The notes under the pieces are model-generated. The model saw only the letters and a list, made by a program, of their open reading frames with translations, did not search any database and was not told the origin of the DNA. Both the position numbers and the translations under genes were made by a program. Below are positions 1-64,000 of a DNA stretch of 64,000 nt, piece by piece. The stretch lies in the NCBI GenBank assembly GCA_947627595.1, contig CANQWQ010000008.1, positions 2,198 through 66,197 on the forward strand, written 5' to 3'. Source of the stretch: an uncultured Clostridia bacterium (GTDB taxonomy: Bacteria > Bacillota > Clostridia > TANB77 > CAG-508). Within the stretch, counting starts at the first letter, position 1; each line of letters begins with the position of its first letter.

Positions 1-469
1 CAATGTGATCTTCGTGTCCATGAGTAATTACCAAACCTCTTATTTTTTCTCTATTTTTCTCTAAATAAGTGAAATCTGGAATTACAAGGTCAATTCCTAA
101 CATATCATCTTCTGGAAAAGCAACACCACAGTCAACTATAACAATATCGTCACCATATTCGAAAACTGTCATGTTTTTTCCTATTTCTTCTATTCCGCCT
201 ATTGGAATGATTTTTAAATTCTCTTTGCTAGTTCTTTTAAAAATATTTTCTTGAAATTTTCTTTCATTGTAATTTTTGTTTAATCTTGTTTCTTGTTTTT
301 TGACAACCGTTAATGGTCTAGGCTCAACATTAACTATTGCCGTATTTTCATTATTTTTTCTCTTTTGAGTAGCTTGAGATTTAGTAGGCTTATGAGTGGT
401 TCTCTTTCTTCCTCTTTGACCACGCAAAAAAGCACCTGTCGTCTCAGGCTTATTGTTTTCATTATTCAT
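1..469 (-). CDS. rnj: Ribonuclease J, N-terminal part (gene continues past the window start)
   Basis: Absent from the ORF track because it is truncated by the edge. Own translation from ATG 469-467: [12 protein letters not shown]...[72 protein letters not shown]. This is the metallo-beta-lactamase HxHxDH start typical of RNase J. Confidence 0.85.
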
Positions 470-579
470 TAAATTATCTCCTTAATCTTTTAATTCAAAA
501 CAAATAAATTCTCTCGGGTTCTAGAGAATTTCTTAAAATTAATATTTAAAATGATTTCCGAACAATTTAAACTATTAAA

Positions 580-608
580 ATTATACTATAAAACTAAATT
601 ATTGTCAA
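580..608 (-). promoter_or_regulatory. Consensus sigma-A type promoter upstream of rnj
   Basis: Minus strand reads TTGACA (608-603), a 17-nt spacer, then TATAAT (585-580), about 110 nt upstream of the rnj ATG. Confidence 0.6.
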
Positions 609-612
609 CTAC

Positions 613-752
613 GAGAGACATATATATTCTCCCAGCTCCTCCCACCTTCGAACGAACTATAAAATTTAAAGCAATATTCTTACTTTAAATTTAATAGTCC
701 GTAACTCGGCGGTCCCCACAGCGGTCGCTTGGGTCGAATATATATGTCTCTC
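613..752 (-). repeat. Structured GC-rich-core repeat, copy 1 of 3
   Basis: Perfect 17-bp outer stem gagagacatatatattc / gaatatatatgtctctc encloses a ~105-nt core that is near-identical to 13462-13605 (reverse complement) and 56586-56727. It starts 4 nt after the stop codon of the 757-1641 gene. Confidence 0.75.
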
Positions 753-756
753 TTTA

Positions 757-1641
757 TTATAATAATATCAATTTGGCTATGAAGAATCCTTCATAGTATG
801 AATTTGGACAAATCGTTAATGTTCCGTCTGAGCTTGGTAAATAATTGATGTTTTTGTCTTCGAACTTTGGAATTGGAACTATTTTAACTTTGTCTTTAAA
901 TTTTTCTAAAATTTTCTCATTTTCATCTTTTAATATTGAGCAAGTTGAATATATTATTTCTCCGCCTGTACTAAGTAAGTTTATAGCTTTTTTTAAAAGT
1001 GCTTCTTGAACTTTTGTAATTCTTGTAATTAACTCTTCTGAAAAATTTTCAGAAAAGACGCCTTCTGTACCACTTCCAGAGCATGGCGTATCTAAAAGAA
1101 TTTTGTTGAATTTAAAATAATCGCTTAATGATCTACTATCTTCTTTCATTAGATTATAATTTTTCGCACCTTGTTTTTCCAAATTATATTTTAACCTATC
1201 AAATCTAATTTTATTCTTTTCGCAAGCTGTAATAAAAGCTTTATTTTGTGATAGACTCGCAATTTGAGCAGTCTTTCCGCCTGGAGCTGCACACATATCT
1301 AAAATATTTTCTTTTTCTTTTGGCTCTAAAACTAAGACTGGCATCATTGCTGATAAGTTTTGTAGATAGATTTTTCCTGATTCATAAATATCTAAAGATT
1401 TAATTTTATTTTCTGAATTTTCGTCTAAAATAAAAGCATCTTCATAAAAATCTGGCTTTGAAAATGAAATATTATTTTCTTTTAAAACATTTTCAATTTC
1501 ATTAACATTTGACTTTATTTTATTTACTCTAAATGTAGTTTTCTTTGCTTCTTTTAAGCCATTTACTATTTTTTCTACATCTTCTTTTTCATATTGACTT
1601 TCAAGTTTTTCAATTAAAAATTCTGGCACGATTTTTTCCAT
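757..1641 (-). CDS. RsmB/RsmF (NOL1/NOP2/Sun) family rRNA cytosine-C5 methyltransferase
   Basis: 294-aa ORF with the SAM motif MCAAPGGKT and the catalytic Cys motifs DTPCSGSGT and YSTCS. Confidence 0.8.
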   Translation of the reverse strand: MEKIVPEFLIEKLESQYEKEDVEKIVNGLKEAKKTTFRVNKIKSNVNEIENVLKENNISFSKPDFYEDAFILDENSENKIKSLDIYESGKIYLQNLSAMMPVLVLEPKEKENILDMCAAPGGKTAQIASLSQNKAFITACEKNKIRFDRLKYNLEKQGAKNYNLMKEDSRSLSDYFKFNKILLDTPCSGSGTEGVFSENFSEELITRITKVQEALLKKAINLLSTGGEIIYSTCSILKDENEKILEKFKDKVKIVPIPKFEDKNINYLPSSDGTLTICPNSYYEGFFIAKLILL

Positions 1642-1655
1642 TTTAACCTCTTTTA

Positions 1656-1689
1656 AAAAGCTAGCGATAATTTAAACTCGCTAGCTTTT
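1656..1689 (-). terminator. Rho-independent terminator after the M23 peptidase gene
   Basis: 12-bp stem aaaagctagcga / tcgctagctttt with a U-tract on the minus strand. Confidence 0.6.
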
Positions 1690-1707
1690 GTATTTTATAT
1701 TTTATTT

Positions 1708-2949
1708 TTAGCCTGGTAAATATTTAAATGGGTTAACAGCTCTACCATTTACAAACACAGAGAAATGTAAATGAGTTCCACCTAACGGATTTGATGTACT
1801 TGGCCTTGGTTGAACATTTCCTGTATTTCCAACATAACCTATAATTTGTCCTTGTTTTACTTTTTGTCCTTTTGAAACAGTTCTTGAACCAGCTTTTAAG
1901 TGAGCATATAATGTGATAGTTCCATCTTGATGATCTATTTCAACATATTCTCCATAGCTTGCATATGATCCAACATAATTTCCATCTGTTCCATAATTAG
2001 CTATAGATCCTCCAATAGCTTTAGAAGTTCTAACAACTCCGTCTTTAACTGCAACGACTTCTTTTCCACGAACATTTATATTAACATCAACGCCATTGTG
2101 ACCACTATATGATGGATATGTTTTTGTAGCAATATTTGCTTTAGAAAGTCCAGGAATTGGGAAAGTATATCCATAAGCACTTGGTGCCATCTCTGTATAA
2201 ACAATTCCATTTTTTCTTTGTTCTTCAACATATCTAGCAATTTCATCTGCAATAGCTTTTTGTTCTGCTTCATATTGTTGTAATTGGTTTTGTAATTCTT
2301 TATCTTCAGCATTTAATGCTGAAACTTTAGCATCTTTTTCAGCTTTTAAAGCTTTTAATGCATCTTGTTTTTCAACTTGTTCTTGTTTTGCAAGTTCTAA
2401 AGTTTTCTTATCTTCTTCAAGTTGTACTTTATCATTTTCTAGAGCAACTTTAGCATCTTTTAAAGCTGTTATTAAATTTGTATCATATTCAGCAATATCT
2501 GAAATTAAATAATATTTTGAAAGAAAGTCTGACAAATCTTTTGATGTTAATAACATATCTAAATATGATGTATTTCCACTTTCATATATTGCAACAAGTC
2601 TTTTTTCAAGAAGTTCTTGTTTTTCTTTAGTTTCTTTCTCTTTTTGAGCAATATCATTTTCAGTTTTTGTTATGTTATTTGTAGTAGTTTCAATTTTAGC
2701 TGATAAATCTGTTATTGCAGATTCATATGTAGAAATTTTGCTATTTAAATCTTCAACTTCCTGTAATGCTGCTGATAAGTTTGCTTCAACTTCATCAATT
2801 TCTTTTTTAGTTGAAGAAATTTTATCTTTTACACTACTATTTCTACTGTCTAATTCACTTTTTGTTGCAGCAATTGTATAATATGCTCCAAGTGAACTTC
2901 CTATTGCGATTGCTATAATTAAAACAATCGCTAGTATTTTTGTTTTCAT
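1708..2949 (-). CDS. M23 family metallopeptidase with a long N-terminal coiled coil (EnvC-like)
   Basis: 413 aa. N-terminal TM helix, Q/E/K-rich coiled coil, and a C-terminal GHNGVDV ... HLHFSV LytM/M23 signature. Confidence 0.85.
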   Translation of the reverse strand: MKTKILAIVLIIAIAIGSSLGAYYTIAATKSELDSRNSSVKDKISSTKKEIDEVEANLSAALQEVEDLNSKISTYESAITDLSAKIETTTNNITKTENDIAQKEKETKEKQELLEKRLVAIYESGNTSYLDMLLTSKDLSDFLSKYYLISDIAEYDTNLITALKDAKVALENDKVQLEEDKKTLELAKQEQVEKQDALKALKAEKDAKVSALNAEDKELQNQLQQYEAEQKAIADEIARYVEEQRKNGIVYTEMAPSAYGYTFPIPGLSKANIATKTYPSYSGHNGVDVNINVRGKEVVAVKDGVVRTSKAIGGSIANYGTDGNYVGSYASYGEYVEIDHQDGTITLYAHLKAGSRTVSKGQKVKQGQIIGYVGNTGNVQPRPSTSNPLGGTHLHFSVFVNGRAVNPFKYLPG

Positions 2950-2971
2950 CTGTACCTCTTTCTAGTAAAAG

Positions 2972-4435
2972 TTATTCTTGTGGTCTTGGTTTTAAACTAG
3001 CTAATTTTGCTTTTACTGTTTCTATAATGGTATTTAAAAATTTATCTTTGAATAGTATTAACATTCCAATGTAAGTCAAAACTCCGACTGTAATTTGTGC
3101 AATTATTGAAACTACTGGTGTATGAACTATAAGCTTAACAACTAAGCACATCAAGAACATAACCACACTCGCAACTAAATATCTAACAGCAAGTCTTATT
3201 AATAGCTTCCATTTTATATCATGTCTAACATAATAAATCTGAACACCATCAACTATAACTTGTGACAATATTGTAGCGATTGAAGCTCCAATTGATTGCC
3301 ATAAATTTATAAAAATAAAATTTAAAATCAGATTTGCTACAACTCCAGCCATAACTGAAATTGTGTATTTTTTCTGTTTTTTCGTTGGCAACATATATTG
3401 TGAACCGATAACATTTTCGATTCCCATAAGTAAAATCATTGGACAGAAAATTATAATTAATGTTGCTGCTTTTTCATAACCTTTTCCAAAGAAAATTGGA
3501 ACAAAATCTTTAGCAATTGAGCCTATTCCAAACATCATTGGAAACGAAATGAAAAACACAAATGTAAATGAATTTTTTATATATTTATTAATTTGCTTTT
3601 TATCGCCATTTGCAAAAATATTTGCAACTCTAGGAATCATAACAACTCCAAGAGATGTAACTATTGTTATTAAAAGTCTAATTACTTTTTGAGATTGATC
3701 ATAAAAACCTGTCTCATTTTTATTTGATATTATTGCGCCAAGCATTGTTGTATCTAGCAAATTGTAGATTTTTGTAGTTACTTGTGGAATAAATAGCATT
3801 AAAAGTGGAACAAAGTGCATTTTTAAATTTAGCTTTCCAACCTTTTCGCCTTTTAAATATTTTGGCAAGTAAAACCACAAAAGTAAGTTTCCTAGGAAAT
3901 CTCCAAGAGAATAAATTAAAACGAATTTCCATAAATCTCCTGAAGTTTTAACAAGTATAAAAACTAAGCTGACACTAATGATTCTAACTAAAACATTTCT
4001 TAAAACTGTTTTTTTGAAATCTTCAATTCCTTGGAAGAACCAACTAATGTCAAAGCCCGATGCCAGTAGCTCTAACAGTAAAATCAAATAATATATATGA
4101 TATTTTTCACCTCTAACAAATGCTAAGCAATAGATTATGACTGAAATTGCTAGAGTTATAAATCTAAATGAAATTAGTTCTAAAAACACTTTTTTTCGTT
4201 TAGTAGGATCATCTTGAACATAAGCAATTTCTCTTTGACCATATAAAGCAATTCCAAGAGAACCAAATAAAACGAAATATGTTACAATTGAATATGTGTA
4301 ACCATAAATTCCAACACCTTCTGGTCCTAAAACTCTAGATAAATAAGGTGTTGTTACTAGCGGAAGAATTAAAATCAAAATTTGATAAATCAAATTATAC
4401 ATGTAATTTCTGACGACGCTCTTCTTTTCTGACAT
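2972..4435 (-). CDS. Polysaccharide biosynthesis protein / Wzx-like flippase (MOP superfamily)
   Basis: Polytopic ~12-14 TM protein. Start placed at MSEKKSVV (ATG 4435) because GGAGGAATT lies just upstream. Confidence 0.75.
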   Translation of the reverse strand: MSEKKSVVRNYMYNLIYQILILILPLVTTPYLSRVLGPEGVGIYGYTYSIVTYFVLFGSLGIALYGQREIAYVQDDPTKRKKVFLELISFRFITLAISVIIYCLAFVRGEKYHIYYLILLLELLASGFDISWFFQGIEDFKKTVLRNVLVRIISVSLVFILVKTSGDLWKFVLIYSLGDFLGNLLLWFYLPKYLKGEKVGKLNLKMHFVPLLMLFIPQVTTKIYNLLDTTMLGAIISNKNETGFYDQSQKVIRLLITIVTSLGVVMIPRVANIFANGDKKQINKYIKNSFTFVFFISFPMMFGIGSIAKDFVPIFFGKGYEKAATLIIIFCPMILLMGIENVIGSQYMLPTKKQKKYTISVMAGVVANLILNFIFINLWQSIGASIATILSQVIVDGVQIYYVRHDIKWKLLIRLAVRYLVASVVMFLMCLVVKLIVHTPVVSIIAQITVGVLTYIGMLILFKDKFLNTIIETVKAKLASLKPRPQE

Positions 4436-4511
4436 AATTCCTCCATTTTCCAATATTTCGTTTACATTATACCATTAAGGTTTTATAATGTGAATACTTA
4501 TTATAAAAATT

Positions 4512-5443
4512 TTACCTAAATTTAACATTTCCAATTAATTCGACAGTTTTTTCTTCGTCTAAATCAAAAACCCATACCCCATTTTTATAAACTGACTCGC
4601 CTGGAAGTTGCTCTAGTGCTAAGTTTTGAGTATCAAACTCTGTCAATAAAACTACATATGACAAAATTTGAGTTAAACTTAAGTTTGTATCAATATTTTC
4701 AAAGCCTAGTTTTGCTATTTCTTTTATTTCATCAATTGACTTAACATTTAAAGTTTGTTGCAAAACTGCTAAAATAAAGTTTCTTCCGAGTTTTCATTCT
4801 TCCAAAATCATTATCTCCATATTCTTGAGGATATGTTGTTCCATTGTTATTATGTCTAAATCTCAAAAGCACTTCAGCCTTTTTTCCATCAATAGTTTGA
4901 ACACCCTTTTTTAAATGTATGTGAAGATTTTGAGTTTTATCATCATAATTCATATCAATTGGAACGTCAAACTCAACTCCTCCAAGTAAATCTACCAGTT
5001 TAATTAAACCTTTATTATTAATTACAGCATAGTATTTTATATCAAGACCTGTTAATTCATTTACTTTTTTCATAATTTTTTCAGGATTTTTCTCACTAAA
5101 ATATGAGTTTATTTTGTCTTGTGGTTTTGCATAGTTTATATTTTTTCCGACAAAAGTATCTCTTGGAATCGAAATCATAAATGCTTCTTGATTTTTAGGG
5201 TCATAGCCAAGACACATTATAGTATCAGCTAAAGTTTGACCTAAATCTTTATTTTCACCTAAAAGTAAAACATAAATTGGTTCCAAATTTGTGACATTTT
5301 CAGCAACATTTTTAGCAATTCCGAACTGCAGCTTTCACAGGGTTTCCGTCTGATTTCTTTAGTTCTGTTAAAAACATATAATCAACTATTACAATGAAAA
5401 ACAATAAAACAATTCCAATAAATTTAAATAATTTTTTTAACAT
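4512..5443 (-). CDS. LytR-CpsA-Psr (LCP) family protein; needs +1 frame changes at CGG 4786 and 5321 (a third at 5460 if the start is ATG 5510)
   Basis: Fragments 4512..4763, 4741..5286 and an N-terminal TM piece (MLKKLFKFIGIVLLFFIVIV) join into one LCP protein (LLLGENKD..ADTIM..SIPRDT). Confidence 0.8.
4786..4788 (-). other. In-frame CGG at an ORF junction (putative +1 recoding site), LCP gene
   Basis: Sense strand: ATG AAA ACT CGG AAG. Reading GGA in +1 gives MKT-G-RNFILAVLQQTLNVKSIDE, which equals ORF 4512..4763. Confidence 0.7.
5321..5323 (-). other. In-frame CGG at an ORF junction (putative +1 recoding site), LCP gene
   Basis: Sense strand: GCA GTT CGG AAT TGC TAA. The +1 reading gives AV-G-IAKNVAENVTNLEPIYVLLLGENKD, which equals ORF 4741..5286. 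Confidence 0.7.
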
Positions 5444-5459
5444 TTTCTTTCTCTTTCTT

Positions 5460-5462
5460 CCG
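5460..5462 (-). other. In-frame CGG (possible +1 site) in a possible N-terminal extension of the LCP gene
   Basis: ATG 5510-5508 gives MEKIIFLKEITHNKKK, then CGG. The +1 reading gives G-RKRKK-MLKKLF, in frame with ATG 5443. Whether this upstream ATG is used is uncertain. Confidence 0.4.
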
Positions 5463-5587
5463 TTTTTTCTTATTATGAGTTATTTCTTTCAAAAATATTA
5501 TTTTTTCCATTGTTTTTTTCTCTTTCATATATTAAAATAAAAAATGAGAAATGGGGACAGTCCCCTTTTCCCAAAAAGGAGATTTTT

Positions 5588-6787
5588 ATGAAAAAAAGTT
5601 TAAAAATATTAATTCTTATAATTATAATTGTTATTTTAAGTGTTTGTTTATATTTTGCATATAAGCAATTAAATAAGTCCCAAAAAGCTCAAAATTATGA
5701 AGATCTAGAGCTTTATTTGTTAGACATTTATGGAAGAACTTTTTTAATTCCAGAGTTTGATGATATAAATGATGCTGATGAAAACTGGCTTTGGGAAAAT
5801 GTAAATCAATATGTTTGGAATCATGATGATGAATTTCATGAACAAAATAATCAAGAATATGGCTACACTTATGATGAAGTTTCCAAAATCGTAAAAACTC
5901 TTTATGGAGATAATTTAAAAAAGCAATTTCCAAAAGGTGCTGTTTCAATGAGATATAACAATTATCGTGATTTATATGGTCCAACTTCTTTTGACACTCC
6001 TTTTTATTATAATTATCAAATTGATAAAATTGAAAAATCTGGAAACACTTACACTGTTTCACTTTACGATTATGTAATTTCACTTTATTTTTCTTATGGT
6101 GATGATGAAACAGATGAAAATGATTTTACTGTTTTTAATACTTATGATTATATTTTAAATGGTGATGAAGGCGCTACTCCTCTTGTTTCTGTAGCAAGTT
6201 TAAAAGATAAAAATTTTGTTAATTTGCTAAATGAAAAAGAAAAACTTTCACATAAAATCTTAACTATTGAATATGATGAACAAACAAACCTTTATCATAT
6301 TGTTTCTTGTAAATATGAAGGAACAAAGCCAGAAGAAATATTATCAAATGTTTATTCAGATATGAAAGAAACTTTTGAAATATATGCGATAAATTATGAT
6401 AGAGATGATATCTACACTCAAGACGAAGTTTTAGTAGAAAATTTTGATGAGTTATCTTCAATTTATACTGAAAACGCGCTTGAAACTTACAAAAACGAGA
6501 TGGACTTATTTGTTTATAAAGATAATGGAGAAGTTTATATAACAGCTGGAGATATTAATATTGCTAATTATTTAGTAAAAACAGAGTTTAAAGATATTGA
6601 AGAATCAGATGACAAAATTTCAGCTACTGCTGTTAGAACATTTAGAGAAGACTGGTATGAAGAATCTGAAGGATATAACAAAATTTATCAAATTGAAAAT
6701 AAATTTACTATTGTTAAAAAAGATGGAAAATGGTATGTAGATGAATTTAGCTATAATGGAGATTATAGCAATCCAGAAAACAGTTAA
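5588..6787 (+). CDS. Hypothetical membrane-anchored protein
   Basis: Start moved to ATG 5588 (AAAGGAG 7 nt upstream). MKKSLKILILIIIIVILSVCLYFAY TM helix, then an acidic, Tyr/Asp-rich extracytoplasmic part. No recognisable family. Confidence 0.6.
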   Translation: MKKSLKILILIIIIVILSVCLYFAYKQLNKSQKAQNYEDLELYLLDIYGRTFLIPEFDDINDADENWLWENVNQYVWNHDDEFHEQNNQEYGYTYDEVSKIVKTLYGDNLKKQFPKGAVSMRYNNYRDLYGPTSFDTPFYYNYQIDKIEKSGNTYTVSLYDYVISLYFSYGDDETDENDFTVFNTYDYILNGDEGATPLVSVASLKDKNFVNLLNEKEKLSHKILTIEYDEQTNLYHIVSCKYEGTKPEEILSNVYSDMKETFEIYAINYDRDDIYTQDEVLVENFDELSSIYTENALETYKNEMDLFVYKDNGEVYITAGDINIANYLVKTEFKDIEESDDKISATAVRTFREDWYEESEGYNKIYQIENKFTIVKKDGKWYVDEFSYNGDYSNPENS

Positions 6788-6799
6788 AAGGGACTAATT

Positions 6800-7850
6800 A
6801 TGGAAGAAAAAGATATTGTAAATGAAGAAAAAAACAGAGAAATATATTTTGACATTCTAAAAATAGTAGCATGCTTTTTTGTTATTATATTGCATGTTGC
6901 AGCTAGATGTTGGTATAACACTGATATATATTCTTTTGAATGGAATGTACTTAATTTTTATGATGGAATATCAAGATGGACTGTGCCTGTTTTTGTTATG
7001 GTAAGTGGTGCAATATTTCTAAATAAAGATGATTCAGTCAAAAAAATTTATATAAAAAATATTTTGAAATTGGTTGTTGTATTTTTTGTATGGTCATATA
7101 TTTATTTATATATAAACGGAAAGCAAGATTTAATTTATAATGTTTTTAAATTATTAATTGGAAATTTTCATATGTGGTTTATATATATGATAATTGGATT
7201 ATATATTATGACACCAATTTTCAAATGTATTGTTAAAGATAAATTTTTAACGAAATATTTTTTAATATTGTGCTTTATTTTTTCATTTGCAATTCCGCAA
7301 ATTATTACTATTGCTTCATTTTTTGAAGAAAGTCTAGGAGCAGTTTTACAACTTATAATAGATAATTTTCATTTTACTTTTGTTTCTGAATTTGCTTTTT
7401 ATTATATAATTGGATATTGCTTAAATAAAGTCGACATAAAAAAGAAAACGAGAAATCTTATATATTTTATGGGAATTTGTGGATTTATTTTAACATTTTT
7501 GTTATCTACAATTTCTAGTAGATATATAAACGAACCAAGTGAGCTATTTTTCCGTTGGGAACGGAATAAACGTATTACTAATGAGTATAGCTGTTTTTGT
7601 ATTATTTAAAAACAAGTTTAAAAATATAAAAGTAAATAAAACTTTTAGAAAATTAATCACTAATTTATCAAAATATACTTTATTCATTTATATGGCACAT
7701 GTAATATTTATAATTTTGTTAGAAAATGACATTTTAAAATTTAATCCTATTTTATCTGTACCAATAATTAGTTTGATAATTTTTACGATTTCTGCATTAT
7801 TAGCGGCAGGTTTTAGCAAAGTGCCAATAGTTAATAAATTTATTATGTAA
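6800..7850 (+). CDS. Acyltransferase family 3 (O-acetyltransferase-like) membrane protein; needs +1 at CGG 7562
   Basis: ORFs 6800..7609 and 7539..7850 join into one ~10-TM protein. The N-terminal part, FDILKIVACFFVIILHVAA, is typical of Acyl_transf_3. Confidence 0.75.
7562..7564 (+). other. In-frame CGG at an ORF junction (putative +1 recoding site), acyltransferase gene
   Basis: TGG GAA CGG AAT. The +1 reading gives WE-G-INVLLMSIAVFVLFKNKF, which equals ORF 7539..7850. Confidence 0.7.
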
Positions 7851-7853
7851 GCA

Positions 7854-7890
7854 AAAGCTCTTGCGATATTTTCACAAGAGCTTTTTATAA
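7854..7890. terminator. Bidirectional hairpin terminator
   Basis: Stem aaaagctcttg / caagagctttt lies between the convergent acyltransferase gene and the micro-ORF. The stem arms themselves start with an A-run and end with a T-run, which could act as the U-tract in either direction. Confidence 0.6.
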
Positions 7891-7895
7891 ACTAA

Positions 7896-7976
7896 TTAGT
7901 TATTATTATTGTTGTTATTATTGTTTTGAGAATTTTTGTTGCTATTCTTGTTTTTGCTTTTCTTACTTTCTGACAT
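7896..7976 (-). CDS. Possible 26-aa Lys/Asn-rich micro-protein (MSESKKSKNKNSNKNSQNNNNNNNNN)
   Basis: Strong SD GGAGGTG lies 8 nt before ATG 7976 and the terminator 7854-7890 follows. Not in the ORF track because it is too short. Confidence 0.35.
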   Translation of the reverse strand: MSESKKSKNKNSNKNSQNNNNNNNNN

Positions 7977-8060
7977 ACTAGAAGCACCTCCGTCTTTTAA
8001 AAACTCGAAAATTAAAATTCTCTTTTAGAATTATAATTTAAAAATATTATAACTCAAAAA

Positions 8061-9839
8061 TTATTTTTTATTCACAATTTCATCTTCAAGTTTTTTAATG
8101 AACTCTTCTAGTCCCATTGCACCTAAATCTCCGTCTTTTGAAGAACGAACTCCAACTGATTTTGCATCAACTTCTTTTTGTCCTAAAATTAACATATATG
8201 GAACTTTTTCTAGTTGTGCTTCTCTAATCTTATATCCGATTTTTTCTTCTCTATCATCAAGCTCAACTCTAACATTTTCCTTGATTAATTCAGTCATAAC
8301 GCTTTTAGCATATTCGACTTGATTTTCTCCAATTGGTAAAATCTTAACTTGAGTTGGAGCAAGCCAAACTGGGAAATGTCCTTTTGTTTCTTCAATTAAG
8401 AATGAAATAAATCTATCTGAAGATCCTAAGATTGCTCTATGGATAACAACTGGTCTATGTTGTTCTCCATCTTCTCCAATATAGCTTAAATCAAATCTTT
8501 CAGGAAGTGCGAAATCTAATTGGCAAGTTGGAATTGTAACATCATGACCTAAAGCTGATTTTATTTGAATATCAATCTTTGGTCCATAAAATGCAGCTTC
8601 ACCTTCTGCTTCATAGAAATCAATTTTCATTTCTTTTAAAATTTCTCTTAATTGATTTTCAGCTGTCTCCCACATTTCATCATTATCAATGTATTTTTCT
8701 TTGTTTGCTTTATCTCTTAAAGATAATCTAAATTTGAAGCTGTCTCTTGAAAAGCCAAAATCTTTTATGTAAACTTCAAAAATTAAATCAATAACTTTTC
8801 CAACTTCCTCTTTAATTTGATCAGGTCTTACAAAAAGGTGTGCATCATTTTGACACATTTGACGAACTCTCTCTAGTCCGCAAACACTACCACTTGCCTC
8901 ATATCTAAAGTCATGTGCAAGCTCACCAATTTTGATTGGTAAATCTCTATATGAACGTAATTTATGTCTATAAACTAACATATGATGTGGACAGTTCATT
9001 GGTCTTAAAACTAGTTCTTCATTTTCCATTTTCATCATTGGGAACATATCATCTTTGTAGTGATCCCAGTGTCCTGAAGTTTTATATAAAGAAACATTTG
9101 CTAAATCTGGAGTATAAACATGCCAATAACCTAGAGCTAACTCTTTATCTTGAATATATCTTTCTAATATTCTTCTAATTGTAGCACCTTTTGGCAAATA
9201 CATTGGAAGTCCAGCTCCAACTAATGGATCTGTGAAAAATAATTCCAAATCTTTTCCAATTTTTCTGTGATCTCTTTGTTTTGCTTCTTCTAATAAAGCT
9301 AAATGAGCCTCTAAGTCACTAGATTTTGGGAATGAAACTCCATAAATTCTTTGAAGCATTTTATTTTTTTCGTTTCCTCTCCAATAAGCACCAGCTACAC
9401 TTAGTAATTTTATAGCTTTAACAGCACCTGTTGATGGAATATGTGGACCTTTGCAAAGATCAACAAAATCGCCTTGTTTATAAAAAGAAATTACTTCACC
9501 TTCTGGTAAATCATTGATTAATTCAACTTTATAAGGTTCGCCCTTTTCTTTCATTAATTTCAAAGCTTCTTCTCTTGGAAGTTCAAATCTTTCAAGCTCA
9601 TAATCTTCTTTAACGATTTTTTTCATTTCTTCTTCGATTTTTGCTAAATCTTCATCTGAAAATGGTTTTTCAATATCAAAATCATAGTAAAATCCATTTT
9701 CGATTGATGGACCTATTGCAAGTTTAGCGTCTGGATACAATCTTTTTACAGCTTGAGCCATAATGTGTGATGTTGTGTGCCAGAATGAAGACTCCTCTAC
9801 ATCCATTGTTTTTCCACCATGTAACTTAATATTAAACAT
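8061..9839 (-). CDS. thrS: Threonine--tRNA ligase (short N-terminus, no full TGS domain)
   Basis: Class II aaRS with the editing-domain start HTTSHIMAQAVKRLYP and the catalytic core. Start set at MFNIKLHGG (ATG 9839) behind GAGAGGAGGAATT. Preceded by a Thr T-box. Confidence 0.95.
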   Translation of the reverse strand: MFNIKLHGGKTMDVEESSFWHTTSHIMAQAVKRLYPDAKLAIGPSIENGFYYDFDIEKPFSDEDLAKIEEEMKKIVKEDYELERFELPREEALKLMKEKGEPYKVELINDLPEGEVISFYKQGDFVDLCKGPHIPSTGAVKAIKLLSVAGAYWRGNEKNKMLQRIYGVSFPKSSDLEAHLALLEEAKQRDHRKIGKDLELFFTDPLVGAGLPMYLPKGATIRRILERYIQDKELALGYWHVYTPDLANVSLYKTSGHWDHYKDDMFPMMKMENEELVLRPMNCPHHMLVYRHKLRSYRDLPIKIGELAHDFRYEASGSVCGLERVRQMCQNDAHLFVRPDQIKEEVGKVIDLIFEVYIKDFGFSRDSFKFRLSLRDKANKEKYIDNDEMWETAENQLREILKEMKIDFYEAEGEAAFYGPKIDIQIKSALGHDVTIPTCQLDFALPERFDLSYIGEDGEQHRPVVIHRAILGSSDRFISFLIEETKGHFPVWLAPTQVKILPIGENQVEYAKSVMTELIKENVRVELDDREEKIGYKIREAQLEKVPYMLILGQKEVDAKSVGVRSSKDGDLGAMGLEEFIKKLEDEIVNKK

Positions 9840-9878
9840 TTTAATTCCTCCTCTCAATTTTCCTTAAAATTTCAAGAT

Positions 9879-10112
9879 AAAAAAATCTCCTTTGAAGATT
9901 TTTTTATCTTCAAAGGAGTGTATTTAAACACGGTTCCATCCTTAATTTAACTTAATTAAACTTTATAACGTAAGTAACACGCTAAGCTTTTAACTTAGGA
10001 ACTCAGAGGTAGTTTTCAAATATGTTTACTTAAAATGGCTTTCAGTGTCTCACCATTTCTCCCTAAAAGCAACCTATATTTTACTCGTCTCGTCAACGTT
10101 CGTTTAATATTA
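9879..10112 (-). promoter_or_regulatory. T-box riboswitch leader (Thr specifier) of thrS
   Basis: The minus strand shows stem I with GA/AGAGA-like motifs, a specifier-loop region gaaaACUACCucug (ACU/ACC are both Thr codons), the T-box sequence GGAUGGAACCGUG, and the terminator ctcctttgaaga-N-tcttcaaaggag plus a U-run (9886-9919). Confidence 0.8.
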
Positions 10113-10119
10113 TGTTACT

Positions 10120-10148
10120 ATAATACAACTTTTTATTTCAAAAGTCAA
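10120..10148 (-). promoter_or_regulatory. Putative sigma-A promoter of the thrS leader
   Basis: TTGACT (10148-10143), a 17-nt spacer, then TATTAT (10125-10120) on the minus strand. Confidence 0.45.
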
Positions 10149-10154
10149 GCCTTT

Positions 10155-10187
10155 AATTAAAAATGGGAAAAAGTCCCTTTTTCCCAT
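10155..10187 (-). terminator. Hairpin terminator after spoVT
   Basis: atgggaaaaag / ctttttcccat palindrome flanked by A and T runs, 3 nt after the spoVT stop. Confidence 0.6.
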
Positions 10188-10189
10188 TT

Positions 10190-10745
10190 TTAAATTTCTA
10201 GATGAGAGCCTAAAAAACCTGCTGCTGACTGAGCTACTTTAAATTCTGGTTCGCCCATAGTTTTTGAAGCATCTTTTGCTATTAAAATTACGCTTCCAAC
10301 AACATCTCCATCAGATATAATTGGATAAATAACTTGTGAATTATAAATTCTCTGTTTTCCCTCTCCTTCTGTTACTGGAAGAGAAATATCATTATTTTCT
10401 TTGCTCTTAAAAACTTCTTTATTTTCTAGAACTTCTTCAAGTTCTTTGCTTAAATTTTTTTCTAAAAAATCTTTTTTGCTTCCACCAGAAACTGCTATAA
10501 CAGTGTCTTTATCTGTGATACAAGCAATATGTCCTGTAGTCTTAGAAATTGTTTCAGCATATTCACTAGCAAATTCAGAAAGTTCGCCAATAGGAGAATA
10601 TTTTTTCAAAACAACTTCACCATTTTGATCTGTAAAAATTTCAAGTGGGTCACCGTTCTTTAATTCGAAGAACTTTACGAATCTCTTTTGGAATTACAAC
10701 TCTACCTAAGTCATCTATTCTTCTAACAACGCCTGTTGCTTTCAC
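10190..10745 (-). CDS. spoVT: Stage V sporulation regulator SpoVT (AbrB-type N-domain plus GAF-like C-domain); needs +1 at CGG 10653
   Basis: GTG 10745 behind AAAGGAGG gives VKATGVVRRIDDLGRVVIPKEIRKVLRIKE-G-DPLEIFTDQNGEVVLKKYSPIGELSEF... Colinear with SpoVT as I remember it. Confidence 0.85.
10653..10655 (-). other. In-frame CGG at an ORF junction (putative +1 recoding site), spoVT
   Basis: AAA GAA CGG TGA, so the 0 frame stops at once. The +1 reading GGT GAC CCA gives RIKE-G-DPLEIF, the conserved AbrB/SpoVT motif. Confidence 0.75.
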
Positions 10746-10824
10746 TTCTTTTTCCTCCTTTTATCAAATAATTTACTCTTATTATGACAAAAAAGGAAAA
10801 AATTATACAAAAATTTTATTTCTC

Positions 10825-11677
10825 TTATTTTTTATCATATTCATCTAGAAAACTATATGTCTTTCCGTCTTTAGTATAAGAAATCACTGTATCTAAGTTT
10901 ACGTTTTGAACACTTCTAAAAATATTTATGTCAATATTTTCATAATTTTCTTTCATCTTTTTAATTAAAAGTTTCATTTCTCTTCTCTTAGAATCACCTG
11001 GATCTTCTGGATCTATGTAATTTTTTTCTGTAAATTTACAAGCACAATTTATAAAATCTAAGTCATTTCTATTTTTCCAACGAATTATGTCATCTTCTCT
11101 AACATAATACATTGGTCGAATAAGCTCCATTCCAGGATGTGACGTGCTTTTAACTTTTGGCATCATTGTCTGTGTTTGTGAGCCATAAAACATTCCCATT
11201 AAAATTGTTTCAATAACATCATTAAAATGATGGCCTAAAGCAATTTTGTTACATCCAAGCTCTTTTGCTTTTTCATAAAGATAACCTCTTCTCATTCTAG
11301 CACAAAGATAACAAGGCTTATCATCAACATGTGTTACAGCTTCAAAAATATTTGACTCAAAAATTTGAATTGGAACATTTAAAATTTTAGCATTTTCTTT
11401 AATTTTCTCGAGATTTTTTTCACTATAACCGAGGATTCATAACAATAAATTCTACATCAAAATTTACTTTTCTATGTCTTTTTAATTCTTGAAAACATTT
11501 AGCCATAAGAAAAGAATCTTTTCCACCAGAGATACAAACTGCAATTTTGTCTCCCTCGTTTACCATTTGAAATTCACTTATTCCCTGAATAAATCTTTTC
11601 CAAATTTCTTTTCTATATGATTTTGTAATTGTTTTCTCTATTTCCTCATACCTCTCCATTTTCTTGGATTTCTTCAT
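10825..11677 (-). CDS. PP-loop ATPase, TtcA-like tRNA thiolation enzyme; needs +1 at CGG 11429
   Basis: SGGKDS PP-loop (AVCISGGKDSF) and the KPCYLCARMRRG Cys motif. ORFs 11423..11677 and 10825..11295 join through a single site. Start codon uncertain (11677 or 11659). Confidence 0.75.
11429..11431 (-). other. In-frame CGG at an ORF junction (putative +1 recoding site), PP-loop ATPase gene
   Basis: AAT CCT CGG TTA TAG. The +1 reading gives MNP-G-YSEKNLEKIKENAKILNVPIQIFES...KPCYLCARMRRGYLY, which runs into ORF 10825..11295. Confidence 0.7.
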
Positions 11678-12701
11678 GCTCCTTTTTCTTATTAATTTTA
11701 CTTTTAAATGAACTTATAATTACAAATATACAGCTAATAATTACAAATAAATAGAAATTTACACCTCTGCAAAGTAGCATACTACTAGCAATTTGGTTCT
11801 TTGGATAGAACTTTTTAAATAATTCCATAAATCCACCTTCGCTAACACCAACTGCACCTGGTGAAGGAATTCCTGAAACTGTGGCAAATAATACAGCTTG
11901 CATTGATAAAACTTCAAAAATATTTGATTTATTATATCCAAATGAACGATATATAAAATATGGAACACTATAGTAAACTAAAAACTGAATATATGTTGTA
12001 ATTAATGTCTTAAAAATCAATAATTTATGGGTTTTTACATATTTTGCATTTGCTTGATATTTTGAAAGCTCATTTTCAATCCATTCTTGTTTTTTGTCCA
12101 TATTTTTAATTTTGAAAAATTTCATAACTTTTATAGCAAATCTAATAATCGCATTTGTAGCTCTTTTTGAGCAAATTGAAATTAATAGAAGTGCTAAAGC
12201 GCTACTATTTAGCAAGATTCCTATAACAAAAAATATTATCAAAGCAGTGTTCATATATTGATAATTAAAAATAAGACTTATCAAACCTATTGAAATTGTA
12301 GCAATCTGCATTGACGTTAAATTTACAAGTAAAGCAAGAGTTGAATTTGCTACATTTATTCCGTCTCTACTCATATAATAAATTTCCATTGGCTGACCGC
12401 CAGAAGCTGCTGGCGTAATTGAGCTAAAGAAAAATCCAATTAAAGTGTATCTATAATTTCTTAAGAAATTAGATTTTTCGCCCAAAGTTTTTAAAGTTCT
12501 TCCAATGTTAATTGTTTCAAGTCCAAAATATATAAGCATAAGTCCAACAGCAATTAAAACGAACTTTGAATCTGTACCTTTTAGTATTTTCAAGATTTCA
12601 TTAGGATTCTGATCTTTGAAAATAATAAAAAATGTGATAAATATTAAAATTAAAAACAATAATAAATTTCTAATTGCTTTTTTTATATCTTTCTTATCCA
12701 T
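11646..12701 (-). CDS. Flippase-like / LPG-synthase-TM (UPF0104) family membrane protein
   Basis: 351 aa, ~8 TM, motif TPAASGGQPMEIYYM. Confidence 0.65.
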   Translation of the reverse strand: MDKKDIKKAIRNLLLFLILIFITFFIIFKDQNPNEILKILKGTDSKFVLIAVGLMLIYFGLETINIGRTLKTLGEKSNFLRNYRYTLIGFFFSSITPAASGGQPMEIYYMSRDGINVANSTLALLVNLTSMQIATISIGLISLIFNYQYMNTALIIFFVIGILLNSSALALLLISICSKRATNAIIRFAIKVMKFFKIKNMDKKQEWIENELSKYQANAKYVKTHKLLIFKTLITTYIQFLVYYSVPYFIYRSFGYNKSNIFEVLSMQAVLFATVSGIPSPGAVGVSEGGFMELFKKFYPKNQIASSMLLCRGVNFYLFVIISCIFVIISSFKSKINKKKEHEEIQENGEV

Positions 12702-12705
12702 TACT

Positions 12706-13338
12706 CTATTTCCCCAAAACTTTTTCTATATCTTCTTTTGTTATTTTTCCTTCTCTTAGGATTTTTATTTCGCCATTTTCAACTTTTACAATAGTTGATG
12801 CAAATCCAATTTTAGTTTTTCCACCATCTATAAAGCAATCTATTTTTCCGTCAAAATCTTTAATAATCTCGCTATATTCTGTTCCACTAGGTTTTCCAGA
12901 GATATTAGCACTAGGTGTAGCAAGAGGTTTTCCAACTTCACGAATTAATTTTAAAGCAATCTCATTTTCAGGCATTCTAACTCCAACTGTATCAAAACCA
13001 GCTGTAACAATGTCTGGAACCTTTTTTGATTTTTTCAAAATAATTGTAAGTGGACCTGGAAAGAAATTTTCTATTATTTTTCTTTCAGTCTCTGAAACAT
13101 CTACAGCTAAATCATCAATCATTGATAAGTCACCAATAAGTAAACTTATAGCCTTGCTCTTAGGTCTACTTTTTAACTCATAAATTTTTTCAACAGCCTT
13201 TTCATTAAAAGCATCTCCGCCTATTCCATAGACTGTTTCAGTAGGAAAAATAACGACTCCCCCATCATTTATAAGACTCGCTACTTCTTTTAATTTATCA
13301 TATTCAATTCCATTTCTAAAATCAATATATTTTTCCAA
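12706..13338 (-). CDS. tsaC: L-threonylcarbamoyladenylate synthase (YwlC/TsaC/Sua5 family)
   Basis: FPTETVYGIGGDAFNEKAVEKIYELKSRPKSKAISLLI and ATPSANISGKPS motifs. Confidence 0.85.
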   Translation of the reverse strand: MEKYIDFRNGIEYDKLKEVASLINDGGVVIFPTETVYGIGGDAFNEKAVEKIYELKSRPKSKAISLLIGDLSMIDDLAVDVSETERKIIENFFPGPLTIILKKSKKVPDIVTAGFDTVGVRMPENEIALKLIREVGKPLATPSANISGKPSGTEYSEIIKDFDGKIDCFIDGGKTKIGFASTIVKVENGEIKILREGKITKEDIEKVLGK

Positions 13339-13416
13339 TTTTCTTCCTCAAAATTAAAATTCGTAACTCATTATACCACTTCCCCCTATATAATTCAACT
13401 AATTTAAACAAAAATC

Positions 13417-13445
13417 TTGTTACCCTCGCTATTTTATGATATAAT
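13417..13445 (+). promoter_or_regulatory. Putative sigma-A promoter of uvrB
   Basis: TTGTTA (13417-13422), a 17-nt spacer, then TATAAT (13440-13445). The repeat element lies between it and the uvrB RBS. Confidence 0.5.
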
Positions 13446-13461
13446 TTTATTTCAGTTAAAT

Positions 13462-13605
13462 ATATGTGAATATATATGTTGGAACAAGCGACCGCTGTGG
13501 GGACCGCCGAGGTACAAACTATTAAATTTAAAGGAATTTGATTGCTTTAAATTTTATAGTTCGTTCGAAGGTGGGAGGAGCGTGGAAACATATATATTCA
13601 CATAT
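13462..13605 (+). repeat. Structured GC-rich-core repeat, copy 2 of 3 (in the uvrB leader)
   Basis: Perfect 19-bp outer stem atatgtgaatatatatgtt / aacatatatattcacatat. The core is the reverse complement of copies 1 and 3. It ends 20 nt before the uvrB ATG. Confidence 0.75.
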
Positions 13606-13624
13606 TTAATGAAGGAGTAATTCA

Positions 13625-15613
13625 ATGTTTAAATTAGTTTCAGAATACAAACCTACTGGTGACCAACCAGAAGCAATCGAATATTTAAGTAATGGAATTA
13701 AAGAAGGCAAAAAATTTCAAACTTTACTTGGTGTAACAGGTTCACGGGAAAACATTTACAATGGCAAACATCATTCAGAAAGTTCAAAAACCTACTTTAG
13801 TTTTAGCACACAACAAAACTCTTGCAGGCCAGCTTTACTCTGAATTTAAAGAATTTTTCCCTGAAAATAATGTTGAATATTTTGTTAGTTATTACGACTA
13901 TTATCAACCAGAAGCTTATATTGCTCAATCTGATACATACATTGAAAAAGATTCTTCTGTAAATGATGAAATTGATAAACTTCGCCATAGTGCTACTGCT
14001 TCTCTTTTTGAAACAAGAGATGTCATTATAGTCGCTTCTGTTTCTTGTATCTACCGGACTTGGTGACCCTATTGATTATGAAAATATGATAGTTTCTTTA
14101 AGACCAGGTCAAACAAAACCAAGAAATGAAGTTATGAAAAAACTTGTAAACATGCAATATTCTCGTAATGAAATGGATTTTAAAAGAGGAACTTTTAGAG
14201 CAAAAGGTGATATTCTAGAAATCTACCCATCTAATGAAGAAGAACGTGCAATTAGAGTTGAATTTTGGGGTGACGAAGTTGAAAATATAAATGAAATTAA
14301 TCCATTAACTGGAAAAGTTATCGCTAGTCGTAATCATGTTATGATCTACCCTAACTCACACTATGTTACAACTAAAGATAAAATGGATAGAGCTTTAGTT
14401 ACTATTGAAGAAGAAATGGAAGAACGTGTTAAATATTTTAAAGAAAACAAAAAACTTATTGAAGCTCAAAGAATTGAAGAAAGAACTAATTTTGATATTG
14501 AAATGCTTAAAGAAACTGGCTTTTGCCAAGGAATTGAAAACTATTCTAGACATATAAGTGGAAGACCTGCTGGTTCTCCACCCTACACTTTATTTGATTA
14601 TTTTCCAGATGATTTCTTACTTTTAATTGACGAATCACATGCTACAATTCCTCAAGTTAGAGCTATGTATAATGGAGATAGAGCTAGAAAAGAGTCTTTA
14701 GTAAATTATGGCTTTAGACTTCCATCTGCTTTTGACAATAGACCTTTAAAATTTGAAGAATTTGAAGAAAGAATAAATCAAGTAATATTTGTTAGTGCTA
14801 CACCTGCAGAATATGAAAAAGAACATTCTAAGAATAATGTAGTTGAGCAAATCATTCGTCCTACTGGACTTTTAGATCCTAAGATTGAAGTTAAACCAAC
14901 TGAAAATCAAATTGATGATTTAATTGAACAAATTCATGAAAGAACTGAAAAACAAGAAAGAATTTTAGTTACAACTTTAACTAAAAAGATGGCTGAAGAT
15001 TTAACAGCTTATCTTAGAAATGCTGGAATCCGTGTAAAATACATGCACTCTGACACTAAAGCTCTAGAAAGAATGGAAATTATTCGTGATTTAAGAATTG
15101 GTGAATTTGACGTTCTAGTTGGAATCAACCTTTTAAGAGAAGGCCTTGATATTCCTGAAGTTTCGCTTGTTGCAATTTTAGACGCTGATAAAGAAGGATT
15201 CCTTCGTTCAGAACGTTCATTAATTCAAACTATTGGTAGAGCTGCAAGAAACACAGAGCGGAAAAGTTATAATGTATGCTGATGAGCTTACAGATTCTAT
15301 GGATAAAGCCATTTCAGAGACAAATAGACGTAGAAAAATACAAGAAGAATATAATAAAAAGCATGGTATCACACCTCAAACAATTAAAAAATCTGTTAGA
15401 GATACAATTAAAGCTACAATCACTGATGATATTAAATCAGAATATGATATTAAGCCTGAAGAATCTCTAGAAGATGTTGTTGCAAGGTTAACTGATGAAA
15501 TGCTTAAACATGCTCAAAATATGGAATTTGAGCAAGCTGCAAAACTTCGTGATAAAATTAAAGAACTTGAAAAATTTATAGATGATAAACAAATTTTACC
15601 AACAAAAAAATAG
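13625..15613 (+). CDS. uvrB: Excinuclease ABC subunit B; needs +1 at CGG 13745, 14055 and 15259
   Basis: Four ORF fragments (13625, 13761, 14086, 15233) are colinear with UvrB: [38 protein letters not shown], helicase motifs, GRAARN, and the C-terminal UVR domain [16 protein letters not shown]. Confidence 0.95.
13745..13747 (+). other. In-frame CGG at an ORF junction (putative +1 recoding site), uvrB Walker A
   Basis: GGT TCA CGG GAA. The +1 reading GGG AAA ACA gives GVTGS-G-KTFT. Confidence 0.8.
14055..14057 (+). other. In-frame CGG at an ORF junction (putative +1 recoding site), uvrB
   Basis: ATC TAC CGG ACT TGG TGA. The +1 reading gives [15 protein letters not shown]. Confidence 0.8.
15259..15261 (+). 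other. In-frame CGG at an ORF junction (putative +1 recoding site), uvrB
   Basis: ACA GAG CGG AAA. The +1 reading gives [22 protein letters not shown]. Confidence 0.8.
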
Positions 15614-15640
15614 AAGAATTAAATTCTTCTATTTTTTATT
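15612..15640 (+). terminator. Rho-independent terminator of uvrB
   Basis: agaagaatt / aattcttct stem followed by a T-run. Overlaps the 3' end of the convergent gene. Confidence 0.6.
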
Positions 15641-16106
15641 TTGAAAATATATTTTTTATCTTTTTAAAAATTCTTACAAAAAAGTTCTCTTTATGATATT
15701 CTACTAAAGCCTCTTCTTTCTTTTCTAGTTCTTGATTTTCTACATTTTGTTGTTCTATAGTTCTTGGTTTATCTACCTCATTTTTAAATATGTTATCACT
15801 ATCATATTTTTCTGATTTTTCTTTTTCTAGCTTTCTTTCATTTAATTCATGAATTTGATCCATCAATTCTTTTTGTTCTTCATTTAATAAATATTCCATG
15901 TTTAAATATGATAAAAACGCAAATGTATCACGGTCTACATCTTGGTTCTTCAACTCTTTTGAAGTATCATATTTCCACACATAATCTTTATCTTTATATT
16001 CTTTTATTAAATCTCTAACATCTTCTGGAATTTTTTCTAAATCTTCTAATGATAGATAATTTAAAATTTCATCAACTTGAACAAGAACTTTTTTATAATC
16101 ATCCAT
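15636..16106 (-). CDS. Hypothetical acidic protein
   Basis: 156-aa E/K/D-rich ORF with no recognisable motifs. Confidence 0.5.
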   Translation of the reverse strand: MDDYKKVLVQVDEILNYLSLEDLEKIPEDVRDLIKEYKDKDYVWKYDTSKELKNQDVDRDTFAFLSYLNMEYLLNEEQKELMDQIHELNERKLEKEKSEKYDSDNIFKNEVDKPRTIEQQNVENQELEKKEEALVEYHKENFFVRIFKKIKNIFSK

Positions 16107-16123
16107 TACTTTTCACCTTTATC

Positions 16124-16594
16124 TTAAGTTTCTTCTATTTTTTCTTTTTTCTTAGCCTTTTCAGCTTTTTTTGTAAATACAAATAATTTGCTAAAAACAT
16201 AATTTGAAATTGTAATAACTACTTGTGAGAATAATTTCATGATTTTGTCATTAAATTTAAGCAAACTAACACCTATAGCCATTATAGCCATATCCATTAA
16301 AAGTGTTATTACTCTTGAACCAACAAATTTTCCAGCTTCTTTTAATTTGTTTTTTTCTTTGCTTTCAAATACGAATTTTCTATTTGTAAAATATGCAAAT
16401 ATAACACCTGATGTCCAAGATAAAATATTTGCAATTTGAAGTTCAACACTATTTTTTGGATCTAAAAATGTAAATACACAACCATAATATACTGCTAGTG
16501 CTAAAACTGTTGTAAGTCCACCTACTATTAGATAATTCACAATTTCTTTATATTTGTAGTACATATCCCAGCACCAATTCCAAAGCTTCTTCAT
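16124..16594 (-). CDS. GtrA family membrane protein
   Basis: 156 aa, 4 TM. NYLIVGGLTTV...FYTNRKFVF pattern typical of GtrA-like proteins. Confidence 0.75.
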   Translation of the reverse strand: MKKLWNWCWDMYYKYKEIVNYLIVGGLTTVLALAVYYGCVFTFLDPKNSVELQIANILSWTSGVIFAYFTNRKFVFESKEKNKLKEAGKFVGSRVITLLMDMAIMAIGVSLLKFNDKIMKLFSQVVITISNYVFSKLFVFTKKAEKAKKKEKIEET

Positions 16595-16661
16595 TTTGTT
16601 CTCCTTTAAATCTACACTTTTACTATAACTTATATTTCAAAAAAATGCAAGAGCTTTTATT

Positions 16662-18493
16662 TTACATTTGAAATTGTGAGTTATATAAATCTGCGTAAAA
16701 TCCACCTTGTGCCATAAGTTCTTCATGATTTCCTTGTTCAATAATATTTCCATGATTCATAACTAAAATTAAATCAGCATTTTTAATTGTTGATAGCCTG
16801 TGAGCAATTATAAATGAAGTTTTTCCAACCATAAGTTTATCCATCGCATCTTGAACAAGTTCTTCTGTTCTTGTATCAACATTTGAAGTAGCTTCATCTA
16901 AAATCAAGAAAGGCGTATCTTGTATCATTCCTCTAGCAATTGTTAAAAGCTGTCTTTGACCACTTGAAACACTATCATTATCAGAAAGTTTACTATCATA
17001 ACCTTTTGGAAGTGTTTTAATAAAGTGATTTATTCCAACTGTTTTACAAACATCTTGAACAGTCTCATTTGACACATCTTCCCTATTATAAATAATATTT
17101 TCTCTAACAGTTCCATCAAATAACCATGTATCTTGTAAAACCATAGTAAATAAACTATGAATATTTTCACGAGTTAAGTCTTTTGTAGAGATTCCATCAA
17201 TTTTAATATCACCTGAAGTAATATCATAGAATTTCATCAAAAGATTAACCATTGTAGTTTTTCCGGCACCTGTAGGTCCAACAATTGCAACCTTTTGGCC
17301 AGGCTCAGCTGTAGCTGTAAAACCATTTATTGTTGGGTGATCATTTCCGTCATATTGGAATACAACATTTTGGAATTCAATTTTTCCTTTAACTTTGTCT
17401 TTATCTAAATTTTTTGTTATTTTTTCTTGTGATTCCATTTCTTTTTCATCTAAAAATTCAAAAACTCTTTCACTAGCTGCTGCAGATGATTGAAGCATAT
17501 TCATTGCTTGAGCAATTTGTGATAATGGTGATGTAAATAGTCTTACATATGTAATAAAAGCAACTATAACACCAAAACTAATTATATCTTTCATTGTTAA
17601 AATTGCTCCAACAACGCAAACTGCAACATATCCAAAATTTCCAATAAAGTTCATGATAGGTTGCATTAATCCACCTAAAAATTGACTTTTTCTGTTTGCA
17701 TCATAAACAGCTTTATTATATTTATCAAACTTTTCATCTGCTTCTTTTTTTCCATTATAAACTTTTACAACATTTAAACCAGAATAAACCTCTTCTATAT
17801 GTGCATTAAGGTTTCCAAGTTCTTTTTGACGTGCTGAAAAATATTTTTGAGCTTTCCCTAAAATTAAGAACATGAATATAAAACCTATTACACTAGCTCC
17901 AATGGCTGTAAAAGCTAATATCCAGTTTGTTTTAAACATCATAAAGACAGTTCCTAAAAATAATGTAACAGAGCTAACTAAAGTAGCTAAAGCATTATTT
18001 GTAGATTGCGCTATTGTATCAACATCATTTGTGATTCTTGATAAAATATCACCTGTTTGATGTTTATCAAAATATCTTAATGGTAATTTATTTATTTTTA
18101 AAGAAATATTTTTTCTAAGTCTTCTCGCAAAATTATTTGAAGCATCTGTCATTAATATTGATTGAATAAATGTGAAAATTGCACTTGCTATATACATAAC
18201 TGCAAGAGTTATTGCAATATTTTTAATTACTTCCATGTCCATTTTGCCAAAAAGGCCTTTTTGAATTTCATTTGCTAAATCTTTTAATTTGTCAGGCGCC
18301 ATAATTGATAAAACAGAACCTGCAATAGCTAAAATTAATGAAATTAAAATAAAAACTCTAAAATGTGCTAATTCTTTAAATAATCTTTTTATAGCTGATT
18401 TAAAATTCTTTGGTTTTTCAGCTGGGCCTCTACCGTCTACCCATTGGGCCTCTTCTTGGAGGATTGTTTCTTGGTCTTTCTTCTATTCCGCAT
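16662..18493 (-). CDS. ABC exporter, fused permease/ATPase (second subunit of a heterodimer); needs +1 at CGG 18488 and 18433
   Basis: ATG 18493 behind AAAGGAGG gives M-G-IEERPRNNPPRRGPMGR-G-RGPAEKPKNFKSAIKRLFKEL..., continuing into ORF 16662..18302. Walker A GPTGAGKTT, signature SSGQRQ, Walker B ILDEATS. Confidence 0.85.
18433..18435 (-). other. In-frame CGG at an ORF junction (putative +1 recoding site), ABC exporter B
   Basis: GGT AGA CGG TAG, so the 0 frame stops immediately. The +1 reading gives GR-G-RGPAEKPKNF. Confidence 0.7.
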
Positions 18494-20251
18494 TTTCCAA
18501 TTCCTCCTTTGACAATTGTGATAGAGCTATCTGCTTATAAACTTCGCAATTTTCTAATAGCTCTTTATGTGTTCCCTGTCCAACTACAGTTCCTTCATCT
18601 AAAACTATAATTTTATCAGCATTCATAATTGTTCCAATTCTTTGTGCAACAATTAGAGATGTCGCATTTTTAGTATATTTCTTAAGTTCATGTCTTAAAT
18701 TACTATCTGTTTTATAATCTAAAGCTGAAAATGAATCATCAAAAATATAAATTTCAGGGTCTCTAGCAATTGCTCTAGCTATAGCTAATCTTTGTTTTTG
18801 GCCACCAGATATATTTGTTCCTCCGTGAAGCAACATGTGATTCATAGCCTTCATCCATCTCTTCTACGAAATCTGTAGCTTGAGCAACTTTAATAGCATT
18901 TTTTATTATTTCTTCGCTTTTCTTTCCTTTTCCGTTTTCACCATAAGCAACATTATAATTAACACTTCCGTCAAACATAACTGCTTTTTGAGGAATATAG
19001 CCAAGTTTATTATATAAACTCTCTAATTTATAATCTTTAACATTTATTCCATTAACTAAGACTTCTCCATCAGTAGCATCATAAAATCTAGGAATTAAAT
19101 TTATAAGTGTAGATTTTCCTGAACCTGTTGAACCTATGAAAGCTACTGTATCACCCTGATTTGCTTTAAATGAAATATCTTTTAGCAAATATTCTTCGGC
19201 ATCTGGATATTTAAATGAAACATTTTTAAATTCAACTGTTCCAACTTCTTTAGCAGTATTTCCAGTTAATCTTCCACTCTTGATACTGCAATTAGTATCT
19301 AGAACTTCATTTATACGGTCTGCTGATACTTTAGCTCTTGGAAGGATCATAAATATCATAGCAAGCATTATGAATGACATTATAACTTGCATTCCATATG
19401 AGCTAAATACAACCATATCGCCGAATAATCCTATTTTCTCTAACATTCCGGCATTATTAATTAAATGTGCTCCAATATAATAAATTCCTAAAGTTAAGAA
19501 ATACATTATCAAATACATTATTGGTGATAAAATTGCCATAGTTTTTTGGTTAAATAATTGTGTATTTGTAAGTTCATTATTTACATCATCAAATTTATTT
19601 TCTTGATATTCTTCAGCATTAAAAGCTCTAACAACTCTTATTCCAGTAAGATTTTCTCTAGCAACTCCATTTAATTTATCAATTAATTTTTGAACTCTCT
19701 TGAATCTAGGAATTACAATTCCCATAAGAGTTCCAATTGTAATTAATAAAACTACAACACCTGCACCTGTAACTGCGCTCCATTGCCAGCTTTTATTTAA
19801 AATCTTAGTTATAGCCCAAACTGCATTAATTGGAGCTTTTATAAGCATTTGCATACCCATTGCAATAAACATTTGAATTTGAGTTATATCGTTTGTAGTT
19901 CTAGTAATCAAGCTACTTGTTGAAAATTGCTTTATTTCAGCAGTAGACAACTCTTCTACTTTTGAAAACAATTTCTTTCTAACTGAAAATGAAAATCTAG
20001 CTGAAACATTTGAAATCAAGTATCCAACAATTATTGCAGAAACTAAACTTGCAAATGCACAAGCAACCATATATCCACCATTTTTCAAAATTTCAGACAT
20101 TTCACTTCCGCTCAGTTTGAACTAAACGGGTTATTTCAGACATGTAATCTGGCATTTTTAGTTCAAGCCAAACTTGTGCAAATATTAACGCAAAACTTAT
20201 TAATATTACCAACACATCTTTTTTAGTTAAATTTTTAGCTAATTTAAACAT
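18483..20251 (-). CDS. ABC exporter, fused permease/ATPase (first subunit); needs +1 at CGG 20108 and 18823
   Basis: MFKLAKNLTKKDVLVILISFALIFAQVWLELKMPDYMSEITRLVQTE-G-SEMSEIL..., Walker A GSTGSGKST, then HVAS-G-GTNISGGQKQRLAIARA and IFDDSFSALD. Overlaps the downstream gene start by 11 nt. Confidence 0.85.
18488..18490 (-). other. In-frame CGG as codon 2 (putative +1 recoding site), ABC exporter B
   Basis: AAAGGAGGAATTGGAAA ATG CGG AAT. The 0 frame is only 18 codons long. The +1 reading gives M-G-IEERPRN. Confidence 0.65.
18823..18825 (-). other. In-frame CGG at an ORF junction (putative +1 recoding site), ABC exporter A
   Basis: GCT TCA CGG AGG. The +1 reading gives HVAS-G-GTNISGGQKQRL, which equals ORF 18483..18854. 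Confidence 0.75.
20108..20110 (-). other. In-frame CGG at an ORF junction (putative +1 recoding site), ABC exporter A
   Basis: ACT GAG CGG AAG TGA. The +1 reading gives VQTE-G-SEMSEILKNGGYM, which equals ORF 18775..20100. Confidence 0.7.
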
Positions 20252-20290
20252 AAAATTTCCTTTCTATAGTTATAAAGTTGAATTTTCAAA

Positions 20291-20486
20291 AATCAAATAT
20301 GATAACAAAAATTGAGTGAAGGTGCGAATGTAGGAGTTTTTTTATTAGAATATGTTAAGGTTTGAAATGGGAGGCTTGGGTCTCCGGGGGTCCAAGAGGG
20401 GTTCCTGTTTCAAAACTGTTACATATTCAAGAAAAAAATCTCCGCCCCGAGCACCGTAATGAAATTTTTAGTTATCAAATTTGATT
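20291..20486. other. ~200-nt long imperfect hairpin element with a GC-rich centre
   Basis: Nested complementary arms: aatcaaatatgataacaaaaatt / aatttttagttatcaaatttgatt, then gaatatgttaaggtttgaaa / tttcaaaactgttacatattc, then GGTGC/GCACC, GGAG/CTCC and cttgg/ccaag. The centre is TGGGAGGCTTGGGTCTCCGGGGGTCCAAGAGGGG. Confidence 0.5.
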
Positions 20487-20510
20487 CTATAATATTAGTC
20501 TTAAACCAAG

Positions 20511-20539
20511 ATTAAAAATTGGTAAGTTTTGCTTACCAA
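20511..20539 (-). terminator. Rho-independent terminator after the GT2 gene
   Basis: ttggtaag / cttaccaa stem plus a U-run on the minus strand, directly after the stop at 20541. Confidence 0.6.
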
Positions 20540-20540
20540 T

Positions 20541-21575
20541 TTATTTAAATATAAATCTTTTTTTTATAAAATAATTTGAAAAATAAATTATCGTGTTTAC
20601 TATAATTTTAATTAATATAATATAACTTAAAAATACTTTGCTTAACAAGTCTATAATTACTGTATTTACAAGCATTTGCACTATAAACAAAATAACATAT
20701 TTTGTAAATTCTTTTTTGCCTTGCTCATTTCCGCCATTTTTGAAAACCCAGAATTTATTAATTCCGAAATCAAAAACACCAGAAATTATTCTTGAAGCAA
20801 TATTTGACCAAAATACATTTAGTATTTTGAATACATTTAAAAATAACCAGAATAATAATATATCTAATATAGCGCAAACAATTGATGATATAACATTTTT
20901 AAAGAAATCTTTATAAATTCTGATTGAATCTAAAAGTGGATTAAAATAACTTACATTATTTTCTTCATAAACTGTTTCAATTGGAACTGAAACAATGTTG
21001 CAATTTTTATCTTTGCACCATTCCATTAAAACATTCATCTCATATTCATAACGAGCACCTTCTGTTTCTACGCTCATATCAAAATATTTTCTAGGAATTC
21101 CCCTTAAACCAGTTTGAGTGTCTTTTATCTTTTTCCCTGAAACAATTTTCAAATACCAAGCTGAAAATTTATTTCCAAATTTACTTCTAAAAGGAACATC
21201 ATCTTTGTCAAAGTCTCTAACTCCAAAGATTACATCTTTTTCATTCATTTTTTTTACGACTTTTTCAACATCTTTTATTAAATGTTGCCCATCACTATCC
21301 ATAGTGACGATTCCTTTTAAATCAGTATTATCTCTAATATATTTAATTCCGTCTTTTAAAGAAATTCCTTTTCCTTTATTTACTTCATGAACAATTATTT
21401 TAACACCATATTTTTCTTCAACAGTTCTAAAATTTTTCTTTGTCTCTTCTTTAGAACCATCATCAACAAAAAATATATTATTAAAATTAGATTCTTTTAA
21501 ACCTTTTACAATATCAATAATATTTTCTCTGGGATTAAGAGATGGTATCAATATTGCAACATCATCTTTTATCAT
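20541..21575 (-). CDS. Family 2 glycosyltransferase fused to a GtrA-like C-terminal membrane domain
   Basis: ILIPSLNP, VDDGS and MDSDGQH (DxD) motifs, then 4 C-terminal TM helices with FGINKFWVF. Confidence 0.8.
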   Translation of the reverse strand: MIKDDVAILIPSLNPRENIIDIVKGLKESNFNNIFFVDDGSKEETKKNFRTVEEKYGVKIIVHEVNKGKGISLKDGIKYIRDNTDLKGIVTMDSDGQHLIKDVEKVVKKMNEKDVIFGVRDFDKDDVPFRSKFGNKFSAWYLKIVSGKKIKDTQTGLRGIPRKYFDMSVETEGARYEYEMNVLMEWCKDKNCNIVSVPIETVYEENNVSYFNPLLDSIRIYKDFFKNVISSIVCAILDILLFWLFLNVFKILNVFWSNIASRIISGVFDFGINKFWVFKNGGNEQGKKEFTKYVILFIVQMLVNTVIIDLLSKVFLSYIILIKIIVNTIIYFSNYFIKKRFIFK

Positions 21576-21586
21576 TGCAATCCTTC

Positions 21587-23068
21587 CTAAATGACTAATA
21601 TCATTACTCTAAATAAAATCGTTATATTTATCAATAGACTTATATAATATGGAATATTTTTATCTATGTTTAATGTATCTTTTTTGCTTGGCAAACAAAC
21701 CAAAAACATAAGCATTACTGGAATCCAATATCTAGGTTGCAACCCACCTATAGTAGGAGTTCCAATTCCAATTGTATCAGCAGTCCATTGAAGATATAAT
21801 GATGTTGTAATTATAAAAATTATTAAAGCACCAATTAAAAATATTAAAATTGGTTTTACTTTTCCTAAATCTAAACTTGCCTCTTCCATATAAATTCCCA
21901 TAAGCAAAGCTATAAAATAGCCCATTTGAAGTAGTTCTGTAGGCAAATATATATTTTGTAAAATAGTATAATTAGTTGTAAATGAAAATACATATGTCCA
22001 ATCATCTAAAATATTTTTAACAAATATTTTTAAATATTGAATTGGATGTGAAAGCACAAACTCTTTTTGTAATTTCATATTTTCGTAAGAATCATTAATT
22101 GAACCTGTGATATTAAACACATTTATAAGTGTAGCAACTAGAACAATTCCACAAATTATACACAATATTTTAGCTTTCTTTTTGTTTGTTCCGCCAAAAC
22201 ATTCTTTAGGTAAAAATAATACAAGCAAAAATTCTAAAGCATAGACCATTTTAGCATATCCAGCTAAAATTCCTGTAATAATTATTAAAACTATATCTTT
22301 AACTGAAATTTGTTTTTTCTCATAATATAATTTGTACCAAATGGCTATAAATACTATTATTGAACTATTTGTTAAAAGATCAGCTGTTACAGTAGCGCCA
22401 GAACTTAAAAGAATTGGCATCAGACAAAATAGAGCCAAAAAATCTTTTCTTTTTGGAATAGTTTTTATAGCATAAATTGATAAAAGCAAATACGTTAAAA
22501 AGCCAAAAAATCTAGCAGATGTTACAATCAAAAACAAATTTGATTTTACTAAAAACCCCAATACCCAAACAGGTATTAAATATGGCAAATATGATATAGG
22601 AGTATAAAGTCTAGCACCTCTATATTTATTAGCTTCTACTAAATTATCATCTATTATTTTTGTTTTTAAATACGAAAAATTTCCATTATGTTCAGGAATT
22701 TTATTAGTTTTTAATATTTCTTCTGGAATTACATAATCACCAGAATCTGTTGTTTTACTATCCATGAAAAATGAGTAAACTCTAGAAAAGTGAGCTGTTT
22801 CATCTATTCCTCTAAGCAGAGGTGAAATGAAAATATATCCAACACCAATAAATGTAGCAATTATAGCAAATTTCGTAGAAGGGCTTAGCTCTTTTTTAGA
22901 AAATAATATAACAAGTGCATTTAAAGCTATTCCACATAAAACAATAACAGCAACCTTAACTTTTTCTTCTATAGTATCAATTGAATTATTAAAAACAAAA
23001 TCTTTTAGAAAATAAATAATCGCAAAATTAAATATAAACAAAAATAATAAATTTATTTTTTTCTTCAT
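21587..23068 (-). CDS. Large polytopic membrane protein (GT-C/DUF2142-like, possible glycan polymerase or transferase)
   Basis: 493 aa, >10 TM, with an early loop motif RGIDETAHFSRVY. Lies in an operon with the GT2 gene. Confidence 0.55.
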   Translation of the reverse strand: MKKKINLLFLFIFNFAIIYFLKDFVFNNSIDTIEEKVKVAVIVLCGIALNALVILFSKKELSPSTKFAIIATFIGVGYIFISPLLRGIDETAHFSRVYSFFMDSKTTDSGDYVIPEEILKTNKIPEHNGNFSYLKTKIIDDNLVEANKYRGARLYTPISYLPYLIPVWVLGFLVKSNLFLIVTSARFFGFLTYLLLSIYAIKTIPKRKDFLALFCLMPILLSSGATVTADLLTNSSIIVFIAIWYKLYYEKKQISVKDIVLIIITGILAGYAKMVYALEFLLVLFLPKECFGGTNKKKAKILCIICGIVLVATLINVFNITGSINDSYENMKLQKEFVLSHPIQYLKIFVKNILDDWTYVFSFTTNYTILQNIYLPTELLQMGYFIALLMGIYMEEASLDLGKVKPILIFLIGALIIFIITTSLYLQWTADTIGIGTPTIGGLQPRYWIPVMLMFLVCLPSKKDTLNIDKNIPYYISLLINITILFRVMILVI

Positions 23069-23076
23069 TACTTCCC

Positions 23077-24366
<1,290 letters not shown>

Positions 24367-24387
24367 TTAATATTTCAAACTATCATA

Positions 24388-24415
24388 ATTATATTATATC
24401 CGTCAAAATTGTCAA
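24388..24415 (-). promoter_or_regulatory. Putative sigma-A promoter of purA
   Basis: TTGACA (24415-24410), a 16-nt spacer, then TATAAT (24393-24388) on the minus strand. Confidence 0.5.
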
Positions 24416-24515
24416 TACCTTTTTCATACCGTTCGAACGAGAATGCTCTCGCACTAGCTAGTAAAGTTCAACACAATAACAAAGTACACAAATTTTTAGT
24501 TATTGTGGTGAACGT

Positions 24516-25541
24516 TTAATTAAATAATGATTTTAAGTTTCCTTTTCCGTTTTGAGAATGAACTTCTAAAATTGAACCAGATATTATTGGAATTTGAGGG
24601 GCTAGGTGGCCAATGTCGACGCCTGAAACGATTGGAAAATCAAGACCTTCTAGTGCATCTAAAATTGATTGTTCATATGAAATATCATAATCAGCCCTTA
24701 CCATTAATGGCCTTCCAAAAATTATTCCTTTGCAATTATCAAAAAGCCCCATATTTCTCATTCTCCAAAGAGTTCTATAATTCTCTGGTGAAGTTCCTTC
24801 AAATTCTTCTAAAAACCAAACTATTCCATCTTCTTTATATTTTTCACAATATTCTTTTAATTTATCAAATTTACTTCCTATTATAACTTCACGAAGTAAA
24901 TCTATGCATCCTCCTATACATCTACCTTTAAAAGAAACCTCTTCTCCACCTTTAAGGTTTACATATTTAACATCATCTACTAAATTAAATCCATAATATG
25001 GATTTTCATCATCACTAGCAAATCCAAATTTCTCGCACTTTTCATAAGAATTTTGGACAAATTCTTCTTTTTCCATAAGTCTTAATGAATTTGTTAAACT
25101 TTCATGAAGATTACCCATTCCAAAAGACTTGAAATTTGGGCCATAGATTGAAGCTGTGTCACATAAAATATTAAAAGTTAAAGTTAAGTTTGTGCAATCT
25201 GAATAACCCATTATCCATTTTGGAGGAAGTAATGAAAGGTCATAAAAATCTAAATAATCTAACATTTCACAAGCAAAATCTCCGCCTTCTAAAAAGATTA
25301 TTGCTTTAACAGTTTCATCTTTATAAAGCTCCATAAATTGTCTTACTCTTTCTTCTGCAGATGAGCTTCTTCCATTAGAAAAAGTCTTGCAGTTTTCAGT
25401 TGTTTTAACTTTATAACCTAAATTTTCTAGATTTCTAATTGCGTTTTCAAATCTTAATAAATCTTGATCATTATCTATTCCACAAGAAATCGCTGTAACC
25501 CCTATATAATCGCCTTTATTTAATTTTTCTGGATATCTCAT
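24516..25541 (-). CDS. S66 family LD-carboxypeptidase (MccF-like)
   Basis: GDYIGVTAIS, SSSAEERVRQF and MGYSDCTNL (nucleophile Ser) motifs. Start at MRYPEKL behind GGAGGAAATT. Confidence 0.75.
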   Translation of the reverse strand: MRYPEKLNKGDYIGVTAISCGIDNDQDLLRFENAIRNLENLGYKVKTTENCKTFSNGRSSSAEERVRQFMELYKDETVKAIIFLEGGDFACEMLDYLDFYDLSLLPPKWIMGYSDCTNLTLTFNILCDTASIYGPNFKSFGMGNLHESLTNSLRLMEKEEFVQNSYEKCEKFGFASDDENPYYGFNLVDDVKYVNLKGGEEVSFKGRCIGGCIDLLREVIIGSKFDKLKEYCEKYKEDGIVWFLEEFEGTSPENYRTLWRMRNMGLFDNCKGIIFGRPLMVRADYDISYEQSILDALEGLDFPIVSGVDIGHLAPQIPIISGSILEVHSQNGKGNLKSLFN

Positions 25542-25661
25542 AATTTCCTCCAAAGCCTAATTTATATTGAAATTTTATCATAAAGATATTTTGTTTTCAA
25601 TGAAATTAAGATAAAATTAAGACAAAAAAACTCCTCTATTTCTAGAGGAGTTAATTGATTT

Positions 25662-26537
25662 TTATTGTAATTGTTTCATAACTTCTTCAGCAAAGTTCTC
25701 TTCTTTTTTCTCGATTCCTTCACCTTTTTCAAATCTAACAAATCTAGTAACTTCAGCGTTGTTAGCTTTTAACATATCAGAAACTTTTTGATTTCCATCT
25801 TTAACAAATGGTTGATCAACTAAGCAAATTTCTGCATAGAATTTTCCAATTCTACCTTGAACCATTTTTTCAGCTATTTCAGCAGGTTTTCCTTCATTCA
25901 TAGCTTGTGCTTTTAAGATTTCCATCTCTTTAGCAACTCTATCTTGTGGAACTTCTTTATCATAAACATATTCAGGTCTAGCTGCAGCTATTTGCATACA
26001 AACGTCTTTAGCTACAACTCCTTCACCTTTAGCCATATCAACTAAAACAGCGATTTTTCCATCACCATGAATGTAGCTTTCAAGTGATCCTGTTGTTTCA
26101 TATCTTTCAAATCTTCTGATTGTCATGTTTTCACCGATTGTATAGATTTTATCTTTTAAAACTTCGTCAACTGTTTTTCCTGTTTCTAAATATTTAGTAG
26201 CAAGTAAAGCTTCAACATCTTTTGGATTTTCTGTAGCTACGATTTTAGCAACATCAGCAACAAAAGTTCTAAATTCTTCGTTTTTAGCAACGAAATCTGT
26301 TTCAGCGTTAACTTCAACAATTGAACCAACTTTTTTGTTGTCTGTAACATAAGTAGCAACTAAGCCTTCAGCAGCTATTCTTCCAGCTTTTTTACCAGCT
26401 TTAGCGATTCCTCTTTCTCTTAAAAGCTCTGCAGCTTTTTCCATATCTCCATTTGCTTCAGTTAAAACTTTTTTGCAGTCCATCATTCCTGCACCAGTTT
26501 TATCTCTTAAATCTTTTACCATAGCAGCACTGATCAT
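25662..26537 (-). CDS. tsf: Translation elongation factor Ts
   Basis: MISAAMVKDLRDKTGAGMMDCKKVL... Canonical EF-Ts in the rpsB-tsf gene order. Confidence 0.95.
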   Translation of the reverse strand: MISAAMVKDLRDKTGAGMMDCKKVLTEANGDMEKAAELLRERGIAKAGKKAGRIAAEGLVATYVTDNKKVGSIVEVNAETDFVAKNEEFRTFVADVAKIVATENPKDVEALLATKYLETGKTVDEVLKDKIYTIGENMTIRRFERYETTGSLESYIHGDGKIAVLVDMAKGEGVVAKDVCMQIAAARPEYVYDKEVPQDRVAKEMEILKAQAMNEGKPAEIAEKMVQGRIGKFYAEICLVDQPFVKDGNQKVSDMLKANNAEVTRFVRFEKGEGIEKKEENFAEEVMKQLQ

Positions 26538-26579
26538 AATTATTCTCCAATCTGTTTTGCTTAAACAAAACTATTAAAA

Positions 26580-27410
26580 TTATTTATTTTCTTCGTTGCT
26601 TTCTTCTTTTTTCTCTTCTTCTTTAACTTCTTCTTCAGCAACAACTTCTTCCATTGAAGGTTCTTCTTTAACTTCTTCACTAGCTTCTTCATTAGCTACT
26701 GGAGCTTCTGTTGATACTTCGCTATCAACACCTTGTTTTCCTTCAATAATACTATTTGCTATACAATCAGCTATTAATTTAACAGCTCTTATAGCATCAT
26801 CATTTCCAGGAATAGCATAATCAACTTCTTCTGGATTACAGTTAGTGTCTACTAAACCTACAACTGGAATTCCTAATTTATGAGCTTCAAGAACAGCGAT
26901 ATGTTCTTTCTTAGGATCAACTACAAACATAACTCCTGGAATTTCTTTCATATCTTTGATTCCACCAAGATTTTTTTGTAATTTTTCCATTTCTTTCTTT
27001 AAAAGAATAACTTCTTTTTTAGGTAATACTTCAAAAGTTCCGTCTTCTTGCATTTTTTCAAGATCTTCTAATCTTTTGATTCTACCTTGAATTGTATTAT
27101 AGTTTGTAAGCATTCCACCTAACCATCTTTGGTCAACATAGTACATTCCGCATTTTTCAGCTGCTTCTTTAATACATTCTTGAGCTTGTTTTTTAGTTCC
27201 TACAAAAAGAACTGTTTTTCCTTCTTCAGCTTGTTCTTTAACGAATGCATAAGCTTCGTCTAATTTTTTTGATGTTTTTTGTAAATCGATAATGTGGATT
27301 CCATTTCTAGCTTGGAAAATATATTCAGCCATTTTTGGATCCCATCTTCTAGTTTGATGTCCGAAATGAACACCAGCTTCTAGTAATTGTTTCATTGCAA
27401 CTACTGCCAT
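26580..27410 (-). CDS. rpsB: 30S ribosomal protein S2 (with an acidic C-terminal tail)
   Basis: [27 protein letters not shown]... Canonical S2, plus an E/K-rich ~40-aa tail. Confidence 0.95.
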
Positions 27411-27598
27411 TTTTAAATTCCTCCTTGATTTTGTTTTACCTCTGTATACCGTAAACGCTTAGAGACTACTATTTTTCAAGCATCAGTCTTAAACTAGATA
27501 TACATGCGTAATAAATATTTTGGCAAAACAAAAGGTATAATCTTTTGTTTCGCAACACCAAGATTATACCAGGAAAATGCTTATAAGTCAAGAGTTTT

Positions 27599-28300
27599 TT
27601 ACTTTAATAATTTACATTTTTCGTTTCTTTCTGTGAATTTTTCTTCGATTTTATCGACGATCTCGTTTAGACCTTCTGTTTTGCCTTCGTCAACGGCGTT
27701 TTTAAGTTCTTCAACTTTGGTTGAAATAGTAGCTTCAACTCCTGCTAAAGATTGATGGCTCATTGGATCACTGTATCTTGCGATTTCTTGAACTTTTTCA
27801 ACTTTTTTCTTTAATTCTTCATCTTGAATTTTTCCAGCAACTAAGCCTAAATCAGCAGCTATAGATTTTACAAAATATACTTTTTCTTTTTGATGTTGCT
27901 CTAAGTCTGAGATTGTATTTTTTCCCATAACTGAAGCAATTATAAAGAAAGCATATACAGCATGTAAAATGACTTCCAAAACAACTAATAATGCCATTGG
28001 TCCTTCATTGAAAATCATACAAATAAAGCCTACTATTAATTGTGCTACAAAATAAATTAATGTAATATAATAAACTGAAAATGAATTTAAAAGTGATTTA
28101 ACTTCTTCACCTTTTTTTACTAAAAGATATGGTAAACCAGCTGTGATTACAGTAGCAACAAGTGAGAAAAACCATCCAAACCAGAAACCACTTTCTTTAT
28201 TATCTCCCCAGATTAAAAATGTTATTATAGTGTAAACTATAAAAACTATAACTGGAATTAAAGAAACTAAAACTTTGTTATTTAATTTTCTTTTACTCAT
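27599..28300 (-). CDS. Membrane protein with a cytoplasmic helical C-domain
   Basis: 233 aa. Four N-terminal TM helices, then a charged coiled-coil region. Co-directional with the SPFH-like gene upstream. Confidence 0.55.
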   Translation of the reverse strand: MSKRKLNNKVLVSLIPVIVFIVYTIITFLIWGDNKESGFWFGWFFSLVATVITAGLPYLLVKKGEEVKSLLNSFSVYYITLIYFVAQLIVGFICMIFNEGPMALLVVLEVILHAVYAFFIIASVMGKNTISDLEQHQKEKVYFVKSIAADLGLVAGKIQDEELKKKVEKVQEIARYSDPMSHQSLAGVEATISTKVEELKNAVDEGKTEGLNEIVDKIEEKFTERNEKCKLLK

Positions 28301-28331
28301 TTTTTTCTCCTTCCATTTTGAACTTTACTAA

Positions 28332-29501
28332 TTATTCTTCTCTTTGAGTGCCACAATCTGGGCAGAATTTTTCATTGTCTTTTAAAACTCTTCCGCATTT
28401 TTTACATTTATATTCTTCTTTTGCTTCTATTGGATTTCCACAACTTGGGCAGAATTTAGCACCTTCTGGAACTTCTTCTCCACATTTTGAGCAAAATTGT
28501 TTATTTGTACTTTGAGCATTTGCAGCATTTCCAAAACCTAAGAAACCTGCATTTACATTAGGTTGTGTTGGGTTTTGAAGGTTTATTCCACCAAGTTTTC
28601 CTTGATTTGCCATTCCACTACCTAAACCTTGTTGAACTCCTTGTTGCATCATAGGTTGTGCAGTAGAAGATAACATTTGACCAAAAGCAAATGCAAGTGG
28701 CATTTGAGCCATCATTCCAGTAGCAGTACCTGCACCATTTCCTTCATTTGAAACATATTTTTTAGCAATATCTGCAAGTTGCTCGTCCATCCAGTTGTAA
28801 CCAAGAATTCCTTGTTCCATTCTCTTATTAAGAGCTTCTTGAACTCTAGCTTTTTCTTCATCTGGAATATGTATTGTAGCTAAATAGAAGTTAGGAATTT
28901 CAATTCCATATTCTTCCATTTCTTCATTTAATTTTTCTTTTAAAGCTTCAGACATTTCTTCTAAGTGCTGATTAACAACAACATAACTAACTTGTCCCAT
29001 AAGTTTAGCAAGATGTGTTTTAACTTTTACGATAATTTTTTCTCTAAAATAATTTTCAATATTTTCAGTATTTATAGTGTTTTGAGTTCCAACAACTTGA
29101 ACTAAAAATTTTCTAGAATCTTTAATTTTAACTTCCATAGATCCGCTAGCGCCAACATTTAATTGAATGAAAAATTGTGGATCTAAAACTTCAAATTTAC
29201 TAGTTGTTCCCCATTTAACATCTAATACTACTGCTTTATTTATATAATAAACTTCAGCATGAAATCTAGTTTTTCCATCTGTAGGTAAGTTTATAAGTTT
29301 TTTCAACAATGGAATATTTGCTGTTTCTAGAGTATATCTACCTGGACCAAATAAATCTAAAGCTTGACCATCTCTATAAAAAACAGCTTCTTGAGACTCA
29401 TGAACTATAAGTTGTGTTCCAGTGTTAAAGTCTTCAACATCACTTTTCCAAACTAAAGTCTTGTCGTCTCCTTCAAATTTAATAATATCAACGATATTCA
29501 T
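28332..29501 (-). CDS. SPFH/band-7-like (virion-core-like) protein with two C-terminal zinc ribbons
   Basis: Start set at MNIVDIIKFEGDD (ATG 29501, GGAGG upstream). C-terminus has CSKCGEEVPEGAKFCPSCG and CKKCGRVLKDNEKFCPDCG. Confidence 0.65.
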   Translation of the reverse strand: MNIVDIIKFEGDDKTLVWKSDVEDFNTGTQLIVHESQEAVFYRDGQALDLFGPGRYTLETANIPLLKKLINLPTDGKTRFHAEVYYINKAVVLDVKWGTTSKFEVLDPQFFIQLNVGASGSMEVKIKDSRKFLVQVVGTQNTINTENIENYFREKIIVKVKTHLAKLMGQVSYVVVNQHLEEMSEALKEKLNEEMEEYGIEIPNFYLATIHIPDEEKARVQEALNKRMEQGILGYNWMDEQLADIAKKYVSNEGNGAGTATGMMAQMPLAFAFGQMLSSTAQPMMQQGVQQGLGSGMANQGKLGGINLQNPTQPNVNAGFLGFGNAANAQSTNKQFCSKCGEEVPEGAKFCPSCGNPIEAKEEYKCKKCGRVLKDNEKFCPDCGTQREE

Positions 29502-29574
29502 TAATTTTATCCTCCGTTCAAATTTAATTACACATAATAATATTATCATAACCGAAAAAAAATGTAAACAAATT

Positions 29575-29613
29575 TTTAAAAAAACAACAGCGGAATTGCA
29601 ACAGCAATTCCGC
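29575..29613 (-). terminator. Rho-independent terminator of spoVG
   Basis: gcggaattgc / gcaattccgc stem plus a U-run on the minus strand. Confidence 0.7.
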
Positions 29614-29628
29614 CCAATTAACTATAAC

Positions 29629-29919
29629 CTATTCAGCATCTGTGTCTGCATCTGATGGCTCAGCATCATCTGCTTTTTCATATGCATCTAATATAGCTTT
29701 TTCGATTTTTGCTCTAGTATCTTGATTGATAGGATGAGCTATATCTTTAAATACTCCAGTTGGATTTTTTCTACTTGGCATAGCCATGAATAATCCGTTT
29801 TGGCTTTCGATAACTTTGATATCATGAACAACAAATTCATTATCAAAAGTTACAGAAGCAATAGCCTTCATTTTTTTCTCTGAATTTACTTTTTTTAAAC
29901 GTACATCTGTAATTTCCAT
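29629..29919 (-). CDS. spoVG: Septation/sporulation regulator SpoVG
   Basis: [11 protein letters not shown]...[31 protein letters not shown]. Canonical SpoVG. Confidence 0.95.
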
Positions 29920-30045
29920 TGTAATTTAGCACCTCTTTCTTTTTGTTTATACATATCATCTTTAAAATCTTTTAAAGTTTTATATATGTACATTTATATT
30001 ATTCTCCATAAAAACTTTTTTTCCCCTTATTTTTTATAAATTTTT

Positions 30046-31432
30046 TTACTTAAGTAACATTGGTCCAATATTTGTTACAGAGCCTGCTCCTAAAGTAATT
30101 ACAATGTCTTTAGGTTTTACATTTTCTTTTAAATATTTTACAATTTTTTCAAAACTTGAAATATTTATTGCCTTTTTTCCAATTTTTTCGATTTCTCTAA
30201 CAATATCATTTGATGAAATTTCTCCAGTATCTTTTTCACGTGCAGCATAAATATCAGTTAAAATAATATTATCAAAGTTACTTAAAGATTTAGCAAAATC
30301 TAGCAAATGCTCTTTTGTTCTAGAAAATGTATGAGGTTGAAAAACTACCCATGATTCATTATATTTCTTATTTTTAACTGCATTTGCAGTAGCCATTATT
30401 TCTGTTGGATGATGTGCATAATCATCAAAAATTGTAGCATCATTAAAGCTTCCTTTATATTCTAATCTTCTTGATGCACCTGTAAAGCTCTTTAAAGCTT
30501 TTTCTATTGCCTCTTTTGGAACTTTATAAAAATCGCAAATTCCAATACAAGCCAAACTATTTAAAACATTATGATTTCCTGCAACAGAAAGTTTTATATG
30601 AACATATTTCTCTCCATTTTTTAAACAATCAAATTCAGGAAAACCATTATCATCAAAAACTATATTTTCTGCTGTAAAGTCAGCTGATTTGTTATTAATT
30701 CCAAAAGTTACAAATTTAGCTTTTGTAAGTTCTTTTAATTTTAAGCAGTTTTCATCATCTGCGTTTGTAACTAAAACACCTTTTTCATCAATTAATCCAG
30801 CAAATGTATCAAAAGCTTTAACAACATTTTCAAAAGTTTTATAATAATCTAAATGATCATTATCAATATTTAAAATTACAGATGAATTTGGATTAAAATT
30901 CAAAAAGTTTCCTTTATATTCACATGACTCTAATATAAAATATTCAGAATGACCAATTCTATAATTTCCGCCAATTTCTTTTAAAACTGCACCAACTTCA
31001 ATTGAAGGATCATAATTTGCTTCAATAAAACAACATGAAATCATTGATGTTGTAGTGGTTTTTCCATGTGTTCCACTTACACAAATTGCTTCATCATATT
31101 TTTTAGTTAAAAAGCTAACAAATTTTCCTCTTCCAATTGTAGGAATATTATTTATTTTTGCAACAACTAGGTCTGCATCATCTTCTGGAATAGCAGCATT
31201 ATAAATTACTAAATCAGCTTTTTTTACGTTTTCCTCATTATGACCGATTGTAACATCAATTCCATCTTTAATTAATTTATCAGTTAAATCAGATTGATTT
31301 AAATCAGAACCTGTAACTTCGTGGCCCCAAGCCTTCAAAGTTTCAGCGATTGCAGACATGCTAACTCCGCCTATTCCTATTAAATGTATTCTTTTTATTC
31401 CGATCTAAACTATTAATTTCTTCTAATTCCAT
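30046..31432 (-). CDS. murC: UDP-N-acetylmuramate--L-alanine ligase; needs +1 at CGG 31400
   Basis: ATG 31432 gives MELEEINSLD-G-IKRIHLIGIGGVSMSAIAETL, continuing into ORF 30046..31359 (GTHGKTTTTSMI). Confidence 0.9.
31400..31402 (-). other. In-frame CGG at an ORF junction (putative +1 recoding site), murC
   Basis: TTA GAT CGG AAT. The +1 reading gives SLD-G-IKRIHLIGIGGVSMSAIAE. Confidence 0.75.
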
Positions 31433-31488
31433 AATTAATCCTTTCTATATCTTAAGCCATCTTATTTAAATAATATACAATTAATTAG

Positions 31489-32973
31489 TTATTTGTTACT
31501 TTTTCTTTCATATAACACAAATAAATTATCTCCATAAATTGCTTCATAATTTTTATCTTCACTAATGTAATTATTTATAATTTCATCTTTATCAAGCAAT
31601 ACATGTGTTATATTATATTTTTCAAATATTCTCTCATAATGAAATTTTCCACTAGTCACATCTATCCAATCTGCTAGAACTGTGCAATTAGGATTTTCTT
31701 GAACAGTATACATTCCAGATCTGCTATCAAGAAATACTTTTATTCCATTTAATTCTAGATAACTTCCCCAATTAAAGCTTGTGAAAATTCTCATATTTTC
31801 ATAATCAGTATTATTTAAAATCCAATCTGTAGCATCTTTTGGGTAAGTTAAATCATGAACATATTCTTTAACCAAATTTTTTGATAATAATCTAATTGAA
31901 ACAATCGCAGTAAATGAGCAAATTACCATTATAAAAACTGTAGATTTTTCAAGTTTTTTAAGGACTTGGTCTTTTTCATCGATATAAGTATTTATAAACT
32001 CTGTAATAATATTCGTAAAAAATATTATTCCTATTAAAGTCAAGAAAAATACATTTCTTTTAGTAACTAATGAGAAAAGAATAAATCCTAAAACAAATAA
32101 TAAATCTTTTATATTAATTTTAGTTTTTGTAAAACCAACTATTGAAAAAGTTATAAAAGTTATTACCATTATTGGCATAAATGAAGTAAAATTAAGTGGT
32201 TTAAGCTCTTGTATAAAATTTGTTGATACTCCACTCATACAATAAACTAAATTTGTATAAGCTGTTCCAAATATAGGTGTTAAAAATCCTATTAAAATAG
32301 CTAAAACTATCAGTATTATCAAATATTTTTTGTTTGTAAAATTAGAATTTTTAAATTTATCTGAATTTTCTAATTTAAAAATTTTTGTCAAAATAATTTC
32401 AGCTATATATGGCATTAACATAACAAAAAATAATGGATAAACTGTATCATGAAAATTAACTAATAAAAATGCTAAAACTAATAATAGCCAAAAATATCTC
32501 CTTTTTCCTCTTTCAAGCAATCCATTTAAGCACAATATTTCTAACTCAAAAATCAAAAATGAAAATATTTGATTTCTAGCAGCAAATGTACCTTGAGAAA
32601 TATAAATTGCTATAATGCTCATTATAAACGATAAAATAAGTCCATTTTTATGTCTTAATAATGATACAAATATTGAAATTCCTATCAATCCAGATATTAT
32701 TGCAGTAGTAATATAAATTCCTGTAAATCCAAATGAACTATATAATAAATACATTATTACATTGCAAATCCAACCTGGATATGTAAATCTTAAATTTTCA
32801 TGAAAAGACCAATGATCAATTCCGTCAATTACGTGTGTTTTAACGATTCTTTCTCCTATTGGAATATAAAAGAAAGTATCATTTTGCATAGTTTTATCTA
32901 CAATACTTATTGTAAAAAACGCAATTACCAAAGCCAAAATTATATATTTTAATTTCTTCTTCATAAGCTCCAT
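31489..32973 (-). CDS. Large polytopic membrane protein (possible GT-C-type glycosyltransferase)
   Basis: 494 aa, >10 TM helices, with a soluble C-terminal domain. No firm family call. Confidence 0.5.
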   Translation of the reverse strand: MELMKKKLKYIILALVIAFFTISIVDKTMQNDTFFYIPIGERIVKTHVIDGIDHWSFHENLRFTYPGWICNVIMYLLYSSFGFTGIYITTAIISGLIGISIFVSLLRHKNGLILSFIMSIIAIYISQGTFAARNQIFSFLIFELEILCLNGLLERGKRRYFWLLLVLAFLLVNFHDTVYPLFFVMLMPYIAEIILTKIFKLENSDKFKNSNFTNKKYLIILIVLAILIGFLTPIFGTAYTNLVYCMSGVSTNFIQELKPLNFTSFMPIMVITFITFSIVGFTKTKINIKDLLFVLGFILFSLVTKRNVFFLTLIGIIFFTNIITEFINTYIDEKDQVLKKLEKSTVFIMVICSFTAIVSIRLLSKNLVKEYVHDLTYPKDATDWILNNTDYENMRIFTSFNWGSYLELNGIKVFLDSRSGMYTVQENPNCTVLADWIDVTSGKFHYERIFEKYNITHVLLDKDEIINNYISEDKNYEAIYGDNLFVLYERKSNK

Positions 32974-32976
32974 CCA

Positions 32977-34047
32977 TTATTTATAAATTATAGTTCTAAA
33001 CCCTAAAATACTATGTGTTGCGTCTTCATCATCTGTAAATCTATCACAGAATAACATTTCATCCTCATAAAAAACTGTTCTTCTAAATATTCTAGATCCA
33101 TATTTTTGCTCTTCTGTCCATTCTCCATAATCATCTATTAAATCATAAATATTTTTATATACACTATTTCCAGTAATTCCAGTTCCTCTAGGAATATTAC
33201 CCATATCTATCTCATCTAACATAAATCTAATAGCTATATCATATGCAAAGCCATTTAATAATCTTGAATTAATATTATCATACATATTTCTAGCTAATTT
33301 ATTAGCATCTGTATAATTTATATCTACCCAAACCTCTTTACCAGCCTTGCTTACAGGGTTTCCGTTTTCATTGCTCATTTCAAATCTAGCAATATAAAAT
33401 CCCCCATTTTCTAATAAACTCTCAATAAAGTTTTCAAAACCAGTTTCTTCATAACATTCGAAATATGATTGACTAGTATTATCTTTCATAAAGTTTTCTT
33501 TTCTAATTATCGGAATGTTTTCATCATTTTCTAAATTAGTGCAAGGAACCCAAACAAATTGATTTTGATTTTCATCTTCTATCACAAAACCGCTATTCCA
33601 CTCGCCTTCAACATATTTAAAACCTTCTGGAATATATGGGTTTTTGCAATTTTCAATATTAGTTTCAGTTTTCATCAATTCCTTAAGCTTTTTATTTTGA
33701 GAATTTATAACTTGTTTACTTTCCTTGTTAATTTTTTCATGATATTCATCTTTGCTTGTAGCAAATTCCATAGTTGTTCCTGTTCTCATAAGCAAATTCA
33801 CTGAATATATTTCAATTATCAAAATCAAACCTATAGCTAATACATTTTTCACTAAAATCTTTGTCTTAAAAATTCTTACATTTAATATTTTTTTAATAAT
33901 TTTTCTTAAACGCTTGCTTGTAATTACTATCATTATTATAAATGTAATTATAGCTGAAATCGCTATTAAACTTAAGTCTCCCATAGTGTTCTCCTTTGTC
34001 GCCATTATATATCTATATATATAATTTTGCAAGGACTTTTTTGGCAA
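32977..34047 (-). CDS. Hypothetical membrane-anchored protein
   Basis: 356 aa with one N-terminal TM helix. The C-terminal part is faintly like the FGE/SUMF1 fold (low confidence). Confidence 0.45.
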   Translation of the reverse strand: MPKKSLQNYIYRYIMATKENTMGDLSLIAISAIITFIIMIVITSKRLRKIIKKILNVRIFKTKILVKNVLAIGLILIIEIYSVNLLMRTGTTMEFATSKDEYHEKINKESKQVINSQNKKLKELMKTETNIENCKNPYIPEGFKYVEGEWNSGFVIEDENQNQFVWVPCTNLENDENIPIIRKENFMKDNTSQSYFECYEETGFENFIESLLENGGFYIARFEMSNENGNPVSKAGKEVWVDINYTDANKLARNMYDNINSRLLNGFAYDIAIRFMLDEIDMGNIPRGTGITGNSVYKNIYDLIDDYGEWTEEQKYGSRIFRRTVFYEDEMLFCDRFTDDEDATHSILGFRTIIYK

Positions 34048-34052
34048 AAGTA

Positions 34053-35262
34053 TTAATAGATATTCATGTTTTCTAATATTAAATCTGCAAAAACTCCAAA
34101 ACCAATTCTAGGGTTTGAAACTAAGACATTTGTTACAATTCCTATTAATTTTCCATTTTGCAAAATTGGACTTCCAGATAGTCCTCTAATTATTCCACCA
34201 GTTTTATTAATTAAATCTTTGTCTGTAATTCTAACGACAAAACTTTTATTATCTTCTACATCATCTAAATAAATTTTGTCAATCATAACTTCATATTCTT
34301 TCATCTCTCCGCTGAAATTACTCATTATAACTGCTTTTCCAAGCTCAATCTCGCTTCTTAACCCTATCTGAACTTTATCTGAATTTTGATATTCTAATGA
34401 TTTTTCTTCACTTAAATTTCCAAATATTCCAAAATTAGAATTAGTCTCTATATCTCCAATATTATCGTCATTTACTGTTCCTCTTATTTCACCTGGATTT
34501 CCAGAAACTCCTTTATTTATTGAAATAATTTTAGTTGTAGTTAAATTTCCATTATCTATTTCTAAAAGAGAATTTGTGTCACTATCAATAATTCCATGAC
34601 CTAGAGCTACAAATTGTTTTGTCTCTGGAATGAAAAAACTAAGTGACCCGAACCCCTGTAGCTGCGTCTTTTACCCAAATTCCTAATTTATAAGAATTAC
34701 TATTATCATGAATTGGTTTTACAATTTCTTCTCTTTCTTTCCCATTTGAATCTTCTATTTTCATTTTCAAAGAATCTTCTTTATTAGATAAAATTATTTT
34801 CTTGAGTTCATCTATTGATTCTATTTTTATATCATTTACTTCTAATATTTTTTCGCCTTGTTTTAATGAGCTAACTTGTTCTAAAGAGACTTTATTTCCG
34901 TTTACATCTTCAATTTCAGAAAAGCCTACAATAACAATTCCTTTTGTAAAAATTTTAAGACCAACTAATTCTCCACTTGGAACAACTTCAACTTTTTCAG
35001 TTCTTTTTAATTCAACATCTTTTACTTTTATATTTCCTAAAACTAGTTTTAAATTGTAATTAGAACTTTTTCCGCCAGAACTTGTAACTACCTCTCCTTC
35101 TAGTTTTAGAAAAGGACATAATTTAAAATTTATTTTTGTATTATTATAAACCAATATTTTATTTGGAAAATTACTAATATTTATGAAATAGCAATAAAAT
35201 ATTAACAAACAAAAAATGGTCACTACTCTTCTTATCTTTTTCATAAGAATTATAATAACCAT
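34053..35262 (-). CDS. spoIVB: SpoIVB peptidase (S55; PDZ plus serine protease); needs +1 at CGG 34648
   Basis: ORF 34639..35262 (PDZ region), the uncalled stretch 34326-34640 and ORF 34053..34325 join into one frame: AATGV-G-SLSFFIPETKQFVALGHGIIDSDT...GLSGSPILQNGKLIG. Confidence 0.8.
34648..34650 (-). other. In-frame CGG at an ORF junction (putative +1 recoding site), spoIVB
   Basis: GGG GTT CGG GTC ACT TAG. The +1 reading gives TGV-G-SLSFFIPETKQFVALGHGI. Confidence 0.75.
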
Positions 35263-35273
35263 TTTTAAAAATT

Positions 35274-37718
35274 TTATTTATAATATACTTTTACACCTAT
35301 AACTTTAAATTCTGTATCGCTATCTCCAGGTATTAATGTTATTCCGCCAACTCCAGTAGTTTCTGAAAAATCTTGTTTATATTCTAAAGTTCTTCTAGAT
35401 TTTGAAGTTGTAGAAATTGTTTGAGTAGAATTATATTGTTTTCCCGTATCATATCTAGCTACAACTGAATCTGAATAAACTCCTGGTGCAGTAGTTTGCG
35501 CATCTTCTATTGTTACCTCAATCTTTAAAATTTCGTTTAAATTACTTCTAGAGATATGGTCAAATGGAAATCTAGTACCTTGTCTTATCTCATAAGATGC
35601 ATTAAAAGTTTGCCATCCATAATTTTCAGTAAATGCTGTTGTTTTATATAGATTATTTCTTTCTTTAGCAATCGCTATTCTATAAGCTTTTAATCTAACA
35701 TCATAATCATCACTTAAGTTTAAAGCTCCACTTGGTGTAGATCGGTTATTTAGCAAGTATTGTAATACTTGAGTATTTCCATCTACAACAGTTCCATTTC
35801 TATTTCTAACAGTATAGTTTGAATCAACAATACAATTATAATCTGTGAAAGCCTTGTGGTCATAAGTATATGATCCATCATTATTTAAAATTTTATCATA
35901 TTTTATTTCTTTAGATTTAAATGATATACATCCAAGCCAATTTGATCCTTGGAAATTATTGGCATCACCTAAATGCAAGTTTTCACAATCTATTCTATGA
36001 GCCGTTTCAAAAATATAGTCATCATCAAGTGTTGCCAGAATTTGTTCATTTGCAGTTCCATCACCATCTAAATCTACATTTTCGACAACTCTTTCAACAT
36101 AATAAATTTCATTGTCTGTAACAGTTATTTCATTATTTGTACTAGTTACAATTGCATAATTATTAAAGTATTTTAAGCCACATTTAAAGCCTTCCATGAA
36201 CGAAACTATTGTAACATTATTTAAAATAATATCCCATTCTTCTTCTGAAAGAACTGGCATTCTAAATTCTACTGTTCTAGAATCTTCAGTATAAACAAGC
36301 ATTGATAAAATCAAGTTATATGTTATAGAATTTTTAATTACTGCTCTTTTATGTGTATAAAAATCTGACTCTTGATTTTCCGGATCATTACTTGGATCCA
36401 CGCTAAATGGTTGTGTTGAATCAGCTGTAAAATCATAAAGCATTTCTTTATAAAGATCTGATTCAGAATTTACTAAACTTTGTTCTAATCTAGAATCTAT
36501 CGCATTTTTAATATCTGTAACTGAATATTGATCATTCTGGTAATTTGAAGCTCGTATATTTGATAAATTCTCATAGAACCAGCTTGAGAAAATGAAACTA
36601 TCTATATAATATTTTACAGCACTTCCTGCATCATCCCAATAAATTGTTTCACTTCCACCTGTTGGGCTAGCAATAGCTACTTGACCATCTCTATTAGAAA
36701 TAACTATTCCATCTTGTAGTGTTACTTTTACCTCATAATGTGCAGGGTCATCTGCATAGGCATCTATAACATCTTTTGAAATGTTTGTCCAATCTGTTGT
36801 AGTAGTTGTAGGAACTCCAGTTCCAGAGTATTCTATTGAACTAACTAAATTATTTCTAATTAAATAGCCTGATTTAGTATAATAAACATTTCCTATGTTT
36901 CCTTCAACAGTAATAAAATTATCTAATGTATAATTAATTGTTATATTATAACTTTGATTTCCACTAGGACCAGCACCTGTTGCTCCAATGTATCTAGCAC
37001 TATATGGAATATATGATTTTAAAATATATGATCTACTATAATATGTAGAAAAATCTCTGTTTGAAGCTGTATGAAGTTCTGTACTATATGTTCCATCATT
37101 ATTTTTATATAAAATCTGAGAATATTCTTGCTCTATTCCACTACTTTTTAAGGTATTATAATCAACAGTTCCAGCACCATTAGCAATAGTTTCAGCTTCA
37201 TCTAGTTCTGGTGAATTATCTTGATATTTTAAGCTATTATTATCAAATTCATAAAATCCAATATTACCAACTGATGTTGATCTTACTGTTTTAAGTGTTA
37301 CACCAAAATCTGAAGTTCTAATTGTTCTACCATATTTATCAACACAAATTTCTGGAAGGTTAGTTGGGCTATAAATATAATAACCATCATATAAAGTATA
37401 AAGAATTGCTGGAATATATGGTTGAATATAACTTTTACTAGCATTAGAAACACCTAAGTTTGTACATAAAGTATTAAAGAAGATATTATTTGAAGCTTCT
37501 ATAATACTTCTTAAAGAATCAGAAACAGCTGATAAATCTTCATTTGCTGTGTTTAATTCAAATGCTCTCATAGCATCATAAGTAGCTTTTTGAAGTTTTT
37601 CACTGTAATCAGATTCCATTCTAATTGTTTCTACTTGCAAGCTAATAAAATATGAACTTACTAATATTATCGGTATAAAAATTAAAACAAATATTACCGA
37701 AACGTGTTGAAATTTCAT
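35274..37718 (-). CDS. 814-aa filament-associated protein with an N-terminal hydrophobic helix (last gene of the Tad-like cluster)
   Basis: MKFQHVSVIFVLIFIPIILVSSYFISL, then a large Asn/Thr/Tyr-rich extracellular-looking region. GGAG lies before the ATG. Confidence 0.55.
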   Translation of the reverse strand: MKFQHVSVIFVLIFIPIILVSSYFISLQVETIRMESDYSEKLQKATYDAMRAFELNTANEDLSAVSDSLRSIIEASNNIFFNTLCTNLGVSNASKSYIQPYIPAILYTLYDGYYIYSPTNLPEICVDKYGRTIRTSDFGVTLKTVRSTSVGNIGFYEFDNNSLKYQDNSPELDEAETIANGAGTVDYNTLKSSGIEQEYSQILYKNNDGTYSTELHTASNRDFSTYYSRSYILKSYIPYSARYIGATGAGPSGNQSYNITINYTLDNFITVEGNIGNVYYTKSGYLIRNNLVSSIEYSGTGVPTTTTTDWTNISKDVIDAYADDPAHYEVKVTLQDGIVISNRDGQVAIASPTGGSETIYWDDAGSAVKYYIDSFIFSSWFYENLSNIRASNYQNDQYSVTDIKNAIDSRLEQSLVNSESDLYKEMLYDFTADSTQPFSVDPSNDPENQESDFYTHKRAVIKNSITYNLILSMLVYTEDSRTVEFRMPVLSEEEWDIILNNVTIVSFMEGFKCGLKYFNNYAIVTSTNNEITVTDNEIYYVERVVENVDLDGDGTANEQILATLDDDYIFETAHRIDCENLHLGDANNFQGSNWLGCISFKSKEIKYDKILNNDGSYTYDHKAFTDYNCIVDSNYTVRNRNGTVVDGNTQVLQYLLNNRSTPSGALNLSDDYDVRLKAYRIAIAKERNNLYKTTAFTENYGWQTFNASYEIRQGTRFPFDHISRSNLNEILKIEVTIEDAQTTAPGVYSDSVVARYDTGKQYNSTQTISTTSKSRRTLEYKQDFSETTGVGGITLIPGDSDTEFKVIGVKVYYK

Positions 37719-37733
37719 AAATTACATCTCCAT

Positions 37734-37779
37734 AAATTTATAAAATAAAGGTTGGCCGAAAACAAAATTCCGTCCAACC
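37734..37779 (-). terminator. Internal terminator/attenuator-like hairpin in the Tad-like operon
   Basis: Minus strand ggttggacg / cggccaacc (one mismatch) followed by tttattttat. Lies between the 180-aa gene and the 814-aa gene. Confidence 0.45.
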
Positions 37780-37797
37780 CCCTTTATCTCTAACTAA

Positions 37798-38340
37798 CTA
37801 ATTATTTGTTCCGTTTGAAGTAACCATTCCTGAACTTTGAGCAGATATTTGATAAGTTCCATTACCACTAATTGAATAGAAAATTCCTCTTATTGTTTGA
37901 GATAATGTCTTATTACTATTTTTAGCACTAACAGAGATTATATCTCCTTCTTTCATTGTATAAACTCCGTCTCCATCACCTTCCATAGAAGCCATATAAT
38001 TCATTATTTGTGATGTATATACTGAATAATAATTGTTTTCACCTATAACTTGTTTTTGGGTCCAAGCTGATTTTTTACCAATGTTTTCATCTAAAACTTT
38101 TATTTCGATTTCAACATCATATTTGTTTCCAGTAGCTTCTATTTTGCTAACTAGTTTATTATATTCGTTCATTGTAATTTTTCCTGTTCCAACAGCAGTA
38201 TTAACAAACTCTGTAACTGCGCTTTGAACAGTAAGTTGTGAAATATCATCACTACGTTCTGCTATACTCATAAGTGGAAATATGAACATAAGAATTGCTG
38301 CTAAAAATATTGCAATTACTGTTATTAAAGAATCACTCAT
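37798..38340 (-). CDS. Pilin/pseudopilin-like protein (N-terminal hydrophobic helix, no leader)
   Basis: MSDSLITVIAIFLAAILMFIFPLMSIAE..., 180 aa. AAAGGA lies before the ATG. Confidence 0.5.
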   Translation of the reverse strand: MSDSLITVIAIFLAAILMFIFPLMSIAERSDDISQLTVQSAVTEFVNTAVGTGKITMNEYNKLVSKIEATGNKYDVEIEIKVLDENIGKKSAWTQKQVIGENNYYSVYTSQIMNYMASMEGDGDGVYTMKEGDIISVSAKNSNKTLSQTIRGIFYSISGNGTYQISAQSSGMVTSNGTNN

Positions 38341-38364
38341 AATTTTCTATCCTTTCAATTTTTT

Positions 38365-39135
38365 TTATGATATAGGTAATAATTGATAAATTATAATAAT
38401 TTTTGTTGCGATTTGTTTGCTTCCAGTTAAAGTAACTATTTCATTTTCATCGTTTGTAACTGTATCGCCTTCATAAGCATATTGAGTAAATACTTCTCTA
38501 AATTTTCTATCTTGAAAATTATTCAAAGATACAAGTCTTGAATCATGTTGACCAATTGGCTGAGAATAATCAACTAAAACATTGTTTATATATCCTTTTC
38601 CGCCATTAATATACATGTCTACTCTAGTTTTGGCATCCTTATTTATGTTAGCAAGCCATGGTACGCCAAACATATAGCAACAATGTTGTGGTACGGTAGT
38701 ATCACCAACATCATATAAAGACAACAAAGCCTTTTGCTTACTTCTTTTTAAAATTTCTGCACGATCTGATGTAGCAGTAGTTCTCTCTTGAGTAACTTTA
38801 GCAGCATTAACATCACCTTCTGTAGTTGTATCAAAATATTGTAGTAATGTTCCATCAACATCTAAAATTTTTACAGCAAAACTTTCTTTGTAATAACGAT
38901 ATAAAGTAGGTATTATGGTATCAAGACCGACTACTCTAGATCTGTTGCTATTGTCATTATTATTTCCTAGAATTCTCTCTAGAGAAAAACTATCATAATA
39001 AGAACCATCTAATTTGTATGTAATTGTTTCAGCAGCTGCATCTAGTTTGTTAACTAAAACTAAAGCAACCGAAAACGCAAGAACAAACGCAAACATAGCA
39101 GCAGCCATATATAGAGCATGCGATAGATTCTCCAT
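38365..39135 (-). CDS. Leaderless pilin-like protein (MENLSHAL paralog)
   Basis: MENLSHALYMAAAMFAFVLAFSVALVLV. AAAGGAGG lies before the ATG. Confidence 0.6.
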   Translation of the reverse strand: MENLSHALYMAAAMFAFVLAFSVALVLVNKLDAAAETITYKLDGSYYDSFSLERILGNNNDNSNRSRVVGLDTIIPTLYRYYKESFAVKILDVDGTLLQYFDTTTEGDVNAAKVTQERTTATSDRAEILKRSKQKALLSLYDVGDTTVPQHCCYMFGVPWLANINKDAKTRVDMYINGGKGYINNVLVDYSQPIGQHDSRLVSLNNFQDRKFREVFTQYAYEGDTVTNDENEIVTLTGSKQIATKIIIIYQLLPIS

Positions 39136-39169
39136 AATACCTCCTTTAAGATTTCATCGTTAAAATAAA

Positions 39170-64000: not shown

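Follow-up and report, generated by a model that had tools for sequence, protein, structure and literature searches.

A small palindromic repeat family of uncultured Clostridia with an invariant asymmetric core, copy-specific ends, and signs of recent mobility

Introduction

REPs, REPINs, ERICs, and Correia elements are examples of small palindromic repeats, an abundant class whose mode of movement is largely inferred. To our knowledge, the well-studied families come almost all from Proteobacteria. Two further systems work with folded DNA: IS200/IS605 elements, whose imperfect hairpins are recognized on one specific strand, insert without duplicating the target, and the attC sites of integrons are recombination substrates of 57 to 141 nt that are used as folded single strands, with structure counting over sequence and unpaired bases setting the choice of strand. 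REPINs consist of two conserved regions around a compensated spacer, form a hairpin in single-stranded DNA or mRNA, are non-autonomous, and make no target duplication (PMC3116915). Bacterial MITEs are small, AT-rich, located in intergenic regions or UTRs, and able to form a stable hairpin, and they include size variants with internal insertions, as in ERIC (PMC10969869).

Here, we describe a family of palindromic units with three copies in a 64-kb stretch of DNA from an uncultured Clostridia bacterium, analyzed as a whole and called the window below, and about ten more copies or half-copies recovered from relatives. Word searches of the literature returned no description of such an element, and we file it as a previously undescribed small mobile DNA hairpin, a variant of the palindromic mobile-repeat kind. 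The family offers a low-GC Firmicutes example with very clean anatomy, together with an exact filled/empty pair about 1% apart.

Results

The window holds three units of about 140 bases at the places given by the original prediction, with new limits for copy 3 (Table 1). Their cores are 90 to 93% identical, as the claim of near-identity had implied. Of the conserved GC-rich blocks GCTCCTCCCACCTTCG(AACGAAC) and CTCGGCGGTCCCCACAGCGGTCGC, the 64 kb hold exactly three occurrences each (zero expected from shuffles); the G+C content of the window is 24 to 32%, one richer stretch apart. Copy 1 has the stop codon of an RsmB/F-like gene (757) on one side and the −35 box (608) of the neighboring gene's promoter on the other; this promoter, a consensus TTGACA-17-TATAAT (608 to 580), drives an RNase J-like gene. 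Copy 2 is flanked by a divergent tsaC-like gene and a uvrB pseudogene and located downstream of a promoter-like site (13417-13445) directed at uvrB, and copy 3 abuts the polA stop codon (56730-56732). In all three, both strands fold far better than dinucleotide shuffles (z of −6 to −10).

Table 1. Coordinates of the three copies in the window and of their parts
Feature	Position	Strand	Remarks
Copy 1	613..752	.	140 bp, palindromic; C-rich "plus form" on + strand; covariance model 135.8 bits
Copy 1, 5' arm GAGAGACATATATATTC	613..629	+	outer GAGAGAC copy-specific
Copy 1, left block GCTCCTCCCACCTTCG	635..650	+	conserved
Copy 1, inner AT-rich hairpin	651..704	+	species-specific sequence, kept by compensatory changes
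Copy 1, right block CTCGGCGGTCCCCACAGCGGTCGC	705..728	+	conserved
Copy 1, 3' arm GAATATATATGTCTCTC	736..752	+	perfect complement of 613-629
Copy 2	13462..13605	.	144 bp; plus form on - strand
Copy 2, arm AACATATATATTCACATAT	13462..13480	-	- strand letters
Copy 2, right block	13488..13511	-	conserved
Copy 2, left block	13566..13581	-	conserved
Copy 2, arm ATATGTGAATATATATGTT	13587..13605	-	- strand letters
AT-rich stretch ATTATTAATTAT adjoining copy 3	56572..56583	+	12 nt, outside inverted repeat
Copy 3	56584..56729	.	146 bp; plus form on + strand; arms 56584-56598 and 56715-56729
Copy 3, left block	56610..56625	+	conserved
Copy 3, right block	56680..56703	+	conserved
polA, last 7 nt (T AAG TAA)	56730..56736	-	2 synonymous differences from empty allele (A AAA TAA)

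Further copies came from several searches. One genome per GTDB species was scanned with a 20-mer taken from the right block. The only relevant organism among the matches was a MAG of a different species from that of the window, "uncultured Clostridia bacterium Lapin-004__bin20," with eight copies on eight contigs; three other matches lay in high-GC genomes and were judged to be chance. Exact scans with the 20-mer gave no match in viral contigs and only two chance matches, on high-GC contigs, in JGI metagenomes, and BLAST of the element against plasmids and phages matched none. Assemblies in ENA and Logan contain the window organism repeatedly, with at least three strain types among the ERZ2724xxxx/ERZ2706xxxx samples and the Logan runs. 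Among 5.8 billion proteins, a profile built on spurious element translations had copy L027 as its sole real match. A de novo covariance model (R1), run over 215 kb, returned known copies only, and PolA relatives at 80 to 85% identity (L022-L025), in which the downstream synteny differs, carry no copies. As far as these searches reach, the family is restricted to two or three related uncultured Clostridia. It also leaves its mark on the data: five contigs (L016, L017, L032, L040, and L044) end inside the element and two chimeric ones (L013 and L042) expose two half-copies, so that the element breaks and chimerizes short-read metagenome assemblies of this lineage.

We give next to no credence to the reading that the units are a small protein-coding gene or an assembly artefact. 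Open reading frames of 45 to 67 aa do cross copies 2 and 3, and one such frame has been called as a protein in a public assembly. However, when all frames of all copies were translated, none was open and started throughout and indels shifted the frames, and the same loci have been assembled independently in many samples.

Each of the copies, which number at least 13 and are all intergenic, is one long imperfect hairpin made of three parts: an outer stem, a GC-rich core, and an inner AT hairpin. The element is 140 to 157 bp long, or about 225 bp in its long forms. The outer stem is AT-rich and spans 17 to 23 bp, with perfect Watson-Crick pairing over 17, 19, and 15 bp in window copies 1, 2, and 3, respectively. 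The original prediction was right about this perfection, had assigned 13+3 bp to copy 3, and had called the stem sequences unrelated, which is true of the outer 6 to 9 bp only: these are copy-specific, whereas the inner part, (TA)n and then GTTTTC or ATTCTC, is common to the copies. Inside the outer stem lies a 2x2 loop (GA/GA on the purine-rich strand), and inside this loop a 3-bp helix that covaries freely, next to which come a bulged A and GC/GC; the A-U to G-C change beside a conserved unpaired A, noticed at the outset, is found here. The core that follows is invariant and asymmetric and, with this GC/GC included, reads GC-GA-CC-GCUGUGGGGA-CCGCC ... GGUGG-GA-GG-A-GC on the purine-rich strand. 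Complementarity between its two blocks is partial (GC, CC, and CCGCC/GGTGG), and the blocks are of unequal length, the right one having 10 extra unpaired nucleotides and an internal direct repeat (GCGGTC, twice). The inner AT hairpin, present with the loop variants first described, measures 61 nt in one species versus 67 nt in the other, its sequence drifting while its pairing is kept. The most conserved nucleotides of the whole element are the unpaired ones, in the internal asymmetric core.

Two size variants depart from this plan. The right block is invariant in the canonical copies and is interrupted only in L027, where a 39-nt hairpin is inserted exactly in the 10-nt loop. In three copies—L003 and L008 from the MAG and the half-copy L042 from the window species—the outside is extended by a 28-nt module, TCAGnAACGC...CCTA...GAG, which holds an inverted repeat (TCAGnAACGC / GCGTTnCTGA); sought by itself, this module was never seen apart from the element.

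To describe the fold statistically, we scored a manually written structure on a 12-copy alignment against 500 shuffles. Standard pairs fill 95.3% of the cells, 12 of the 40 pairs have changed on both sides, and none of the 500 shuffles matches this; as a control, sliding the partners by 1 to 3 columns lowers pairing to 36 to 45%. The hairpin fold is maintained by compensatory changes. The 13 to 14 copies come from two to three related species, covariation and wobble counts are accordingly not phylogenetically independent, and because the copies are few and related, these figures show that the hairpin is maintained and not in which molecule.

The two strands are not equivalent. The purine-rich strand folds better in 12 of 12 copies, by ~11 kcal/mol (mean of −61.7 versus −50.5 kcal/mol), and the nonstandard cells comprise 24 G.T (12 without the invariant pair) versus 4 A.C, or only 7 to 8 versus 2 when counted by site. 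The 5-bp helix CCGCC/GGUGG, which the original prediction had described as complete only through a G-U pair on one strand, has this G.T pair in 12 of 12 copies, whatever the gene orientation, and never G-C. All three window copies have the same orientation relative to their flanking genes, as first claimed, provided that copy 2 is assigned to the uvrB 5' UTR; over the family the claim fails, the orientations being split 7:7. Relative to the inferred direction of replication there is no bias (2:1 in the window). A strand-specific constraint that takes no account of transcription direction suits recognition of a folded DNA single strand, or a sequence-specific protein site, better than it suits a cis-acting RNA, and we therefore favor a logic of the REPIN/IS200 type.

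These data bear directly on the suggestion, already made at the outset, that the element is a structured noncoding RNA or an mRNA element. Here, the transcript of the purine-rich strand would be selected as a stable hairpin in UTRs, one whose internal loops are k-turn-like with tandem G.A and which carries GGA/GGAGG motifs, acting as a putative 3'-end protector, processing site, protein sponge, or small RNA, and DNA mobility would only spread it. The window copies would all be transcribed as the same strand, copies 1 and 3 right after stop codons and copy 2 from behind the promoter-like site; moreover, the better fold, the wobbles, and the purine-rich internal loops favor one strand, covariation is strong, the unpaired nucleotides are the most conserved, and L027 tolerates its 39-nt hairpin in the large internal loop as RNA families tolerate optional stems. 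On the other hand, the mixed orientation over all copies argues against a strand-specific cis-RNA role, and the invariant G.T is kept even where the other strand would be transcribed. The element has no conserved promoter or terminator belonging to it, the window copies having neither of their own, and its outer stems are 100% Watson-Crick, which suggests DNA copying. Rfam models searched at the gathering threshold (window plus six loci) gave no match save a T-box elsewhere in L005, and at E<10 (window and MAG loci) they gave chance miRNA-type matches only, in line with the initial remark that no known RNA family fits. On balance, we hold an RNA module to be unlikely. The more specific idea of an intrinsic terminator was rejected, as the terminator scan calls none of the three window copies and the stem base is AT-rich with no T-tract.

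Evidence for mobility comes from orthologous sites that lack the element. L033 and L034, from different samples, are 98.8 to 99.3% identical to the window over 13 kb, with polA 99% identical; yet their polA-tetR spacer is 17 nt (TAA-C-TACAAGGAGAAAGAGT-ATG; polA-TAA-C-TACAAGG-tetR), copy 3 is absent, and 8 nt stand where the window has 165 nt (56572-56736). The outgroup L020/L021 (88% PolA, same polA-tetR-fadD synteny) is empty at this site as well. Since both the ~1%-diverged strain and the outgroup L020 are empty, copy 3 is a recent gain, and since the 12-nt stretch adjoining it is also absent from the empty allele, that stretch belongs to the inserted DNA. Two synonymous differences fall in the last 7 nt of polA, at the insertion junction, with the next mismatch 126 nt away; from this clustering (p about 0.003, estimated at about 1.1% divergence), the insertion event probably disturbed the adjacent polA bases. 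The orthologous site of copy 1 is empty and nonpalindromic in L026 (74% protein identity), with promoter and leader conserved, and that of copy 2 is empty in strains L039 and L041, CATT(T)AA|ATT(A)AAC, where the left context differs too. The MAG region L002, syntenic with the window, was considered as a further empty-site comparison and set aside as not comparable, since the window has two extra genes there.

The empty sites also show what the element brings with it. Neither of the copy 3 arms (ATAATCAAAAATATG / CATATTTTTGATTAT) is in its empty site, which holds no palindrome either, and arm sequences are absent from every empty site of copies 1, 2, and 3. Because the empty sites hold neither arm, palindromes are not targeted, and the stem is brought along. 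The original prediction had proposed a small mobile element that targets or creates palindromes and had asked whether empty sites are plain palindromes: mobility is borne out by strain-level presence/absence at copy 3 and, for copies 1 and 2, by orthologous sites that are empty; targeting is refuted, with no palindrome at the empty sites of copies 1, 2, and 3; and creation is right insofar as the inserted DNA carries both arms. We conclude with high confidence that the element is mobile palindromic DNA. Its insertions lie in AT-rich intergenic DNA, often 0 to 12 nt after a stop codon. That the stems are host hairpins such as terminators, with the core inserted in their loops, would suit the several copies located right after stop codons, where terminators are expected. 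Nevertheless, this is very improbable given the empty sites (exact for copy 3), a palindrome scan of the window that found no unoccupied N7-(TA)n-N7' sites, and stems that are AT-rich, lack a T-run after them, and escape the terminator scan.

A classical MITE, that is, an internally deleted derivative of a DDE insertion sequence moved as double-stranded DNA via its terminal inverted repeats, with target duplications too short or too AT-rich to see, is a more serious rival, if still distinctly unlikely. Like a typical MITE, the element is small, multicopy, and intergenic, has AT-rich ends, and would give a transcript that folds into a stable hairpin (PMC10969869); its inner (TA)n-GTTTTC / GAAAAC-(TA)n behaves as a conserved inverted repeat; and the long forms L003, L008, and L042 have an outer module bearing an inverted repeat as well. 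Against this, no direct repeats flank the element at 12 copies, and the exact filled/empty pair at copy 3 reveals no unambiguous direct duplication. The outermost termini vary among copies, although an inverted repeat bound by a transposase should be the most conserved part; instead, the part that is most conserved is internal, asymmetric, and unpaired. No parent insertion sequence is present in the about 350 kb examined.

The copy-specific outer arms set a problem of their own. By reading of the 11 copies listed, ~85 of 85 outer-arm pairs are Watson-Crick with zero G.T, whereas the inner helices do hold wobbles. Slow compensatory drift of the arms is unlikely, because copies from the same genome have near-identical inner stems but unrelated arms. 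One reading, in which we have low confidence, is that fold-back (template-switch) copying makes the arms anew at each insertion or soon after it, which would explain both their perfection and their similar total length; against this origin, the copy 3 arms match neither flank of the empty site, and fold-back does not account for the 12-nt one-sided extension. Alternatively, the arms could be inherited markers of sub-lineages, as suggested by similar arm sequences at unrelated loci in two species (copy 3 and L006 with AATCAAAAA; copy 2, L003, L008, and L042 with GTGAA). Growth in layers is hinted at by the 28-nt module that three copies share and by the extension on one side of copy 3. Capture of donor flanks was also considered, by comparing arms with the flanks of other copies, and dropped, the copies being too few and too AT-rich for matches to have meaning.

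Discussion

In this study, we describe repeat units that are probably lineage-restricted, non-autonomous palindromic mobile DNA, closest to REPINs and hairpin-forming MITEs, with a core read as a folded single strand by a putative trans-acting enzyme. For the single-strand, core-recognition mechanism taken by itself, which is drawn by analogy, our confidence is modest. In such a mechanism, the invariant unpaired core, including the never-"repaired" G.T, would be the recognition site of the enzyme, which would act on one folded single strand as Y1/HUH transposases do on REP and IS200/IS605 hairpins or IntI on attC. The copy-specific Watson-Crick outer arms would be rebuilt by DNA-templated fold-back copying at or soon after insertion, and effects on host mRNAs, if any, for instance through a stable hairpin in a 3' or 5' UTR, would be incidental. 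A bolder scheme, which we regard as speculative and rather unlikely, is a single-strand "hairpin transposon" in which the internal asymmetric core is recognized and not the termini, the cut is made at a roughly fixed distance (all copies have outer stems of 17 to 23 bp), no target duplication arises, and the termini are regenerated as perfect copy-specific palindromes by fold-back synthesis. If this were true, the family would record its transposition history in onion-like layers: the (TA)n layer, the variable arms, and the optional 28-nt module.

As to the enzyme, no transposase was found in the window or linked to any copy. In the sister species (L020/L021), a Y1 gene scores best in NCBIfam against the model NF047646 for the REP-associated tyrosine transposase, at 56 bits, below its curated cut-off of 80. 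We treat this RAYT-like gene as a lead only, a candidate proposed from its sequence: the L020/L021 stretch that carries it contains no copy of the element, and the window contains no homologue of it. A GC-rich motif beside the gene, GCTCCGTCCCCCTGTC, was examined as a relative of the core and discarded, since the resemblance is loose and the motif occurs once only.

The family combines an invariant unpaired core with disposable, perfectly paired, copy-specific ends and no target duplication, an unusual division of labor. If the core is a strand-specific recognition site, it provides a direct handle for an enzyme search and for the study of end regeneration by fold-back. In addition, housekeeping genes (rsmB-like/RNase J, uvrB, and polA/tetR) have the element right next to a stop codon, a promoter, or a 5' UTR, and their expression may be altered by it.

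How does the element compare with the known systems? With IS200/IS605 ends and their palindrome-associated derivatives it shares the lack of a target duplication, the proposed recognition of an imperfect hairpin on one strand, and possibly insertion 3' of a short motif, in that 9 of 12 copies have, by reading, an A-rich or TAA-like left flank on the purine-rich strand. IS200/IS605 elements, however, have separate left- and right-end hairpins and guide-set cleavage sites, whereas ours is one continuous hairpin, with no tnpA or tnpB nearby and no match to the Rfam omega/IS605 RNA models. The likeness to attC lies in the use of a folded single strand with unpaired bases as the substrate, which for our element is proposed. 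attC conserves its outer R''/R' boxes (RYYYAAC / GTTRRRY) and varies centrally, and the element does the reverse: its termini are (TA)n plus copy-specific bases, and its copies are dispersed singletons instead of a cassette array beside an integrase.

Among hairpin-forming MITEs, the Correia/NEMIS, ERIC, RUP, and Coxiella QMITE2 families likewise consist of AT-rich units of 100 to 200 bp that lie between genes, frequently in a 3' UTR or a short way upstream of a gene, and Correia elements are found upstream of uvrB, as is our copy 2. Transcripts of such MITEs also fold into long hairpins, and size variants with internal insertions, as in ERIC, are common to both. In those families the terminal inverted repeats are conserved and the target duplications are TA or longer, whereas our element has copy-specific extreme termini, no detectable duplication, and its best conservation in the internal asymmetric core. 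Because it shows neither a recognizable target duplication nor conserved extreme termini, it is probably not a classical MITE. The original prediction nonetheless overstated the case in calling it the opposite of a MITE: the variability of the outermost termini stands, but the inner stem is a conserved inverted repeat, and the layout is REPIN-like.

The comparison with REPINs is the closest one and cuts both ways. The element differs from them in that (i) its blocks are neither palindromic nor inverted copies of one REP; (ii) it is without the GTAG/CTAC tetranucleotide; (iii) it adds a long AT-rich outer stem with copy-specific ends; (iv) no repeat-flanked RAYT was found; and (v) its host belongs to a low-GC Clostridia lineage. 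We do not classify it as a REPIN, given that the blocks are not palindromic REPs or inverted copies and that the search turned up no linked RAYT. Yet in both, two invariant blocks stand on either side of a spacer that compensation maintains in length and pairing, although here the blocks are only partly complementary and unequal in length; the whole element is a hairpin; it is extragenic, non-autonomous, and multicopy and makes no target duplication; imperfections in the helix make the two strands distinguishable; and, in the present case, a RAYT-like gene exists in the sister species.

Sequence variants of the element

Our comparison of element copies revealed a longer form, in which three copies, two from the MAG Lapin-004__bin20 (L003 and L008) and one from a metagenome contig (L042), carry a 28-nt extension on the left that reads TCAG(G/T)AACGC...CCTA...GAG in all three and was never seen apart from the element. 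In L003, a right extension, AGCGTTACTGA, is partly complementary to the left one, which lengthens the palindrome to ∼225 nt. A different kind of change is seen in one copy on contig L027 (ERZ27249088), where a 39-nt insert, GCAAAGCGTGAAACTTTTGCCGAAGGCAAAATGTTGCTC, lies exactly within the conserved loop GCTG^TGGGGA and bears a hairpin of its own, TTTTGCC-GAA-GGCAAAA. Further, L008 contains a lone piece of the element's right end, GCTTACTCAAACATATATATTTAC, ∼65 nt past the right arm of the complete copy when the latter is read in plus-form orientation; this piece may be what is left of a second copy, or it may reflect a partial duplication.

In two metagenome contigs, half a copy is fused to sequence that flanks a different copy: L013 joins the polA side to a uvrC-side locus, and L042 joins the accD-like side to the tsaC side. 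These joins are most likely assembly chimeras formed at the repeat; real recombination between element copies is also conceivable.

Features of the loci compared (strand in brackets)
Feature	Sequence	Positions
Left extension, 28 nt	L003	3068-3095
	L008	280-306 (-)
	L042	196-222
Insert, 39 nt	L027	359-397
Fused half-copies	L013	3693-3860
	L042	196-360
uvrB	window	13625-15613 (+)
uvrB ORF fragments	window	13625-13843, 13761-14066, 14086-15282, 15233-15613 (+)
tetR-family gene	window	55994-56555 (-)
Split ABC-transporter ATPase/permease and secretion-type ATPase genes	window	18483-20100 and 44271-45922 (-)
Pilin-like genes	window	37798-42132 (-)
Two membrane-protein genes	window	31489-34047 (-)
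Second small repeat	window	5533-5573 (+), 51455-51495 (-)
Looser relative of second repeat	window	10157-10193
Split sbcD/sbcC	L022	6482-9990
	L023	136-3602
	L024	556-3950
Y1 transposase gene	L020	1-634
GC-rich motif	L020	675-693

Broken genes in the window

The uvrB gene adjoining copy 2 is split into at least four ORFs, and because the independent assemblies L035 and L036 call identical fragments, it is a genuine pseudogene and not a sequencing error. Downstream of polA, next to copy 3, a frameshift divides the tetR-family gene into ORFs of 46 and 152 aa, a break common to a strain with copy 3 (L012) and one without it (L033); the relative with 88% PolA identity (L020) has a single 164-aa call comprising only the C-terminal TetR domain. 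Since an ABC-transporter ATPase/permease gene and a secretion-type ATPase gene, the latter inside a Flp/Tad-like pilus cluster, are broken as well, these four cases together suggest a genome that is gathering pseudogenes. A series of paralogous small genes with Flp-type pilin-like products (starting MENASKALI...) adjoins the Tad-type secretion genes.

Related species and a second repeat

In the window, two membrane-protein genes separate murC from a spoIVB-like gene. The syntenic MAG locus L002 lacks both, and an element copy stands in their place, 2 nt past the spoIVB-like stop. The sbcD and sbcC genes, which encode a hairpin/palindrome nuclease, lie upstream of polA in related species (L022, L023 and L024), where they are broken into several ORFs, and are missing from the corresponding position in the window; their state could bear on the tolerance of long palindromes.

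A second small repeat in the window, TAAAATAAAAAATGAGAAA(A)TGGG(G)ACAGTCCC(C)TTTT..., is ∼90% identical between its two sites and folds into a hairpin (GGGAC/GTCCC) that has runs of A and T on its sides and resembles a bidirectional terminator. In the sister species (L020), we observed a gene for a Y1 transposase of the IS200-like kind; among NCBIfam models, it is best matched by that for the REP-associated tyrosine transposase, with a score below the cut-off. This gene is followed by a single GC-rich motif, AGCTCCGTCCCCCTGTCTG, which loosely resembles the element's blocks.
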